Below, in pieces: positions 1 to 64,000 of a DNA stretch of 64,000 bases. The number at the start of each line of letters is the position of its first letter. Position 1 is the stretch's first letter. The notes under the pieces are model-generated. The model saw only the letters and a list, made by a program, of their open reading frames with translations, was not told the origin of the DNA and made no database searches. Origin of the DNA: a virus (taxonomy: Duplodnaviria > Caudoviricetes); the IMG/VR virus record IMGVR_UViG_3300031420_000495, positions 64,001-128,000 of that record, one strand, 5' to 3'. Both the position numbers and the translations under genes were made by a program.

Positions 1-1
1 C

Positions 2-3000
2 ATCACGCCTCTCTTCGGTCTTCAAACAATTGATGGCGTGCAACTCGTTGCAGGCGATCGCGTGCTTCTGACAAATGAAACCGCGCCAGAGAACAATGGC
101 ATCTGGGTTGCGGCTGCAAGCGGCTGGCAACGTGCTATGGGACTCCCGGCAAAATACCTGGTGACTGTGACGGCTGGCACACAACGTGGCGGAGTCTGGG
201 GTAATACCGGTACGAACACCTTTGCGCAATCCCGTTCCTGGTCGAATCTTCTGTGGTCGGACATCCAGGCAGCGCGTCCTGGTCTTCGCCTGAGCGTCAA
301 CACGGTGACGGATGAACTCCTGCCACCGTACGTCAACGCGAATGCTCAGTCTGCACAGAATGCACTGACGAACATTGTACCACAAGGAACCTCGCTTGGA
401 TACAGTTTTGGCGATATGTCGCCAATCGAAACCGTCTGGTCGCGTTCGCTGGAATACGGTTACGCACGTGCTCGAGCACTGTTCCGTTACGATCCACTAG
501 CATTCCTCGGATTCTGCTGGGGATTCAACTGGGTTGAGGTCGATGGTATCCTGTACGATGGCTTCGACATGTCGATGCCAGGACACAAACGGTTCCGACT
601 GCATGGCGACCTGATCGCTCCGGTTGCCCGTACACCTATGACCGTGACCGGCAGCGGCACGGCTGTGGTGACGTACAATGCCTACGATAAGAATCGCAAG
701 CAGAACTTCACCGTCACTCGTGATGGAAAAGTTCTTGGTTATGCGACCGTGGGAACACAGGCGGTCATCGGCGGTCTGACATTCACCATCAAGGATGAAG
801 GTCATCCGTTCCGTATTGGCGACCGTTTCGAAATTACCGATACTTCAGCCATCTTCGTTCCAACGACGACCTACAAATACCTGGGCTTCGGTCAAGTATT
901 CACCCACGCGCTTCGCGAAACCTCGATCGATACCGAATCCTCGTTCGCGGTATCTGCATTCCGTGACTGGGAAGTCAACATGGGTTATCGTGCTGGTGGC
1001 CTGGTTGCGACTGATGACCTGCAGGTTTACACCAACGAAGAAACTCTTTCGACGTCCGCGTACGATCTGTTGTTCAAGAAGAACCACATTGCCCGCAATG
1101 AATGGGTTCAAGCTCTTCGTATCAGCACCATTGACATGGGTCAAAAGGTCCAGATGGAAACCGGATTCGCACCGTTTGCACGTGGCGAAGACTGGGTGTT
1201 CCGTATCGAGGGTTACAACCCGCGTTATACCTCGATCACCTACTACGACATGGACCTAGCCGGGAACCCGATCGACTTCCATGCGCTTGGAAAAGCACAC
1301 AGCCAACGCGAATGGTATCACCCAACGCATATCAAGGGTACGGTCACAACTGATCTGCCATTGACAATCACCGGTGTCCAGAACGTTGTCAACTTCCTCT
1401 TCGGTTACTCGAAGTACCTGGAATCGCGTGGCTGGGAATTCAACCAGGATTGGGAATACAAGACTGATGCAGAGACCGGTCGCACTCGTAACTTCCAGCT
1501 GGAAATCGAGAAGTTCATCGACCGTTGCTACGCTGGTATTGAACTTGGCCAGGGTCACGTGGTCAACCCGTTCATCGACCGTGCTTGGTTTAACCAGGAT
1601 ACTGGTCTCCTGTCCGAGTTCATTGATACTTCGCTGTTCGATGTCACCGGTCACCCTGGTGTATTCGACGTTGTTGGTATGAAGTTCCACAAAGATGACC
1701 TGGACGTTGTGCGTACCAATGCACAAAGTTCTTTCGGTGCTGCGGCTCCGATGTTCTCGGCTCACATTCAGATCGATGACTTCGAGCACGTTTTCATCTT
1801 CAACAACTATTCCCAGCCTTCGACTGGTTCCGGACTCCTGTACGATCCATTCAGTGGCGCACGCGTTGTAACCTACAAGTTCAATGGTCGTAAACAAGCT
1901 ACCAACACGATGCGTCCTGAGTTTGGCGGACACTTCCTGGTCGGCAACGAGGTTCACCAGAACCTCCAGGCTTCGACGGATAACATCGCGAACCTGTACG
2001 ATGCGAACCATGCATTCGAGAATGAACTGACCACTCGTCATGCGCTGGCGCTGCTCGGCTTCAACCGCAAGGAATACTTCGATGACCTGGATATTTCTGA
2101 ACGCACCCAGTTCAACTTCTGGCGCGGTCTCATCCAGGCAAAGGGCACAAACCTTTCCATCGATGCGTACCTGAACAACAATCGTTTCGACGATGCGAAG
2201 ATCGACGAATACTGGGCTTACAAGCTGGCAGAGTACGGTGACGCGCGTCCTCGTGTTTACCCGGAACTGAAACTGTCTGTCAATGATGCGCTGACGCAAT
2301 TCACGCGCCTCCAGTTCGATGCGAAAGTTCCTGAGCCAGACTTTACCCAGGTCGATGTCTTCGACGAGGAACGTTGGTTCAGTATCGATGACATGAACCA
2401 GGCTGTGCACTTTGAGGCAGCAGATGCTGGTACATTCACCATCGATGCGGAAGTCGGCAAGGTCTACAAACTTCCGTTCGTGGCAGATGAACTGGTACCG
2501 GGACAGTTTACCAAGATCAATGCAACCACCATCAAGTCGACGACCGACGGGGTCCTGACTGTTCTTGGCAAGGGTCCTGCACGTCCTCGCTTCAACCCGG
2601 TGAAACTGTTCAACTATGTTGACAATGAACTGGTGGCAGAAATCCCTGTGTGGCATCCTGCCGCAGGCATCCACACGCCTGGTGCAATGGAAGGCATCAA
2701 CATCATTTCCGACCTGAACCCTGCGAAGTACAACTACTCGAAGCAGGTTGTGAACAACAACACCTACGATCCACTCCGTGCCTGGGGTAAGAACGAGGTT
2801 GGTCGCGTCTGGTTCGATACCCGTAACCTCGCTTACGTTCCTTACTACGATGCAACTATCTTCCCGAACCTGGACGAACGCCTGTCCCGTTGGGGTACGC
2901 TGGCTGACTATGCAACCGTCGATGTGTATGAGTGGACACAATCCAGTGTTCCGCCAAGCGAGTTCGATGCGCTGGCTCAGAAGCAAGCAGGTGATGCTGC

Positions 3001-5278
3001 GCTCGATCCTCAGACGAAAGCGGCAGGACAAGTTGCGCAGAAGCAAACGTATTCGCGTGAACGTCGTTGGGGAGTTCGCCCGATTGCTTGGTCATATTCC
3101 TCAGTTCCAACCGATGTCGACTGGGAAGCTACGCCACCAATGGCGGGCGGTTCGACCAATGCGAACCTGACACTTGCCAGCGGTCTTGCTATCCTGGATC
3201 GCGGTACATTTGCAGGTTACGGCATCACGGCTGGTATGCACCTCGGTGCGTGGAACAATGATCCGGCAAATCCGAAACCGCTGAGCGAATACCTGATCGA
3301 GGATCGTTTCTTGAAACTCATCATGGGCGAAAACGGCGGACAGTTCTCTCAGGCTAATGTCAACGACTACACCATAACGATCGATCTGCTGGCGCATACA
3401 GAATATGCCGGACAGTTTGATTTCTCGGCTGTGACCGTCCTGACCGAAGGAGAACTTCCAACGATCACGATGACGCACATCGATACCGACACTGCGGACA
3501 CCGAGCTGGTGACTGCGGACGACATCAACTTCGATGCTGGTCAATACACGATCATGTTCCCGGCATTCGGCATCCGTGTCAATGTTGCATCGAAGGGTAT
3601 TCGTCCATCGACAGACATGCTGGCAGCGATTGTCCAGGGTCTGGCAGATCACATCACGCTGCTCGATGCAGCGACTGTGACTCCTATTGTACCATCAGCT
3701 GACGTCGATTTGTCGAATGATGTTGTGCTGCAAACGAAGATTGCTGGTAAGACTGGTGCAACGTTCACTGCTACCTCGACGATTGTCCCGGGAACTATCA
3801 CGGTGTTTGTTGATGACAAAGTCACAACTGCGTATACCATCAACGGGAATACGTTGACCGTGCCGGCTCCAGTCAATGCCAAGGTCGATTTCGTGGTTCA
3901 CCAAGACCTGGAAGAGACACAGAATTCTCGTTACGGCTGGAGGGTTTGGAATGTTCCGACCCAGGCTGAACTGAACCGCGATGCGGAACCTCCGTTCTCG
4001 TCCTGGAAACCGTACGTTGGTGACTTCACCGAGCCGACAACCGTGGGCCTTGCAATGATCCAGGAAGCAGTTGAGTATGCGAAAGCACCGTTGACTCTTC
4101 GTAATGGCGAAGTCATCGAGCGATTCCAGACGACCTGGACCGAGTGGTCTGTCCTGCAAAACGTTGTTCTTTCTGCAACAGCAGAGGTAACGGGTCCTGT
4201 CACATTCACACACGATGTGGCAATGGAACCATCGCGCGTCTCGGTGTACGTCAACGGTATTGCCCAGCTGAAAGCTGCGTTCACCATCAATGGCAAAGTC
4301 CTGACCGTGAACAGCGTTCCAGCTGGTTCAGAAGCGACCGTAATCATTCGTAAATATGAGCCGACGATCAAAGAGCTCGCATTCGATCCTGACGTTGCAG
4401 AAGACCTCACGTTCCAGAAACAATACCAGCAAGACTACGAATACGTGGCAGTCCCTGTCCGCGACCGTGAAGGCGCGCTGACAACGACCCTGTATTACTT
4501 CTGGGTCAAGAACAAGACGACGCCTGCAGTTGGCAAGAAGCAATCTGTGCAAGCAATTGCACAAGAACTCCGTGAGGGTCCAGAGAACTTCCTGACATTC
4601 CAGAACATTTCTGATTCGGCTCCGTACTTCTACGATGCCATCACTATCTCTGGCCTGTCGTACATCGTGACGAAGGACAACACGTTCAAGCTGCGTTTCA
4701 CCAGGAACTTCACGCTCCGTGATGATCCGGAAGAGCTGAACCTGAAGAATGTTCACACTGAATGGGCGCTGATGCGCTTCGGCCAGAAGAGCAGGATTCC
4801 GGAAACGCTGTGGAACAAGCTGGTGGATTCTGTTGTTGGTATCGATCAGGCAGGCAACACTGTGCCTGCGATCCGCCGTGTTCTCTACGATGAACGCAAT
4901 GGAACCCGCACACAGTTCGGCTTCGGACCAGAACAAACGTTGGCGCCATCGGAATTGCTCAAATCGTCAATTGCCCATACTATCTTAAATACCAGGCTGA
5001 TCAACGAAAGCTCACCAACAGGCGCACCAGATTACATCACGTTCCTCGACCTCGATGAAAGTGACAAGTGGTTCGAGGATGCTGTGGCATCGCGTAAGAC
5101 CATGACGGACATCTGGAACCAGGCATCAGTGGCACAGGTGAATGAGATTTTCTTCGCCGCGCTTGATGACATATTGGCAAGCAACTACGAATTGTCTGAT
5201 ATTTTTAAGACATCTCGTATTTCCGCATATAGTATTAAGGTAGTAACCGGTTCACCGATTGCACCTACATTTGAATGA
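2..5278 (+). CDS. Giant virion structural protein, probable baseplate wedge/hub component (5'-truncated by window edge)
   Basis: Frame is open from nt 2 (ITPLFGLQTIDGVQLVAGDRVLLTNET..ENNGIW, a phage fibre/structural motif), so the track start at 38 is internal. Motifs FWRGLIQAKGT..IDEYWAYKLAEYG and YYFWVKNKT are recalled from giant jumbo-phage structural proteins. Heads a late structural cluster. Confidence 0.6.
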   Translation: MTPLFGLQTIDGVQLVAGDRVLLTNETAPENNGIWVAAASGWQRAMGLPAKYLVTVTAGTQRGGVWGNTGTNTFAQSRSWSNLLWSDIQAARPGLRLSVNTVTDELLPPYVNANAQSAQNALTNIVPQGTSLGYSFGDMSPIETVWSRSLEYGYARARALFRYDPLAFLGFCWGFNWVEVDGILYDGFDMSMPGHKRFRLHGDLIAPVARTPMTVTGSGTAVVTYNAYDKNRKQNFTVTRDGKVLGYATVGTQAVIGGLTFTIKDEGHPFRIGDRFEITDTSAIFVPTTTYKYLGFGQVFTHALRETSIDTESSFAVSAFRDWEVNMGYRAGGLVATDDLQVYTNEETLSTSAYDLLFKKNHIARNEWVQALRISTIDMGQKVQMETGFAPFARGEDWVFRIEGYNPRYTSITYYDMDLAGNPIDFHALGKAHSQREWYHPTHIKGTVTTDLPLTITGVQNVVNFLFGYSKYLESRGWEFNQDWEYKTDAETGRTRNFQLEIEKFIDRCYAGIELGQGHVVNPFIDRAWFNQDTGLLSEFIDTSLFDVTGHPGVFDVVGMKFHKDDLDVVRTNAQSSFGAAAPMFSAHIQIDDFEHVFIFNNYSQPSTGSGLLYDPFSGARVVTYKFNGRKQATNTMRPEFGGHFLVGNEVHQNLQASTDNIANLYDANHAFENELTTRHALALLGFNRKEYFDDLDISERTQFNFWRGLIQAKGTNLSIDAYLNNNRFDDAKIDEYWAYKLAEYGDARPRVYPELKLSVNDALTQFTRLQFDAKVPEPDFTQVDVFDEERWFSIDDMNQAVHFEAADAGTFTIDAEVGKVYKLPFVADELVPGQFTKINATTIKSTTDGVLTVLGKGPARPRFNPVKLFNYVDNELVAEIPVWHPAAGIHTPGAMEGINIISDLNPAKYNYSKQVVNNNTYDPLRAWGKNEVGRVWFDTRNLAYVPYYDATIFPNLDERLSRWGTLADYATVDVYEWTQSSVPPSEFDALAQKQAGDAALDPQTKAAGQVAQKQTYSRERRWGVRPIAWSYSSVPTDVDWEATPPMAGGSTNANLTLASGLAILDRGTFAGYGITAGMHLGAWNNDPANPKPLSEYLIEDRFLKLIMGENGGQFSQANVNDYTITIDLLAHTEYAGQFDFSAVTVLTEGELPTITMTHIDTDTADTELVTADDINFDAGQYTIMFPAFGIRVNVASKGIRPSTDMLAAIVQGLADHITLLDAATVTPIVPSADVDLSNDVVLQTKIAGKTGATFTATSTIVPGTITVFVDDKVTTAYTINGNTLTVPAPVNAKVDFVVHQDLEETQNSRYGWRVWNVPTQAELNRDAEPPFSSWKPYVGDFTEPTTVGLAMIQEAVEYAKAPLTLRNGEVIERFQTTWTEWSVLQNVVLSATAEVTGPVTFTHDVAMEPSRVSVYVNGIAQLKAAFTINGKVLTVNSVPAGSEATVIIRKYEPTIKELAFDPDVAEDLTFQKQYQQDYEYVAVPVRDREGALTTTLYYFWVKNKTTPAVGKKQSVQAIAQELREGPENFLTFQNISDSAPYFYDAITISGLSYIVTKDNTFKLRFTRNFTLRDDPEELNLKNVHTEWALMRFGQKSRIPETLWNKLVDSVVGIDQAGNTVPAIRRVLYDERNGTRTQFGFGPEQTLAPSELLKSSIAHTILNTRLINESSPTGAPDYITFLDLDESDKWFEDAVASRKTMTDIWNQASVAQVNEIFFAALDDILASNYELSDIFKTSRISAYSIKVVTGSPIAPTFE

Positions 5279-5284
5279 TAAAAG

Positions 5285-8200
5285 ATGGCAAATAAGAACG
5301 CGCTGAACAAGAATAGCCTGTACGTTCAGAGTCTCGTGGATTTCATTCTCGATACGAAGCCGTATCACGTGAAGCTGACGGAGATTGTCGAAGAGTACCG
5401 ATTCTTCGACGATGTCAAGGTCAAGATTGACGAACGCTTCTCGTCGAAGATGAAGATCGATTCGACCTGGATGTACAACTATTTCTCTTCAGCAAATCCA
5501 ATGTTCAGGACGATGCCGGCTCACGCGCTGACATCTCCGACATTCCGTGCTGAAACCCGTATCGTTGGCAAGGACGAGAACACTGACCTGGCATTGGTGC
5601 CATACGTCTATTCGAAGAAAGCATTCGACGGTGTTGGTGTCAATGCTGTGTACGTGCGTCACAAGGATTTCACCGAAGCCCTGACAGAATCGGCGGACTA
5701 TTTCCAGAGTCACGGGTCATTCCAATTTCAGATCAAGCAAACGAAGAACGCGAATGGCGACCTCGATCCGCTCTGGTCCTCGACGCCCGATGATGACCTG
5801 ATTACGGAAGCCCGTCGCACGACCCGTGCCAACGCGCTGGACCGTAACAACCCGAACAGCGCGATCAACCGCATCTCAGGTTTCTTGCTGGAAATCAATG
5901 CAGCTGTCAAGTCGATTGGCGGACACGCTGACGTTCAACGAGAACTGAATGATCTTTTCGCCATCGTGAACAACAACGATCTGCCGCAGAGCTATGAAGC
6001 ACTGCTGGCTTGGTTGGCGATTCCGAATGACCGTGGTATCCTGGTTCCGCTCGATGCACCAAAGGATCGTGAATACTACGAGCAACGTTTTTCACACTAC
6101 AGTTCGCCATTGTTCTTCGGCATGTTCACCGACCTCGGTGTCCGTGAAAGCGGCCGGATCGAGTATGCGAACGGGCAAAGTGCTGGCATCCGTGTCACGA
6201 ACCTGAAAGTTACCACCGGTAAAGAAATCGAAGAGTGGACATTCGTTGGCACAGACATTCCTGGTTTGTACCGGGTCAATGGATCATCGAGCGGATTCAT
6301 CGGGTTCGTTTCGCCTGGCGATTCGTTTGATAACGGACGCGTCTCATTCAACACTTCGCCGGTTGGTGACTTTGTCCCAGGCGACACGTTGTCGATCACA
6401 CCGACTCGCAAGATCGTTATTGGCGCTGATGCACCACTGGAAACCTGGAACATCATCAAGGTCAATCCGATCGCACACGATCGTCCACAGTTTACCTCGG
6501 CTCGCTTTGGCCACATCGAAGATTTGTCCGGAAACATCGGAGGCGTATCGCTTCTCGACCCGACACTTCCAACTGGCGACATCGTTCTGACGTCGCGTGG
6601 CGATGGTATCTTCTTCGACCTGGTAAGCCTGGTCGATCCAACATACACATCAGTTGTCACCGTTGGCGAGAAGTTCAATGACGGACGTCTTGGATTCACC
6701 ATTGTCAAAGGACCAACAGATTTTCCGAAGGGCGATCGCTTCTACATTTCCATCGAGAACAATCCAGCTCGTGCAGAGAATCTGGAACTCGGCTTTGGAT
6801 ATGACTTGGACCCGTACGACGATGACACGATCACGAAGTATCCGGACGGAACGAATGTCGGATTCTACTACGACGGTCGCTTCACGGATTACGATCTTAC
6901 CTCGCTGAACCTGAAAATTGCAGAGAACGCTGTGAACGGGCGCAAGTGGCGTCTCCGCGCTCTGCCGGATTACACCCGCCCTATTTCAACGGTCCCTGGT
7001 CTACCAACCCCGGCGGAGGACCTGCGCATTTACTACGCGGCATCTTTCGCTTTGGAATGGTCCGATGACCTGACAAGTTGGAAACCAGCCGAAAAAGATT
7101 TGACCATATCTATTGGGTCATCGTATTCGTCAAGTGTTCATGGCATCAGCTTCACAATTGCAGAAGCATCGCGTCCATTCGTAGCAGTCAATGCACCGGA
7201 CGGTTCTGGTGGACCCCGCATCGAAGGTGGTGACATCTTCAGTTTCGAAGTCGTCAACCCAGCTCCTCGCCTGGTTGAAAGCCCTGTTGGTCTTTCCTCG
7301 ATTCATACGCCTCGCCTGATTATGCACAGCGATTCGTTCTTCGATGTCAAAGAAGCAACATGGACTGTTGCATTCACCGATGCCAATACGTACACTGTGA
7401 CCGGTGTCAATGGCGACACGACCTATGGACCGATCACCGGGAAGATTGCGACAGCTGGACAAGATACGCGAGAAGGTCTCAGCTTCAAGGACCTTGGTTT
7501 GCACTTCACCATCGTACCGACTGGCGGACTTGGTGCTGGCGACAAGTTTGTCTTCCACACATTCGACGAGAAGCCTTCGTATCTGGTGCACGGTTCCGTA
7601 ACAGGATTCACTGAGCCAGCTACTGTTGGAAAGTATTACTGGAATGGCAAGATCGGTTTCAAGATTCGTGCTCCGTACATCACGACCTACGTTGGTGGCC
7701 AGGAAGTTCGCGTTGCATACGGTCAATACAAAGTTCGTGAGGATTGTCCATCGCTCATTTACCGGTTCGTGAAGAACGCAACCGGATACCAGATCACGCG
7801 TTCTGATACTGGAGAAAGCGGATTCGGTTCTGCGACGGTTCCGTACCAGGACAAATACCTGACGATCGATCTGGCCGGCGTCACCGTGCCTGAGTTCCTG
7901 CTGACAGTCGATGCACACGACTATCCACTGTGGAACACGGCCGACGTTGTCATCATCAACCCGAAACTCCGTTCGCGACTCCCTGCGAATGGTGAAGCTG
8001 TCGTCATCGAGAAGACGGAAGAGGGTCGATTCAGCCTGAACCTGGTTCCAGGCACCGCAAATGTTTCGGCTCTGAATCCTGTTACGATTGACCAACGTTT
8101 CATTGATACAAATACGCGCGGTGAGAAACGTGTTCCGCTGGCGCAAACCAGCCCAGAGACCGCTGTGCTCCAGGGTTGGGTGCCACTCACCACGACCAGG

Positions 8201-9355
8201 ATGGACAGCACAACTTCAGTTGCTGAGTTCTCGGATTCGGCGACGAGTTTTGTATTCAAGGCATCATCCAACAATCAAACTGTCGGCACACTGAAGAACA
8301 ATGTCTTCGAGTGGGACCCTACGTTCTACGGCCAATATCTCCCGCTGAACGCGGAAGCGAACCTGATGATTCAGGGAACTGGCTGGAACGATCGCGTCTC
8401 GGCCCGCATCACAGAGTCGATCAAGTTCCTGCTCGGTGGGGGACCGCTGACAGAAGACTGGATGTTCCATGACGACATTCACGTGACGATCGACGAATAC
8501 AACAAGATCGACACGAAGCTGCTGTTCACGAAAGAATACTACGACAAAGCGAAGATCATCACCCGCGATTCGAAAGGTCGACCACTGACACTCGGTGGCA
8601 TGTCGCCAACTACAAGCGATGGTGACTCGATCAACGTCAATATCGAGGACGGTCCGTTCGGTGGATTTCTGACGGGTTACGACAACGTGCCTTACGATAC
8701 CGAGGGCTATGATACCAGTCAGCCGCCTGATCTTCAGTCGATGTTGTCAAAATACAGCATGACAGATGTTGAACGTGCAGACATCATTGGACAGTGGAAC
8801 AACTATCTTGAATCGCCTACGATTCCAACGACCGAGGCACAGTGGGCTTTCCTCCGTGCAGCTATTGCCGGTGACCCGAATCCTGGATTTGTAACAAACG
8901 ATTTCGGTTTCCCGAACGTTGGTATGGGTATGGACATCGTGACCAACCCAGAAAATGCTGCGTCGGCAAGTATCGTTGAAGCCATGACCGTGCGGGCTGT
9001 TGGCAAAGGCAATGCGTTGGAAGTGAACAACTTCGACATCGGACTTCTGGATCAACTCGACGAAAACACCGTCATCATGTATTCTGGCTCGATGCCGCCA
9101 TTGCCGACAACGATTCCTGCTGGAACTACGTATGACAATCTGGAAACACCTTTGGTTGTCGACGAACCTGCACTAGTATTTGAAATCTCGTTCAATGCAC
9201 CGGCTTCTGTCCTGGCAACATTCTCGCCGAAGTTCTCGATCTGGTTCCCAGGCGCGACGAGTGCTGTCCAGGTCGCGGTTGTTGAGCTTGTGAAACCTGG
9301 CGTTTATCGATTCAGTCTCGCTCGTCCGTCGAAACTGAAGATTACTGTAGGTTGA
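5285..9355 (+). CDS. Large virion structural protein (1356 aa), probable baseplate/tail component
   Basis: Long ORF 6 nt after the previous stop. Repeated beta-rich units (F..GD.F.I/V). N-terminal KPYHVK motif recalled from the same giant structural family. Confidence 0.55.
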   Translation: MANKNALNKNSLYVQSLVDFILDTKPYHVKLTEIVEEYRFFDDVKVKIDERFSSKMKIDSTWMYNYFSSANPMFRTMPAHALTSPTFRAETRIVGKDENTDLALVPYVYSKKAFDGVGVNAVYVRHKDFTEALTESADYFQSHGSFQFQIKQTKNANGDLDPLWSSTPDDDLITEARRTTRANALDRNNPNSAINRISGFLLEINAAVKSIGGHADVQRELNDLFAIVNNNDLPQSYEALLAWLAIPNDRGILVPLDAPKDREYYEQRFSHYSSPLFFGMFTDLGVRESGRIEYANGQSAGIRVTNLKVTTGKEIEEWTFVGTDIPGLYRVNGSSSGFIGFVSPGDSFDNGRVSFNTSPVGDFVPGDTLSITPTRKIVIGADAPLETWNIIKVNPIAHDRPQFTSARFGHIEDLSGNIGGVSLLDPTLPTGDIVLTSRGDGIFFDLVSLVDPTYTSVVTVGEKFNDGRLGFTIVKGPTDFPKGDRFYISIENNPARAENLELGFGYDLDPYDDDTITKYPDGTNVGFYYDGRFTDYDLTSLNLKIAENAVNGRKWRLRALPDYTRPISTVPGLPTPAEDLRIYYAASFALEWSDDLTSWKPAEKDLTISIGSSYSSSVHGISFTIAEASRPFVAVNAPDGSGGPRIEGGDIFSFEVVNPAPRLVESPVGLSSIHTPRLIMHSDSFFDVKEATWTVAFTDANTYTVTGVNGDTTYGPITGKIATAGQDTREGLSFKDLGLHFTIVPTGGLGAGDKFVFHTFDEKPSYLVHGSVTGFTEPATVGKYYWNGKIGFKIRAPYITTYVGGQEVRVAYGQYKVREDCPSLIYRFVKNATGYQITRSDTGESGFGSATVPYQDKYLTIDLAGVTVPEFLLTVDAHDYPLWNTADVVIINPKLRSRLPANGEAVVIEKTEEGRFSLNLVPGTANVSALNPVTIDQRFIDTNTRGEKRVPLAQTSPETAVLQGWVPLTTTRMDSTTSVAEFSDSATSFVFKASSNNQTVGTLKNNVFEWDPTFYGQYLPLNAEANLMIQGTGWNDRVSARITESIKFLLGGGPLTEDWMFHDDIHVTIDEYNKIDTKLLFTKEYYDKAKIITRDSKGRPLTLGGMSPTTSDGDSINVNIEDGPFGGFLTGYDNVPYDTEGYDTSQPPDLQSMLSKYSMTDVERADIIGQWNNYLESPTIPTTEAQWAFLRAAIAGDPNPGFVTNDFGFPNVGMGMDIVTNPENAASASIVEAMTVRAVGKGNALEVNNFDIGLLDQLDENTVIMYSGSMPPLPTTIPAGTTYDNLETPLVVDEPALVFEISFNAPASVLATFSPKFSIWFPGATSAVQVAVVELVKPGVYRFSLARPSKLKITVG

Positions 9356-9402
9356 GGATTACGATAAATAGTCCGAAACAACTCCATACAACAAGGAATA
9401 AA

Positions 9403-10035
9403 ATGCAAGAAGCACTTAAGACTACAGTTACTGGACACGTCCTTATCAAAGATGACCTCGGTAATGTGCTTGTTGATAAGCAAAACGCGATCCACCCGAA
9501 GAACATGGCGACCGCCATTGCTCGCGGGTTGTCGAATACTGTCAACTACCAAATCTACAAACTGAAGCTCGGCAACCAGGGTACGTACATTGACAGCTCC
9601 CAGCAGATCGTGTTTCGTCCGCCAAACGTTTCTGGCGACACTGCTGACCTGTACAACCCAACGTATGTTGAAGTTGTTGACGATAGCGACGCATCTGTTG
9701 GCGGCGGTAACTCCGTCACGTTCACGAACATTCCTGCCTCGACACAAACCCGCGTGATTATCACCGCGGTTGTCTCGGCAAATGAAGCTGTGAATCGTCC
9801 AACCGACGAAGCAGATTCAGCTACGCCTACAGCTGATCCAACAACTGACGCAAGTTTGAATCCTGACAGCCAATTCTTCTTCGATGAACTCGGCCTGTTC
9901 ACGAAAGAAACTTCTGGCGTGATGCTTGATGGCGCTGGTGAACTGATGTTGTCTCACCTTATTTTCTCCCCGATTGAGCACACTGGTTCCCGCGAGCTGA
10001 CGATTGTTTACTCACTGACAATCTCTGTAAGCTGA
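9403..10035 (+). CDS. Virion structural protein, tail-collar/baseplate-like
   Basis: ATG 9403 follows AAGGA RBS and ATAAATA late promoter. C-terminal FFFDELGLF...LSHLIFSPIEH...LTIVYSLTI pattern typical of collar-like phage proteins. Confidence 0.5.
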   Translation: MQEALKTTVTGHVLIKDDLGNVLVDKQNAIHPKNMATAIARGLSNTVNYQIYKLKLGNQGTYIDSSQQIVFRPPNVSGDTADLYNPTYVEVVDDSDASVGGGNSVTFTNIPASTQTRVIITAVVSANEAVNRPTDEADSATPTADPTTDASLNPDSQFFFDELGLFTKETSGVMLDGAGELMLSHLIFSPIEHTGSRELTIVYSLTISVS

Positions 10036-10061
10036 TTGTTGTCATTTGTTGAAGGGCAACA

Positions 10062-11693
10062 ATGCGTTTAACTTTTCGCCAGGGTATAGCTAGATACCAG
10101 ACTGACGTCTATGCGACACCCTCGTTTCTGCAAAAGAACGGGGAGTTCATCGATCTGATCGTCAGCCCCGATCCGACAGTTATCGTCTTCGCACACAAGG
10201 CGGCAACATATGTCATCGAAGAGAACAAGACAGTTCTGAAAGCGTGGGGTCCATTTACTGGAAACGCTACGCGTTATCTCTATTGGGACATCAATCTTTT
10301 GGACGGCTCGCTCACGCGTGGTTACACCGTGTTCGCCCCGATCTATTCAACAAATGAACCGACGAATCCAGGTAACGACCAGCACTGGTACGATAAAACA
10401 AATCACCAGATGAAAGTCTGGAGCAATGGACGTTGGAATGATAAACTCCGCGTCTTCGCTGCAGTCTATTCATCGCAGGCAGTTCTTCAGCCACAACCAC
10501 TCGGAAGCCAGGCAGGAGAGAACGGCACGTTCGAGGGCGGCAATCTTGTCCGCGACTCCTACAACAAACCGCTGCGCCAATCTGACGGAACATTCGTCAC
10601 TTCGGCCACAAATCTTTCTGTCGTCAATGCAGCCGCAAATACGGTTACGCTAGAAGCAGAAGTCGTTACGGCAATGGCGAAAGAAAACATTCCGAAATTC
10701 AGCTTCGTCCAGGTCGATCAGAACAAACTCGTTCGCCTCGCCAGGAGCGATGACTGGCGCACACGCATTGTTGGTATCACACCCGAAGACATGTACATCT
10801 CGGAAGTTGGCAAACTTGTAACGACTGGTTTAGTCCGCAATGAACAGTGGAACTGGGCTGTTGAGGATGCAGGACGCCCTGTATTTTCCGGGGTGACCGG
10901 TGAAGTTACATTGTTGCCACCATCGCATGGTGTTCTGCAAATTGCTGGATACGTTTACGATCGTTCAAGCATCTTTGTCAATATTCATCCTGTAACGATC
11001 CTCGACGATATTCGCACCCGCGTTCAGAATCTTCCTGTAGGTCCTACTGGTACATCACCAGTTGCAGACTTCACGATGACGCCTGAGTCTGGTGTTGCGC
11101 CTCTGTTTGTGCAATTCAAGAATGCTTCGCTCCATGCACCAATTCAATGGTCATGGGACTTTGGCAACGGTCGCATTGAATCGACCGAGTCTGAACCGGG
11201 TTATACCTTCAAGGAACCTGGTACATACGCTGTGACGCTGAAGGCATCAAACCAGTTCGGCTCCACAACCAAAACAAAAACTATCACAGTCGAAGCTGCA
11301 GATCGCGGCATTGATACAAACATCAATATTCAGTTGAGTGGTCCGCTTCAGGTCAATGTGTCCGAAGTCTTCCCAGTCCAGATTATTGTTTCGAACGCTG
11401 CTTTGAAAGCCGCTACAAATGTGCGTCGTGTCATCACGATTGATGACGTAGACAACAATCATGTTGAAATTACAGCTATGCCAGCAAACACTGTTGTCAC
11501 ATATCTGGGCAACACGACAATCTTGACATTGCCGACGATGTCTCTGGCATCTCGACAAAACGTTACGGTTGCATTCTCGATTAAGGCGCCAAAGAAATCA
11601 AGCGTTATCAATATCCGTGCAGCAGTTATCAGCGCAGAGCGTGACAGCTCGCTGAGCGATAACGCCACAGCTTTGTCGATTAGGGTGAAATGA
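10062..11693 (+). CDS. Virion protein with C-terminal PKD and DUF11-like Ig domains
   Basis: PVADFTMTP..G.APL.VQF.NAS......WSWDFGNG......P.YTF..PGTY.VTL.ASN is a PKD signature, followed by an Ig-like domain ending D....DN. Confidence 0.7.
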   Translation: MRLTFRQGIARYQTDVYATPSFLQKNGEFIDLIVSPDPTVIVFAHKAATYVIEENKTVLKAWGPFTGNATRYLYWDINLLDGSLTRGYTVFAPIYSTNEPTNPGNDQHWYDKTNHQMKVWSNGRWNDKLRVFAAVYSSQAVLQPQPLGSQAGENGTFEGGNLVRDSYNKPLRQSDGTFVTSATNLSVVNAAANTVTLEAEVVTAMAKENIPKFSFVQVDQNKLVRLARSDDWRTRIVGITPEDMYISEVGKLVTTGLVRNEQWNWAVEDAGRPVFSGVTGEVTLLPPSHGVLQIAGYVYDRSSIFVNIHPVTILDDIRTRVQNLPVGPTGTSPVADFTMTPESGVAPLFVQFKNASLHAPIQWSWDFGNGRIESTESEPGYTFKEPGTYAVTLKASNQFGSTTKTKTITVEAADRGIDTNINIQLSGPLQVNVSEVFPVQIIVSNAALKAATNVRRVITIDDVDNNHVEITAMPANTVVTYLGNTTILTLPTMSLASRQNVTVAFSIKAPKKSSVINIRAAVISAERDSSLSDNATALSIRVK

Positions 11694-12685
11694 TGGCAAC
11701 AACTATCCCAAATGAATCGCTGAAGCTAATCTATCTCGTACAGGAACTCGGCGAATATGCCGTAGTTCCGAATGGCGCGATTGTAAACATTGGTGGCGTA
11801 ACGGGTCCTGCGTTTACGGTTGGTGGTGTACCTGTCATGCTGGCCGATGGAACAACATCGGACGGCGGAAGCAGTTCCGCACTGAAGCAAGACTTCCAGA
11901 ACGTTTATCTGACATCTGTCGGCGAAGCCTTCATTGACTTCACGTCAGGCAAAGACTTTGTTCTTCAAGCTGTCAACAAGAAACAGTTCCGCTTTGATGC
12001 TGATACTGGTGACGTAACGATCAGCGGTAATCTGATCGTCCAAGGCAATACGTCAACAGTTGTCCACGCATCGGTTGAAACCGACCGTGTTGCGATCATT
12101 CAAAGCGCAGGCAACTACGTTCCATTCACAATGGAACCGTTGGGCGGCGTCACACCGACTGTTAACGTCGTCGACATCAAAGTTGCGCGCGGCGGCGCAT
12201 CAGTATTCTCGATCGGACCAACCGGCGAGACGTACATCAGCTCGCTGAACACAGGTCTTATCAATGGCATCGACATCGTCGCACTCGCTGATGAACTCAA
12301 TCAGCACGTCAATGGAACTGGCATCAAGCACGATGCAAGCGAAATTTCTTTCGATGACAGTGAACTCGATCCAATTGTCGGTGACACAGTTCAACAGGCA
12401 CTGGCAAGCGTTGCACAAGTTGTCAATACGCTTACCGCACGAGACGTTGGTGACGTTCGCGGTTTCGAACACAACCAACTCCAACCTTCTGCAACCTGGG
12501 TAATTTCCCACAACCAAACAACCAAACGCGTCCACATGACAATTTGGGATGAATCCGATGAACAACTTCTTCCTGATTCCGTTACTATTTTCGATGCAAA
12601 TACTGTTGTCGTTCGTTTTGGCACTCCAATCGTTGGGCGTGCTATCTTGATGATGTTCGGCGCAAATGAGATGCAACCAGCGTAA
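11690..12685 (+). CDS. Fibre-associated structural protein with C-terminal 'HxQ...WxIxHN' module
   Basis: ATGA overlap with upstream gene. C-terminal module is shared with four downstream genes. Confidence 0.55.
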   Translation: MMATTIPNESLKLIYLVQELGEYAVVPNGAIVNIGGVTGPAFTVGGVPVMLADGTTSDGGSSSALKQDFQNVYLTSVGEAFIDFTSGKDFVLQAVNKKQFRFDADTGDVTISGNLIVQGNTSTVVHASVETDRVAIIQSAGNYVPFTMEPLGGVTPTVNVVDIKVARGGASVFSIGPTGETYISSLNTGLINGIDIVALADELNQHVNGTGIKHDASEISFDDSELDPIVGDTVQQALASVAQVVNTLTARDVGDVRGFEHNQLQPSATWVISHNQTTKRVHMTIWDESDEQLLPDSVTIFDANTVVVRFGTPIVGRAILMMFGANEMQPA

Positions 12686-12755
12686 GACCTCAAATTGTTA
12701 CAGGATTTTAGGGTACTCCATAAATAGACTCGAATACCAATCAGTGAGACACAAA

Positions 12756-12980
12756 ATGAAACACATTGAAACTAGCGACATCGTACTGGCTGCTTCCTTG
12801 AAAGTCAAGGGCTATAAGCTCGACCGTATCGAGAAGCAAGGCAATCGTGGCATTTTCTGCTTCGCTGATGTCGATGAATCGGTTCTGAACGAATTTGACC
12901 TCGGGAAGAGTCTGGTCGAACCAGTATCATTCAACAATGCCATCAAGGCGTTGACGACGGCCACCCGTCGAATCATCTAA
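12756..12980 (+). CDS. Small conserved phage protein (DUF5659-like)
   Basis: ATG 12756 after late promoter. ETSDIVLAASLKVKGYKL..IEK.G.RGIFCF...VEPVSF pattern recalled as DUF5659. Confidence 0.55.
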   Translation: MKHIETSDIVLAASLKVKGYKLDRIEKQGNRGIFCFADVDESVLNEFDLGKSLVEPVSFNNAIKALTTATRRII

Positions 12981-13008
12981 ACCATAAAACGTCCAGGAGA
13001 CATTACCC

Positions 13009-15063
13009 ATGAAAATCAATGGTAGCTTAGTATTTGACGGCTCATCAGCGTCCGAGATTCAGAATCTTCGACTGCAGAAAGTCACTGCCCTTCCAGGCAT
13101 TACCGCAGGCGACGTTGGTCGTCTGATTTACAACAGCAACACAAACATCATCCACGTCGGTACCAACGTAGGCAACGTCCTGTCGTGGGTTCCACTGGCA
13201 ACTGGTGGTGACGCATCCGCGCTGCTCGCTGAAGTTGATCGCATCGAAACCTCGCTCGGTCTTGGCCCTGACGGTTCGTTCGATTCCGGCGCTTTCCATG
13301 AGAACTTCGCTGACGCGACGTCTTATGTTGCGCTCATCAATATGCTTCGCGATATGGCAGAAGCCGCTACGACAGCTGCCACAGCTGAAGCTGCTCGTGC
13401 AACCGCAGCTGAAGGTGCACTGGGTACTCGCGTTGACGGTGTAGCTGCTGATCTGGCAACTGAAACCACTCGTGCAACTGGTGCTGAAACCGCACTGGGT
13501 GGACGTATCGATACCGCGACAGCGGCAATCACATCAGAAACAACTCGTGCAACTGGCGCAGAAGGTGCACTCGGAACCCGCATCGACGGTGTAACTGCCG
13601 CTGCTGCGACTGAACGCACACGTGTTGATACAGCAATTGCTGATGAAACAGCTCGCGCAACCGCAGCTGAAGGCGCAAATGGTACTGCGATTGCAGGTGA
13701 AATCACTCGTGCAACTAATGCTGAAACGGCACTCGGCGATCGTATCGACACAGAAACCGATGCTCGCGAAGCAGACGTCGCAGCACTTGACGGACGTATC
13801 TCGACCGAAGTTGCTGATCGTACCGCGGCTGACGCAGATGCCGCTGCCGCGCTCGCATCTGAAGTTGGGCGTGCAACTGGTGCTGAAACGGCACTCGGTG
13901 CTCGTATCGACACAGAAGCAACTGATCGCGCAACCGCAATCAGCAACCTCCGCACCGAAATCGGTTCGACCATTGCTGGTCTGACCTGGGAAGCACCAGT
14001 TGACTTGATCGCTGCTGATGTTGGTACTGTCGACTTGACTGGTTTGGCAAATGGATACCGCATCGTCGATCTGGCAACCATGGCAATCCGTACGGTAACT
14101 GGAGGCGCACTTGGTGCTCCAGAACCACTGGTTGATGGCGCAGCATTCTTCAATCGCACCAATGACACTGGTTACGTCTTTAACGGTACCGCAGTAGTTC
14201 CATTCTCGGGCGCATCATCGTTCGTAGCCGGTAACGGTCTGGTAATGACCGGTAACCGCGTCGACGTAGTTTCGGCATCGGGTACTATCACTGTTACCGA
14301 AGACAGCGTAGACGTTGCTCAGTCTGTCCTGACTTCGATCAGCGACAACGCTGCAGCAGTTGCAGCAGAGACAAGTCGCGCAACCACCGCTGAAACTGGT
14401 CTTGGCCAGCGTATCACCGACGAAACCGCGGCTCGCGTAGCTGCGCTGGAAGCTGAAGCAACCGCGCGTACAAACGCAATCACTACTGAAACGACCCGTG
14501 CAACTGGCGTAGAAGGCGCACTGCGTACTGACGTCGATGCAGCAACCGCAGCAGTCGCGACCGAAGTAACCAACCGTACTGCAGCCGTTAACGGCGAACG
14601 CGACCGTGCAACCGCAGCTGAAGGCGCACTCGGAACCCGCATCACCAATGAAGTTGGTACTGCAGCAACCAATGCAGCAAACGAGCTTGCTCGCGTTGAA
14701 GGCCTGGTCACCACAGAAGTTGGACGTGCAACCGGTATCGAAGGTACGCTCCGCACTGACCTCGATGCGCTGAGCAGCACTGTTGATGCAAACGCAAGCG
14801 CAGTCTTTGACCGCGTCAGCAAGATGTACTATCTGTACGACTCGCGTGGCGGTACTCAAGGCGATGCTGGTTCGAAAACAACTCACGTTGTTACCCACAA
14901 CATCGGCTGCATGTTCTGTAACGTCACTGTCATCGACGACACCAACAACGTCGTTATTCCAGAATCGATCGTCTTCGATTCGAATGACCAGCTGACGATT
15001 ACCTTCAACACACGAATCTACTGCAAGGCCGTTATCATGGGTCTTGAACCACCAGCAGGTTGA
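13009..15063 (+). CDS. Long coiled-coil fibre protein (tail or head fibre)
   Basis: About 10 copies of E-x-x-RAT-x-(A/V/I)E-x-x-L-x-x-R-I/V-D in two blocks separated by a globular domain. AGGAG RBS; terminator follows. Confidence 0.7.
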   Translation: MKINGSLVFDGSSASEIQNLRLQKVTALPGITAGDVGRLIYNSNTNIIHVGTNVGNVLSWVPLATGGDASALLAEVDRIETSLGLGPDGSFDSGAFHENFADATSYVALINMLRDMAEAATTAATAEAARATAAEGALGTRVDGVAADLATETTRATGAETALGGRIDTATAAITSETTRATGAEGALGTRIDGVTAAAATERTRVDTAIADETARATAAEGANGTAIAGEITRATNAETALGDRIDTETDAREADVAALDGRISTEVADRTAADADAAAALASEVGRATGAETALGARIDTEATDRATAISNLRTEIGSTIAGLTWEAPVDLIAADVGTVDLTGLANGYRIVDLATMAIRTVTGGALGAPEPLVDGAAFFNRTNDTGYVFNGTAVVPFSGASSFVAGNGLVMTGNRVDVVSASGTITVTEDSVDVAQSVLTSISDNAAAVAAETSRATTAETGLGQRITDETAARVAALEAEATARTNAITTETTRATGVEGALRTDVDAATAAVATEVTNRTAAVNGERDRATAAEGALGTRITNEVGTAATNAANELARVEGLVTTEVGRATGIEGTLRTDLDALSSTVDANASAVFDRVSKMYYLYDSRGGTQGDAGSKTTHVVTHNIGCMFCNVTVIDDTNNVVIPESIVFDSNDQLTITFNTRIYCKAVIMGLEPPAG
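13369..14772 (+). repeat. Imperfect intragenic repeats encoding ~18-aa coiled-coil units (boundaries approximate)
   Basis: Near-identical DNA segments such as gctgaaacggcactcgg..cgtatcgacacagaa and gcaaccgcagctgaagg recur within the gene. Confidence 0.8.
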
Positions 15064-15088
15064 TTGACTGAAGTAAGCTAAAAGCTAG

Positions 15089-15121
15089 AGGGTCGGCAAA
15101 TGAATTTGTCGGCCCTTTTTT
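15089..15121 (+). terminator. Intrinsic terminator
   Basis: AGGGTCGGCAAAT-GA-ATTTGTCGGCCCT stem (with G-T pairs) followed by a T run. Confidence 0.85.
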
Positions 15122-15169
15122 ATTAGTTGATAAATACCTAACGCAATCACGCACACAAAGGAACATAAC

Positions 15170-15772
15170 ATGAAGTTCTACGGCAATGCAAATCTCCAGC
15201 AGAACGAATTGCAGCAGGCAGTCATCCAAATCGAAGAAGCGTTCCCACGCAATCCGAATGTTGGCCGACTTGCATTTGTAAATCGAATTCTCTATATCTG
15301 CGTAAGCGTCACCAATGGTCTCCCTGTCTGGGTTCCGTTGACACGTGAGCTTACACTTTACACCCACACCCAAGACGTCGCTGCAGATGTTTGGACTATC
15401 GATCACGGACTGAATACCACTGGTGTTCAAGTGCAAGTGTTTGACAACCAAGGTCGTGTAATCATCCCTGACGAAATCACCGTGGTCGACAACAACACCG
15501 TCACCATTGAAGTTTCTTCGCCAATGGTTGGTCGTGCGACGGTTCTTAGCGGTCACAACGACGGATCAGTGAAGCCGACGTACGCTTACACACACTATCA
15601 AAGCACCCCGGCAGCTACGTGGATCGTCAACCACAATCTGGGTTACAACCCAATCGTTCGCGTCTTCATCGGCAACAACGAAGTTCAGCCGCTGGGAATC
15701 GAACATACGTCGAACACGTCACTCACAATCACGTTCTCTCAGCCGTACGTTGGTCTTGCGAAGTTGGTGTAA
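15170..15772 (+). CDS. Structural protein with two 'WxIxHNLG' modules
   Basis: Late promoter and AAGGA RBS. N-terminus resembles that of 13009..15063; two tandem modules. Confidence 0.6.
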   Translation: MKFYGNANLQQNELQQAVIQIEEAFPRNPNVGRLAFVNRILYICVSVTNGLPVWVPLTRELTLYTHTQDVAADVWTIDHGLNTTGVQVQVFDNQGRVIIPDEITVVDNNTVTIEVSSPMVGRATVLSGHNDGSVKPTYAYTHYQSTPAATWIVNHNLGYNPIVRVFIGNNEVQPLGIEHTSNTSLTITFSQPYVGLAKLV

Positions 15773-15774
15773 TC

Positions 15775-16005
15775 ATGCCTCTATCTTCGCTTCCAGCAGT
15801 TACAGTCCGCCACGTCCAGACTGCTCCACAAGCAGTCTGGAGAATCGAGCATGGCCAAAACGGCTATCCGGTGGTGGACGTGTACACGACAGAAAATGGT
15901 TCTGTCCAAAAGATTATACCACTTCGTGTTGAGTATGTGGATGCGAATATCGTAAACATTTACTTTACAGCAGCACGAACTGGCTTTGCAACGGTGGTGG
16001 TCTAA
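15775..16005 (+). CDS. Single-module structural protein (76 aa)
   Basis: ATG 15775, 2 nt after the previous stop. Consists of one HxQ...WxIxH module. Confidence 0.6.
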   Translation: MPLSSLPAVTVRHVQTAPQAVWRIEHGQNGYPVVDVYTTENGSVQKIIPLRVEYVDANIVNIYFTAARTGFATVVV

Positions 16006-16919
16006 TGAGTTCATACATTCACAAACAAACGCAGTCCAGCACTAACTGGTCAATCACACACAATCTCAACGGCTATCCGTTGACTGATGTCCTGGTCAAC
16101 ATAACTGGTCGTGTGATGAAGGTTTTGCCGAAGGCAGTTGAATACGTAGATGCAAACACCGTGCGTGTTACATTCTCCGAACCGCAGACTGGCACAGTTC
16201 GTCTGTTCGCGCAAGGCGCAAATGCCATCGATCTAGTGAACGTTGTCGCACCTGTCGCACCTGAAGGTACGCAGCCAGTTGCCGTTAAAGTCGAAGAACC
16301 ATATTGGAGCAATGTTAGTTCGTTGATCCACATGGAAGACGGCGCGGTGACTGATGACAAAAATAACACTGTCACTCTAAAGGGTGGGGCAACAATCTCG
16401 ACTGCAGATTCCCGATTCGGCACGTCAAGCCTGTATCTGCCTGGTGACAACAGGGCAAAGCTTTTGGTTTCTGATTCGCCTGGTTTGGCATTCGGCACAG
16501 GTGATTTCACAATCGAAATGTTTATCAAACCTGTAGGGCAACAAGCATCTATTGCAGGTTTGTTCTATCAGCGTACGTCAAACAATCTCGTGTTCTGTCT
16601 TTACAATGGTAAATTGGCACTGTGGAATGGTACATTCTATTCGTCAATTATCGATGTTCCTTTGGATGTTTGGTCGCACGTTGCTGTTTCGCGTGTTAAC
16701 GGTGTCTTGAAGTTCTTCATAAATGGCGAACTATCAGGTACAGCACAAGACAGCACCAACTATACGCAGAACAATGGACCAACTACGATTGGTAGTGATA
16801 CTGGCGATTTCAACCAACCGTTCAAGGGTTACATTGACGAAATTCGTGTGACAAATAATGTTGCTCGCTATACTGGAACATTTACACCACCTACAGAAGC
16901 ATTTAGTCAGTATCAATAA
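16005..16919 (+). CDS. Putative receptor-binding/fibre protein with C-terminal LamG (ConA-like) domain
   Basis: FGTGDFTIEMFIK...WSHVAVSR.NG.LKFFING...IG...F.GYIDEIRVT is a Laminin_G_3 pattern. N-terminal shared module; TAATG coupling. Confidence 0.75.
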   Translation: MSSYIHKQTQSSTNWSITHNLNGYPLTDVLVNITGRVMKVLPKAVEYVDANTVRVTFSEPQTGTVRLFAQGANAIDLVNVVAPVAPEGTQPVAVKVEEPYWSNVSSLIHMEDGAVTDDKNNTVTLKGGATISTADSRFGTSSLYLPGDNRAKLLVSDSPGLAFGTGDFTIEMFIKPVGQQASIAGLFYQRTSNNLVFCLYNGKLALWNGTFYSSIIDVPLDVWSHVAVSRVNGVLKFFINGELSGTAQDSTNYTQNNGPTTIGSDTGDFNQPFKGYIDEIRVTNNVARYTGTFTPPTEAFSQYQ

Positions 16920-16935
16920 ACAAAAGGAGAAATAT

Positions 16936-17352
16936 ATGGCAGCATTCCTCAGCCTAATTGGTGGTATCAGAGGCATTGCTGTAATTGCTCTGCTCCTCGC
17001 ACTGGGTGGATGGGCATTCACCCAGAAGCGACACGTTGAACAAGCTGAACTCGCTCGCGACCAAGCAATTGCGCAGCGGGATCAAGCTGCTGTTGAGCGG
17101 GACAAAGCAATTGCTGCAGCGCAAGTAAACGACGCGACAATCAAGCGATTGGAACAAGAGAAAAAGGACATCAACGATGCGCTAAATACTCTTGCGTCGG
17201 CTAAAGAAACAAATCGAGAAAATACCGTTACACGCGAAGTTATCATCCAGAACCAGGCAAATGTCCCAGCAAATTCGGCACAGGCAGCTCCTGTGCTTGG
17301 GTCAATCATCGCTGAAGTTCAGGCGGATCGTGTTCGTCGGCGCGCTCAATAA
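16936..17352 (+). CDS. Putative i-spanin (Rz-like)
   Basis: ATG 16936 after AAGGAG. N-terminal TM helix followed by a periplasmic coiled coil; directly upstream of a lipoprotein. Confidence 0.65.
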   Translation: MAAFLSLIGGIRGIAVIALLLALGGWAFTQKRHVEQAELARDQAIAQRDQAAVERDKAIAAAQVNDATIKRLEQEKKDINDALNTLASAKETNRENTVTREVIIQNQANVPANSAQAAPVLGSIIAEVQADRVRRRAQ

Positions 17353-17370
17353 TAACGCACCGAGGGTCAT

Positions 17371-17820
17371 ATGAAATTTATACTTATACTAGCCGCAGCG
17401 CTTGCAATGACAGGCTGCGCAACAGGAAACGGATTCACCAACACAGAAGTTGTTACTGCCAACCAATACGTTGTGCGGACGGCACCTGATGCTTTGAAGA
17501 CTCTGCCTCCACTGCCGCCTGCAATCGCAAACCCAAAGACTGCGACGAATACACAGGTTGCAACCTTTATCAATAACACCGAGCAGTACGTTGCCGATCT
17601 GGAATCGATGATCCAGACGCTGGTCAACTTCTACGAGAAACCGGTTACCACTGCCGAAGCTGGCACAATGCAACCGGTCACTCCACGTTCTCCAGCGACG
17701 CCAACCGGGTCACGTGTGATTCAGCCGCAGACGACCACAGCGAATGCTACGACGCCTGCACAGCCATCACGTTTCTCTACGGCTCTATCGAGGGCGCGTG
17801 CTGCACTTGTAGGAAAATAA
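17371..17820 (+). CDS. Putative o-spanin (Rz1-like lipoprotein)
   Basis: Signal peptide with lipobox LAMTG-C; Pro-rich mature part. Confidence 0.65.
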   Translation: MKFILILAAALAMTGCATGNGFTNTEVVTANQYVVRTAPDALKTLPPLPPAIANPKTATNTQVATFINNTEQYVADLESMIQTLVNFYEKPVTTAEAGTMQPVTPRSPATPTGSRVIQPQTTTANATTPAQPSRFSTALSRARAALVGK

Positions 17821-17823
17821 TAA

Positions 17824-19377
17824 ATGTCATGCTGTCCAGATGCACCTGAGATTACTGCTAGCGGATCGGGAGACGATGATGCAATCTCCCCATCGATGGA
17901 GATGGGTGCTGGCGAAAGTGTAGAGTGCTTTGTCCGTCGTGCCGGAGATTCAACCGGTTGGCTGGACGACAAAACGGAAGACGTGCCTGACAAGATCGCG
18001 AACACTGACATCCCGCTCATCAAGGGCACGGATGTCAATGTTACATTCAAGCTGACCCCGAACTCTACAAAAGAAGCAACCTCGTGGACATTCACGTGCG
18101 ATCCTCCATTGCCTGATGGAGTCACGTTCACAAATGGTGTTCTCAAAGGTTCATTCCCGAAAGACGTGTACGGCAAGAAGTTCAAGCTGACTGTCACCGC
18201 AGAGCCTGGAATCGATTCACGTTCGTTCATTTTCTCTCCAGCAAAAGCAACAGGATCGAATTCGATTTCGTTCATTCACCCGTTGCCTGGTTCCCACGTC
18301 ACTTCGAAGTTTGGTCCTCGCATTCCACCAAAGGCTGGAGCCAGCTCGCGTCATGGCGGAGTAGACTTCTCAGTCAAACCGAATCCACCGGCAGATGTTC
18401 TTGCAGCAGCCGATGGCGTCGTCAGTTTCCGTGGCACTATGACAGGTGGCGGAAATGTCCTGATGGTTCAACACTTCAATGCGGCTGGTCAACCACTCTG
18501 CTCGACTGTGTACATGCACTTGGCCGCATTCTACGTTGCGAAAGATCAACGAGTCGTTGCAGGACAGAAGATTGCAAAAGAAGGCAACACAGGTGTCGGC
18601 ACCGGTCCACACTTGCACTTCGAATGCAGGCTTCCAGATGGCACGAAGATCGATCCGCTTCCACTCATCAAGGGAACGATCAGTGTTGCAAAACAAGTCG
18701 ACGAGAATAACGAGGCTGTTGGTTCTTTCGACACGCAAACAAACAATGGCGCACTGACTGCAGAGAATGCTGGTGCGAAACAATCTGGCTGCGAACCATT
18801 CGGGCCTTCGTATCCTGCACCGAAGGGTGTCGGCATTGAAGCACCATCCGGCGATGCATTCGAGAAGGCTTGGTTCTTCACGATGAAACATGAGGTTGGA
18901 CCACACTGGACGGCAGAATTGCCTACAACTCCAGACGTTGCTGCAGGAAAAATAGATACAGAGATTCAGCGAAAGAACTGCGGGCTTGTTACAAAGGCAG
19001 GTTTCCCTGGTGGCGTAACGAAGTTTGGTATCGCGCAGAATCCCAATCCCGATCTGAAAGTCATGCTGATTGATTACGCGACTGCGAAGCAACGCGGATT
19101 CAACGGATACTGGAAAGGCGGACCGGCCGCAATCGAGAAAACAAAACCGAAAACGGCAATCATGTTGTTTGACATTTGCTTTTTGCATGGACCTGGTAAT
19201 GGTCGTAAAATGGCAGAGCGTGCAGGTATTGCTTCAATAGCAAGTGATGAAGAAGCGTACACTGCATTGTCAAGGGAACAACGGAAATTTATCTCAAGTC
19301 TCAACAACGCGGATCGCTATACAGGTTGGTTCACACGAAATGCCGATCTGCTTGCGTATGTTAAAGGAATATCATGA
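17824..19377 (+). CDS. Multidomain peptidoglycan hydrolase: Ig-like + M23 peptidase + GH108-like lysozyme
   Basis: M23 zinc motifs HGGVDF, YMHL and GPHLHFE. C-terminal KHEVG...GGVTKFGI resembles glycoside hydrolase 108. Confidence 0.75.
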   Translation: MSCCPDAPEITASGSGDDDAISPSMEMGAGESVECFVRRAGDSTGWLDDKTEDVPDKIANTDIPLIKGTDVNVTFKLTPNSTKEATSWTFTCDPPLPDGVTFTNGVLKGSFPKDVYGKKFKLTVTAEPGIDSRSFIFSPAKATGSNSISFIHPLPGSHVTSKFGPRIPPKAGASSRHGGVDFSVKPNPPADVLAAADGVVSFRGTMTGGGNVLMVQHFNAAGQPLCSTVYMHLAAFYVAKDQRVVAGQKIAKEGNTGVGTGPHLHFECRLPDGTKIDPLPLIKGTISVAKQVDENNEAVGSFDTQTNNGALTAENAGAKQSGCEPFGPSYPAPKGVGIEAPSGDAFEKAWFFTMKHEVGPHWTAELPTTPDVAAGKIDTEIQRKNCGLVTKAGFPGGVTKFGIAQNPNPDLKVMLIDYATAKQRGFNGYWKGGPAAIEKTKPKTAIMLFDICFLHGPGNGRKMAERAGIASIASDEEAYTALSREQRKFISSLNNADRYTGWFTRNADLLAYVKGIS

Positions 19378-19991
19378 CAACGAAATTTATGACCGCAAAG
19401 ACGGTCAAGCTGCCAATGCTATCTGTCGATTATGAGACAGGGCGAAGCATGATAAAGAGCGGTGACATTGTAAGCTTTTACACGTCACACGAAGAAACTG
19501 TTCTGCACAGGTTCACGACAGAACCTATTCTCTGGTTCACTGGCTCGAGGATTTATCACACTGGCGTTGCTATTTGGGTTCGCATCGCTGGTGAAGATCG
19601 CCTGATGCTTTGCGAAGCAGTAGGTGTTGGACGACGCATTGTGAATATGTCGAAGTTCAAAGATCACAAGATGGAAGTTCATCAACGCCCTGACGATGTG
19701 CAGCAGCTCAGGGTAGAAGCATTCATGATGGACGGTATCGGCCAAGGGTATGCGTTTGGCACACTGATTACGATCGGTCTGAAAGAATGGGCTGGATACG
19801 ATCCGAAGCCTACGCCAAACAACAAGCGCGTTTGTTCACAGGTCGCAGCTGAATCCTGGGAATACGCGGGCATGCAGTTCGATACGACAGTCATCAGCCC
19901 TGGCAAACTGCGCAACACACTGATTGCGAAAGGCGTACCGACATTTGTCATCAACGCCAACAACGGCGAAGTCGGACCGAACGATTTCTAA
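19374..19991 (+). CDS. Permuted papain-like (YiiX/NlpC-P60) amidase
   Basis: GDIV, YHTGV, CEAVG and C-terminal CSQVA; His precedes Cys, as in the permuted family. Confidence 0.7.
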   Translation: MTTKFMTAKTVKLPMLSVDYETGRSMIKSGDIVSFYTSHEETVLHRFTTEPILWFTGSRIYHTGVAIWVRIAGEDRLMLCEAVGVGRRIVNMSKFKDHKMEVHQRPDDVQQLRVEAFMMDGIGQGYAFGTLITIGLKEWAGYDPKPTPNNKRVCSQVAAESWEYAGMQFDTTVISPGKLRNTLIAKGVPTFVINANNGEVGPNDF

Positions 19992-20188
19992 AGGGTTGTT
20001 TTGAAGTCTGTGATTAGATCGAGTGGGCCTGCAACACGGGCCCACAGTCGTCCGTCCTTCAGGAAGAACTGCGTATATAATCCGGCCTTCGAGGCATCCG
20101 ACACAAACGTCATCGGATTCTCAGGCAATCTGGCGTCAAGATCAATCTCGAACTGCGAGCTGATCCCATAAGTTGGGAAGGTCTGCAT
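19988..20188 (-). CDS. Hypothetical protein (66 aa)
   Basis: ATG 20188 lies just downstream of a perfect TATAAATA late promoter (20193-20200). Confidence 0.55.
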   Translation of the reverse strand: MQTFPTYGISSQFEIDLDARLPENPMTFVSDASKAGLYTQFFLKDGRLWARVAGPLDLITDFKTTL

Positions 20189-20212
20189 ACAGTATTTATA
20201 GGAAGTTGCACC

Positions 20213-21157
20213 ATGCAAATCTGTCTTAATTCTCCGCTACCATCATTTGATTCGATCATGGCATCGTTCAAACCGTTGATGACTTGGCCACCAAAGTTTC
20301 CGGCGTTCCCGTCTCTGCCGAAGATGATGTTCCCGAGCTTGCCATCGCCTTTGTTCCCGTCGTTCCACGTGCCGAACTTCGAGTTGATGCTTCACGCACT
20401 TGAACTGCAGGCATTCCAATTGCAGACAACAATCTTCGGAATGATTAAACCGATGCTGGACAAACTCGGCATTGCGATTTCATCTTTCCTCCCGAAGATT
20501 CCTGGACTTCCGAATCTGAACTTGTTGGACCTGCTTTCTGGCAGCGTAGACAAGATTATTGCCGCAGTGAAAGCTGCGATCGCAAACGGATTCCATTTGC
20601 CTGGTTTGCCATCCCCGTTGTTCGCCACGCTAAAGATTCCAGAGTTCGAAGTCATTCAGACGATGCAGATTCTCATCTCGAACTACATGGGAATGGTAGC
20701 ACGGTTGATTCCGGATTTGATCGGGCAGATCACGAAGAAATTCAAGCTGCCAGGTCTTCCAGCAATGCCAACACTTCCTAGCATCGGCGACATCATTGCG
20801 AAGATTCCATCAGTGCCTGACATCAAGGCGAAGATCATGGATGCGCTGGGTAATTTTGACATCATGGGCTTCATGTCCAAGATCACATTCCCTGGACTCC
20901 CAGCATTGCCGTCAATTCCGTTGCCAATGATGTTCTCATTCAAGATGCCGGACATCGAATTCAATCTGTCGCTAAACCTGCTATACAACCATCTTACCAC
21001 AGGTTTTCTGAAGCCGATCATGGATTTTCTTTTGAAGACTGTGAGCAAAGTGGTATCATTTACATTCCCGAAACTTTGCGCGAATATCCCTGTTCCTGAA
21101 ACGCCAGCTATTCCGGCGATAGAAATACCTCAGGTAAAGATACCACCGATCAAGTAA
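20213..21157 (+). CDS. Pro/Leu/Ile/Met-rich repetitive protein, probably virion-associated
   Basis: 314-aa ORF with repeated (F/L)P.LP.P / KIPGLP units. Confidence 0.6.
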   Translation: MQICLNSPLPSFDSIMASFKPLMTWPPKFPAFPSLPKMMFPSLPSPLFPSFHVPNFELMLHALELQAFQLQTTIFGMIKPMLDKLGIAISSFLPKIPGLPNLNLLDLLSGSVDKIIAAVKAAIANGFHLPGLPSPLFATLKIPEFEVIQTMQILISNYMGMVARLIPDLIGQITKKFKLPGLPAMPTLPSIGDIIAKIPSVPDIKAKIMDALGNFDIMGFMSKITFPGLPALPSIPLPMMFSFKMPDIEFNLSLNLLYNHLTTGFLKPIMDFLLKTVSKVVSFTFPKLCANIPVPETPAIPAIEIPQVKIPPIK

Positions 21158-21171
21158 AACGCAGAAATAAT

Positions 21172-21191
21172 AGCATTAGCTGACAAATAAG
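21172..21191 (+). repeat. Dispersed 20-bp element copy 1 (AGCATTAGCTGACAAATAAG)
   Basis: Exact match to copies at 38812-38831 (-) and 52965-52984 (-). Confidence 0.9.
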
Positions 21192-21197
21192 GAATGG

Positions 21198-21842
21198 TTA
21201 CACGAACCATTCCTGATATGTGCCTGGGAAGTTTTCTGGTTGATACAGCCAGATACCGTCCTCGCCAAGTGTCAGCTTGATCCCGAACTTGATGACTTCT
21301 AGCGAGCCTACGAGCACAGGCGATACGGCGGTGATGAAGTGCGGACCGCCAGGGAACATGACCATAGTCCCCCGTTGCGGTACGAGTGAGAAGTTATACG
21401 CAGGAAATTCCAGCTTGCCGCCGTACACCTCAAAGCGAGGATCAAGCGGCACACCGCTTCCATAGTCCTTCAGCCAGACATAACCGACGAGGTCGATGTC
21501 TTTACGCTTCACCCATTTCTTGCGAACATACTCTGAGTTCTCGCAGCCGTGTGGTTCGCATGGCTTCTTCGGGTCCTCGAAGTACTGTTGGAAACGAGGC
21601 ACTTCCATGCCTTTGATCGTTCCGTTGTAACGGTCCTGAATGTCTTGACCTACTTCAAGAATCGCTTCTTGAATCAGCTGGGACCAACCAGAATCCTTAA
21701 TCAGGCGTTCGTTCTTAAACGGGTGTCCATTCTCGTCGACTGATGGTTCGCTGATACCGTACTCAGCGATGATCTTCTCGCATTTCGCAGGCGAAATGAA
21801 GTTTTCTACGACGTGGAAAGGGCTATGGATATTATCTGTCAT
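21198..21842 (-). CDS. 2OG-Fe(II) oxygenase (prolyl-hydroxylase-like) fold protein, degenerate active site
   Basis: GGKLEFP...PQRGTMVMFP..V.PV..G pattern, but the canonical HxD, distal His and Arg are not all present. Confidence 0.6.
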   Translation of the reverse strand: MTDNIHSPFHVVENFISPAKCEKIIAEYGISEPSVDENGHPFKNERLIKDSGWSQLIQEAILEVGQDIQDRYNGTIKGMEVPRFQQYFEDPKKPCEPHGCENSEYVRKKWVKRKDIDLVGYVWLKDYGSGVPLDPRFEVYGGKLEFPAYNFSLVPQRGTMVMFPGGPHFITAVSPVLVGSLEVIKFGIKLTLGEDGIWLYQPENFPGTYQEWFV

Positions 21843-21845
21843 ATA

Positions 21846-22451
21846 TTATTTCTTGAACATTGAACGAAGGTCTTTGCCGACCTTGAGAACAGCCTTGCCT
21901 TCCGATTCAACGATTGGAATTTCTAGTGAGGTACGGTGCTTGTCGACGAGAACCTCCACACGCTGCTCTGGCTTTTCAGCCGATGCTGGCCAGAACGAGA
22001 ACGAGCTTTCATTCAACGTGTACGTTGTCTTCGCGCCACGAGTCATTTTCTCTACGCAAAGAACCGACGTCTCGCTATTGTGAGTGACCGCTTCAATGAG
22101 TTCGCCGTCGACCTTGACTGGGCCGAGGGATTCAAAGTTGAAGTCGTCACCACCGAGGTCGGCAGTATCGTCGTCGAATCCAGACGCATCCGGATCGGTT
22201 TCATCGTCAGTTGTTGTATCGTCATCATCCGTGCTCGTATCTTCGTCCGGGGAATCTGGACCTGGTTGATACGCATATCCTGGGCCAAAGCCATAAGCGT
22301 TCGGGCCCATCAGACCGAGCACAATATGCAGCAGGGTTTTCGGAGTTGGTTCTTCGGTGTCCACATCGTGGCCAGCCGCTTTCAGCATCTTGACCGCGTC
22401 CTTGACGTCCGCGTCAGCATCTGCTGGTGCAATGATTACAATCTTTGCCAT
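21846..22451 (-). CDS. Hypothetical protein with central Asp/Thr-rich tract
   Basis: ATG 22451 after AAGGA; codon usage like neighbours. Confidence 0.6.
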   Translation of the reverse strand: MAKIVIIAPADADADVKDAVKMLKAAGHDVDTEEPTPKTLLHIVLGLMGPNAYGFGPGYAYQPGPDSPDEDTSTDDDDTTTDDETDPDASGFDDDTADLGGDDFNFESLGPVKVDGELIEAVTHNSETSVLCVEKMTRGAKTTYTLNESSFSFWPASAEKPEQRVEVLVDKHRTSLEIPIVESEGKAVLKVGKDLRSMFKK

Positions 22452-22461
22452 GTTGTTTTCC

Positions 22462-22878
22462 TTATTTGAGGCCGGCAAGGGCTTTGAAACGTTCTTTCGT
22501 TGCGTTGATCAACGGAGCCTGCGCTTCAACAATTGAAATTGGAGTTGTCATCTTCGCATCATTCGCCATCTTCATCTTGTCGACACCGATGCGTTTGACG
22601 ACCTGGTGCGTGCTTGTTGAGCCTGTTACTGGATCAGTGCAGCTGACAGAAAAGACAACATCGAACGAGACAATCGCATTGCCTGGTTCGGTGTTCACTG
22701 GGGTGATGTTGTTTGCGTAGACATAAACCATGTCTGGGGTCATCTCGTTGCTTGGCACAGGGTTCGAGATGGTAACGTCGTCCATGCCTGTAGCTTCTGG
22801 CGGAAGTTCTGGAACAGCTTGCATATCCGATGCTGGAGCGGCGAATGCCACATCCATTTCGTTTGTTGGTGAAGTCAT
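22462..22878 (-). CDS. Hypothetical late protein
   Basis: GGAGA RBS; ATAAATA at 22902-22908. Confidence 0.6.
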   Translation of the reverse strand: MTSPTNEMDVAFAAPASDMQAVPELPPEATGMDDVTISNPVPSNEMTPDMVYVYANNITPVNTEPGNAIVSFDVVFSVSCTDPVTGSTSTHQVVKRIGVDKMKMANDAKMTTPISIVEAQAPLINATKERFKALAGLK

Positions 22879-22904
22879 GTTATCTCCGATAATTGATCAC
22901 CTAT

Positions 22905-23579
22905 TTATGCTTTTGCTAATACTGTCGTCCAATACTTGTTTACGCGAGTTTTGAGTTCTTCGCGGAGTTCATCCGTGAAATCGAACTTAAATTCTTGTGG
23001 GAAGCCTAAGTCAGAGACCATCAGAATGATTCCCTGCTGAATGTCGGTACCGAACATTTCATTGTGCGCTGTTCCGTAAAACAGCAGCTGAAGTGCATAG
23101 TCGTGAATCTCGGCCTTGCCCTTGACACGCGAAGCAGTCTTGAAGTCGACGATGACCGGCACGCCTTTGTATTTGCCAACCAGGTCGCATCGCCCAGCGA
23201 CTTCGAGCGATGTCGAATACAGCGGAACTTCCTGTCCCCAGATTTCGTCGATCTTGTCGAGCTTCAACTTGAGTGCGTTGAACGAAGCCATGTCTGGACC
23301 CGGAACAGGTTGACCGTTAATGGGCGCATCGACCTTTTCTTTCTTCAGGTAACGTTCAGCCAATAGGTGGACGTTTGTTCCGCGGTCGGTTGCTTTCTTG
23401 GTAACAGCTGCAGCCTTTGCGTGACCGAGAGATGTCCTCCAGCTTTCGAGGGACTTGGTCTTTTCTGGAGGTTCAGTTCCGCCGAGCACTGTCGTGATGG
23501 ATGGAAATGATCCGATGGGTGTGTCGTACCAGCGGCCACCAAAAGCGGTCTGCGTGGTCATGTCTTCGTATGTAAACAT
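22905..23579 (-). CDS. PD-(D/E)XK exonuclease (lambda-exo/Cas4-like)
   Basis: PSITTVL, RGT.VH, EVPLYS...VAGRCDLVG...IVDFKT, Y.LQL..Y. Confidence 0.85.
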   Translation of the reverse strand: MFTYEDMTTQTAFGGRWYDTPIGSFPSITTVLGGTEPPEKTKSLESWRTSLGHAKAAAVTKKATDRGTNVHLLAERYLKKEKVDAPINGQPVPGPDMASFNALKLKLDKIDEIWGQEVPLYSTSLEVAGRCDLVGKYKGVPVIVDFKTASRVKGKAEIHDYALQLLFYGTAHNEMFGTDIQQGIILMVSDLGFPQEFKFDFTDELREELKTRVNKYWTTVLAKA

Positions 23580-24148
23580 TATTTGTCTTTGGTAAGTAAA
23601 TCGAGCATGAACTGCCCTTCAGCCTCACTGGTGATTGGAACAGCGTAATACGCTTTGCATCCAATCATGATTTCGTTTCCGGACTTGATGGCATCATCCA
23701 TTTCGCTGTCTTGATAACCAGCAGTGTCAAGTTCGCTTGCAACTTCATCAGGATCGACGTTGTGCATCAGGTGGAAAAGATCGCCAACATCATTTGACCA
23801 TACGAATGGGAACGCACCAATCGGGAAAACAGCGAACGGTTTACCGTAGCTTCGTGCATCATCGAATTCGCCTGTTACAAATACACCTTGACTCCGTGCC
23901 TTGAATCCGAAATTCTCGTTGAACCAATTGTCAATCGCTGTGGAAACTTCTGGCGGCATATTGCGTGGCCGACGATCCTGACGAACCGATTGCTTGAACG
24001 ACCTGTTTGGTTTTCCAGTCATTCCGCGATACAACAAACCTGATGGCTTAGTATCCAGAAATATCTTGCAGTCACGTTTGATAAGATCAACGATTTCAGA
24101 GTTGCCGTACGTCTCTTGTTCGTCTTCTAGCAGTTCTATTATTTTCAT
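23579..24148 (-). CDS. Putative internal head protein, ADP-ribosyltransferase-like (paralogue 1)
   Basis: N-terminus MKIIELLE. Core LYRG...FVTG...YG..FAVFP...NEIM. Clear paralogy with 24148..24756. Confidence 0.45.
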   Translation of the reverse strand: MKIIELLEDEQETYGNSEIVDLIKRDCKIFLDTKPSGLLYRGMTGKPNRSFKQSVRQDRRPRNMPPEVSTAIDNWFNENFGFKARSQGVFVTGEFDDARSYGKPFAVFPIGAFPFVWSNDVGDLFHLMHNVDPDEVASELDTAGYQDSEMDDAIKSGNEIMIGCKAYYAVPITSEAEGQFMLDLLTKDK

Positions 24149-24756
24149 TAGTCGTTTCCGAACAAATACTTGATCGTTGCTTTGACCTCACTCTTGCGGA
24201 CTTGCATCATGTAGTACTCTTTGCAGGCGACCATGATTTCATTCTTCGAATGGATCGCATGGGAAAGATCAGTGTCTTTGTACTTTGCCAATTCCAGATA
24301 ATGGCGAATGTCTTCTTCATCTTCGAGGTCTGTCATGTGGATGTATAGATCATCGATAGTTGGAGACCAAACAAATCTGAAATCGCCTATTGGGAATACA
24401 GCATAAACCATCCCGTATTCCATCGCAGTCCCGTAATTGCCTGTTGTAAAAACCGTGTTGCTTCGTGCTTTGATGCCGAACTTCTTGTCGAAGAAGTCGT
24501 CATAGATTTCGTGAACCCAGCGTGCGGTATTCACTGGCGATCGATTTGTACGAGCAGCTTTCCTTACGAAGAAACTGTTCGGGTCACTTGCCGTATTGTA
24601 CCGGCGCGTACCACGGTACATCAGTTGCTGTCCGCACTGTTCGAGAAATGGCCCGCAATCGCGCTTAACCTTGTCAAGCGCTTCTTGCATAACGGGATCA
24701 GCTTCACTAATCTCGTTGTCATCGTAATCTTCTGCGAGCAGTTCTGCAACTTTCAT
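24148..24756 (-). CDS. Putative internal head protein, ADP-ribosyltransferase-like (paralogue 2)
   Basis: N-terminus MKVAELLAE. Core MYRG...FTTG...YG.VYAVFP...NEIM. Confidence 0.45.
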   Translation of the reverse strand: MKVAELLAEDYDDNEISEADPVMQEALDKVKRDCGPFLEQCGQQLMYRGTRRYNTASDPNSFFVRKAARTNRSPVNTARWVHEIYDDFFDKKFGIKARSNTVFTTGNYGTAMEYGMVYAVFPIGDFRFVWSPTIDDLYIHMTDLEDEEDIRHYLELAKYKDTDLSHAIHSKNEIMVACKEYYMMQVRKSEVKATIKYLFGND

Positions 24757-25415
24757 CGATTGTTCATCCTTGCCAAGCGCTTGCTCAGGGATTTCTTGCG
24801 GGTGCGTTTCGATTTCAGAATCCGCACGATTTTCTTTTTACGGCTTGCGATCTTGAGCTTCATGCGAGTTGATGCTTTGGCACGTGGCTTGAAAGCAGTC
24901 TTCATGTTGGCAACGACGCGACCCTTGCGGATACCCGACGTTACTCGGAAGCCACGCTTGATCTTCCCGCCTGAACGACGGAAAGCCATCTTCACTCCTT
25001 CTTCAACCGCCTCACCATCTTGCTCTATTGTATCATCATCTTGTTGCTCTACGTCATCTTGTTCAACGCCGATTTCTTTCAGCGTCGCAAGGTCAAGAAC
25101 AACACCGTTCGGATACACTTCATCACCGGTGCGTGTAAGTACGATCGAATCGTCAGTCGGCTCAACCAATATGATCTTGCTGTTTTGATCTTTGATTTCA
25201 CCTGGTGATCCGTCTTCTGCGATGTCGAAAAACTTATGCAGCTGGTCGATGTCGAGCTTCAATTGGAAGCCATCACAAGACAGAATCATGCCGTGTTGTG
25301 CGAGGTGGCCGATGGACCAACCATCAGGTGTGGCTGGTCCAATATCGTCAGGGGCTTCAACCGATTCCGGTTCAACCCCTTCAACCTCGTCATTGACTTC
25401 CTTGAGCAGGTTCAT
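24753..25415 (-). CDS. Prohead core protein-like (acidic N-part, very basic C-terminal peptide after VEE)
   Basis: MNLLKE start. C-terminal GVKMAFRRSGGKIKRGFRVTSG..KGRVV resembles gp68-like core proteins of T4-like phages (recalled). Confidence 0.55.
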   Translation of the reverse strand: MNLLKEVNDEVEGVEPESVEAPDDIGPATPDGWSIGHLAQHGMILSCDGFQLKLDIDQLHKFFDIAEDGSPGEIKDQNSKIILVEPTDDSIVLTRTGDEVYPNGVVLDLATLKEIGVEQDDVEQQDDDTIEQDGEAVEEGVKMAFRRSGGKIKRGFRVTSGIRKGRVVANMKTAFKPRAKASTRMKLKIASRKKKIVRILKSKRTRKKSLSKRLARMNNR

Positions 25416-27430
25416 TACCGATCGTCCCCTGCATCGTCATCATTGCCGGCAGCCTGTCCGCCACGCTGGATAGTATTCTTCGCCAGCAAGTCTTGCAGAC
25501 GAGTCATCAGCGTGAAGACTTGAGCGCGGTTGCTCAGCGTTGCTTTGCGTTCACGAAGTGCGGTGATGATCTGGGTACGACGGCGATTCAGGACATCGTC
25601 AGGAATGCCGAGTGCTGCGACCAACGAAGTAACAGCCTGTGCGTACTGGTCATTGCCGACGTCAACATCTTCATCGACCTTGCGCGAAGCCATCTTCGAC
25701 AGTTGGCTGAAGCGTGGATCAGTGTCTTCCATCACGCGATCTGTCGAGTAAGCATGAACAGTGATGTCGTCACCGTGCTTGTCCATCCATTTTTCCATGG
25801 CTTCTTGGTTCTTGAATTTCTTTGACCATGGCGTGGACTTCATGCCCTTGACACCGCGAACTTCGATCGGTACGTCTTTGTCTTTTGGTGGCTTTGGTTC
25901 TTTCTTCGCTTCATCAACTGGTTCCATCGCGTCCTGGCCTTTGATGCCCATGCGAGTTGCCAGCAAACGAAGTGCACGTTCCAGAGTCGAATCCTGTTCG
26001 ATCAGCTCAGCAGTTTTGTAAATGCCGGTGCCGACAGCAGCTGGACCGCTGGTGACAACCATTGCTTCTGGCAGGCCAAGTTGAAGCAGAACGGATTCCA
26101 GAAGTTTTTGGATGAACGAGCCGCGCTTGGCTTTTGCTTCGTTGATTTCTTTGGTCGTGTAGTTGATTTCTTTGGCTTCTTGAACTCCAGCATCGTCGTC
26201 CTTGATCGTCAGACCTTTTGCTGCAGCCAGACCTTCGTACAGCGTGCTGAACGCGCGACGCACTGCGACCTTCTTGCGAAGCATGTCAGCAGCGGAAGCG
26301 ATCGCTTCGGAAACTTCAGGCGTGTTCATGTAACGTCCTGGGACGCCGCACATGAAGTGGAAAGCCACCAGGCGTTTTGCCCAAGGCAGTTTCTGTTTTG
26401 CGGCCATCGCACGTGCTTGGCTGTCAAGCGGAATATTGAATCCGTCCTTGACGCCATCGCGGTCTTCACCTGGGGCTTCTTGCAGAACTCGTTCGAGGAA
26501 CCTGGTACCAATTGTCATTTGCTTCTCCTGTTTGTTGTTTTCGTTTAGAACCGGTCCATCCGGGATCATGCCTTCAGCAGCCGCTGCAGGTTCGGCTGGT
26601 TCAGCCTTTTTCTTTTTGCGTTTCTTCGGAGCATCAGGATCGTCATCATCGTCGTCCTCGTCCGAATCTTCATCCTCGTCGTCGCCTTCTTCATCTTCAT
26701 CTTCATCGTCGTCCTCGTCATCAGCACGAGGCTCGAGAGGTTCTTCTTCATCAGGTTCGTCCGCAGAGGTCTTTGCTTTGCCAGTACCAGGATCGACTTC
26801 AGGCGGAACATCGTCTCCACCGGCGATCACGTCGTATTGGTCATCAGCGAAATCTTCATCATCTTCTGGATCGTCGAGTTCCAGGTTCGATGTGTCATCA
26901 ATTTCCAGGTCTTGGTCCGGGTCATCAGGCACACCGTCGCCATCAGCATCGTCGCTCTTCGGCCACACAACGTCGACGATGTCGAACTCAGTGGTGAGGC
27001 GGTTGATTGCTTCTTCGATGTCGTCTTCGAGACCCAACATGTTCTTCATGGCTTCTTCGAACTTGTCAGCTTGCTCAGCATTGACGTACACCTTGACGAT
27101 CTTGCCGTCATCGGTTTCGAGACCGAACGGAACGGTATCAACTTCGTCGTTCAGCTCTTCAGCGCGCTCGATGTAGTCGGCAACGTCAGAGCCAGTAACG
27201 GAACCGCTGGCGTTGATGGTATTGCGCATGAGGTTGAAGCCGATGTCGCTAGCAGCGGCAGCACGGTCGACAACGTCTGTCTTACCAGCATCGGAGCCAT
27301 CGGAAGTCTTCAGTGCCTGTTGCACGTTGAATTCGCGGATCATGCTGAAACCGGCATCCTTGGCTGGAGCCGGTTGCGTTTCTTGCTTTGGCGCGTCTGG
27401 TTTTTCTGCGATGTCCTTGAGTAGGCTCAT
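25415..27430 (-). CDS. Large acidic internal head/core protein
   Basis: Long Asp/Glu tract followed by KKRKKKK. Many hydrophobic-x-E sites (VLNE, VLQE, VQE, INE, VDE, VME) typical of prohead-protease-processed proteins. Confidence 0.5.
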   Translation of the reverse strand: MSLLKDIAEKPDAPKQETQPAPAKDAGFSMIREFNVQQALKTSDGSDAGKTDVVDRAAAASDIGFNLMRNTINASGSVTGSDVADYIERAEELNDEVDTVPFGLETDDGKIVKVYVNAEQADKFEEAMKNMLGLEDDIEEAINRLTTEFDIVDVVWPKSDDADGDGVPDDPDQDLEIDDTSNLELDDPEDDEDFADDQYDVIAGGDDVPPEVDPGTGKAKTSADEPDEEEPLEPRADDEDDDEDEDEEGDDEDEDSDEDDDDDDPDAPKKRKKKKAEPAEPAAAAEGMIPDGPVLNENNKQEKQMTIGTRFLERVLQEAPGEDRDGVKDGFNIPLDSQARAMAAKQKLPWAKRLVAFHFMCGVPGRYMNTPEVSEAIASAADMLRKKVAVRRAFSTLYEGLAAAKGLTIKDDDAGVQEAKEINYTTKEINEAKAKRGSFIQKLLESVLLQLGLPEAMVVTSGPAAVGTGIYKTAELIEQDSTLERALRLLATRMGIKGQDAMEPVDEAKKEPKPPKDKDVPIEVRGVKGMKSTPWSKKFKNQEAMEKWMDKHGDDITVHAYSTDRVMEDTDPRFSQLSKMASRKVDEDVDVGNDQYAQAVTSLVAALGIPDDVLNRRRTQIITALRERKATLSNRAQVFTLMTRLQDLLAKNTIQRGGQAAGNDDDAGDDR

Positions 27431-29742
27431 TCTGTATCCTTGTCGTCATCGTCTTTCGGACGAGGGAATTTCGCCTTCTTGACGTCTGGGTTGCGTTTAC
27501 GCTTCTCGGTCTTGCGGGAACGGTTGATGCCGGTGCTTGACTCTGGGTCTTTTGTATGTGACACGACATCGACTGCAGCGCCCTGTTTTGCATCAGCGGC
27601 AGCAGCGTCTTCTTCCTCGCTTTCAACTAGCGAATTGATGTCAGCAAGCAATTTCTTTTCCTGCACCATTTGGTCGTTCTCTCCATTTGCGTTTAGTAGC
27701 AGCTCGTCCTGAATTGCTTTCAAGCGGACGAACAGCGGTGATGATGGAACAAATTGTTGAACGTAGTAATACAGTTTCGAAATGATTTTGACCTGTTGGT
27801 CGTGAGTCAGGCTTTCGAAAGAAAATACACCACGCAGCAGGATATTTATGCGATCTACGTTGAGTCCTTCAAACTGTTGCAGAAGATGCATTGTTTTGTA
27901 GTGATCTGCCCATTCAATTGGAACATCTCTACCAAAACTCAAATCCATGTGGAGGTATCGCGGTTGCGATGGTGCAGCATGACGAACGACCTTGAAAATC
28001 TGGCTGGATGCTTTCGGCCCAATCAGCTTCTTGACTGCTGGTGAAGAAGCGTGCCAGATTGGATAACCCCAGAAGTTCAGCTGCGACATCTGCGCATCCC
28101 AGCGTGTCATCTTGTAGTGGGTCTTGTCTTTGAGCAAACGCAAGCCTTTGGTGTCATCCATCTTGTAAATGATGACCGCCATCAATACGGTTGCGAAGTA
28201 GATGTTCATCAACGTGTAGGCGTCCTTCTTGTACAGGGCCTTGTCCGTATCGATTTTCTTTTCGAGAAGTGCTTCACCAACCATCGGCACATCGGTTTCC
28301 TGGTCGTGAACTGCTTTTGCCAGGTGGCCGTAGATCGTCGCGATGACCTGGGCAATCGTCTTTGCCTTCTTCACCTTGTCAAACAGTTCAACAATGTTCC
28401 GACGGGACTCAGCGAACACCAGCAAAGTACGCTTGTAGATTTCCTCGGAGATGCCGATCGTCTTTCCGTTCTTCAGTTTGAGCTTGAAGTTGTCTTTGTT
28501 TTCTTTGAAGTCGTTCAGCAGTGCACGCATGTCTTTCGCAGCTTGCTGGATCAGTGCTAGCATTTTACGCTTCGTGCCCAGGAAATCCTCGATCGAGAGG
28601 TTGGCAGCGAAAGCTTTGACGGTGTCGACTGGCGTATCACCCTTGACAGCTGCGAAGGCTTTCTTCGCGGTCGATCCTCGGGCGAGCTCTTTGTTGCCGA
28701 GCAAGTCGGCGATCTGAATCTTCATGTTGCCAACAATGCCACCACGTGCTTCGAGCGGTGCATTGCCGTCCAGCGTCTTGACGACACCTGAAATCTGATT
28801 GCGGATTGCGTGGTTGAAAGCGTTGATCGTGGTGAACGCGTCCTTGTCCACGATCTTGATCAGGTCACTCGTTGTTGGGTCGCGTAGCACGACGCCTTCG
28901 ATGCCGACGTCCTCGTCGGCCGAGATGTCTTTGTCACCGAGTGCTGGTTTGATCTTGCTGATGTAGTTGTCGAGCAGTTCTTTCTTGATCGGGAGCTTGA
29001 AGCCGGTCATTACCTTTGCGGCGACTTCAGCTTTCTTGTCCTTGGCAACTGGACGATCAGCAGCAGGAATTGTGGCCAGAGAATTCTGGAGCAGTTCAAG
29101 ATTCGTCAGCTCAGGCGCGAACTCGAGCCCTGCTGGTTCCCGGAGATATTCTTCGAGCGAAGCCAGGATTTTCTCGAGGTCAATGTCTTTCAGGTTCGAT
29201 GGGTCGACGCGCTGTGCGCCAGTGAATTGCCACGTGATTTCCTTGGTGACAATCTCCAGGTCTTCGCCGTCAGTCGTCTCGATCGTGTCGACACGGACCT
29301 TGACGGATTGCCCGCCGAGAGTTGTGGTGAGTTGATCGGCGATAACGTCTGGCGTGCCTTCAACACCACGAAGGAATGCGATGTAGGATTTGTCGTCAGC
29401 ACCGTAGGTCACGGCATTTGGTTGACGACCGTAAAGGATTTCCATTTCGACCATCTGGCCGTTCTGCATAACGCGGCGGATGTCTTCGAGTTTTTCTTCA
29501 AGAGCAGCGTGAGCAGCACGAAAGCCGTTGTACGCTGCGAAGCGAGGATACTCAGCTTCGGAAAAGAACTTGCTTGCGCCCTTGCGCTTGCCTTCTCGTG
29601 ACGTAAACAGTTTGCCTTCGTCATCCAGTCCAAGCCAAAGATTAGCACCATCAAGCTTTTCTGACGCGTGCATCGTGCCGATGTTGCGCACTGCCTTAAT
29701 GAAGGCTGCTAACGGAAGATCTTCGATGTGTGTAATTGACAT
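27427..29742 (-). CDS. Ligase-fold (ATP-dependent nucleotidyltransferase) protein, DUF6267-like
   Basis: Motif I SEKLDG, motif III EMEILYG, motif IV IEGVVLRD, motif V LIKIVDK, in correct order. N-terminal HIED. Confidence 0.6.
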   Translation of the reverse strand: MSITHIEDLPLAAFIKAVRNIGTMHASEKLDGANLWLGLDDEGKLFTSREGKRKGASKFFSEAEYPRFAAYNGFRAAHAALEEKLEDIRRVMQNGQMVEMEILYGRQPNAVTYGADDKSYIAFLRGVEGTPDVIADQLTTTLGGQSVKVRVDTIETTDGEDLEIVTKEITWQFTGAQRVDPSNLKDIDLEKILASLEEYLREPAGLEFAPELTNLELLQNSLATIPAADRPVAKDKKAEVAAKVMTGFKLPIKKELLDNYISKIKPALGDKDISADEDVGIEGVVLRDPTTSDLIKIVDKDAFTTINAFNHAIRNQISGVVKTLDGNAPLEARGGIVGNMKIQIADLLGNKELARGSTAKKAFAAVKGDTPVDTVKAFAANLSIEDFLGTKRKMLALIQQAAKDMRALLNDFKENKDNFKLKLKNGKTIGISEEIYKRTLLVFAESRRNIVELFDKVKKAKTIAQVIATIYGHLAKAVHDQETDVPMVGEALLEKKIDTDKALYKKDAYTLMNIYFATVLMAVIIYKMDDTKGLRLLKDKTHYKMTRWDAQMSQLNFWGYPIWHASSPAVKKLIGPKASSQIFKVVRHAAPSQPRYLHMDLSFGRDVPIEWADHYKTMHLLQQFEGLNVDRINILLRGVFSFESLTHDQQVKIISKLYYYVQQFVPSSPLFVRLKAIQDELLLNANGENDQMVQEKKLLADINSLVESEEEDAAAADAKQGAAVDVVSHTKDPESSTGINRSRKTEKRKRNPDVKKAKFPRPKDDDDKDTE

Positions 29743-29767
29743 TGTAAAGCCTTGTGGTTTATCGCTC

Positions 29768-29774
29768 TATTTAT
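29768..29774 (-). promoter_or_regulatory. T4-like late promoter (ATAAATA) for the 29742->22905 operon
   Basis: Same motif recurs upstream of many structural genes; terminator immediately upstream. Confidence 0.65.
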
Positions 29775-29775
29775 G

Positions 29776-29807
29776 AAAAAGGGGCAAAGACTTGCGTCAA
29801 TGCCCCT
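29776..29807 (-). terminator. Intrinsic terminator
   Basis: GGGGCA...TGCCCC stem with T run on the minus strand. Confidence 0.7.
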
Positions 29808-29828
29808 TAGCACCTTGCCAAGTTCTTG

Positions 29829-30179
29829 TTACTTAGTAGTGAGTTTCTTCAGTGCGCTCTTCAGTTTCTTTGCATCAGCATCGGACAATGGTGTCTTCAA
29901 CTCGATGGTGTAATCTGCACCGGTTTCACCGTGCCGCCAGTTCTGGCTTTTAGAAACAGAAACTTTCTGGATTGCTTTGCTGACTTTCTTGATTTCGGAG
30001 CCCTTGATAAAACCTTCTGGAAAATCGAATTCAATCGAGAAGAAAATCTCTTCTGGATCAACTTCAACGCCGAAGATGCGGGTTCCGTTGTGGTTGATGC
30101 CATCAGCAATGGCTTTTGCGAGTTCATCAATCGAGAATTGTGCAGGCTCTTTTGCTTCGAGCAGTTCAGTGACTTTCAT
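29829..30179 (-). CDS. Putative internal head protein
   Basis: MKVTELLEA N-terminus; TAATG coupling. Confidence 0.5.
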   Translation of the reverse strand: MKVTELLEAKEPAQFSIDELAKAIADGINHNGTRIFGVEVDPEEIFFSIEFDFPEGFIKGSEIKKVSKAIQKVSVSKSQNWRHGETGADYTIELKTPLSDADAKKLKSALKKLTTK

Positions 30180-30667
30180 TAGGTGAGCCCGTTGTAGATG
30201 TGGTCAAAGACATCGTCTTCGTGCGCGTCCATGAACTTTTCGATTTCTGCGTACTTGAAGCCCTGATTTTGGAGGAAGTCTTCGAACTTGTCCATCAGAT
30301 ATTCAGCACCGTCTTCCGGACCATCTTCACGAGCAGTTTCGTGGTAGTCTTGGCTGATTGCGTAATCTGTGAATGCATCCATCAGAGATTGGAATTCCTC
30401 TGTGTTAGCACCGCCGGACGGTAATTTCTTCGATGTATCTTCCTTGACTTTCGTAGGCTTGTAGTTTGACAAAAACTCGTCAACGGCGTTATCATCCAAA
30501 TTTGCGTCCATAGCATATTCGATGTATTTGTTGATTTCGTCGTCGCCACACATATCCGGCGTGAACCCACCTGACCATTCCTTAAAGTCAGCAAGGACTG
30601 CAGCTTTTTGCGCTGCAGTAAGCTTTTTCGCTTCGTGCAGCGCAGTAAGCTCTTGAATCAGTTTCAT
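30179..30667 (-). CDS. Putative internal head protein
   Basis: MKLIQELTALHEA N-terminus; internal VKE site; AAGGA RBS. Confidence 0.5.
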   Translation of the reverse strand: MKLIQELTALHEAKKLTAAQKAAVLADFKEWSGGFTPDMCGDDEINKYIEYAMDANLDDNAVDEFLSNYKPTKVKEDTSKKLPSGGANTEEFQSLMDAFTDYAISQDYHETAREDGPEDGAEYLMDKFEDFLQNQGFKYAEIEKFMDAHEDDVFDHIYNGLT

Positions 30668-30825
30668 TGTGTTTCCTTATCAGGGTTAGATAGATTATAT
30701 ACCGTTCCCCTGATCTTGCACAGTAATTCTCGACCTCTGGCTAAAGATTCTTGCGCGAGCGGATTCGGCTTGTCTTCTTTCATGTGCCGAAGAAGACGTT
30801 CGAAGTCAGAGGCCGAGAGTTCCAT
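30664..30825 (-). CDS. 53-aa protein absent from ORF track, resembles DUF1778/TacA antitoxin C-terminal region
   Basis: Own translation: MELSASDFERLLRHMKEDKPNPLAQESLARGRELLCKIRGTVYNLSNPDKETQ. TGATG overlap upstream and ATGA overlap downstream. Confidence 0.55.
   Translation of the reverse strand: MELSASDFERLLRHMKEDKPNPLAQESLARGRELLCKIRGTVYNLSNPDKETQ
30694..30722 (-). promoter_or_regulatory. Early-type promoter TGTGCA-N17-TATAAT
   Basis: Perfect -10, 17-nt spacer, shared atypical -35. Confidence 0.65.
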
Positions 30826-31112
30826 CAGTTGGCCATGTGCGGTTCGCCGGCAGCACCGTTGGAAACTTTCGCTTCGCTGGTTCCGGTTTCTGCGGCTTCG
30901 GCTTCTTTCTCAGCCAGTTCCTTCTGAACAGCTTCGGTGATCTGCTGGCCGACTTGCTGCAGTGCAGCCTGTGTCTTCATGACTTCGAGTTGCTGATCCT
31001 GGAGTTGAGCCGAGAACTTGTTGTAGATGAACACAGCCTGTTGAACGCCCGGCGAGAACTGGTCGATGTCGTAGCTTGTGCCGTCTAGGTTGATGGTGCG
31101 TGGTTGTTCCAT
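30825..31112 (-). CDS. Conserved small phage coiled-coil protein
   Basis: TINLDGTSYDIDQFS followed by amphipathic helix; AGGAG RBS; late promoter at 31157-31163. Confidence 0.6.
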   Translation of the reverse strand: MEQPRTINLDGTSYDIDQFSPGVQQAVFIYNKFSAQLQDQQLEVMKTQAALQQVGQQITEAVQKELAEKEAEAAETGTSEAKVSNGAAGEPHMAN

Positions 31113-31162
31113 GTGTAACTCCTATTGATTTATAATGTGTTTGATGCTGCGGTTTCTATTTA

Positions 31163-32521
31163 TCAATTTTTCTCTTGATATTTTGCGGTCAGATCATCCA
31201 GAGATTTCTTCGGTGCACCAGGCACAACGCCTTGCATTTGCATCGGGCTCTTGCGCTTGAGGTTAAGTTCAGTACCCAAATCGAAGATGCGAAGGGAGTT
31301 CTTATCCCAACCCATTGTGACTTGTTTCGTAGTTGCGTCCGAGTTACGAGCCTTTGGGAATTCGAAGCGGTATTCACCAGCTTCGTGCATAGCGTCGGTC
31401 TTGACGGTTGCGATCATCAAGTCAGATGTGTTGGTCTTGGACGAACCACCTTGTACATTACCTTGGTGCATCTTGTCGCCGTTGTTGATCTTCTCGGTTG
31501 CACCCTTCTCAAGCTGCGAAGCTGAAATCTGGATCGAGTCATAGTCGAAGCCGATGGCTCGAAACTCTTCGGACACAGCTTTGTCTTTCAAGAACATATT
31601 GCCGTCCAGTCCCTTCTGATCCGAGCCCATGATGTCGAGGTAGTCGCCGACGTTGAAGTCGGGGCGGAAACCGAAACGGGATTCCAGTTCACGGAGGTAC
31701 GCTAGCATGTCATTGGCCGTTGAACCTTCACGCAGTCGTTTGATGAAGAAGCGTGCGCCACTCTGCTCGTGAAACTTGGAAATCTCGTCGGCCACTTGAG
31801 CCTTGTTCAGATTCACCATGCCAGAGTGGATGCGAGCAATCATCTGGTCCATACGCAGTGCGACTTTCTTGTCTCGCATTTCCAGCGAGAAGTATACACC
31901 ATTCAGACCTTGCGCCAGAAGGTTTCGTGCGAGGTTCGCCATCGACACGGATTTACCACCGCCGGATGGGGCCAAGAACATAACAAGTTCTTGTCGGCCG
32001 ATACCACCGCCAATCACATCATCGACTGTCTTCCAGCCGGTCGAGATAACTGGGTCTTCGAGTTCATTGGCTTCGAGTCGCGCAAGTGGATTGTCGAAGT
32101 AGTCGATACCGAAATCAGACAGCAGGCCGATTTCAGTTGCACGCTTCATCTGTGCAACCATCGTGCCGAGGTCGCCCTTCTCGAAATAACCGTCCTTGCC
32201 CGTAGCGCGCTGGATAACCTGAATGCAGGCTTGGAACTTGCAGAACATCGCAATCTGTTCTGCCACGAACTGAATGTCCTGCCTTGGCAAGTGGACAACG
32301 TCAGTGGCTAGCTTGGTTGCTGCAGTGAACACGCTCGACGCAGGAACTGCGCGGTACTCCTGGAAATAGTCCTGGATGAACTTCACGCCTTTCGCAAGGT
32401 GCGGATCAAAATACGAGGCATCGATGAGATTGTTGACCCGGCCAAAGAGCTCTGGGTTCGACAACATCGAGTTGATGTAAAGACGCTGGGCGTCTTCATC
32501 CATGAGTGGTACGTCATTCAA
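31163..32521 (-). CDS. dnaB: Replicative DnaB-like helicase (T4 gp41-like)
   Basis: ISTGWKTVD, Walker A LAPSGGGKS, YFSLEM, DYLDIM, SASQL, KARN. Confidence 0.9.
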   Translation of the reverse strand: MNDVPLMDEDAQRLYINSMLSNPELFGRVNNLIDASYFDPHLAKGVKFIQDYFQEYRAVPASSVFTAATKLATDVVHLPRQDIQFVAEQIAMFCKFQACIQVIQRATGKDGYFEKGDLGTMVAQMKRATEIGLLSDFGIDYFDNPLARLEANELEDPVISTGWKTVDDVIGGGIGRQELVMFLAPSGGGKSVSMANLARNLLAQGLNGVYFSLEMRDKKVALRMDQMIARIHSGMVNLNKAQVADEISKFHEQSGARFFIKRLREGSTANDMLAYLRELESRFGFRPDFNVGDYLDIMGSDQKGLDGNMFLKDKAVSEEFRAIGFDYDSIQISASQLEKGATEKINNGDKMHQGNVQGGSSKTNTSDLMIATVKTDAMHEAGEYRFEFPKARNSDATTKQVTMGWDKNSLRIFDLGTELNLKRKSPMQMQGVVPGAPKKSLDDLTAKYQEKN

Positions 32522-32522
32522 A

Positions 32523-33530
32523 TTATTTTCTCCTCAATCGTGCTTCCATCAGTCCCATGTTGAGGCTAATAGAAGATTGTAACATGTTCGTTTTGGTCGT
32601 CGCGTTTTTAAGAAGACTGTAGGCCGTGTACGGCAGGCCGAACTTCACGACGGAATCGTTGATGTCATTTGCTCGAATGTCAACGAACGTTAGTTCCCAG
32701 CCGTGTTGGAGAACTGTCTTGCCAAGTGCGCCACCAGTCTGGTCTCGGTCGATGACGAAGATCAGCCTGCGTTTCGTACGCTTCAGGATTTCTACCTTCG
32801 CTGCATTCAGCGATGATCCCAGGATACAAATGCCGTCGACCATCATTGCGTCGAATACGCCTTCAGTGACGAACAGCGGTGCAGCTTCGTATGAGTGCAG
32901 CTGGTCGTAGCCGAAGATGATCGCATCTTTCGCAGTGCTTGGATTTTTGTACCGTGGCTTTACGTCCGGATCAATCGTGCGAGCCTGCCAATAAATCAGT
33001 TTGCCGTCACGCCAATATGGTATAATGACCCGACGCAGAAACTTCGGATCAAGGCTGAAATAGCACGTGTGCTGCAGCGGATCGATCTTGCGGCTTATCA
33101 GATACTCCAGAATCGGTTCCTGGAGTTCTTCATGGCCTTCGGAAAGCAATGCGCGCGTACGGTCTGGGAATGCAATCTCGGGCGTATGCAGCTTGACCTT
33201 GGTCACATTCTCAAGAGAGATTTCAGATTCCTCCGGCGGCTTGAGGAAAATGCTTGATGTCAGTTCGCGAAGAACTTCGCGTGTGATGCCGAAGCACTCA
33301 AGGATGTCCTTGGCATTCTTCGACAGTTTGCCAGTTCCTTCTTCGTACTTAAATTTTGATTGACAGTTCCAGCAGGAATATCCTGTGGTATCACCATCGA
33401 ATTTGAATCCGCCACGTTCTTGATAGTCATGGCAAACGGGGCACCGCAGATTATAAAAGCCAGTTGGGCTGATATTACCGAGCGGAACCCGTTCTTGGAT
33501 TATGGAGGCGAGAGTTTTCTGTTCGAGCAT
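32523..33530 (-). CDS. DNA primase (T4 gp61-like)
   Basis: Zn finger CPVCHD...CWNC; WQAR; TOPRIM FVTEGVFDA, DRD, DIND. Adjacent to helicase. Confidence 0.88.
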   Translation of the reverse strand: MLEQKTLASIIQERVPLGNISPTGFYNLRCPVCHDYQERGGFKFDGDTTGYSCWNCQSKFKYEEGTGKLSKNAKDILECFGITREVLRELTSSIFLKPPEESEISLENVTKVKLHTPEIAFPDRTRALLSEGHEELQEPILEYLISRKIDPLQHTCYFSLDPKFLRRVIIPYWRDGKLIYWQARTIDPDVKPRYKNPSTAKDAIIFGYDQLHSYEAAPLFVTEGVFDAMMVDGICILGSSLNAAKVEILKRTKRRLIFVIDRDQTGGALGKTVLQHGWELTFVDIRANDINDSVVKFGLPYTAYSLLKNATTKTNMLQSSISLNMGLMEARLRRK

Positions 33531-33566
33531 GTCAAGATTATAACATGCTCGAGTTGCTACAGAGAA

Positions 33567-34178
33567 TTATTTTGCGAATTGGGTATACCAGTGAACGGTA
33601 TTCATATTCACTGCTTCTCCGTTCGGACCACGAACTTGGCTTGCAGGAACACCAGCCATCAGTTCGTTAAAAATGTGTTGGCCGATACCTTTTGCCGTAC
33701 CAGCGCGGCAAGCTTCGATGTGACGCCTGTTCGATTCAGTCAGCGTGCTGTCATCCGAAACGGTGGCAGTCAACAGGCGACGGATGAGACGCTTTGCTTC
33801 AGCCGAATAGAATTCACGAATTTCAGTACGGTTGAGAATACCACGATACGTGCTAACATCGAGCCTAACAGCTTCATCGCCGAATTCAGCTTTCACTGCG
33901 TGAAGCAGTGCGGTATAGAACGGGGTGAGATTTTTGCCGGAGTTGCTTTGCGCACCGGTGTAGCCGAAAGCGTTCAGGCGATTTGCAGTGGAGGCGCGGA
34001 CAAGACGTTCCAGCGAAAGATCGTCGAGCTCTTCGACAGACGTGTCGGCAAACAGATCGATGATGTAGTCGAAGGCACGATAGCCTTCGTTGCACGCTTT
34101 GGCTTGCTCGTTGAGGTTGCGCACTTTCCAGCCGTTGAGAGTGGAGCGGATTTGGGACGCGCGAAGGGAATTAGACAT
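33567..34178 (-). CDS. Hypothetical early protein (203 aa)
   Basis: GGAG RBS and its own TGTACA-N17-TATAAT promoter. Confidence 0.7.
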   Translation of the reverse strand: MSNSLRASQIRSTLNGWKVRNLNEQAKACNEGYRAFDYIIDLFADTSVEELDDLSLERLVRASTANRLNAFGYTGAQSNSGKNLTPFYTALLHAVKAEFGDEAVRLDVSTYRGILNRTEIREFYSAEAKRLIRRLLTATVSDDSTLTESNRRHIEACRAGTAKGIGQHIFNELMAGVPASQVRGPNGEAVNMNTVHWYTQFAK

Positions 34179-34236
34179 TTGAATCTCCAGGTTGTGAGAG
34201 TTAAGATCATCGACGTCTGTTTACGCCGATGAGTTC

Positions 34237-34265
34237 ATTATACACGCTTCTGACAAACGTGTACA
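34237..34265 (-). promoter_or_regulatory. Early-type promoter TGTACA-N17-TATAAT
   Basis: Perfect -10 and 17-nt spacer. Confidence 0.75.
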
Positions 34266-34270
34266 GCTAT

Positions 34271-34630
34271 TTAAGGAAAATCTACATGAGGAGGATTCGC
34301 CATGGTTCTCGCTGTGTTTTCGGACCAACGAAAGTTGATTTGCTGACAAGCATTCCTCCCCACCATCAAAGCAGCTTGTTTGTTATCCGGAGACCGTTGA
34401 TAAAGTTTTGCTAAGGCATTACCACTTGCTGCCATTTGGGTTTTATCGACGGCAAGCTTTTGTACTTCTCTCGCTGCATCGTTGTGTCCGAGCATCATGT
34501 GGTAAGCTGCGCAATATCCGACTTGAATGTCATGTATTCGTTGCTGACTTCGCTCCAATCTTTGCTGTGGTGATTCGTTGGCAAATGCTGATGCTGAAAG
34601 AACTAATGCAATGAAAGCAAGTTTATACAT
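34271..34630 (-). CDS. Secreted/periplasmic hypothetical protein
   Basis: ATG 34630 after GGAGGGAG. Signal peptide MYKLAFIALVLSASAFA. Confidence 0.65.
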   Translation of the reverse strand: MYKLAFIALVLSASAFANESPQQRLERSQQRIHDIQVGYCAAYHMMLGHNDAAREVQKLAVDKTQMAASGNALAKLYQRSPDNKQAALMVGRNACQQINFRWSENTARTMANPPHVDFP

Positions 34631-34641
34631 GACTCCCTCCT

Positions 34642-34866
34642 TTAGGGATAGTCGTAAGCGTTCTTCGGACCCTTGCACTCGATGATTACTTCGTGCTCAG
34701 GGTCTTTCAGAATTTTGTTGACCTCTCGCTTTATGCGAGTTCTTTGTTGTTTGGTTGATTCGAGAATCCAACCGCCATTGAGCCAGCTTGGGCGATCTTT
34801 GCGGTTCTTCGGTTTACGTGAATGATTGCTTCGTGACACGATGTGCTCCTTGGTTGTGGGAAACAC
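34642..34866 (-). CDS. Small basic hypothetical protein
   Basis: Arg/Lys-rich; true start probably the internal GTG (SRSNH). Confidence 0.5.
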   Translation of the reverse strand: MFPTTKEHIVSRSNHSRKPKNRKDRPSWLNGGWILESTKQQRTRIKREVNKILKDPEHEVIIECKGPKNAYDYP

Positions 34867-34900
34867 AATCGCGTCGTCTTTTGTTTGTAAGCGTACGTTT

Positions 34901-37153
34901 TCATCTTGTTCGAATATCCAGTGCGAAGAATTCTTCTATCGGGTTGTCGTTTGGATCAAGCGCATCCAGATAATGGTCAATCGCTTTGTCCAGATCGTTC
35001 ATTAGTGGGATGTTTCTCGTGTGACCGCTATTTAGCCCACTATTCGTTGGACGCGGTGCTTTGTAGCCACACGAATCCAAAGTGATCGGTTTGATCAGGT
35101 TCGTATCCAATCCAGCCTTCGTTGCGACCTTAATTGCGAACTCGTACCATGTCACTGGCGTGAAGTTCGTCAAGTGCCAGATACCTTTCGACCTGTCAAC
35201 AATCAAGTCGAGCACAACGTTCACCAGCTCCGGAATGTATGTTGGCGTGACCGTGACGTCTGTCAACGCTTCAAACTCTTCACCAGCTTGCAGGCGGTTC
35301 ATCATGACAGTCGCAAAGTTGTGGCTGTCCCATGGTCCGAAGAAAGCACTCGTGCGAACAATGAGCGGACTGTAACCGAGTTGATGCACACCTTTTTCCA
35401 TCATGCGCTTCGACTTGCCGTAGACGTTCATCGGATACGGAACATCACTTTCACCATACGGCTCTTTGTATCGACCGTCGAAAACGAGGTCTGTCGAGAA
35501 CAGTGTGCAGTGAATGCCGAGCTTGTGGCATGTGCCAGCAAGCAGCACTGCACCAACGGTGTTTGCGGCAATGCAAGCATCAACATCATTCTCTGCATCA
35601 TCGACGCGAACATAACCACCGCAGTTGATGACTGCCCATGGTTTGTATTCTTCCAGCGTTTTCATGATCGATTCGGGATCGGTCAGATTCATTTCCTGAC
35701 GGCTCACGAGTTTGTACGTGATGTTGCGTCGACGACAAATGCGAGCGAATGCAGTGCCGAGAGTTCCAGTCGCTCCGGTAATCAGAAGCGGCTGAGTATC
35801 CGTTGTACATTCCTGGCGAATCAGTTCTGTGTTCGCTTCAGTCGTTTCGATTGGCTCACAAAGGAATCGGTGTTCCATTCTCCACCAGCCAGTACCACAG
35901 ATGATTGGATGCGTTGGGTACTTGCCATCACCCAACTCTTTCATCATCTCAGCTAAAGCAGTTGGTCGTGGTCGCATGAAGCGAACATCGAGCGGACCGG
36001 GTTCATAATAACCGTTGCACGCCGACACCAGGCAGTTCCAGTCGAACGCGCCAAGCAGCGACCAGACAGTCACTGCACGAACATCAGCACCGGTTACTTT
36101 TGCTTGCAGCGCAGCATCCCATACTTCGAGCAGCCAACGCATCTGGTCTTCGCGATTCGCATCGATGTGAGCTTCAGTCACTGCGATCGGCAAACCATAA
36201 CGTTCCCACGTGTCCATGATGAGTGGACCAATACCAGACGTTGGAATCTTCAGGGCACGTGCTGTTTCGATGTCAGCAATCGTACGACCACCAATATTTC
36301 CGTGGCGACTCTCTGGAAAGAGTTCAGCGCGATGATCGATCCAGCGTTCACTGGTCACGTAGAAATTCAGGCCGATAATGTCTGGCTTGCAGAAGTTCTC
36401 TTTGAACCAAAGAATTTCTGCTGGATCAGCTTGCCCGTCGACAGTCAGGTAGTTCCACATGACGTGGTTCTCGTCGATCATGCCGCACAGCAAGTCCCAC
36501 GTCAACCAGCGGCGGTCGTTGTAGAAGCGGACAAGATATTGCATTTCGCCGGTGCCATACGATTTGCCGATGTCATCAGTCTGAACCAGCTTCGCAGTTG
36601 GGTTGACTTTACGAATCTCACGCATGGATAGTACGACGCCCTTGCACTGATTCAACAGCGCTTTGACAAACGTCTTGTCGTCGTGACCGTGCGGATACCA
36701 GACCCCGTAGAGTCCAGAGAAGCGCGCGGTGGTAAGCGGTTCATTTACCGGTGTGTAGTACTCGAGCCAAGGATACCGTGCTGCAACAGCACCGGCATAC
36801 TCTGCAAGTTTTTCCGGGAAGTCCGGATCAACAAGGCTCGTGTGACGTGGACCACTTCCGTGGTGTAGAAGACCCGCGATGGGTGTAATGTTGACGGCAC
36901 GAAGTGCCTCCAGTCTTTCGTCAGACCAACTCCAGTCGGCCGTCTCGATACTCTCAGGCGCATGACGTTCCCAGAGCACTGGGTAACGAATTGCCTTGAT
37001 GTTGAGAGAAGCGAAACGGTCGATGTCGTCGCGACGCGTTTCGTGGCCGTTGCGATCTAGTTGAGTGTGGTAATCATCGCGGACACGGTTTACCGTGCAT
37101 TCCAATCCGCCCCAAAGTTGAAGCGATTGGCCCTGCATTTCATCATTGTCCAT
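34901..37153 (-). CDS. Fusion of family 1 glycoside hydrolase and dTDP-4-dehydrorhamnose reductase (RmlD-like SDR)
   Basis: GH1: WGGLEC, acid/base TPVNEP, nucleophile VTEAH, WSL. RmlD: ITGATGTLG, FSTDLVFDG, YGKSK, TPTY. Confidence 0.85.
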   Translation of the reverse strand: MDNDEMQGQSLQLWGGLECTVNRVRDDYHTQLDRNGHETRRDDIDRFASLNIKAIRYPVLWERHAPESIETADWSWSDERLEALRAVNITPIAGLLHHGSGPRHTSLVDPDFPEKLAEYAGAVAARYPWLEYYTPVNEPLTTARFSGLYGVWYPHGHDDKTFVKALLNQCKGVVLSMREIRKVNPTAKLVQTDDIGKSYGTGEMQYLVRFYNDRRWLTWDLLCGMIDENHVMWNYLTVDGQADPAEILWFKENFCKPDIIGLNFYVTSERWIDHRAELFPESRHGNIGGRTIADIETARALKIPTSGIGPLIMDTWERYGLPIAVTEAHIDANREDQMRWLLEVWDAALQAKVTGADVRAVTVWSLLGAFDWNCLVSACNGYYEPGPLDVRFMRPRPTALAEMMKELGDGKYPTHPIICGTGWWRMEHRFLCEPIETTEANTELIRQECTTDTQPLLITGATGTLGTAFARICRRRNITYKLVSRQEMNLTDPESIMKTLEEYKPWAVINCGGYVRVDDAENDVDACIAANTVGAVLLAGTCHKLGIHCTLFSTDLVFDGRYKEPYGESDVPYPMNVYGKSKRMMEKGVHQLGYSPLIVRTSAFFGPWDSHNFATVMMNRLQAGEEFEALTDVTVTPTYIPELVNVVLDLIVDRSKGIWHLTNFTPVTWYEFAIKVATKAGLDTNLIKPITLDSCGYKAPRPTNSGLNSGHTRNIPLMNDLDKAIDHYLDALDPNDNPIEEFFALDIRTR

Positions 37154-37181
37154 TTAGTACCTGAATTGTGAAGAGGATTTC

Positions 37182-37187
37182 TATTTA
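37182..37187 (-). promoter_or_regulatory. Late promoter-like TAAATA upstream of the GH1-RmlD gene
   Basis: Matches the recurrent late motif, 28 nt before ATG. Confidence 0.5.
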
Positions 37188-37191
37188 CAGT

Positions 37192-37830
37192 TTACAATTT
37201 GCCCTTGCGCTTATATGCCGCAAGTTTTTCTCTTCCCTCTACTGCGTAGTGGAAATCATCGCCAACACTCTGCACACCAGTGGGTCCACGATTATATGCG
37301 TTCGTCAATTTCGTTCCACTCAGTCCGTAATCCTTCTGAAGAATTTTCACGTACTTCGCTGCGATTTCGATGTTGAACTTCTCGTTGAGGATCAAGTTAG
37401 CCTTGACTTCGTCATCAGTGTGAGTGTGGAAGTCATATTTCTTGTAGAGACCTGGGTTGCGATCCAACACATGTCGGGTGGCGGCTAGCTTGATCTGCAT
37501 CGGGCCGTAATAAGCATTCGGACCAGCATTAGCTACTTTGTAAGACGGTGCAGTTCCAGCACCTGTTTCCTGCAGCAGAATGACCTGCATTGTTTCCGGG
37601 TTGACTCCTTCTGCCTTAGCGGCTGCGTAGGCTTGTTGAAGAAGACGTGCTTGCTTGTTGCTTAGATTTTGCGGAAGGAGGACAGCATTCGAACCTCCCA
37701 TAACTTTGCCGGGTTTCTCGGCGATAACAGCTGTTGCGACTGGAACTGGCAGTTCTTCAAACATCTTATAACCACCGTAGATTGTTCCTGATGCGACGAC
37801 CGCCATTACTGCGATTACTCGATACATCAT
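37192..37830 (-). CDS. Lytic transglycosylase (SLT-like) with N-terminal membrane anchor
   Basis: ILLQET, YYGPMQI, FNIEIAAKY, AYNRGP. Confidence 0.8.
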   Translation of the reverse strand: MMYRVIAVMAVVASGTIYGGYKMFEELPVPVATAVIAEKPGKVMGGSNAVLLPQNLSNKQARLLQQAYAAAKAEGVNPETMQVILLQETGAGTAPSYKVANAGPNAYYGPMQIKLAATRHVLDRNPGLYKKYDFHTHTDDEVKANLILNEKFNIEIAAKYVKILQKDYGLSGTKLTNAYNRGPTGVQSVGDDFHYAVEGREKLAAYKRKGKL

Positions 37831-37877
37831 ATATTTTTCTCCTTAAAATTTCGACCTAACTTCAGACCGAAGCGCAC

Positions 37878-37906
37878 ATAATACCACAAAGAATGACAAT
37901 ATTCAA
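37878..37906 (-). promoter_or_regulatory. sigma70-type promoter TTGAAT-N17-TATTAT
   Basis: Correct spacing, upstream of the SLT gene. Confidence 0.55.
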
Positions 37907-37915
37907 CGCAAAAAT

Positions 37916-37938
37916 AAAAGGGACCCGAAGGTCCCTTT
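37916..37938 (-). terminator. Intrinsic terminator with C(UUCG)G tetraloop
   Basis: GGGAC-CTTCGG-GTCCC followed by T run on the minus strand. Confidence 0.85.
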
Positions 37939-37955
37939 CGCGGGATAAATCTGAG

Positions 37956-38261
37956 TTACATGCCGAATCTCTTTTTCAGCTCTTCCATATACGCGTTGAC
38001 TTCTTCTTGCGGAGCGTCAATGTCTATATGAAATACTTTACGAGGCGAGTAATCACGATGAATTACGGAGAAGGTCACGCCAGTTTCATGCGCTACCGCA
38101 AACATCATCATTGGCTGATCGCCAAAGATTTCTTTGAATTGCGGCTTAACGTCTTCCAGATATTTCTTCGCTGCCACAGGCGGCATTTGTCCAACACCGA
38201 CGTTCACAACTAGAACGTCGTGTTCACTCAATCGGACAGATGGAATGTTGGCGAATTCCAT
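37956..38261 (-). CDS. 101-aa protein with two portal (gp20) clip-like motifs
   Basis: ATG 38261 just after the previous stop. VLVVNVGVGQMPPVAAKKYLEDVK and RKVFHIDIDAPQEEVNAYMEELK. Confidence 0.55.
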   Translation of the reverse strand: MEFANIPSVRLSEHDVLVVNVGVGQMPPVAAKKYLEDVKPQFKEIFGDQPMMMFAVAHETGVTFSVIHRDYSPRKVFHIDIDAPQEEVNAYMEELKKRFGM

Positions 38262-38262
38262 G

Positions 38263-38694
38263 TTAGAACTTTGGCTGTTCGCTCGAAACTTGTGCACCAC
38301 GTGGGTCGGAGAATTCCGAACCGATGATCTTGTCGCTGCCGTAGACGTCGATCGATGCCAGACCACCGCCGAGGATCGCGCCACGTGGACGTTTGATCTT
38401 GACGTAGTTCATGTGGAAGAAGTCAAGCGGGTTCAGACCGTTGTTCAGTTGACCTTGCGACAGGAGTTCCCACAGTGGGTATTTGTCCGAGTGAACGGAG
38501 ACGATGAACTTCTTCAGACGTGCTTTGTCGATTGGGTGGAGCTTGTCGACTTCGATACCGTAGATCGAACCGTCTGGAGCTTCCATGACGACTGCGATTT
38601 CTTTCAGAAGACCGTCGTCGTTCCAGTCGATCAGATAGACGTGGCGCAGGTCGGTTGGGCGCTTCTCAATTTTTGCTGGGGCTTGTTGTGCCAT
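38263..38694 (-). CDS. Conserved jumbo-phage hypothetical late protein
   Basis: Perfect TATAAATA at 38748-38755; AGGAG RBS. Confidence 0.7.
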   Translation of the reverse strand: MAQQAPAKIEKRPTDLRHVYLIDWNDDGLLKEIAVVMEAPDGSIYGIEVDKLHPIDKARLKKFIVSVHSDKYPLWELLSQGQLNNGLNPLDFFHMNYVKIKRPRGAILGGGLASIDVYGSDKIIGSEFSDPRGAQVSSEQPKF

Positions 38695-38786
38695 TTGTGT
38701 ATCTCCTAGGTGTTATCAGGTGAGAGCGCATCGCTCTCATTCACGATTATTTATAGGAGAAAAAAGGCGTATTTTTGTGATCCAAT

Positions 38787-38811
38787 AAAAAATCCCGCGC
38801 ATGGCGGGATT
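38787..38811 (-). terminator. Intrinsic terminator
   Basis: ATCCCGC...GCGGGAT stem followed by T6 on the minus strand. Confidence 0.8.
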
Positions 38812-38831
38812 CTTATTTGTCAGCTAATGCT
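38812..38831 (-). repeat. Dispersed 20-bp element copy 2
   Basis: Exact match to copies 1 and 3. Confidence 0.9.
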
Positions 38832-38834
38832 CTA

Positions 38835-39200
38835 TTATTCGTGTCGGTATGATTCGTCAGTGCGATCGTACTCGGCGAGCTTCAGTGCTTTCTCTTCGGG
38901 CAGATGTTTGTAGATATGCGTTTGAATGTCGAGCACGAACATGTTGAGTCGATCGCAGGCATCTTTCAGATTGCCTGCGTCGATGAAAGCTTCGATCTTG
39001 TCGACTTCGGATTTCCAGACGAATTCTTTGACGAACGGCGCAAGGTCTTCCGGCTCGTAGCTTTCCAGATCGGAATCGAACTGCACGAGGTCTTCAGCAA
39101 CAGCGATGTCGGTCAGACCCATGAAGGTGTGACCGTTGTCGATTGCGTTCTGCATGGCTTCGAATACCAGCGCTTTGATTTGTTCGTCGAGCAGCAGCAT
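38835..39200 (-). CDS. Hypothetical early protein (acidic)
   Basis: GGAGG RBS and promoter at 39225-39253. Confidence 0.7.
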   Translation of the reverse strand: MLLLDEQIKALVFEAMQNAIDNGHTFMGLTDIAVAEDLVQFDSDLESYEPEDLAPFVKEFVWKSEVDKIEAFIDAGNLKDACDRLNMFVLDIQTHIYKHLPEEKALKLAEYDRTDESYRHE

Positions 39201-39224
39201 AATTCCTCCAATGTCAATGGAAGA

Positions 39225-39253
39225 ATTATACCACTAGCTCGAAAGAAAGTACA
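39225..39253 (-). promoter_or_regulatory. Early-type promoter TGTACT-N17-TATAAT
   Basis: Perfect -10 and 17-nt spacer. Confidence 0.75.
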
Positions 39254-39256
39254 GCG

Positions 39257-40294
39257 TTAGAACACCAGTGTTGTCTTGCGTTTTGGTTTGACAGTCAGCG
39301 ACGGCTCGTCACGTGATTCGCCTTTGCTGCTGGCCGAACGTCCGGTGCTCGAGAACAACGGCACGAAGCTGGTTGCGTCTTCGCTGATTTTCTTCAGGCC
39401 GTACTTGCCGCAGAACTTCTGGAAGGCGAAGAAGTTGAACTGGCCGTGGTTGATGGTTTCATGGTTCAGCGTCTTGGCGATTTCATCGCGTACCCATTGC
39501 GGCTGACGTTCCAGGTTCATGAGGATTTGATTCTCTTCGAACAGATCACCAACGCGGAAGATGCGTTCTTCGCCGGTCGAAGGCTCATTGAATGTCCAGA
39601 CGTGGTTCATGCAGTTGGTACGTTCGAACTCGTCGACGTATGCTTTCTGCAAACGCGTGCTGCGAACTTTCGGATATGCTGGCATCACGTTGTCGCCTGC
39701 GTCGCCACGGAACGCTTTCTCGAACATGAAATACTCTGGGTCAATCTTGTTGCCCTTCTTGTCAGTGTCGCGTACGGCACCGAGCTTGTCTGGGTTCAAC
39801 AGCTTGAAGTTGGGATGCTTGAGGAGTTGGACGAAGTCTTTGTCGCCGGAAAGTCCGTAGGTCTCGTCACCTGCTTCGATGAATTCCGGAGCTGCATACT
39901 TCTGAACGTAGCCTGCAAACAGATCATCGCCTTCGACGTGTTCGTTGGACAGACAGACGATCGAGGTGTGTTCACGGCACAGGTTCTCAAATGACTTGAT
40001 GAGTTCGAAGAACGGAATCATCGAATCATCTTTAACGCGGTTCGCTTTGTAGATACGTTTCGAAACGCACTCGTCAGACTTCGTGTAGGCCTTGCGCCAG
40101 TTGTTTGCGCCTTCGAATGTCAGTGCGATTTCGTCTGGTCGCACCTTGTTGTAATGGGACTTCAGGGTGTTGAGGGCCATGTGTAAAGCCAGGCCAGCCT
40201 GATCTTCAGCGTCACCGCCCGCGTTATATTTTCCATGTGCAGCTGCAACACGGAACAAAATATTCGCCGTATCAACAATCATACGTTTGGTCAT
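39257..40294 (-). CDS. rnh: 5'-3' exonuclease / T4 RNase H-like (FEN/PIN fold)
   Basis: IVDTANI, FEG..NWRK...YKANR, EGDD, SGDKDFVQL, GDAGDNV. Confidence 0.85.
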   Translation of the reverse strand: MTKRMIVDTANILFRVAAAHGKYNAGGDAEDQAGLALHMALNTLKSHYNKVRPDEIALTFEGANNWRKAYTKSDECVSKRIYKANRVKDDSMIPFFELIKSFENLCREHTSIVCLSNEHVEGDDLFAGYVQKYAAPEFIEAGDETYGLSGDKDFVQLLKHPNFKLLNPDKLGAVRDTDKKGNKIDPEYFMFEKAFRGDAGDNVMPAYPKVRSTRLQKAYVDEFERTNCMNHVWTFNEPSTGEERIFRVGDLFEENQILMNLERQPQWVRDEIAKTLNHETINHGQFNFFAFQKFCGKYGLKKISEDATSFVPLFSSTGRSASSKGESRDEPSLTVKPKRKTTLVF

Positions 40295-40298
40295 GATA

Positions 40299-40547
40299 CT
40301 ATTCCTTTGTGTTTACTTCTTGATATGCGAGTCGCTTATCACGCGTATTGATGTCTGTACAGAATTGTTGACCGTGCATACACTTGACAGGCATGCCACG
40401 GTTGTCGGAACTGCAGCAGTCGGCACAAATCCAGCCGCACTCCATTCGCGCGGCTTTCTTTGTCCAGTCACGCATTGCCTGGTCCATGCCTGAAATGACT
40501 TCGTCAAGTTCGGCTTGGGTGTTGCAGGCAGTTACTTTGACGAACAC
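40299..40547 (-). CDS. Cys-rich hypothetical protein
   Basis: CGWICADCC...C.HG..FC; start uncertain. Confidence 0.55.
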   Translation of the reverse strand: MFVKVTACNTQAELDEVISGMDQAMRDWTKKAARMECGWICADCCSSDNRGMPVKCMHGQQFCTDINTRDKRLAYQEVNTKE

Positions 40548-40741
40548 GGTAGGCTCCTTGCCAGGTGGATCAGATCGTATAAAATGCTGATGTCAACCCA
40601 GTTGCCTTTACCAGCGACGCATGCTTCTTCGAAACGAGTTTCGTCGATGGTTTCATTCTTTTGAAGAATGAGTTCCCTGGCAAGTTCTCGTTCGAACTCA
40701 TTCGCGATTACATCTGCAAGTTCAGGTCGCAGTTCGTCCAT
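40532..40741 (-). CDS. Hypothetical protein
   Basis: In-operon ORF. Confidence 0.5.
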   Translation of the reverse strand: MDELRPELADVIANEFERELARELILQKNETIDETRFEEACVAGKGNWVDISILYDLIHLARSLPCSSK

Positions 40742-40742
40742 G

Positions 40743-41051
40743 TTAGGTCCTCAATGTATGCGTGTCGCTCTGCAGATTTGGATGACCAGAAGAAATTGCC
40801 GGATCGTCTTCAGCACCGTCGAACTCGGTCGGACGTGCTTGTGCAGTGTAGAAGAACAACTGTACGCTGTCTTCTTCTGTCTCGGCCTTGAAACCGAGTG
40901 CGTGGATTTTCTCGATGAATGCCTTGTTCCAGTTCGTCTGAACCTTGATGCGGCCGTCATCTTCGAACCCTGTTACCTCGAACGAAGCCCAAGGTTCTTT
41001 GGAGGCATCGCGCCTCCAATCCAGCAGTTTCTCAAGAGCACTCTTTACCAT
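40743..41051 (-). CDS. Conserved T4-like hypothetical protein
   Basis: EPW...G.I....NWN..FI..I...GF pattern recalled from T4-like phages. Confidence 0.55.
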   Translation of the reverse strand: MVKSALEKLLDWRRDASKEPWASFEVTGFEDDGRIKVQTNWNKAFIEKIHALGFKAETEEDSVQLFFYTAQARPTEFDGAEDDPAISSGHPNLQSDTHTLRT

Positions 41052-41410
41052 TGTGGCTTACTCGTGATTGACTTGACACCGTTCGTCAGTCGCAGAACTT
41101 CTGGCTCGATGACGGTGCGAATCCGGCTGTTAATCATTTCCTGGAAACCGAGTTCCAGGACGGAAGTAGTGATGTCGGTGACACTGTGCGAAGACAGGTT
41201 GGCGAACGACACGACGGCCGTCTGATGTTTCCCGCCGAAAGCGAGAGTGACGCGGCCATTCTGGGTTACTGGGTCGAGTTCAACCCCGACTTTTGGAACC
41301 CAACGTTCTTCTGCCTGGATTGCTGCAAGCTGCTTTTGCAAAGCCTGCACTTGCACTTCGAGATGGGTGACGTACTCGGCGCGGTTCTTTTCGAAATCTG
41401 TAGCTGACAT
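41045..41410 (-). CDS. Hypothetical protein with N-terminal coiled coil
   Basis: TAATG coupling with the clamp gene. Confidence 0.6.
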   Translation of the reverse strand: MSATDFEKNRAEYVTHLEVQVQALQKQLAAIQAEERWVPKVGVELDPVTQNGRVTLAFGGKHQTAVVSFANLSSHSVTDITTSVLELGFQEMINSRIRTVIEPEVLRLTNGVKSITSKPQW

Positions 41411-42126
41411 TATTCTTCTCCGTTGATTTGCGGAAGCACAAGCAGCGTATGGCCGTTTGCTTTCGCAGTTAGTGACCCTGCTTCTCCAAGCACGATCGTG
41501 ATTTCCTCTGAGTTTTTACAGGCCGCATCGAGGACGTCAACGAGGATACTAGCAACATACGTTTGAACAATGGAATCTTCGTCTTCAACAAACTCAACTT
41601 CCTTCGCGAGTTCGATGTCGAAACGATCATTGGCTGCATCCGAGCATTCCAGTTTGACAACACCGGCTCGCGAGATTTGGATGACGATGTCTTCGGCACC
41701 CAGAGTCTTCACTGCCTTGTTGGCTTGCTGTACTTCAGTTTTGGAGAACGTGATGACCGCAACTGGTTGATCTTCATTCACCTTCGGATACGTCATCAAG
41801 TTGGCCGACGTGCAGCGGAACTGCACTTTGGTTTTGCCCGATGAAATTGTGAGCATGCTCACATCTCCAGCATCATTCGCCTTGCCTTCGATTTCGACAG
41901 GACCTGAGAAGATATTTAGTCTCTTTTCAAGCTCACTTACTCGGCCAATGCCGATACGGAGGTCTGGAGAGATGGACAACTTTGCCTCGGTCAAGATGGC
42001 AGAGTTCAGTGATGGTGGCGCACCGCGTGCGAGCCCTTCGTGGATAACGACGCCATCCACTCCGACCAGCTTGCATGCGGAGAGGATTGACTTCAGTTCG
42101 ACGATGTCAGTTTGGATAGTTTTCAT
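41410..42126 (-). CDS. DNA polymerase sliding clamp (gp45-like)
   Basis: 238-aa acidic protein with alternating beta/alpha pattern, directly downstream of the polymerase. Confidence 0.6.
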   Translation of the reverse strand: MKTIQTDIVELKSILSACKLVGVDGVVIHEGLARGAPPSLNSAILTEAKLSISPDLRIGIGRVSELEKRLNIFSGPVEIEGKANDAGDVSMLTISSGKTKVQFRCTSANLMTYPKVNEDQPVAVITFSKTEVQQANKAVKTLGAEDIVIQISRAGVVKLECSDAANDRFDIELAKEVEFVEDEDSIVQTYVASILVDVLDAACKNSEEITIVLGEAGSLTAKANGHTLLVLPQINGEE

Positions 42127-42143
42127 TTGGCTATTATATCTTG

Positions 42144-42169
42144 AACGGGAGCAACATGCTCCCGTTTTT
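42144..42169. terminator. Hairpin between polymerase and clamp genes
   Basis: AACGGGAGC-AACAT-GCTCCCGTT; T run lies on the + side. Confidence 0.55.
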
Positions 42170-42174
42170 CGCGA

Positions 42175-45036
42175 TCAGAATTTGAGGAACGACTTGACGT
42201 GCGTCTTCTGTGGTGTTGGGATTTCCCAGTTCAGAGCTTCAAACGTTCGCTCAAGTTTCGAGTCGATCATCTTTTGCTCCGTCAACTTTCGGTCGATCTT
42301 GAAGTGCTCGTCGAACCAAGCTGGGAAGTGCATCAAGTCCGAAGGCATTGCAATCGTCTTGTAGCCGAAGTCGTTTGGCATCAACGAGAAGATGATACCC
42401 TTGTCACCGGACTTCAGCAGCTTGTCTCCTGCATTCATCCGCACAACCATCTCGTTGTAGTTGACTGCTGCACGCACGTGACCTGGCAACTTCACTTTGC
42501 CCTTGCCAACTTTCTCGGTCTTCAGGAACTCGGCATAATACGCATCGAGCTTGTTGATCTGCTTTGCAACACCGACGTTGAACAGATTCTTCACACCGCG
42601 AATAATCTCGCTTCGTGAAGTGTTGATGAACTTTTCTGCTTCAGCATAGTTGCCGCCATCGAGAATCATGTTGAGCAGTTTCTTCAGAAACTCCTGCACG
42701 ACTTTCGGTGTATCGGCCTTCTTCGTTTCCGAACCCATCGACTTTTGCTTCGGCTTCGAACGCAAGTCCTTGCCGTCGAGGTTGACAACCTTCAACGTGT
42801 ATTTCTTCTTCGCACCGAGGAAGATACCACGTTCAGCCACGACTTCACGTGCGGCCTTCATCAGCAGTTCACGACCATCATTCGAGTTGAACGCATCGTT
42901 CATGAACTTCGGGAAACTCTTGTTCACAAGGTCAGCAACTTCGTCTGCGATGACGACTGCATCATCGTAGTTGTTGGCACCAGTCTGGAAATAGCACGAG
43001 TCAGTGTCACCGTAAATGATTGACTTGTTCCAGGTGTACCACACAGCCTTGTTGGATTCCTCGTCGTCATCGTCTTCCAAATCGTCGTCATCGTCCAGAT
43101 CGAACTCAAACGCTTTCGTTGGCAATGCTTCGAAGAACTCTTTGTTCTCGTCACGGTACGCAATCGAAATCTTGCGGCCGTCAATCTTCCTGCCGGTCTT
43201 CGGATTGTACGCATAACGCTTGAGCAGTTCGCATTGCTCGCCAGACAGAATCGTGCCGATGGTTTCAGCCATGTGCTTCGTGATCTGACGACCCGAACCA
43301 GTAACCGATGCACCAATCTCACGACGACCGAAACGGAATGCCTCGTTCAGCAGTGCGCCATAAGTTGAGTTCAGCTGAATCTTCTTGGTCAGCTGCAACA
43401 GGTCGTAATGCTCTTCGAGCCTTTCGTACTCGGCTTTCTTGACTGGATCGGTTTCCTCGTCAGCCAGCTTGCCGTAACGTTTCTTCTCAGCCTGCAGACG
43501 TTTACGCTCGGTGAACCAGAACGTAAGAACAGCTGCAACCATACCCGGCTTCGATTGATCGAAGATCGTACCGAACGCGGAGATAGCCCAGTTCTGCTCG
43601 CGCATGAACTCGTGCCATTCAGCACCGGTCATCTCGTAGTCTTCACCGTCGATGTTGGCTATCCAACGTGTATCGAGTTTCTTCCAGATTGCGTACCAAG
43701 CATCTTCACCGTATTGCGGATCGTCCACAGTGCCGAACTGGCCAATGAATGTTTCGATCGACATGTTGAGTGCGCGGATGACGGACGGATACAGCGACGT
43801 CAAGTCGACCGATCCCAACCATTCCCACAGTCCCATACGCGGGACCATAACGATTGCGCCTTCAACCTTTTTGTTCTTGACGGTTGAGAATGCTTTATCA
43901 CCTGCGATGAGCTTGTTTGTTCCGAAGAACTTTGCCAGTTCATCAGGCAGGTTGTGCGCGAAGTTCATGATGCCAGTTTCGACATAACGAACAGTACCCA
44001 GCATCGCAGTGAACGGAACAGTGTTCTCGTGCGACATCTGATTGACCAGCTGAATGAACTTGTATTTCTCTTCCAGCTTCGTAATGACTTCAACGTCTCG
44101 TGCGTTGTACGTCACGAAGTGAACGAAGTCACGATTGTACAGCTGCTCGAGAGTACCAGGATAGTCCAGCTTCGGGACGTCCAGTTCCTCTGCAGCAATG
44201 TTACCCAACGAATACGAAGTCCTACCTTCGAACGTGAACTTCTTGAAGAGGTCCATGTAATCGAGATGGGTACGACCGTTCAGTGAGTACACGATTGCAG
44301 GCGAACCAAAGCGTTCCACGGTATTCTCACGTGGTGGGCGGCAACCGATGAAACACATCTTGTGCGCCAACTTCGGAAGCACTCGCTCGAGTCGCTTCAT
44401 GATGTACGGCAAGTCAAAGAACTCGGAGTTCCAACCGGAGATGATGTCAGCCGATTGAATGTCGTCCAGCATTGCGGTCAGTAATTCGATTTCGTTGTTG
44501 CAAAGAATCACGTTCGGTTTAAACCCGAGCTTGTGCTCTTCCCACATTGCTTTGATCTTGTCTTGGAACGTACCGTCATCCATCCAGCCTTTCGGCGGAA
44601 CTGCGTACGTCCAGTATTCACCAGTCCACGATTGGTAAACTGTTACCGCGTTGATTGGTGCATACGGATTTTCCGGCGACGAGAAGCCGATTGACGATTT
44701 GTAGTCAACCTCAATGTCGACAAATGCGAAGTGGATTTTTGGTGTTGCGCGACCGTAATACTCATTCATGAGTACCTTCGCCTCTGGGCGAATGTCACTC
44801 TCGAACTTCATGCCGTACTGACGTTGTGCTGCCTTCAACTCGTCGTCGTCACCGAACTCGAGCTTCTTCAGTTTGTGACCGAAGATTGACTTGTACTCAC
44901 CTTCTTCGTCTTGGACGTAGAAATAGTGGGGCGCATGGTGAGCAACAACCTTTCGGCCGTTGTCATCACGCTCCCACACCATGACTGTATCTGTTTCCCA
45001 GTCATGGTATGAGCCAACGTAGTTTGCTTGAGTCAT
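42175..45036 (-). CDS. polB: Family B DNA polymerase (T4 gp43-like)
   Basis: Exo motifs DIEVD, GWNSEFFDLPY, YNARD; polymerase motifs DLTSLYPS, KIQLNSTYG, YGDTDS. Confidence 0.95.
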   Translation of the reverse strand: MTQANYVGSYHDWETDTVMVWERDDNGRKVVAHHAPHYFYVQDEEGEYKSIFGHKLKKLEFGDDDELKAAQRQYGMKFESDIRPEAKVLMNEYYGRATPKIHFAFVDIEVDYKSSIGFSSPENPYAPINAVTVYQSWTGEYWTYAVPPKGWMDDGTFQDKIKAMWEEHKLGFKPNVILCNNEIELLTAMLDDIQSADIISGWNSEFFDLPYIMKRLERVLPKLAHKMCFIGCRPPRENTVERFGSPAIVYSLNGRTHLDYMDLFKKFTFEGRTSYSLGNIAAEELDVPKLDYPGTLEQLYNRDFVHFVTYNARDVEVITKLEEKYKFIQLVNQMSHENTVPFTAMLGTVRYVETGIMNFAHNLPDELAKFFGTNKLIAGDKAFSTVKNKKVEGAIVMVPRMGLWEWLGSVDLTSLYPSVIRALNMSIETFIGQFGTVDDPQYGEDAWYAIWKKLDTRWIANIDGEDYEMTGAEWHEFMREQNWAISAFGTIFDQSKPGMVAAVLTFWFTERKRLQAEKKRYGKLADEETDPVKKAEYERLEEHYDLLQLTKKIQLNSTYGALLNEAFRFGRREIGASVTGSGRQITKHMAETIGTILSGEQCELLKRYAYNPKTGRKIDGRKISIAYRDENKEFFEALPTKAFEFDLDDDDDLEDDDDEESNKAVWYTWNKSIIYGDTDSCYFQTGANNYDDAVVIADEVADLVNKSFPKFMNDAFNSNDGRELLMKAAREVVAERGIFLGAKKKYTLKVVNLDGKDLRSKPKQKSMGSETKKADTPKVVQEFLKKLLNMILDGGNYAEAEKFINTSRSEIIRGVKNLFNVGVAKQINKLDAYYAEFLKTEKVGKGKVKLPGHVRAAVNYNEMVVRMNAGDKLLKSGDKGIIFSLMPNDFGYKTIAMPSDLMHFPAWFDEHFKIDRKLTEQKMIDSKLERTFEALNWEIPTPQKTHVKSFLKF

Positions 45037-45386
45037 TATTGATTCGAGTTGTCGTCGTTCGGCAGCAGGTTGTGGTCAAGCATAACCTGGTCGACCAGAT
45101 CAAGCAGTTCCTCGAGTTTGTCTTTACGTTGTACGTAGTCGTTATTATACACCATGGCGACGTACGTGTTGAACACGGCTGGCTTCAGACCGAGTTCGTC
45201 GAGTGCATTCTGACGAATGCCTTTGATGCTTTCTTGTTCGACGCCGATCTGTACTTTGCACTTTACGGCTTGATCGACGTACGACGTCAGCAAAGCTTTC
45301 AAGCGCGGTTGCGCCATGATTTCGCTGATGTCGCGGAACTTTTTGTCTTTAGCGATGTTTGCAGGAACGTTGCTGTTGTTTGCCAT
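45036..45386 (-). CDS. dsbA: dsDNA-binding protein (T4 DsbA-like)
   Basis: ESIKGIRQNALDELGLKPAVFN...Y resembles T4 DsbA IKDIR.RAKDELGV....FN (recalled). Confidence 0.65.
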   Translation of the reverse strand: MANNSNVPANIAKDKKFRDISEIMAQPRLKALLTSYVDQAVKCKVQIGVEQESIKGIRQNALDELGLKPAVFNTYVAMVYNNDYVQRKDKLEELLDLVDQVMLDHNLLPNDDNSNQ

Positions 45387-45475
45387 GATTTACCTTTTGG
45401 TGTTGAGGTGTTGAACTAAGGAAAACATTGTACCATGACAACTTTAGATACAGCAACATTTTGGACGTCGAGGCT

Positions 45476-45868
45476 TTAATTCAGCCGAGCTGGCTCGCGG
45501 GTAAACATAAATACGCGCGCTTGTCCAACAGCCTGAATCTGATTGGCTTCTTCTTGTTCCGCTGTGAACATCCACACTCGGGCAAGTTCACCATCACCCC
45601 AGTCCTTCGACTTTGTGTCGACTCCAGAATATACTGGGTTCACCTCGGTGGTAATCACGTAGTGATGATCCTCCGGCAAATCCGAATTCACTTTCGCCGC
45701 CACGCTGTTCATGAAGTTGCGAACGCTGTTCGAGCAGTCGTAATAGTTTGGGAAATTGCGTGAGCTGATCGCCAGATCAGAAACGCCTGGGAATTCCTTC
45801 TGCACCTTGCACTTTGCGATTTCATTCAGCTTGATCGTCGCAGTGTAGGCGAAGCTGGAATTGTTCAT
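45476..45868 (-). CDS. Hypothetical protein, probable paralogue of 45886..46356
   Basis: Shared S..(Y/F)...v..l...I.T..NP.Y pattern; likely start ATG 45868. Confidence 0.55.
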   Translation of the reverse strand: MNNSSFAYTATIKLNEIAKCKVQKEFPGVSDLAISSRNFPNYYDCSNSVRNFMNSVAAKVNSDLPEDHHYVITTEVNPVYSGVDTKSKDWGDGELARVWMFTAEQEEANQIQAVGQARVFMFTREPARLN

Positions 45869-45885
45869 GTCGATATTGCCGAGGC

Positions 45886-46356
45886 TCAATTTAGCACCTT
45901 GTGTTCTTGGGCGTTGACGATTTCCGAATACGATGGCAGATCGAATTGGTGACATGCCACGCGGGCGCTGACGATCGGATTGTTGTTGGCGATGATTTCA
46001 ATGCTCTTCATCGTGAACGGATTGCCATCGAACCCGACGAACCTGAAGTTGTCGGACTCCTCGCCTTCCAGTACGCTGTCTAGTTCGTCCTGCGTCGACG
46101 GCACGTAGAGAGGATTGTGCTTGGTCTCGATCGCAAGTTTGCCACGCGGGTGTTGCTTGCGCAGTTTCTTCCGAACAACGTTCACAGCATCGTCCAGGCG
46201 ATTGTGCGCCTCGATGTCGGTTTCGTAATCATCTGAGATGAGAACAGCTTCACGGATGTCTGATGTGACCTCTGGTGAAAACGTGTTCGTGATGAAGTCA
46301 GCTGCTTCACCAGCAATGTGGATCACGAAAAATGATTTTGTCGGTGGAGTTATCAT
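45886..46356 (-). CDS. Hypothetical protein
   Basis: ATGA coupling with upstream gene. Confidence 0.6.
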   Translation of the reverse strand: MITPPTKSFFVIHIAGEAADFITNTFSPEVTSDIREAVLISDDYETDIEAHNRLDDAVNVVRKKLRKQHPRGKLAIETKHNPLYVPSTQDELDSVLEGEESDNFRFVGFDGNPFTMKSIEIIANNNPIVSARVACHQFDLPSYSEIVNAQEHKVLN

Positions 46357-47450
46357 GCGTCAGGTCCTGTAATTACCTTTCCGTCAATCACCAGTTGTTC
46401 TTCGATTCCAGCTGTAGCAACTGCAATCGGTTGCTCAACAGAAAACTTGGTGAAGCGTAATGGCGGGAAAACTTGAAGAAGTGATTCTTGTGTTGCTTGC
46501 AATGTTGGTACACCATCCACAGCATGGTATTTCAGATACTCAACTTCCTCATTCATGTCTTGCAGTGGAATAACAATCGTCGAGTAACGGTCCAGCTGTG
46601 TGTATGGTCGACGGGCGAGAAGCAGCATCGCTGTCGTATTCTTCGGGATCAGGATCGTGTTCAACGGAATGTCCGCAGTGTCAAGATCGAGAGTGAAGAG
46701 GTTGTACGTTACAAATGCCGTACTGTTAATCATACCAGATACGGAGCGAACATTCTCGTATGCGCCCATGCCTTTGCGAGATTCATCGAGAATATTTTTC
46801 TTGAACACGAGGTTGTACGACGACGCCACTTGATCTTTGGAAACAATGACGTCAACCTGGGTTACACCTGGTTGATCGATCAATTGCGTGAAGACAATGG
46901 TATTCGGCGGAGCAGCAGAGGTTGCTGTGCCGTTGGAGACGATGTAGTCTTTCACTGGCTCTTGCTTGACACCGTTGAGATAGACTTCGACCATATCCGG
47001 GTTCGGGCCAGATGCATTGAAACGCAGGGCTTTCTTTTCGAGCCCGCTTTCAACGCCAGCAATATTCGTGAATGCACCTTCACGACGGAAGACGTACGCG
47101 CGGTACGCTTTCGGCATGTCTGCTTTGCCTTCGAATTCGAGAGTGAGTGTCGACGCGGTTGACGTCGATGCGACGACAATCTGACTCTTTGAGCCAGTTG
47201 CCAGATTGATAAGATCGGGTGTTTCGATCTTCTTGAATGTGGTGACGTGGGAACCGCGTGGTTGCCAGTCGGTAATGCCTGCTTCCGGCGAGACAGCAAT
47301 GCCTGCGCTGGACCTGTATTCTACGGGGAACAACCGACCCTCGCACCCCTGTGTGATGGTGCAACGGTCGGGAGTGTAATGCGTGACGTTTACGAGTTTG
47401 TCAATATCACGATGGCACTTTGTGCACGTCAGTCGTTGGTACTTTTTCAT
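46353..47450 (-). CDS. Hypothetical protein with N-terminal Cys cluster, possibly structural
   Basis: CTKC...CTITQGC; beta-rich body with VEVYLNGVKQ motif. Confidence 0.6.
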   Translation of the reverse strand: MKKYQRLTCTKCHRDIDKLVNVTHYTPDRCTITQGCEGRLFPVEYRSSAGIAVSPEAGITDWQPRGSHVTTFKKIETPDLINLATGSKSQIVVASTSTASTLTLEFEGKADMPKAYRAYVFRREGAFTNIAGVESGLEKKALRFNASGPNPDMVEVYLNGVKQEPVKDYIVSNGTATSAAPPNTIVFTQLIDQPGVTQVDVIVSKDQVASSYNLVFKKNILDESRKGMGAYENVRSVSGMINSTAFVTYNLFTLDLDTADIPLNTILIPKNTTAMLLLARRPYTQLDRYSTIVIPLQDMNEEVEYLKYHAVDGVPTLQATQESLLQVFPPLRFTKFSVEQPIAVATAGIEEQLVIDGKVITGPDA

Positions 47451-47679
47451 TGGGCGATCGATAGCGGCGTAGGGTTACGTCCACATCGTTGCAGTTGAAT
47501 GCTTGCCCGTTCTCGAGGTTTTCGACTTTGGTGCAAACACCATTTGCATCTTTGTAGACAATTGGTAGGACACGATAGTCCATGTAGAAACTTGCTGCGG
47601 CAGATGTCACACCGGATATGATGGAAATTACCAGTGCTAGCATCAGCAGTTGAGGCGCGGTTACGTTCATGAACTTCAT
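47407..47679 (-). CDS. Membrane-anchored hypothetical protein
   Basis: N-terminal TM helix; two Cys in the soluble part; GGAG RBS. Confidence 0.55.
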   Translation of the reverse strand: MKFMNVTAPQLLMLALVISIISGVTSAAASFYMDYRVLPIVYKDANGVCTKVENLENGQAFNCNDVDVTLRRYRSPNEKVPTTDVHKVPS

Positions 47680-47690
47680 TTTTACTTCTC

Positions 47691-47936
47691 CTATTTATTG
47701 TCTAAACCCAGGTGCTGCAAATGGGTATCGTCGATGGTGCTTTCCGTATTCACGTAGAGCACCGGCACTCCTTGAGTGATAGCTTGTTGAATGACATGCA
47801 ACGAAATGTTGCTCTTGGGTCCATCGTCAAGACTGGATGGATACGCTGCGAAACAAATCAATTGACCGGCGGGAATTCCGCCTCGCAGTAATTCGTCAAT
47901 TGCTGGAAAGCCACTAGGGCCAGAAGTCGTCGTCAT
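47691..47936 (-). CDS. Stand-alone 81-aa fragment of RecA/RadA ATPase core with degenerate Walker A
   Basis: SGFPAIDELLRGGIPAG...VLYVNTESTID...LGLD aligns to RecA STG...LD..LG.GG.P.G...FIDAEHALD...LGVD. Confidence 0.65.
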   Translation of the reverse strand: MTTTSGPSGFPAIDELLRGGIPAGQLICFAAYPSSLDDGPKSNISLHVIQQAITQGVPVLYVNTESTIDDTHLQHLGLDNK

Positions 47937-48108
47937 GTCCTAGAATTCCATTCTCTTCGATGTATTTGAAGAACCTGTCCTTTTCTTCTTGGGACATGCC
48001 CCATGTTGCCTGCCACATTGCCAACAGATTCAGGGCAATGAAGCCGACGAAACACACGGCGATTATACCCAGAATCTTGAGAACGTGAAAGAATATTTCG
48101 AGGCTCAT
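47914..48108 (-). CDS. Small membrane protein
   Basis: One TM helix; ATGA coupling. Confidence 0.55.
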   Translation of the reverse strand: MSLEIFFHVLKILGIIAVCFVGFIALNLLAMWQATWGMSQEEKDRFFKYIEENGILGHDDDFWP

Positions 48109-48677
48109 ACAAAGTTCAGTTCGTTGCGTGCAGCATCAAGTGCTTTGTTCAGCTCAGGCATGCGTCGGCCGGTTCCACCCTTGTCTGGATGATCTTTGGA
48201 AACACGGATGCGATACGCTTGCTTGATGACCTTTGGGTCCTTTTCGCTTTGTGAAAGACCCAACACTTCGCGCCATTCAGACTTAGGTTTGTTCTCTTCT
48301 TTCCGGCCGAACTTCTTGTTGCGCTCGTACGTCTCGTAATATCGAATCTGATCGAAATACGAGCTGTAGTAACGGTTGAGCCAGCGTATATCGTGTTTGC
48401 GGAACCATGACTTCTTGCGGATGAATTCGGTCAGACGATCATGCGAGTAGTTGACCTCGGCAGTCGTCTTGCAGCGATGGTTGTGATTGCCTTTGCTGAA
48501 CAAGTCTTCAGCATCGAGATTTGCTCGGAGCATCGGTTTCTTGAAGAGCATCTTGCCGATGAGCGGTCGGAGCAGTTCATCGTATTTCGTGTGCAGGGTT
48601 AGGCACACGAACATAAAGGTCGTTGCCAATAGCGGCAGGATGAACTTCAGAAACAGTTCGAGATAGATTTCGGTCAT
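48105..48677 (-). CDS. Membrane-anchored DnaJ-domain protein
   Basis: C-terminal WREVLGL...IKQAYR...HPDKGG...LNKA; N-terminal TM helix. Confidence 0.85.
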   Translation of the reverse strand: MTEIYLELFLKFILPLLATTFMFVCLTLHTKYDELLRPLIGKMLFKKPMLRANLDAEDLFSKGNHNHRCKTTAEVNYSHDRLTEFIRKKSWFRKHDIRWLNRYYSSYFDQIRYYETYERNKKFGRKEENKPKSEWREVLGLSQSEKDPKVIKQAYRIRVSKDHPDKGGTGRRMPELNKALDAARNELNFV

Positions 48678-48898
48678 GATCCGAACTCGTCCATGCCGTC
48701 TTCCAGATCATAGGACGAACGATGCTCGATTTCTATGCCGAGTTCGGTCGCGAGTTTTTCCAGAGCATTGCCGGCCGTTTCCATGGAATGCCAGCCGTGA
48801 TCGTCATGGTTGAGATTGACGATATGCTTTTTGGTACCGTCCGACTTCACGAGGACGAAGTCAGCGGCTTCTTCGGAGGATGTGATGACAAGTTTCAT
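48674..48898 (-). CDS. Hypothetical protein
   Basis: Likely start ATG 48898. Confidence 0.5.
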   Translation of the reverse strand: MKLVITSSEEAADFVLVKSDGTKKHIVNLNHDDHGWHSMETAGNALEKLATELGIEIEHRSSYDLEDGMDEFGS

Positions 48899-48962
48899 GT
48901 TGCTATCCCGGATTAACGATGTAGTGATTCTACACCGAGTCATCCAGGATGCAACCCAACGT

Positions 48963-49229
48963 TTACGGCAGGAAACCGGCTACGATGACTTTTGCGCCGG
49001 CTTTTACTTCTTCGACTGGGAATTTGTCACGGGCGTTCTTCAACAGAGTTGTTGGTTCGCCCGACAGTTCGTCGTACAGCAGATTGCAGAACTCGTCCTG
49101 CAGTGCTTCGTCATTGTCGACGCTGTTGATGTACATGCCATCGAAACGTGTTGCATCACCGCCAACAACGAGGAATTTGATTGGGTCGGTGAACGTTTCG
49201 TAGATGATGACGGTGTTGAACTGGCTCAT
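48963..49229 (-). CDS. Hypothetical protein
   Basis: TAATG coupling with GroES gene. Confidence 0.6.
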   Translation of the reverse strand: MSQFNTVIIYETFTDPIKFLVVGGDATRFDGMYINSVDNDEALQDEFCNLLYDELSGEPTTLLKNARDKFPVEEVKAGAKVIVAGFLP

Positions 49230-49492
49230 TATACTTCTTCCAGAACAGCCAGGACGTCCTTATCAGTGAGGACGAGCATTGGAATGCCGTCAACCTTGAC
49301 TTCTTGTCCAGCGAACTTCGTGAACAGAACCATGTGTCCGCGCTCGATGTTCTTCACATTCGTGCCGACAGCAAGCACGCGGCCTTTGTCGTTGACTTCA
49401 GTTGGCAGGTCCGGAATGTAGAGACCAGCTGCGTTCTTCGGCTTTGGTGCGCGGAGAACGATGATGCGATTTCCGATTGGTTTGAGTTCCAT
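49229..49492 (-). CDS. groES: Co-chaperonin GroES (Cpn10)
   Basis: LKPIGNRIIV...AAGLYIPD...GRVLAVG...VLFTKFAGQEVKVDG...DVLAV; AAGGA RBS before ATG 49492. Confidence 0.9.
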   Translation of the reverse strand: MELKPIGNRIIVLRAPKPKNAAGLYIPDLPTEVNDKGRVLAVGTNVKNIERGHMVLFTKFAGQEVKVDGIPMLVLTDKDVLAVLEEV

Positions 49493-49499
49493 GATTTCC

Positions 49500-49685
49500 T
49501 TATGGTGATGGTGCTTCTTGCACTTTGAACAATGCGGACATTGGTGTCCACTTCTTCCAGGTGCCGTCGTCTTTATTTGCTGGCGTGACTTCAACCAGCT
49601 CTTGCGATTTGCCGCCTACGCCGGCACGCGCTGCTTTGCGGCCGGTCAGTTTGACTTCGTGTTCGCCCAGTACGTATGTGTCCAT
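49500..49685 (-). CDS. Hypothetical protein (61 aa)
   Basis: TAATG coupling to the KptA gene (start 49685). Confidence 0.5.
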   Translation of the reverse strand: MDTYVLGEHEVKLTGRKAARAGVGGKSQELVEVTPANKDDGTWKKWTPMSALFKVQEAPSP

Positions 49686-50221
49686 TACTTGGTTCCCTTG
49701 ATATATTTCGGATCGACGTAATCGACAAGCCAAACGCCATTATCGGATTGAAGAAAATCGATGCCGTCCTTCAACATCGCAGGCGTGTCGATGATGACAA
49801 CCACTTCAGAACCTTTCCGCATGCCGACAGATGCAGCAGTGTCGACGTCGTCAGTGAGGTGGACGTGGTGGCGCTTCATCTTCTTGATGCCGGTCTTCAA
49901 CATCGATTCGTATCCGACTTTGTTTGTGCCGTGATACAGCTCGACTGGCGGAACTGCTTTCTTGAATGGGATCTTGACGCAATCCATGGAATGACCCTGG
50001 TTCGCACGGATCGATCCACGGTCAATTGTGTATCGACCTTTTTCGTCTTCCTTCACAATCTTTTCCAGGTCGGACTGTGTGAACTCTGGCCAACGCTTTT
50101 GCATTTGCGCAACGATGGTTTCGCACTTCACGTAGCCGGTCTTGCTGATCTGAATCTTCATTCTCACAGCGCCATGCCGAAGAATGAAGGACAGTTCTTT
50201 GCTTTGTTGGTCTTTGTTCAT
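49685..50221 (-). CDS. kptA: RNA 2'-phosphotransferase (Tpt1/KptA)
   Basis: LSFILRH, RY..D...IRANQGHS, LYHGT, MKRHHVHL, NGVWL. Confidence 0.9.
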   Translation of the reverse strand: MNKDQQSKELSFILRHGAVRMKIQISKTGYVKCETIVAQMQKRWPEFTQSDLEKIVKEDEKGRYTIDRGSIRANQGHSMDCVKIPFKKAVPPVELYHGTNKVGYESMLKTGIKKMKRHHVHLTDDVDTAASVGMRKGSEVVVIIDTPAMLKDGIDFLQSDNGVWLVDYVDPKYIKGTK

Positions 50222-50222
50222 T

Positions 50223-50447
50223 TCAATCTCTTACCTGGGCAATCTCAATCGCTTGAGTTATCATTTCAATCGCGAAGTCAGATGCCAAGCTGGAGTGAAC
50301 GCATTCATCACGAATTTCTTCCAGCTCGGTCTTGACGACTTCATTCGTGCAACCGATCAGACGTTTTATCTTGGCGGTCATTGTACTATCGATCTGCGCG
50401 TCGGGTGCTTGTGATAGTGTCGTTAAAAGTGGGTCCAGTCTACTCAT
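50223..50447 (-). CDS. Hypothetical protein
   Basis: ATGA coupling. Confidence 0.55.
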   Translation of the reverse strand: MSRLDPLLTTLSQAPDAQIDSTMTAKIKRLIGCTNEVVKTELEEIRDECVHSSLASDFAIEMITQAIEIAQVRD

Positions 50448-51055
50448 ACTTCCAGGGCTACGTTGGCAAGCGCTCGCATATTGCGAGCGGTCTCAAGTGT
50501 GATGAGCGCGTCATCCAGTGCGTTGTGCGAACCATCTCGCACGATGCCGGTGAAGAACTCAAACACGTCATTCGATCGATATTTACCGATCAACATGAAA
50601 CCTGTGCCAGACGTTTCCAGCTTGACGTGGTGAATCTTCAGCTCAACGCCAAAGTCACGTGCCAGTTGCTGGGTGAAGCAGATGTCGAAGTCGACGTTGT
50701 GGCCGAGGAACATGATCTTGCTTTCCGTGCCGATGTAGCGCAAGATGAGGTCGAGAAGATCAGTCAGACCTTCTTCACGCGACACACCATTGGCTGCGAG
50801 GTATTCACGGGACAGGCCGTGAATCTTCTCTGCACCGTCGGTCCACTTGTACTTCGTGTCATCGAACTGGAGTTCGCGATACAAGGTTTCGACTGGCTCG
50901 AACGTTTCCGTGTCGAAGATGATCGCACCGTATGCGATGCCCTGGTAGTCGATTGTACTGTCTCCGCCGAAGTTGGAGCCAGTTGTTTCCCAGTCGATCG
51001 CCAGGCCGTATTTGCCTGGATGAACGCGGGAGTATGAGGTTTTTGCCATCATCAT
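50444..51055 (-). CDS. DEDDh 3'-5' exonuclease (DnaQ/RNase T-like)
   Basis: IDWETTG, GHNVDFD, HNALDDA. Confidence 0.85.
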   Translation of the reverse strand: MMMAKTSYSRVHPGKYGLAIDWETTGSNFGGDSTIDYQGIAYGAIIFDTETFEPVETLYRELQFDDTKYKWTDGAEKIHGLSREYLAANGVSREEGLTDLLDLILRYIGTESKIMFLGHNVDFDICFTQQLARDFGVELKIHHVKLETSGTGFMLIGKYRSNDVFEFFTGIVRDGSHNALDDALITLETARNMRALANVALEV

Positions 51056-51079
51056 GATTGTGATATAAATCCTATAAAT

Positions 51080-51301
51080 TTAAGAGTATGCGCCTACGCA
51101 TTGCCCGCTGACACGCGCAGAAGCTTTTAGCTCTTCTACAATGTACTCAGCATGTTCGAAGCTGAGTGCATAAATGTAGGTGCTAAATTTCCCATCTGCT
51201 GTATCGTAGTCAACAGAAAATAGATTCCATGTGCGCCCGTCAACTTTAACTGACAATGGTTGTGGAATTCCAGGCAATTTGTTAGGTTCGTTAGTATCCA
51301 C
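51080..51301 (-). CDS. Small hypothetical phage protein
   Basis: Probable GTG start at 51301 overlapping the kinase end; track start at 51436 is too long. Confidence 0.45.
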   Translation of the reverse strand: MDTNEPNKLPGIPQPLSVKVDGRTWNLFSVDYDTADGKFSTYIYALSFEHAEYIVEELKASARVSGQCVGAYS

Positions 51302-51911
51302 GTACAGCTTTCGAAATCCAGTGGTAAGATTCTTCCACGCGGTCTTCAACCGACAGGGACTTGATCTTCTTGTAGGGTATGTTGCGTGGATGCACTTCTT
51401 CGAAGAAGCGATCCATCTGCGTAGAGACGAAATCAATGTGTCGTTGATCAGCGCGATGTGGGTCCGCCTGGAATCGAACGTGCGGCATTGATGGCAGGAT
51501 CAAATTGCCGGAATACACTTTCTGATTTTCAGAGCAGAGTTTGACGTAGTCCATGAGGAAACGGATTGCTTCACCCAGTTCCCATTTGCCGGAGTCGACC
51601 AGCTCCCACGTCCAAAGTTGTGTGTAGGTAACGATGTCTGCGAATGTGCGCTCGGTCATGATGATGTCCACATCCTTGCGCTCGATGTTTTCCAGTTCGC
51701 GAACGTACTTGACGTCTCGCACTTTTGCCTGGAAAGCCATCATCGTTTCTGGGCTTTCCATCACATTCGACAGCGAGTCCCAGCCAAGTTGTTTTTGTAC
51801 TTCGCGGGAGACTTTGAAATCGTCCACGACGATTCCTTTGTCTTTCAACCCTTCAAGGAGTGTTGTCTTGCCACCACCCTGTGGACCGCTTAATCCGATC
51901 AGTCTAGCCAT
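51291..51911 (-). CDS. P-loop nucleotide kinase (dNMP/thymidylate kinase-like, AAA_28)
   Basis: IGLSGPQGGGKTT; ERTFAD. Confidence 0.75.
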   Translation of the reverse strand: MARLIGLSGPQGGGKTTLLEGLKDKGIVVDDFKVSREVQKQLGWDSLSNVMESPETMMAFQAKVRDVKYVRELENIERKDVDIIMTERTFADIVTYTQLWTWELVDSGKWELGEAIRFLMDYVKLCSENQKVYSGNLILPSMPHVRFQADPHRADQRHIDFVSTQMDRFFEEVHPRNIPYKKIKSLSVEDRVEESYHWISKAVRGY

Positions 51912-52293
51912 TGATAATTTTCTTCAGATGTTTCATATCCCTCTCCAGCTCTGATGCTGTGAGGTCCTTTGCGTTGAAGCCGAGTTCGCTGGCAGGAAAC
52001 TGAACGAAGTGATACGTCATCACGGTTCGTGGCTGTTCAGAAAGCAGAATGGGCGAGGTCACCCAAGTATCCTCTGAACGTTGGTTCCGTGTATATTCTA
52101 CGATCATTCTTTCCGTCATGAAACTCGAGATGAAGTCATGGATATTCTGACCACGTTTCAGTGGTGAGATACCCCGCGCAGTTGATTGGATCAAGCGACC
52201 GTCCACTTCCTGAATGCTGGAAGCTACGACCTTGACTAACATTTTCTCTTTCATGTTGACCTTTAGTTGCGCGGACTCAAGTTCTGGTCTCAA
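51904..52293 (-). CDS. Hypothetical protein
   Basis: In-operon ORF; start may be ATG 52254. Confidence 0.55.
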   Translation of the reverse strand: MRPELESAQLKVNMKEKMLVKVVASSIQEVDGRLIQSTARGISPLKRGQNIHDFISSFMTERMIVEYTRNQRSEDTWVTSPILLSEQPRTVMTYHFVQFPASELGFNAKDLTASELERDMKHLKKIING

Positions 52294-52400
52294 CGCTATG
52301 TTGTTATAATATCACTAATTCCGTGATGCAACAATATTTATTCTGATCAACTTGGCCAAAATCCATAAATATCGTATCAAAATCCCATCGGACCCACCCA

Positions 52401-52937
52401 ATGAGTATCACATTCAAAGCATTTGCCGCAATGCTGGCAGAAGGCAAGCAGACGTATTCCAACGAAGGTTCTTGGAAAGAGGACGCTGAAGAAGCCGGCT
52501 TCAAAGTCAAGAAGCTGTCCGGCGAAGTTGCCGATGGCGATCAGACGTGGGGCGCGTTCGACGAGCACGACAAGAAAGTTGGTGAGTTCACCGAAGCTGA
52601 AGAAGGCGGTTGGCTAATGCTGGAAGGGCGAGTCGACGAACTGTTTGGCATCTTCCGGAACAACGAGAAGAAAGCCGCTGAACGCGAGCAGCTGAAGAAG
52701 GATACGGCTAAGATGGTTGATGACCATCGCAAGCGTCAAGAACTGAAACGCCAACAACAGGCCCAGAAGAACGGCCGTGGTGAGGGTGAAGACGTCGATC
52801 CAGAGGACGACGAAGAAGATGACAAAAAGAAAAAGACGACTTCACAAACCCGAAGCGCATCTACCCGCGGAACCCGGACAACACAATCGGCCGCACAGGG
52901 TCGAGCAGCTGAACGTGATTGGGTGAACAACATGTAA
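52401..52937 (+). CDS. Putative internal head protein (CTS-like N-terminus, highly charged)
   Basis: ATAAATA at 52365-52371. MSITFKAFAAMLAE resembles the T4 capsid-targeting peptide; internal LMLE. Confidence 0.55.
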   Translation: MSITFKAFAAMLAEGKQTYSNEGSWKEDAEEAGFKVKKLSGEVADGDQTWGAFDEHDKKVGEFTEAEEGGWLMLEGRVDELFGIFRNNEKKAAEREQLKKDTAKMVDDHRKRQELKRQQQAQKNGRGEGEDVDPEDDEEDDKKKKTTSQTRSASTRGTRTTQSAAQGRAAERDWVNNM

Positions 52938-52939
52938 AG

Positions 52940-52964
52940 AAAAAGGGACCTCACGGTCCCTTTT
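52940..52964. terminator. Bidirectional intrinsic terminator
   Basis: AAAAAGGGACC-TCAC-GGTCCCTTTT between convergent genes. Confidence 0.85.
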
Positions 52965-52984
52965 CTTATTTGTCAGCTAATGCT
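52965..52984 (-). repeat. Dispersed 20-bp element copy 3
   Basis: Exact match to copies 1 and 2. Confidence 0.9.
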
Positions 52985-52997
52985 ATAATTTTTGCGT

Positions 52998-53405
52998 TTA
53001 CAGCAGCCGGTTGCAGCGCACCATCTCGTAGTGACAGCGAGTAACGATGTCGATTGAATACGCGGTGACATCGATTTTTTCCCGATGGAAAAACCAATAC
53101 ATTGCGTCCATGCTTGCATGCAAGTCTGCCAGAAGAAATTCTTCGACACCGCGTCTACCGAGCACGCGTTCCTCTCCCTTCTTCCATCGACCGATTTCGT
53201 CCACCAGCATACGTGGAATCGATCCCAGGTCTTTCACTGATTGTTTCAGTTCCCGATGCTTCAGCTCGATCGCTTTCGATACGGCGGGATTCCGGGTTGC
53301 ATACAGCTGTGCCGCTTCGAGTAGAATGTTGACTTGTGACAACATAGTCAACATCGCCCGTTCAGCCTGATTGATCAGGCTCTCGCGCATATCCGTGTCG
53401 TCCAT
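52998..53405 (-). CDS. Hypothetical helical protein
   Basis: GGAGA RBS; TAAATA at 53433-53438. Confidence 0.65.
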   Translation of the reverse strand: MDDTDMRESLINQAERAMLTMLSQVNILLEAAQLYATRNPAVSKAIELKHRELKQSVKDLGSIPRMLVDEIGRWKKGEERVLGRRGVEEFLLADLHASMDAMYWFFHREKIDVTAYSIDIVTRCHYEMVRCNRLL

Positions 53406-53440
53406 GATTTCTCCAGTTACTTAGATGGAGACTATTTACC

Positions 53441-53605
53441 TTAGTTTCGCGGCCAGAACTTGTGGACGTAGAAGACGATCGTGGCGATGACGATACCCGT
53501 GATGATGATCGACAGGATCGCAGCGACCTTGACGACGGCGAAGAAGATCGCCAACGCAACTGCTGTTGCCAGCAGAGCGTAGAATGTGATTTTCAGCTTT
53601 TCCAT
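53441..53605 (-). CDS. 54-aa hydrophobic membrane protein absent from ORF track
   Basis: Own translation: MEKLKITFYALLATAVALAIFFAVVKVAAILSIIITGIVIATIVFYVHKFWPRN. Starts 3 nt after the MazG-ACP stop. Confidence 0.6.
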   Translation of the reverse strand: MEKLKITFYALLATAVALAIFFAVVKVAAILSIIITGIVIATIVFYVHKFWPRN

Positions 53606-53608
53606 GTT

Positions 53609-54448
53609 TTACCCTTTGTTGTTGAAGCGCGAACGCTCTTGCATCCGTTCCTCGAGTGTCAGGTGCCGGCCAGTGCGTTCGGTGTAGTCCGCGGCCGGAT
53701 CGTAGTGGGTCGTCTGCTCGATGCTGGACTTGCGGCCGATTGCAGTGGCTCGCATTGTATCCATTTCGTGAATGACTTCTTCTTCTTCCTCGGCGCTGTA
53801 TTTGCCGTATTCATCGTCAGGCACACCGAACCGGGTGTTGACGTACGAGATGACGTGCTGCACAGTGAAGAGGCGTTCAGCATCGCGATCCGAGATTTCG
53901 AACTCGAACTCGTCTTCGACGGCCATGCACAGCTCGACCAGGTCCAGCGAGTCGGCGCCGAGGTCTTCCACTAGTCGCGCATCACGCACGACATCGCTTC
54001 GTGCCAGGCCAAGTTGCTCCTGGATGATCTTCATGCATCGTTGCGTGATGTCATGAGATTCGCCAGTCGGTTTGGCAGTTTCGGATGCGGTCTCGTCTTC
54101 TTGGGCCTGTGCTGCGATGCGAGCTTGGTCGCCGCTCTGCACCGTAGCCCACTTCGAGTTCTTGCGTTCGAACTCGGACAGGAACAGTTCCAGCACTTGC
54201 TTCTTGGAAAGTTCCGGATGCGCGTCGACCAGGATGGCCAGTGCACATTGTACCACGTCGGCGACTTCGCCGGACAGCGGTTCCTTCATCACTTTGTGCG
54301 TGATGTAGCCTTGATGGATGTTGACACACTCGGCGAGTTCGCCGACTTCTTCCATCAGCTTGCCCAGCTTGGCGCCGAGTGGTTTGATGTCGGTACCGGA
54401 CAGACGATGGACATCGCCGAATGATTGTGCGAACGTTTGTGTTTTCAT
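53609..54448 (-). CDS. Fusion of MazG-like NTP pyrophosphohydrolase and acyl carrier protein domain
   Basis: MazG: KLMEEVGELAE...EVADVV. ACP: IIQEQLG...LVEDLGADSLDLVELCMAVEDEFEFEISDRDAERLFTVQHVISYV with intact DSL Ser. Confidence 0.85.
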   Translation of the reverse strand: MKTQTFAQSFGDVHRLSGTDIKPLGAKLGKLMEEVGELAECVNIHQGYITHKVMKEPLSGEVADVVQCALAILVDAHPELSKKQVLELFLSEFERKNSKWATVQSGDQARIAAQAQEDETASETAKPTGESHDITQRCMKIIQEQLGLARSDVVRDARLVEDLGADSLDLVELCMAVEDEFEFEISDRDAERLFTVQHVISYVNTRFGVPDDEYGKYSAEEEEEVIHEMDTMRATAIGRKSSIEQTTHYDPAADYTERTGRHLTLEERMQERSRFNNKG

Positions 54449-54684
54449 AGTTGTCGTGTTTTGTTTTGAATGTCGTAGACGACCCGCATCAGTTCATAAT
54501 GCTGGTTGGTTTGAATGTTGTGGATCGTCACTTGATTGCCCTTCAGCTGCAGCAGCATCCAGTGGATCGCGAATACGATCAGCATGATTCCGACGAATCC
54601 GATGACGGCAATGCCGACTCCGGAAATCAGATAGATGACGTACGCGAGCAGTGCTGCGCCGACGGTTGCGGGTATGAATGGCAT
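54445..54684 (-). CDS. Small membrane protein (2 TM)
   Basis: Hydrophobic N-half; TAATG/ATGA coupling. Confidence 0.6.
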   Translation of the reverse strand: MPFIPATVGAALLAYVIYLISGVGIAVIGFVGIMLIVFAIHWMLLQLKGNQVTIHNIQTNQHYELMRVVYDIQNKTRQL

Positions 54685-54881
54685 TAGTACTCCGTGCGGT
54701 GGACAAGTTCGCCCGAGGGCTCGCCATGTGCGTTGACCATCGAAATCAGGCAGACTGCCATTTTACGTGGGTTTTCCAGTTTGTTCTGCAACATCTCAGT
54801 CAGGAGCTTGATGTGCTTAGCGACTTCTGCGTTCGACGAATATTCGATGACAACCGACTTACCGTTGGGAATGACGTTCAT
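54684..54881 (-). CDS. Hypothetical protein
   Basis: Coupled in operon. Confidence 0.55.
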   Translation of the reverse strand: MNVIPNGKSVVIEYSSNAEVAKHIKLLTEMLQNKLENPRKMAVCLISMVNAHGEPSGELVHRTEY

Positions 54882-55099
54882 TTGGTTTCGTCCTGTTCGT
54901 TGTTCAGCGCGTCGATGTGCACGCGCAGCATGTGGTTCGGCATTGATGGTGTCGGCGGCGGTTCATTGCCGGTCAGGTCTTTGACGAAGCCCTTCGGGCT
55001 GGTCATGTAGTTGATCACGACGAACATGCCGAGCAGCAGGCCGAAGATAATTGCGAGGATGACGCCGATCACGATTGCGATGATGGTTCCGAGACTCAT
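54878..55099 (-). CDS. Small membrane protein (1 TM)
   Basis: Hydrophobic N-terminus; AAGGA RBS. Confidence 0.6.
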   Translation of the reverse strand: MSLGTIIAIVIGVILAIIFGLLLGMFVVINYMTSPKGFVKDLTGNEPPPTPSMPNHMLRVHIDALNNEQDETK

Positions 55100-55108
55100 G
55101 GGATTTCC

Positions 55109-55426
55109 TTAGGTGTTGAAGATGATGACAGACACGCCGCGCAGCTTTTCATCTTGCCAGACAACGTGTTGATGAGGGACGAAGCGCCACATACGAACAT
55201 CGCCATCTGCCTCGCGTTCAGTGTGATCCAGAACGAAAGGAACTTCCCGGCCGGTCCGGTCCGACACCATCACAAAACCTTCTCCGCCTTCGTCATGCCA
55301 CAACTGGTCGAAAGCGTTCTTGTTTGCGTGGGAAAGTTGAGACTGGTCAGCGAAGAATGTTCTGGTCTTTGCACCGTAACTGAACATGTTGCTGTTGATG
55401 CGATTCGCGATTGCTTGGCTTTTCAT
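55109..55426 (-). CDS. Hypothetical early protein
   Basis: GGAG RBS; in early operon. Confidence 0.6.
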   Translation of the reverse strand: MKSQAIANRINSNMFSYGAKTRTFFADQSQLSHANKNAFDQLWHDEGGEGFVMVSDRTGREVPFVLDHTEREADGDVRMWRFVPHQHVVWQDEKLRGVSVIIFNT

Positions 55427-55437
55427 GATGGCTCCGA

Positions 55438-55671
55438 TCAGATCAACGTGAGGTCAGCAGCATCGACTGCAGTGCCCATGTCCTTGAACACTGCATCCGG
55501 CAGCTTGCGATGATCGCACATCACGCTTACCAGATTCATGTCTTCGATGACGCCGGTCACGGTTGCGGTAACAACCTTGCCAGCCATATTTTCGCAGCGA
55601 GCAGCTTTGCCGCGAATTTTGAACTTGACACGTTGACCTACCTTGCATTCTGCGAGCGTTGCCATCTTCAT
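55438..55671 (-). CDS. Small SH3/KOW-like early protein
   Basis: KVGQRVKF...TATVTGV...VSV.C pattern; first gene after promoter. Confidence 0.55.
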   Translation of the reverse strand: MKMATLAECKVGQRVKFKIRGKAARCENMAGKVVTATVTGVIEDMNLVSVMCDHRKLPDAVFKDMGTAVDAADLTLI

Positions 55672-55695
55672 CTCCGTTGATCAGTTGATGTAGAG

Positions 55696-55724
55696 ATTAT
55701 ACCCGCATCACTCCAATATGCACA
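55696..55724 (-). promoter_or_regulatory. Early-type promoter TGTGCA-N17-TATAAT
   Basis: Perfect -10 and 17-nt spacer. Confidence 0.75.
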
Positions 55725-55733
55725 GCACTTTAA

Positions 55734-55901
55734 TCAAAGGAATCGCTTGTAGTACGCTTCGAACATCTTGTCAAGTTCCATCAGCAAGCGGTCGTACTGA
55801 TCGGGCTTACCGCGGAAAGATTTCCGACGAACACGAATGGCTTCGTAATCTACCAGCATCAGCTTGTAGAGTTCTTCTCCCAGTGCTTCACGATTAGTCA
55901 T
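55734..55901 (-). CDS. Hypothetical protein (55 aa)
   Basis: ATG 55901 overlapping the upstream gene end. Confidence 0.45.
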   Translation of the reverse strand: MTNREALGEELYKLMLVDYEAIRVRRKSFRGKPDQYDRLLMELDKMFEAYYKRFL

Positions 55902-56244
55902 TATGCACCAGTCTTTCATCGAAGTAAGAATTGCTTCGCGCCTTCCAATCTTCCGGCACCTCGTCGATGTCGACCCATGCGGCATCGCTTTCTTCCAGGA
56001 AACCTTCAAAGAAGTAGACGTTTGCTGAACGTTCCTCGAGTTGCCGAAGCGTCAGCACCTTGGCGTAGTACGCTTCGAGGATTGCTGGTTCAACTTCGAA
56101 GATTATCCACGTGTGGACAGTGCGTGCGTCGTTGACGTCGACCCATTTCACGAGATAGGTTTTGTCTTTGTGTTCCATGACGGACAGCAGCGGGCCGTCA
56201 TACCAGATCAGGTCACGAATGTGTTTTGCGTCTGCGAAGTTCAT
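55894..56244 (-). CDS. Hypothetical protein (YDGPLL motif, DUF6575-like)
   Basis: LIWYDGPLL...YLVKWVD...WIIFEV; AGGA RBS. Confidence 0.6.
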   Translation of the reverse strand: MNFADAKHIRDLIWYDGPLLSVMEHKDKTYLVKWVDVNDARTVHTWIIFEVEPAILEAYYAKVLTLRQLEERSANVYFFEGFLEESDAAWVDIDEVPEDWKARSNSYFDERLVHND

Positions 56245-56458
56245 TGATTTTTCCTATGAGCCAACCGATTAACAAACCAGCGAGCACGATTGTGTTGAGC
56301 CCTGGCATCAGGGCAATAAAGCCGAATGGCGCAAGGTATCTCGGAAGTCTCCAGTTGTTCTCACGCGTTTCGTATATGATACCACTTAGTATGGCCAAGA
56401 AGGAAATCAAATACGCGATCACAAACCACATGCTGTCCCTATAAAAAGAGACTCGCAC
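56213..56458 (-). CDS. Small membrane protein
   Basis: Two hydrophobic segments; start probably internal (MWFV). Confidence 0.55.
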   Translation of the reverse strand: MRVSFYRDSMWFVIAYLISFLAILSGIIYETRENNWRLPRYLAPFGFIALMPGLNTIVLAGLLIGWLIGKINELRRRKTHS

Positions 56459-56475
56459 CTTTCGATGCGAGTCTC
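56443..56475 (-). terminator. Intrinsic terminator
   Basis: GAGACTCGCA...TGCGAGTCTC 10-bp stem with T5 on the minus strand. Confidence 0.8.
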
Positions 56476-56491
56476 GACGTTGACAGCTTAT

Positions 56492-58003
56492 TTAGGCGAT
56501 GTTGGCCAGTGCGATACGCTTCCAGATACGTTCTTCACGACCGCTGTTTGCGACTTGCACGATGTTCAGCAGCGAGCGAGTCGTGATTTCGTTGGCCATG
56601 TCGCGGTTCTCGTACAAGAAATCGTAGGCTTTCTGCTTGACTTCCATCGAGACACCCGGAGCAAAATCATCGCTCGGCAAAATCTGACGCATACGCTCGA
56701 ACGTTTCTTCGATCGTCAGCTCGATGTCAGCACGCAGCGAGCGGCTGATCAGCGGTTGCGGGAATTCTTCCGACGACACGTTCGAGATGAAGATCACGCG
56801 GCCTTCGAACAAGAAGCGCTTCGGCAGTCCGCTGTTGTCGGTGCCTTCGACATTCCACGTGATCCAACGATCTTCATCGCTGTCCAGTGCTGCTTTCAGA
56901 ATGTTCGCGCCGACTTCGTTTTTCCACGCTGCATCACAGTCATCGAGCACGACCAGCTTGCGGCGGTTTTCGAACAGCATGCGGAACAGGCCCTTTGCCG
57001 ACGAATAGCCTTTCACATAGTGGTAGTCGCCGTCAAGTTCCGGAGCCAACTGCATGTCGGTCGTGTCCATGGTGTGATACCGTTCTGCCGGAATCTGGAA
57101 CACGGTCTTCATGATCTTGCACCATTCTTTACCGTGGCCAGCTTTCACTTTCAGCGATTTAGGGAAGAGGATCGACTGAATGTGGTGGGCCATTTCGTGC
57201 GGCACGACGATGTCGTAGTATTCTTCCGGATTCTGCACAGCCAGCTTGATGTTGAACTCGTACTTGTTCAGGCCAGTCGTGAAGCGGCCGCCGCAGACGC
57301 GATCGCTCAGTTCTTTCGAAGTGTGCAGGCTCGTGAAGTCGACCTTGCTCCAGGTCAGCTCCAGTTCGTCTTCTTCTTCGTCGTCTTCATCATCTTCCAG
57401 CTCAGGCACGTCTTTCTTTTTCAGAGGCTTGATCGGCGGATGTTCTTTGTAGTATGCTTCAGCTTGACGCTTGCATTCTTTCATGCGACGCAGAATGTTG
57501 TCGGCGACGACTTGTTCTTCCGGCGTCAACGTGTACGCGATCTTCTCTGCTTCTTCAGTCGACAGCAGACCACGTTCTTTGAGTTTTTGTTTGGTGTGGA
57601 AGGTTTTGCCGAGCGAGCCGTCGCCGGTGATAATCAGCGAACGAATGCCGCTGTCAACGTCCGCGACCAGATCGACGCATTCGTCGAGCAGTTCGTAACG
57701 TTCAGCAACCGGCAGCAGATTGTTCGGCTTCAGACGAACACGCTCGCCAGCCACGAACTTCGGCGACGGAGCGAAGTTTGCCGGAGCGCCGACAGCAGGT
57801 TTCTTCGGTTCAGCAGCGGGGACGTTGTCGAAGTCGGTCACGCCGAGTTCAAGAGCACGGGCGCATTCGCCAGTGCGGAGACGTTTGATAACGTACTTGC
57901 GCGAGTTCGGACCGCCTTTGGATGCGATCAGAGTTTCGCCTTCATACTGAGCAGACCAAGTCGAGGTGGCTTCGTCGTAGCAGAGAGTAGCAAGTTTCGT
58001 CAT
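56492..58003 (-). CDS. P-loop (AAA-like) ATPase carrying an inserted SprT-like zinc metalloprotease domain
   Basis: Walker A ITGDGSLGKT; insert with HEMAHH and GHGKEW..IM; ATPase resumes DYHYVKG...Walker B VVLDDCD...ILKAALDS...SR. Confidence 0.8.
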   Translation of the reverse strand: MTKLATLCYDEATSTWSAQYEGETLIASKGGPNSRKYVIKRLRTGECARALELGVTDFDNVPAAEPKKPAVGAPANFAPSPKFVAGERVRLKPNNLLPVAERYELLDECVDLVADVDSGIRSLIITGDGSLGKTFHTKQKLKERGLLSTEEAEKIAYTLTPEEQVVADNILRRMKECKRQAEAYYKEHPPIKPLKKKDVPELEDDEDDEEEDELELTWSKVDFTSLHTSKELSDRVCGGRFTTGLNKYEFNIKLAVQNPEEYYDIVVPHEMAHHIQSILFPKSLKVKAGHGKEWCKIMKTVFQIPAERYHTMDTTDMQLAPELDGDYHYVKGYSSAKGLFRMLFENRRKLVVLDDCDAAWKNEVGANILKAALDSDEDRWITWNVEGTDNSGLPKRFLFEGRVIFISNVSSEEFPQPLISRSLRADIELTIEETFERMRQILPSDDFAPGVSMEVKQKAYDFLYENRDMANEITTRSLLNIVQVANSGREERIWKRIALANIA

Positions 58004-58036
58004 TTTCGTGTTCCTAGTTGTTTAGCCGATGTAAAG

Positions 58037-58065
58037 ATTATACACGCGACTGCGCAATAAGCACA
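58037..58065 (-). promoter_or_regulatory. Early-type promoter TGTGCT-N17-TATAAT
   Basis: Perfect -10 and 17-nt spacer. Confidence 0.75.
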
Positions 58066-58237
58066 CGCTTCTTTTACTACTTCTTCCGCTTTTTAGCGGT
58101 GCATGAAATAAGTTAGTATTATGTTAACTATGCCAAGTGCCACCCAAAATATCCATTTGTATCCGCCTTCAGTTTCACGCGACTCGTCCGCCACAAATGC
58201 GGTCAAGACAACCAGCGCGAACATGGCGCCAAGCACA

Positions 58238-58636
58238 TCAGTCTTTCACACGCGCGATGGTGACGTCGAGGTCTTCGTTTACAAGCGTGGCTTTTTCACG
58301 ATAGAATTCGATTACACCTTTTCGTGCGAGGTCTTCGAACGTCAACAGTATGATGGTGTTCGACATTCGTTTTTCAACACCGCCGTCCAGCGTTCCGCCT
58401 TCGGCTTGAAGCAGCATGCACGACAACACGAGCAGCACATCGAAGTCTTCAGGCGTATCAGTGCCTGCGACGACCTTTGCGCCGCGCATTGCCAAATCAT
58501 CAAGATCGGCTTGCGGCAGTTCTTTCAAGAACGAACCAACATCGAGATATTGATGTTCCATCAACTTTGCCGCGGCAGCACGAAGCACTGCAGGATACTT
58601 TGAATCAACTACAGCTTGGAAACTGACAGCGTGCAT
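58238..58636 (-). CDS. Hypothetical protein
   Basis: ATG 58636 with TAATG coupling. Confidence 0.6.
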   Translation of the reverse strand: MHAVSFQAVVDSKYPAVLRAAAAKLMEHQYLDVGSFLKELPQADLDDLAMRGAKVVAGTDTPEDFDVLLVLSCMLLQAEGGTLDGGVEKRMSNTIILLTFEDLARKGVIEFYREKATLVNEDLDVTIARVKD

Positions 58637-59082
58637 TATGAAACTTTCGTGTTGACCCAAGTAATGATTGCTTGACGCAACAATGGCTTGAGGTCCTGTT
58701 TCGAAAATGTGACATCCGGATCGAACGCAATGTCACCAGCGAATGTTGAGTTTGCTGCACCTGAACCGAGCAGCGCATCCATCAAATCCAGCGTTGCATA
58801 GTCGAGTGCTTCGTCGAATCCAATGTGGGTCAGCTCTTCAAGCTTTCCTTCTTGCAATGCACACTGAGTTGCAAGCGCAGCAGCTTCAAGCTGAAGATTC
58901 CCGTAGGAATGTTCCAGACTTTCAACTTTGCCCATGAAGTGCAGCACAGTATCTTCAACCTGAGATACGATTTCAGGCAGGTCGTTTGCAGGTGTGACAA
59001 AGCCATCTGAAGCAGCTTCGATGATTCCGCGAAGACGTTCGCGTTGGATTTGATCTTCGTTCTGGCGACTGACGATACGCAT
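58636..59082 (-). CDS. Hypothetical coiled-coil protein
   Basis: AGGAGG RBS. Confidence 0.65.
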   Translation of the reverse strand: MRIVSRQNEDQIQRERLRGIIEAASDGFVTPANDLPEIVSQVEDTVLHFMGKVESLEHSYGNLQLEAAALATQCALQEGKLEELTHIGFDEALDYATLDLMDALLGSGAANSTFAGDIAFDPDVTFSKQDLKPLLRQAIITWVNTKVS

Positions 59083-59114
59083 GTCACACCTCCTACAAAA
59101 TGTCGATGATTTAT

Positions 59115-59402
59115 TTATTCATCTTCATCGTCGTCGGTTCCTTCTGGAATGAAGCCGACCGACGGCTTGGTATTCGGCGGGCAGTTTGCGAGTAGGTCCG
59201 CGAGTTCAGACGGATCAACGTCCGCCGGATCGACGGCCGGAAACTTGTCAATGAAGTCGAAGTCTTCGAGACTTCCTCGGAAGCCGTTGCCAGCGTACGA
59301 GACTTGGCCCTGGTTATTGCGCGTTACGATCAGGTACTCGTTCAGGCCTTCGTTCAGATACACTTGGCCAGCTTGAATGAGTGGTGCGCGGTTGGAAAGC
59401 AT
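59115..59402 (-). CDS. Hypothetical acidic protein
   Basis: GGAG RBS; promoter TTGCAA-N17-TATAAT at 59439-59467. Confidence 0.65.
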   Translation of the reverse strand: MLSNRAPLIQAGQVYLNEGLNEYLIVTRNNQGQVSYAGNGFRGSLEDFDFIDKFPAVDPADVDPSELADLLANCPPNTKPSVGFIPEGTDDDEDE

Positions 59403-59438
59403 TTGAAACTCCGTGGTAAAGGTTTGATACGTAACCTG

Positions 59439-59467
59439 ATTATACCACGGAGACTACGCAATTGCAA
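59439..59467 (-). promoter_or_regulatory. sigma70-type promoter TTGCAA-N17-TATAAT
   Basis: Correct spacing. Confidence 0.65.
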
Positions 59468-59471
59468 AGTC

Positions 59472-61052
59472 TTATACTTGAACCAAGAATGCTGAACCAG
59501 TTTTGTCTGCTGGTGCAAACGGAATTGGTGTGCCGAACGCACGTGCGCCAGCGGTTCCATACGTGGTAGCGTCAGAGATGATTTCAAACCTGACGGTTGT
59601 CGTACCGCTAATTGCACTGCCAGCAGCAAGAGCGATTGTCACCGACAGCGAGGTTGCAGTAGGCGTCGAACCAGTTACAGCCATAGATGCTCCACCGAAT
59701 TGTTGCAGCGGCACCAACGTTTGAGTTGCGGTAGTTCCACGAAGACCAACGTTTGTTGGTGTGATGCTGAACCTCAACGGATAGACATTGGCAAAAACAC
59801 GAGACTTGTCAGCTGTCAGTCGGAGAACACCAACGTTGTTCAGCAGGTTCTTCAAGTCAATGTCAGCCGGTGCCATTGCACCTGTTGGAATGTGGGACAT
59901 CGTAATCTGGACTGCGCCACCAGAATTCAGGAATGTAAGCAAGTCAGCATTGGTTGCGAAGTTAAAACGCATCGTGATGGTTTCAGAAGTTGCACCTCCT
60001 GGCGATCCGCTGAATGTTGCAAGCTGTGCAATTTCAGTTGATGGTGCGAAATCCGGATTCGTTCCGCTTGCTCCGCTGATACCTTTCAGCGAGTAACGAT
60101 TTGCAACTGCAGCTGTCAGCACGTTGTACGTTTCAGTGAATGCGCGAATCAGAGTCACGATACCGAAGCGGCGGTTCGAGCGACGTTCAAGTGAAGGATA
60201 GCGTACATCCGTTGCTGGCAATGTTGTCAGTGCTGTTGGCGCTGGTCGACCGTCGGAGACAAATGGCACAGGTGAAATATCATCGAGCATATTTGCTGGA
60301 AGGTCGAGACGACTGACTGCGTAGCGAGCAGCAGACAGAAGCAAATCCCAGTCAGTTGAAATAGGATCAACTTTCAGTTCAGTCGCAGAGTCTGTGGTTG
60401 GTACCAGCACATTGGCATCAGGGCTTGCTGCATGTTTAGCAAGTAAGTCAGCATCCAGTGTTGTGAGGCTTGTCAAGTCCGGAATGTTCTTGCCGATTGC
60501 TGCAGCACCACCATTGCCAGTTGAGCCGATCAGCTGGAAGACCATGGTTGCAAGCACATCGTATTCTTCACGTCCTGCAATCGTTTCGATTGGCGGCCAA
60601 ACCTGATTCCATCCGCCGATTGTCGAGCCAACAACCGGGTGACGACCAACTCCGGTGTAGACGTACATGATGCCCGAACGGGTACCGGTCTTTTGGAACC
60701 ATACGTCACCGACTGCTGCTGGCGATGGTGCATTTGCGCCGACGCCTGTTACTTGAACACCGCCGAGAGATTTCCATACGAGTGGAGTTGTCGACGTGCA
60801 AACCTTCATTGTGTTTTCGTTCGTGTCAAACCAGCTTTGACCGACTGTCGGATAAAGCGGTGCAGCACCGTCTGCAAAGCTTTCGAGCAGACGCATGAGG
60901 TTTTCTTGTTGAATGCTACCGTATCCAGGCGCACCTTTACCGGTGAAACGGAGTGATGCTTTGTTCGACACGACCGCGCCGACTGGAACGTTGATTGCCG
61001 CTGCCTTGTTTGCGTTCAGCGCAGGGTTCTTCCAATTAAGGATATATGCCAT
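59472..61052 (-). CDS. Virion structural (fibre/baseplate-associated) protein
   Basis: L.FTGKG..GYG.IQQENLMRLLESFA...P..PTVGQ.WFD motif recalled from large-phage structural proteins; late promoter at 61116-61122. Confidence 0.6.
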   Translation of the reverse strand: MAYILNWKNPALNANKAAAINVPVGAVVSNKASLRFTGKGAPGYGSIQQENLMRLLESFADGAAPLYPTVGQSWFDTNENTMKVCTSTTPLVWKSLGGVQVTGVGANAPSPAAVGDVWFQKTGTRSGIMYVYTGVGRHPVVGSTIGGWNQVWPPIETIAGREEYDVLATMVFQLIGSTGNGGAAAIGKNIPDLTSLTTLDADLLAKHAASPDANVLVPTTDSATELKVDPISTDWDLLLSAARYAVSRLDLPANMLDDISPVPFVSDGRPAPTALTTLPATDVRYPSLERRSNRRFGIVTLIRAFTETYNVLTAAVANRYSLKGISGASGTNPDFAPSTEIAQLATFSGSPGGATSETITMRFNFATNADLLTFLNSGGAVQITMSHIPTGAMAPADIDLKNLLNNVGVLRLTADKSRVFANVYPLRFSITPTNVGLRGTTATQTLVPLQQFGGASMAVTGSTPTATSLSVTIALAAGSAISGTTTVRFEIISDATTYGTAGARAFGTPIPFAPADKTGSAFLVQV

Positions 61053-61133
61053 TGTATTCTCCTGCCGAGTAAGTTATGAGATTGCATCGCGCTCGGCTTT
61101 CTGTGCGATGCTTCATATTTATTCGGAAAAGAG

Positions 61134-61154
61134 AAAGGACCCGAAGGTCCCTTT
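61134..61154 (-). terminator. Intrinsic terminator, C(UUCG)G loop
   Basis: Near-identical stem to the terminator at 37916. Confidence 0.7.
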
Positions 61155-61171
61155 ATTATGCGGTTAGTTGG

Positions 61172-61978
61172 TTACGAACCGGTCTGCAGGAGTGCAGGCT
61201 CTGTAGTTCGGAATTCATGTCGCGTCGCTTTTTGCGGAGCAGCGGTACGACCTTTCTCCGTCTGACGAGGGTCAGGGGAGTCCAGATGGCGGAGGATGGT
61301 TTGAACAATTTCAGAGCGAACGACGTCCTTGTTCTTGAACTCGATCACCTGAATCTCATTGGAGCAGCCACGCAGTTTGCGCGTAACCCACTCGAGCCCG
61401 TTCTCAGGCACACCACGGAGGTCTGACTGGGAACCATCGCCGTTGACGGCGAATTGGGAATATTCACCAATACGTGTGACGAACAGCTTCATTTGTTCGA
61501 TTGTTGTGTTCTGCGCTTCGTCGAGAATCACGTAGCAGTTGGTGAATGTGCGTCCACGCATATAGGCAAGCGGAGCGAACTCGATCTTGCCATCTTCCAA
61601 CAGCTTCTTCGCCATTGTTGGGCCGACCAGGTCATTCAGTGCATCGAGCAGCGGGAGCAGATATGGGGAGATTTTCTCTTCGAATGTTCCTGGTAGGAAG
61701 CCGAGAGATTCGCCAGCCTCGACGATCGGACGAGTGATGACGACTTTTGAAACTTCATTTGTCAGAAGTTTATCGACGGCAATAGCCATCGCGAGGAACG
61801 ACTTACCAGAACCAGCTGGACCGGTGCCGATAGTCAGTTTCGAATGTGTCAACGATTCGATGTAGAAACGCTGAGAATCGTTTTTCGGTGAAGGACGTAC
61901 TTTGAGTCGAATGGCTTTTGTTCCTTCTGGGTTAATCGGTTGTGGATATTTCTGTTTTGACAAAGCATGTTTTCCCAT
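61172..61978 (-). CDS. phoH: PhoH family ATPase
   Basis: GPAGSGKS, RP.VE.GE.LGFLPG, PLAYMRGRTF, LDEAQN, R..IV. Confidence 0.95.
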   Translation of the reverse strand: MGKHALSKQKYPQPINPEGTKAIRLKVRPSPKNDSQRFYIESLTHSKLTIGTGPAGSGKSFLAMAIAVDKLLTNEVSKVVITRPIVEAGESLGFLPGTFEEKISPYLLPLLDALNDLVGPTMAKKLLEDGKIEFAPLAYMRGRTFTNCYVILDEAQNTTIEQMKLFVTRIGEYSQFAVNGDGSQSDLRGVPENGLEWVTRKLRGCSNEIQVIEFKNKDVVRSEIVQTILRHLDSPDPRQTEKGRTAAPQKATRHEFRTTEPALLQTGS

Positions 61979-62029
61979 TGTATCCTCCTGGAAATGGGCC
62001 GAACAAAATCGTAATCTACACTGGCATTC

Positions 62030-62392
62030 TTACGGTTGCCTTTGCAGTACGAAGCGGATCCAATCAGCGGAGCTCGTTTGTGTGCTGTGAAGGGCGGACC
62101 GACCTGCTTCGATGCAGCTGAGCAGATATGTTGCCAAGTTCACTTTTTCTGAAGGAGTTAAGCTCTTGATGGACTCGATGGCGACCGTTGAGGTTGCGCC
62201 TGACGAGATGGTAGCCAGATCATCAATTTGGTCGTAGGTCCGACCGTCCTTGAAGAACTGAGAAAGGAGTGCTAGCACGTAGATGTGATAGAAATTCGTT
62301 GAATCGCCAGCGTCGATGATTTCACGCAGGGACAGTTCGTAAGGAACTGGGCCTGTCATCTCTTGAATCATAATTGCTTGGTGAAGTTTCAT
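62030..62392 (-). CDS. Hypothetical late protein (possible CTS-like N-terminus)
   Basis: ATAAATA at 62418-62424; MKLHQAIMIQE. Confidence 0.55.
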   Translation of the reverse strand: MKLHQAIMIQEMTGPVPYELSLREIIDAGDSTNFYHIYVLALLSQFFKDGRTYDQIDDLATISSGATSTVAIESIKSLTPSEKVNLATYLLSCIEAGRSALHSTQTSSADWIRFVLQRQP

Positions 62393-62504
62393 TGACCGTC
62401 CGTTGAATTGTATAATTTATTTATGGCGGATTCGTGATAACACGCGGAAGATTTTTCGTGCTCTCGTTTAGGTAAATATACCACCTATTCACGAAGGAGG
62501 AAAA

Positions 62505-62729
62505 ATGAATCAGGATTCAACAGAAAGCGAACGTTTCGTTGATGAAGCGGAGAAACCGATCCCACCTAAGAATACGTGGGATCAGTTAAGCATGAACGAG
62601 TTGATTGACGTCAAGCTTCAGCTTGAACAAAAGCTGTGGGCATTCGGTAACAATCCCGCCATCGCAAAAGCTTTGCGACAGGGGATTGAACAGATTACTG
62701 GGATGATTTTGGCTGGCGGTCGGCTTTAG
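62505..62729 (+). CDS. Small hypothetical late protein
   Basis: AAGGAGG RBS; TAAATA at 62473-62478. Confidence 0.65.
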   Translation: MNQDSTESERFVDEAEKPIPPKNTWDQLSMNELIDVKLQLEQKLWAFGNNPAIAKALRQGIEQITGMILAGGRL

Positions 62730-63405
62730 GCTTCGTTGCTGCTTTTGGTTTCGCAGCAGCCTTTGGCTTTGGTTCTGCCGGAGCCTTTTCTTTTGGTGGC
62801 CATGGCACTTCGAGATAATCGGTGACGTGGTCAACCAGTCCGTACTTCTTGCACTCTTGTGGCGTCAACCAACGATCTGACGGCGAGAACAGCACGTCAT
62901 TGATTTGCTTCTCGGTCATCGTCGAGTGGCGCTTGAAGTGGTTGATGAACATCTGCTTCAGACGCATGTGCTCGTTGGTGACGGCCATCAGTTCGTGGAA
63001 CTTGCCTTCAACACCGCTCATCCATTGGTGAGCCATGATCTGAGTATTTTTCGTGAGGACGCGTTTGCCTTTCTCGCCAGCGGAGAGAATCAGCAAAGCC
63101 ATGGATGCGATGATACCAGTGCCGACAGTGTGAATTGGAAGACGTGACGTCTCCATGATGTCGATGATGGCAAACCCGTCGTTGACGTCTCCGCCAGGCG
63201 AGTTGATAAGGAATGTCAGAGGATCGTTGTTCATTTGCAGCATGTTGGCTTTGATGACAAAGTCGCAAGTTGCAAATGCAGTATTACCGTCGATTGGCCC
63301 GAACAACATGAATGAGCCCAATGATTCCAGGCTAATCATATCGTACGGCAAACTCATTTCTTGACCTTGACCAGCGTTGCTCGGTCCAGAATCTTTTCTT
63401 TGCAT
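62695..63405 (-). CDS. clpP: ClpP-like serine protease subunit
   Basis: LINSPGGDV..GFAI.D.M, catalytic IIASM, IMAHQ, DRW.TPQEC..YGLVD. Confidence 0.9.
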   Translation of the reverse strand: MQRKDSGPSNAGQGQEMSLPYDMISLESLGSFMLFGPIDGNTAFATCDFVIKANMLQMNNDPLTFLINSPGGDVNDGFAIIDIMETSRLPIHTVGTGIIASMALLILSAGEKGKRVLTKNTQIMAHQWMSGVEGKFHELMAVTNEHMRLKQMFINHFKRHSTMTEKQINDVLFSPSDRWLTPQECKKYGLVDHVTDYLEVPWPPKEKAPAEPKPKAAAKPKAATKPKADRQPKSSQ

Positions 63406-63455
63406 ATTAACTCCTCTGTGTGTGAATGCACACTTATTTACAGAGGAGAAATACG

Positions 63456-63836
63456 CTATTGTTCTTGCGCTGAATTATAAATTACGGTTGTAAGCACGTC
63501 AGCAATTGGCCGCATAAAAATCAACCAGATAAAGAACTGGTATATGATGATGTGCTGGACAGGTACCGTGATTGGATCACCGAACGCTGACGACAACAGC
63601 GACAGCTCCGAGGCTTTGCCCACGACGTAATTGGCCAGTGGTGTGTTGGCTGTGAACAACGCGAACAACCATCCCAGGCAAATGAACGGCATGACACCGA
63701 AGAAGTTGCCGAGGACGAAGGCGACCGGATACAGTGCCACCTTCGTTGCGATGAATGATCGCGTTGCTTTCGCGACAACCCAACAAATGAATAGCCAAAC
63801 ACTGAAGACTATCAATATTGGTATCGCGATAATCAT
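63456..63836 (-). CDS. Multi-pass membrane protein
   Basis: 3-4 hydrophobic segments; likely start ATG 63836. Confidence 0.6.
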   Translation of the reverse strand: MIIAIPILIVFSVWLFICWVVAKATRSFIATKVALYPVAFVLGNFFGVMPFICLGWLFALFTANTPLANYVVGKASELSLLSSAFGDPITVPVQHIIIYQFFIWLIFMRPIADVLTTVIYNSAQEQ

Positions 63837-63861
63837 GGCCACACCTACGTGGCCGCTGACG

Positions 63862-63999
63862 TTACTCTGGGTTTGCTGGCTCACAATCGTCTTCCGGTTC
63901 TTCAGTCATCATGATCTGATTCGCACCCGGCACGATGACTTGTAACGACCAGTTGCGGATATACTTCTTCAGATACCACTCGTTCCAGTCCGTGTCTTG
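63862..63999 (-). CDS. C-terminal end of a gene truncated by the window edge
   Basis: Open frame QDTDWNEWYLKKYIRNWSLQVIVPG...ANPE*. Confidence 0.5.
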   Translation of the reverse strand, partial: QDTDWNEWYLKKYIRNWSLQVIVPGANQIMMTEEPEDDCEPANPE

Positions 64000-64000
64000 G

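Follow-up and report, generated by a model that had tools for sequence, protein, structure and literature searches.

We have characterized a phage gene, P0001, in which a MazG-like domain, an AcpP-type acyl carrier protein (ACP) domain and a conserved C-terminal motif are encoded as a single polypeptide of 279 aa. The gene lies at 53609 to 54448 on the minus strand of the window, that is, the whole 64,000-nucleotide stretch of DNA that was analysed, and derives from an uncultivated giant phage in leaf-surface (phyllosphere) metagenome samples. The ATG of P0001 overlaps the TGA stop codon of the preceding gene (ATGA), indicating translational coupling. This upstream gene (54445 to 54684, minus strand) encodes a 79-aa two-TM protein with no family match. 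When neighbors were compared, the same slot was occupied by a gene of 66-79 aa in five related loci (L002, L003, L005, L033 and L116) and by an overlapping gene of 150 aa in L032, the locus of the orthologue P0024. Downstream on the minus strand are genes for a 54-aa two-TM protein (53441 to 53605), a conserved neighbor that is 52-59 aa long in relatives, and for a 135-aa protein (52998 to 53405), a strictly conserved neighbor that has no Pfam, PHROG or PADLOC match and is the last of the unit. A terminator-like hairpin with a 10-bp stem (52941 to 52964) is found between the ends of the convergent genes. A preliminary description of this DNA had placed P0001 at the distal end of its operon, a position that in fact belongs to the 135-aa gene, since this gene and the 54-aa membrane gene both follow P0001 ahead of the hairpin. 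The same description correctly counted three small membrane proteins in the vicinity (73, 79 and 54 aa). The promoter that it proposed (55696 to 55724, minus strand) is retained here as a candidate: it has a perfect -10 element (TATAAT, 55701-55696), but its weak -35 (tgtgca) agrees at only 3 of 6 positions, and a consensus scan did not call the element. PADLOC returned nothing for P0001 or the 79-aa upstream gene, and its sole match to P0024 was an insignificant one to Cas11 (E 0.015).

The reading frame of P0001 is intact over all 279 aa and its three conserved modules, with no stops or frameshifts. Five contigs carry the identical protein, and its ~25 homologues were recovered from independent samples, which rules out an assembly artefact and confirms that the three-module architecture is real. 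GC and GC3 of the ACP segment do not differ from those of the remainder of the gene, so composition gives no sign of recent capture. A search of sequencing runs found no RNA run that matched the region.

The first module (aa 1-105; 54134 to 54448, minus strand) is a four-helix bundle in the AF2 model (pLDDT 94) and is assigned as a MazG-like, all-alpha NTP pyrophosphohydrolase domain from its match to phrog_1247 (‘MazG-like pyrophosphatase’, 3.4e-12), from the model and from fold matches. Its predicted metal-binding residues are E34, E37, E61 and D64 (54257 to 54349, minus strand; alignments A1, A2 and A5). Their arrangement, ExxE-23 aa-ExxD, agrees with the superfamily motif ExxE(12-28)ExxD. 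All four acidic positions are invariant across 20 homologues of P0001 and again in 64 stand-alone relatives, and in a profile search against the PDB they line up with their acidic counterparts in B. subtilis YpjD. The N-terminal EExxE...ExxD motif noticed previously is thus borne out. The best three matches of that profile search are all MazG proteins (2gta, 5ie9 and 1vmg). Structural comparison gave 2gta the highest TM in Foldseek (0.63) and VIA Z values of 9.9 (1vmg), 9.0 (5ie9) and 8.9 (2gta); a Z of ~9-10 and a Foldseek E of 0.015 are moderate scores for a helical bundle. The best 27 VIA matches (Z 7.2-9.9) and the best 50 Foldseek matches all belong to the MazG/HisE/DCTPP1 superfamily.

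Assignment below the level of the superfamily is another matter. P0001 does not reach the gathering cut-off of Pfam MazG (PF03819; 11.3 bits against 22, E 0.44). At E <= 0.01, 14 of the 64 stand-alone relatives match Pfam MazG and 7 of the 64 match PRA-PH, with a best value of 2e-4, and these matches are sub-threshold for Pfam. No other plausible enzyme family was matched by the 64 relatives. The domain belongs to a family of its own with 491 clusters, nearly all of them metagenomic. Because the Pfam MazG cut-off is missed and the matches of the relatives are weak, we place it at superfamily level only, as what is probably a divergent all-alpha NTP pyrophosphohydrolase. Of the two domain identities given in the preliminary description, MazG and ACP, the former therefore stands at the superfamily level only, and the latter is firm.

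The second module, an AcpP-type ACP domain (aa 133-208; 53825 to 54052, minus strand), is flanked by two linkers. Linker 1 (aa 106-132; 54053 to 54133, minus strand) is rich in Ala, Gln and Glu, varies in length and sequence among homologues over columns 110-190 of the alignment, and is modelled at pLDDT 60-79. Linker 2 (aa 209-247; 53708 to 53824, minus strand) is acidic (EEEEE), variable and modelled with low confidence (pLDDT ~50). Between them, AF2 predicts a four-helix ACP fold at pLDDT 90-95 across aa 133-208. PF00550, the family against which the preliminary description proposed to check the domain, scores 39.3 bits (cut-off 20.8) over aa 140-202; the equivalog model TIGR00517 (acyl_carrier) scores 88.1 (cut-off 70.45), NF002148 scores 93.3 bits (cut-off 71), and the PDB profile match has an E of ~1e-30. 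Identity to E. coli AcpP is 53-56%, with 73 aa aligned without gaps. Foldseek gives a TM of 0.93 (by target) to E. coli AcpP and of 0.89-0.96 (by target) to solved AcpPs. The serine in GADSLD, Ser167 (codon TCG, 53948 to 53950, minus strand), aligns with Ser36 of E. coli AcpP and is the predicted site of 4'-phosphopantetheine attachment. A complete bacterial-type ACP with its serine in this motif, as had been described, is what we find, and by similarity the domain is a housekeeping-type AcpP.

Conservation among the fused ACP domains is greatest in helix II and at the serine. D166-S167-L168-D169 is invariant in 20 fused domains, and ten positions in all are invariant, corresponding to AcpP D35, S36, L37, D38, E41, M44, E47, E48, E53 and A59 (in A6 numbering D36, S37, L38, D39, E42, M45, E48, D49, E54 and A60). 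Most of them sit on recognition helix II, the generic client-recognition surface, and this pattern in an accessory domain would suit a docking or decoy module. Overall, the fused domains share 39-64% identity, and their closest bacterial AcpPs are beta/gamma-proteobacterial (50-61% identity); the hosts of this phage clade are probably proteobacteria. In a tree of ACP domains, branch lengths are 0.3-1.5 for fused ACPs against 0.01-0.1 for bacterial AcpPs; this much faster evolution suggests that the fused ACPs may retain few of the housekeeping interactions. In this tree, P0018 and P0019 fall with bacterial AcpPs on weak support, and a single acquisition of the fused ACPs would be as compatible with it as several.

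What had been called a short tail is a third module, a C-terminal motif DPAADYTERTGRHLSLEERMQERS (aa 248-274; 53627 to 53707, minus strand) with the consensus DPAADYTERTGRHLSLxERMQERS, with six residues that never vary in the alignment (G, R, L, E, R, E). Its strongly conserved core comprises 24 aa (aa 250-273). The motif also occurs in the orthologues P0023 and P0024, which are devoid of ACP; it travels with the MazG core and not with the ACP. In a sister clade, both ends of a longer C-terminal domain align with the motif, and this long domain has no Pfam or Atlas match. No second copy is found elsewhere in the phage genome, so the motif is not a shared docking peptide. Complex prediction with two copies of the MazG-like domain and the 40-aa C-terminal motif returned a score of 0.00 with a partner pLDDT of ~35, which counts neither for nor against an association.

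Homologues of P0001 number ~25, all metagenomic; 19 are full-length, at 42-62% identity. They share one gene neighborhood in a clade of jumbo phages, of which Ralstonia phage RsoM2USA is a distant relative. Not all have the three modules. P0024 occupies the same syntenic slot with the MazG core and tail and without ACP, the tail is absent from P0016, and the sister clade with the longer C-terminal domain has members both with and without ACP. A maximum likelihood tree of the N-terminal domain requires at least 3 gains or losses of ACP on well-supported branches. These changes and the positional orthologues without ACP show that the ACP is an insert that the MazG-like core enzyme carries in its linker and can do without. 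Some natural orthologues lack the ACP and one lacks the tail, so that both parts are dispensable. One further candidate, L011, was considered as a distant fusion (tblastn, aa 25-216) and was rejected, as the search had joined two separate ORFs.

Dispensability could mean that the ACP does nothing in particular. A fragment of an AcpP gene might have entered a tolerant flexible linker and persisted there without a specific role, an almost neutral insertion that would fit both the repeated loss of the ACP and the fast evolution of the fused domains. However, the ACP is kept in 26 diverged sequences (13 clusters at 50% identity) from two clades, stops and frameshifts are absent, and the ten invariant positions, among them the serine and the acidic residues of helix II, have been held at an overall identity as low as 39-64%. 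We regard this reading as highly improbable.

The architecture is hidden from domain databases, since its MazG-like half falls under the Pfam threshold and only PP-binding is called; precomputed Pfam annotation of all homologues indeed lists PP-binding alone. Routine annotation therefore misses it. No description of a MazG-ACP fusion was found in the literature, and the coverage of P0001 by any isolate phage record is 41% at most, in keeping with the earlier statement that no such fusion was known. The architecture is not a singleton; it marks out a small phage clade with 13 clusters at 50% identity.

If the arm of the ACP served true carrier chemistry, it would bear an acyl or aminoacyl group that a phage pathway makes or uses, and a nucleotide intermediate would be supplied or removed by the MazG-like domain, for example where a modified nucleotide or lipid is built through an acyl- or aminoacyl-nucleotide. 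The invariance of the serine and of the AcpP-like core would be expected of such a carrier. Searches for partner enzymes argue against it: no ACPS (PF01648), ketosynthase (PF00109), AMP-binding enzyme (PF00501) or class II aaRS core, as in a SerRS-like ligase (PF00587, tRNA-synt_2b), was found in the 257-kb record, which represents ~71% of a phage genome of ~375 kb and in which the positive controls of the profile search worked. RelA_SpoT, HD_4 and canonical MazG were likewise not found in this record. A PPTase or an acyl- or aminoacyl-loading enzyme might be encoded by the 118 kb of the phage that lie outside the record. Against carrier chemistry, too, the neighbors of P0001 are small membrane proteins or proteins of unassigned function rather than biosynthetic enzymes, and positional orthologues manage without the ACP. 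Transfer to a thiol or carboxylate is, to our knowledge, not a reaction of any all-alpha NTP-PPase. Taken together, we consider a carrier role quite improbable.

A Rosetta-stone test was applied to 22 ACP-bearing IMG/VR records. None of the 22 has a member of the MazG-like family of P0001 within 6 kb, and Pfam MazG occurs in two of them, at least 18 kb from the ACP. Stand-alone phage ACPs and MazG genes thus have no general linkage in these 22 records, which give no hint that ACP and MazG act in one obligatory pathway. This would sit well with the ACP being a decoy or sink, an AcpP look-alike that perturbs host lipid metabolism by titrating AcpS, PlsB or Fab enzymes (e.g., as apo- or acyl-ACP), while the MazG-like domain acts separately on the nucleotide pool and the fusion serves only to co-express and multimerise the two. 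The AcpP-grade similarity of the domain, its intact client surface and the separability of the modules in nature (P0024 and P0016) favor this explanation as well. Surplus apo-ACP reportedly poisons E. coli by inhibiting its glycerol-3-phosphate acyltransferase (Keating, Carey and Cronan, 1995). Set against this, the ACP sits between core and tail instead of being appended, and it was never seen as a separate neighboring gene in loci of the P0001 family; the invariant serine would also be needless for a pure apo-decoy. A decoy is, in our estimation, unlikely.

A more specific proposal is that holo-ACP, by attaching to host SpoT at its TGS region, places a (p)ppGpp-hydrolysing MazG beside the source of the alarmone, blunting the stringent response. 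The beta/gamma-proteobacterial affinity of the closest AcpPs is in line with this, as Battesti and Bouveret reportedly found the ACP-SpoT interaction in beta/gamma-proteobacteria. Five of the six SpoT-binding positions are kept in P0001, namely L42, M44, F50, I54 and T64 (L173, M175, F181, I185 and T195), with V43 replaced by C174, and the fused ACPs show little or no variation at M44 and F50. Mutation of E. coli ACP at L42, V43, M44, F50, I54 or T64 abolishes SpoT binding (PMC3340395). The helix II residues are common to all ACP clients (PMC3340395), and to that extent their conservation is not specific to SpoT. In addition, SpoT binding was lost in a T64A mutant that also had 12 residues added at its C terminus (PMC3340395), and the ACP of P0001 is extended by 70 aa at that end. 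Among phage MazGs, the literature found contains an assay for one only, that of a cyanophage, and this enzyme does not hydrolyse magic-spot nucleotides, (p)ppGpp (PMC6850273), so that the ‘stringent-response’ label of the preliminary description transfers less well. The N-terminal domain is closest to dNTP house-cleaning enzymes of the YpjD/BcMazG/DCTPP1 type, and the enzyme is kept in orthologues without ACP. Nothing points specifically to SpoT docking, which is neither supported nor excluded by the evidence; we hold it to be very improbable.

ACP is a hub of bacterial physiology, connected to lipid synthesis, SpoT and MukB. The explanation that we tentatively prefer, at somewhat less than an even chance, is that P0001 encodes a modular phage enzyme in which an ACP that engages host ACP clients has been inserted into a MazG-like core. 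For P0001 we infer catalytic activity, oligomerisation, the action of AcpS on the ACP and contact with host clients, as follows. The core would be a small, divergent MazG-like pyrophosphohydrolase with an intact metal-binding site. Its presumed reaction is cleavage of the phosphoanhydride between the alpha and beta phosphates of some (d)NTP-like nucleotide. Ancestrally, a flexible linker would have joined the core to a C-terminal module, and the lineage of this phage would have gained a host-type AcpP domain within the linker, as an accessory outside the catalytic machinery. Host AcpS would convert the ACP to its holo form, which would engage host ACP-client proteins through the conserved helix II and the prosthetic arm; the use of host AcpS and of the ACP-client surface is the most likely mode of action for the domain. 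As an outcome, the hydrolase would be tethered to a host ACP client, or such clients would be titrated. Oligomerisation, if similar to that of other MazG-like proteins, would display several ACP copies per particle. N-terminal fusions to E. coli ACP work in vivo, as T18-ACP complements acpP-ts (PMC3340395), and an N-terminal fusion to ACP is thus tolerated.

A bolder form of the engagement of host clients makes the AcpP mimic a plug-in targeting or sensing module. Modified by AcpS and perhaps acylated, it would dock the hydrolase on a host client (SpoT, MukB-type condensins or membrane acyltransferases) or gate the enzyme by acylation state. We consider this rather unlikely; if true, the phage would be tying its control over nucleotide or alarmone pools to the fatty-acid status of the host. 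Genes for MazG-like proteins and for ACPs are each common in phages as ‘auxiliary’ genes, and here the two are united in one polypeptide. Natural controls are at hand in the orthologues without ACP and the one without a tail. The system could reveal what phages gain from an AcpP look-alike and whether viruses exploit the hub role of ACP.

Several known systems resemble parts of P0001. Its best profile and fold matches are single-domain MazG enzymes (YpjD, 2gta; Bacillus-conserved MazG, 5ie9; Sulfolobus SSO3215, 1vmg; mammalian DCTPP1/RS21-C6; and integron iMazG), which share a four-helix bundle of ~100 aa, ExxE...ExxD in helices 2 and 3, and a conserved Lys in the last helix. Identity to the solved members is only 20-25%, however, and the ACP and the C-terminal motif are absent from all of the solved ones. 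Phage MazG auxiliary genes, such as cyanophage MazG and the MazG-like protein of cyanophage S-2L (7ody), fall in the same superfamily and are thought to shape the nucleotide pool; 7ody belongs to a different family from the MazG-like domain (Z 7.9), and neither it nor cyanophage MazG has a carrier domain. With E. coli AcpP (PDB 1l0h/1acp), the ACP domain shares the DSLD serine, an acidic helix II and the four-helix fold, but AcpP is a free protein of 8-9 kDa, whereas the domain of P0001 is internal to a larger phage protein and lies between flexible linkers. Stand-alone phage ACPs (phrog_5934; annotated, e.g., in Cronobacter phage GAP32, Burkholderia phage BCSR5, Ralstonia phage RP13 and Brevundimonas phage Bajun) are AcpP-like putative carriers of large phages and, unlike the ACP domain of P0001, are separate small genes. 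ACP modules have also been noted in freshwater jumbophages (PMC13573597). Among isolate phages, the closest homologue of the N-terminal domain is gene 476 of RsoM2USA (AVH85403.1, hypothetical protein; 32.5% identity over aa 5-118), a 121-aa protein that consists of the MazG-like domain alone, without the ACP or the C-terminal motif. RsoM2USA also encodes the closest homologue of the SprT-like gene that neighbors P0001 (31.7% over 99%).

The fusion gene occupies 53609-54448 on the minus strand, where sequence reading gives an uninterrupted ORF of 279 codons. The MazG-ACP fusion named in the preliminary description was confirmed as an intact ORF with both domains, with MazG at superfamily level. 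Its product, P0001, is a conserved protein of three parts, in which the MazG-like active-site motif is intact and the carrier domain is of AcpP grade. The ATG start of the gene and the TGA stop of an upstream gene for a 79-aa membrane protein overlap (ATGA), and 3 nt separate the gene's own stop from the start of the next gene. The window is part of a 257-kb IMG/VR record (~71% complete). The DNA derives from phyllosphere metagenomes, and an identical P0001 protein is carried by five contigs, four of them ~375 kb long. No close DNA match to the phage was found among 50,697 phage records; the nearest isolate is the Ralstonia jumbo phage RsoM2USA, at 32% to the N-domain and 32% to the neighboring SprT-like gene.

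The N-terminal domain missed the threshold of the Pfam MazG model (11.3 bits, E 0.44), so the MazG claim fails for strict family membership. It holds for the all-alpha NTP-PPase superfamily, on which four lines of evidence agree. PHROG 1247 ('MazG-like pyrophosphatase') matches P0001 at 3.4e-12, and the top three PDB matches of the N-domain profile are all MazG proteins, namely YpjD (2gta), BcMazG (5ie9) and SSO3215 (1vmg), with E of 0.011-0.13. The N-domain model (pLDDT 94) retrieved only members of this superfamily in the top 50 Foldseek and top 27 VIA rows (TM up to 0.63; Z 7.2-9.9). The ExxE...ExxD motif, comprising the predicted metal-binding residues E34, E37, E61 and D64, shows no change at these four positions across the fusion family or 64 stand-alone relatives. 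When 1.84 billion representatives were searched exhaustively with a profile, 491 clusters of the N-domain family emerged, mostly stand-alone proteins of 100-140 aa and nearly all metagenomic, one of which is named by its source 'NTP pyrophosphatase (non-canonical NTP hydrolase)'. One viral locus, L009 (IMG/VR 3300032607_000822), holds a tandem pair of different genes: a 121-aa ORF (5532-5897) that looks MazG-like by eye, followed by a 114-aa member of the N-domain family (5965-6309; 44% identity).

The identity of the ACP domain was upheld by Pfam PP-binding (39.3 bits vs a cut-off of 20.8) and by the equivalog NCBIfam TIGR00517 'acyl_carrier' (88.1 vs 70.45). A family profile matched solved AcpPs at ~1e-30, 73 residues of E. 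coli AcpP align to the domain gap-free with S167 on Ser36, and its AF2 model superimposes on E. coli AcpP with a TM of 0.93 (identity 53-56%). Among bacterial AcpPs, those of beta- and gamma-proteobacteria come nearest (50-61% identity). The domain is a housekeeping-type AcpP rather than a divergent PKS/NRPS carrier. Across 20 fused ACP domains, the positions equivalent to AcpP D35, S36, L37, D38, E41, M44, E47, E48, E53 and A59 are invariant; these are the attachment serine and, for the most part, positions on the acidic recognition helix II. A near-neutral insertion of the ACP is highly improbable, given that functional residues are invariant across 26 sequences.

The "short tail" of the preliminary description is present, but it is not merely short, as it holds the strongly conserved motif DPAADYTERTGRHLSLxERMQERS (aa 250-273). 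A co-folding model of the tail with the MazG-like core scored 0.00, with a partner pLDDT of about 35, and speaks neither for nor against their contact. Domain-HMM architecture mapping and a maximum likelihood tree of the N-domain gave two supported clades, A (96/91) and B (95/98). Clade A has the short C-terminal motif, with the ACP in 21 members and lacking in two (P0023 and P0024), while clade B has a longer C-terminal domain of ~80 aa, with five members carrying the ACP and four lacking it. The short motif may be a middle-deleted version of the long domain, because it aligns with both ends of the latter (HPxGxxQPTGKR ... LxEAxxYWxRHNP). Well-supported branches of the tree force at least three gains or losses of the ACP. 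The genes of P0024, without the ACP, and P0016, with the ACP and no tail, share the precise syntenic slot of the P0001 gene; therefore, the core that stays constant is the MazG-like domain, and the ACP is an optional insertion into the flexible linker that joins this core to the C-terminal module. The ACP's serine and client-recognition helix are strongly constrained, although the domain itself can be dispensed with. The ACP domains of P0018 and P0019 (locus L033) group with bacterial AcpPs (SH-aLRT 83) and not with other fused ACPs, which could reflect domain replacement or a tree artefact in an alignment of only 79 columns.

The slot has a conserved order: SprT-like gene ... small membrane gene, MazG-like gene, 52-59-aa membrane gene, 133-135-aa gene, convergent gene, AAA_28, RNase_T, Tpt1 and Cpn10. 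No family matches were found for the genes flanking that of P0001. Genes for a 54-aa two-TM protein (53441-53605, minus strand) and a 135-aa soluble protein (52998-53405, minus strand), both without a family match, trail the MazG-like gene in all relatives examined, including those lacking ACP or tail, and their products may be functional partners of the core. A strong terminator 3' of the SprT-like gene (56475-56448) marks one limit of the gene unit, and a hairpin (52941-52964) marks the other. The promoter previously proposed at 55696-55724 retains a perfect -10, but its -35 is weak and it is absent from promoter-scan calls. The 503-aa SprT-like protein (56492-58003, minus strand) stands first in the conserved neighborhood in all related contigs, at 484-503 aa; its sole near-full-length isolate homologue is in RsoM2USA (31.7% over 99%), and many T4-like phages match its C-terminal 40%.

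Tentatively, and at somewhat under an even chance, we favor a reading in which the core would hydrolyze a nucleotide pyrophosphate bond, host AcpS would convert the ACP to its holo form, and holo-ACP would be a host-interface module that either holds the enzyme on an ACP client or titrates such clients. A decoy ACP joined to an independent enzyme is unlikely. SpoT-specific docking, as proposed earlier, is very unlikely: the helix II residues required for SpoT binding are retained, but are generic (PMC3340395), and one tested phage MazG did not cleave ppGpp (PMC6850273). Neither RelA_SpoT nor HD_4 domains occur in the 257-kb record, where positive controls worked. An HD protein gene adjacent to those for Thg1 and DHFR (L034:660-1346, 1415-2518 and 3-605; ~189.8-192.3 kb of the phage's own genome; minus strand) gave only a generic HD match that fell below threshold (20.1 vs 22 bits); the Thg1 (2e-30) and DHFR (4e-36) matches are solid. 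Genuine carrier chemistry is quite unlikely: no ACPS-type transferase, ketosynthase, AMP-binding enzyme or class II aaRS core was found in the record (positive controls worked), and ACP-MazG adjacency occurs in 0 of 22 other viral records, although the genome record is incomplete. P0001 holds the only carrier domain in the record. The same genome encodes a second all-alpha NTP pyrophosphohydrolase of ordinary phage type (340 aa; L115:1366-2388, or ~14085-15107 of the genome record, minus strand, outside the window), which may already take care of generic dNTP house-cleaning. Its C-terminal domain gives 32.9 bits with PRA-PH/HisE and 7e-22 with phrog_671 'nucleotide pyrophosphohydrolase', and its N-terminal ~190 aa have only a weak NOV_C match; it is no SerRS-like ligase. 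The earlier interpretation is partly supported, its underlying observation confirmed.

In the metagenomic proteins P0025-P0030, including P0028 (STAS domain plus ACP) and P0029 (on a 336-kb contig), C-terminal AcpP-like domains also follow N-terminal domains of several unrelated kinds; such add-ons may recur among large phages. An alignment of AFDB cluster A0A6F8URL3 (305 aa, 'Acyl carrier protein') to the model covers both domains (residues 2-207), but at a TM of 0.25 and rmsd of 19; this cluster might be a further fusion of a helical domain with an ACP. The closest bacterial AcpP loci matched only the ACP-domain query, with no fused form from isolate-genome sources among them. In line with the statement that no MazG-ACP fusion had been described, no paper on one was found, and isolate phages lack it. 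All homologues are routinely annotated just as 'PP-binding' or 'acyl carrier protein'. The function of P0001 is directly testable, with natural domain-loss orthologues as controls. The protein represents a new architecture that joins two known domains to an unknown C-terminal module and that is restricted to one clade of uncultivated jumbo phages, with 13 clusters at 50% identity.
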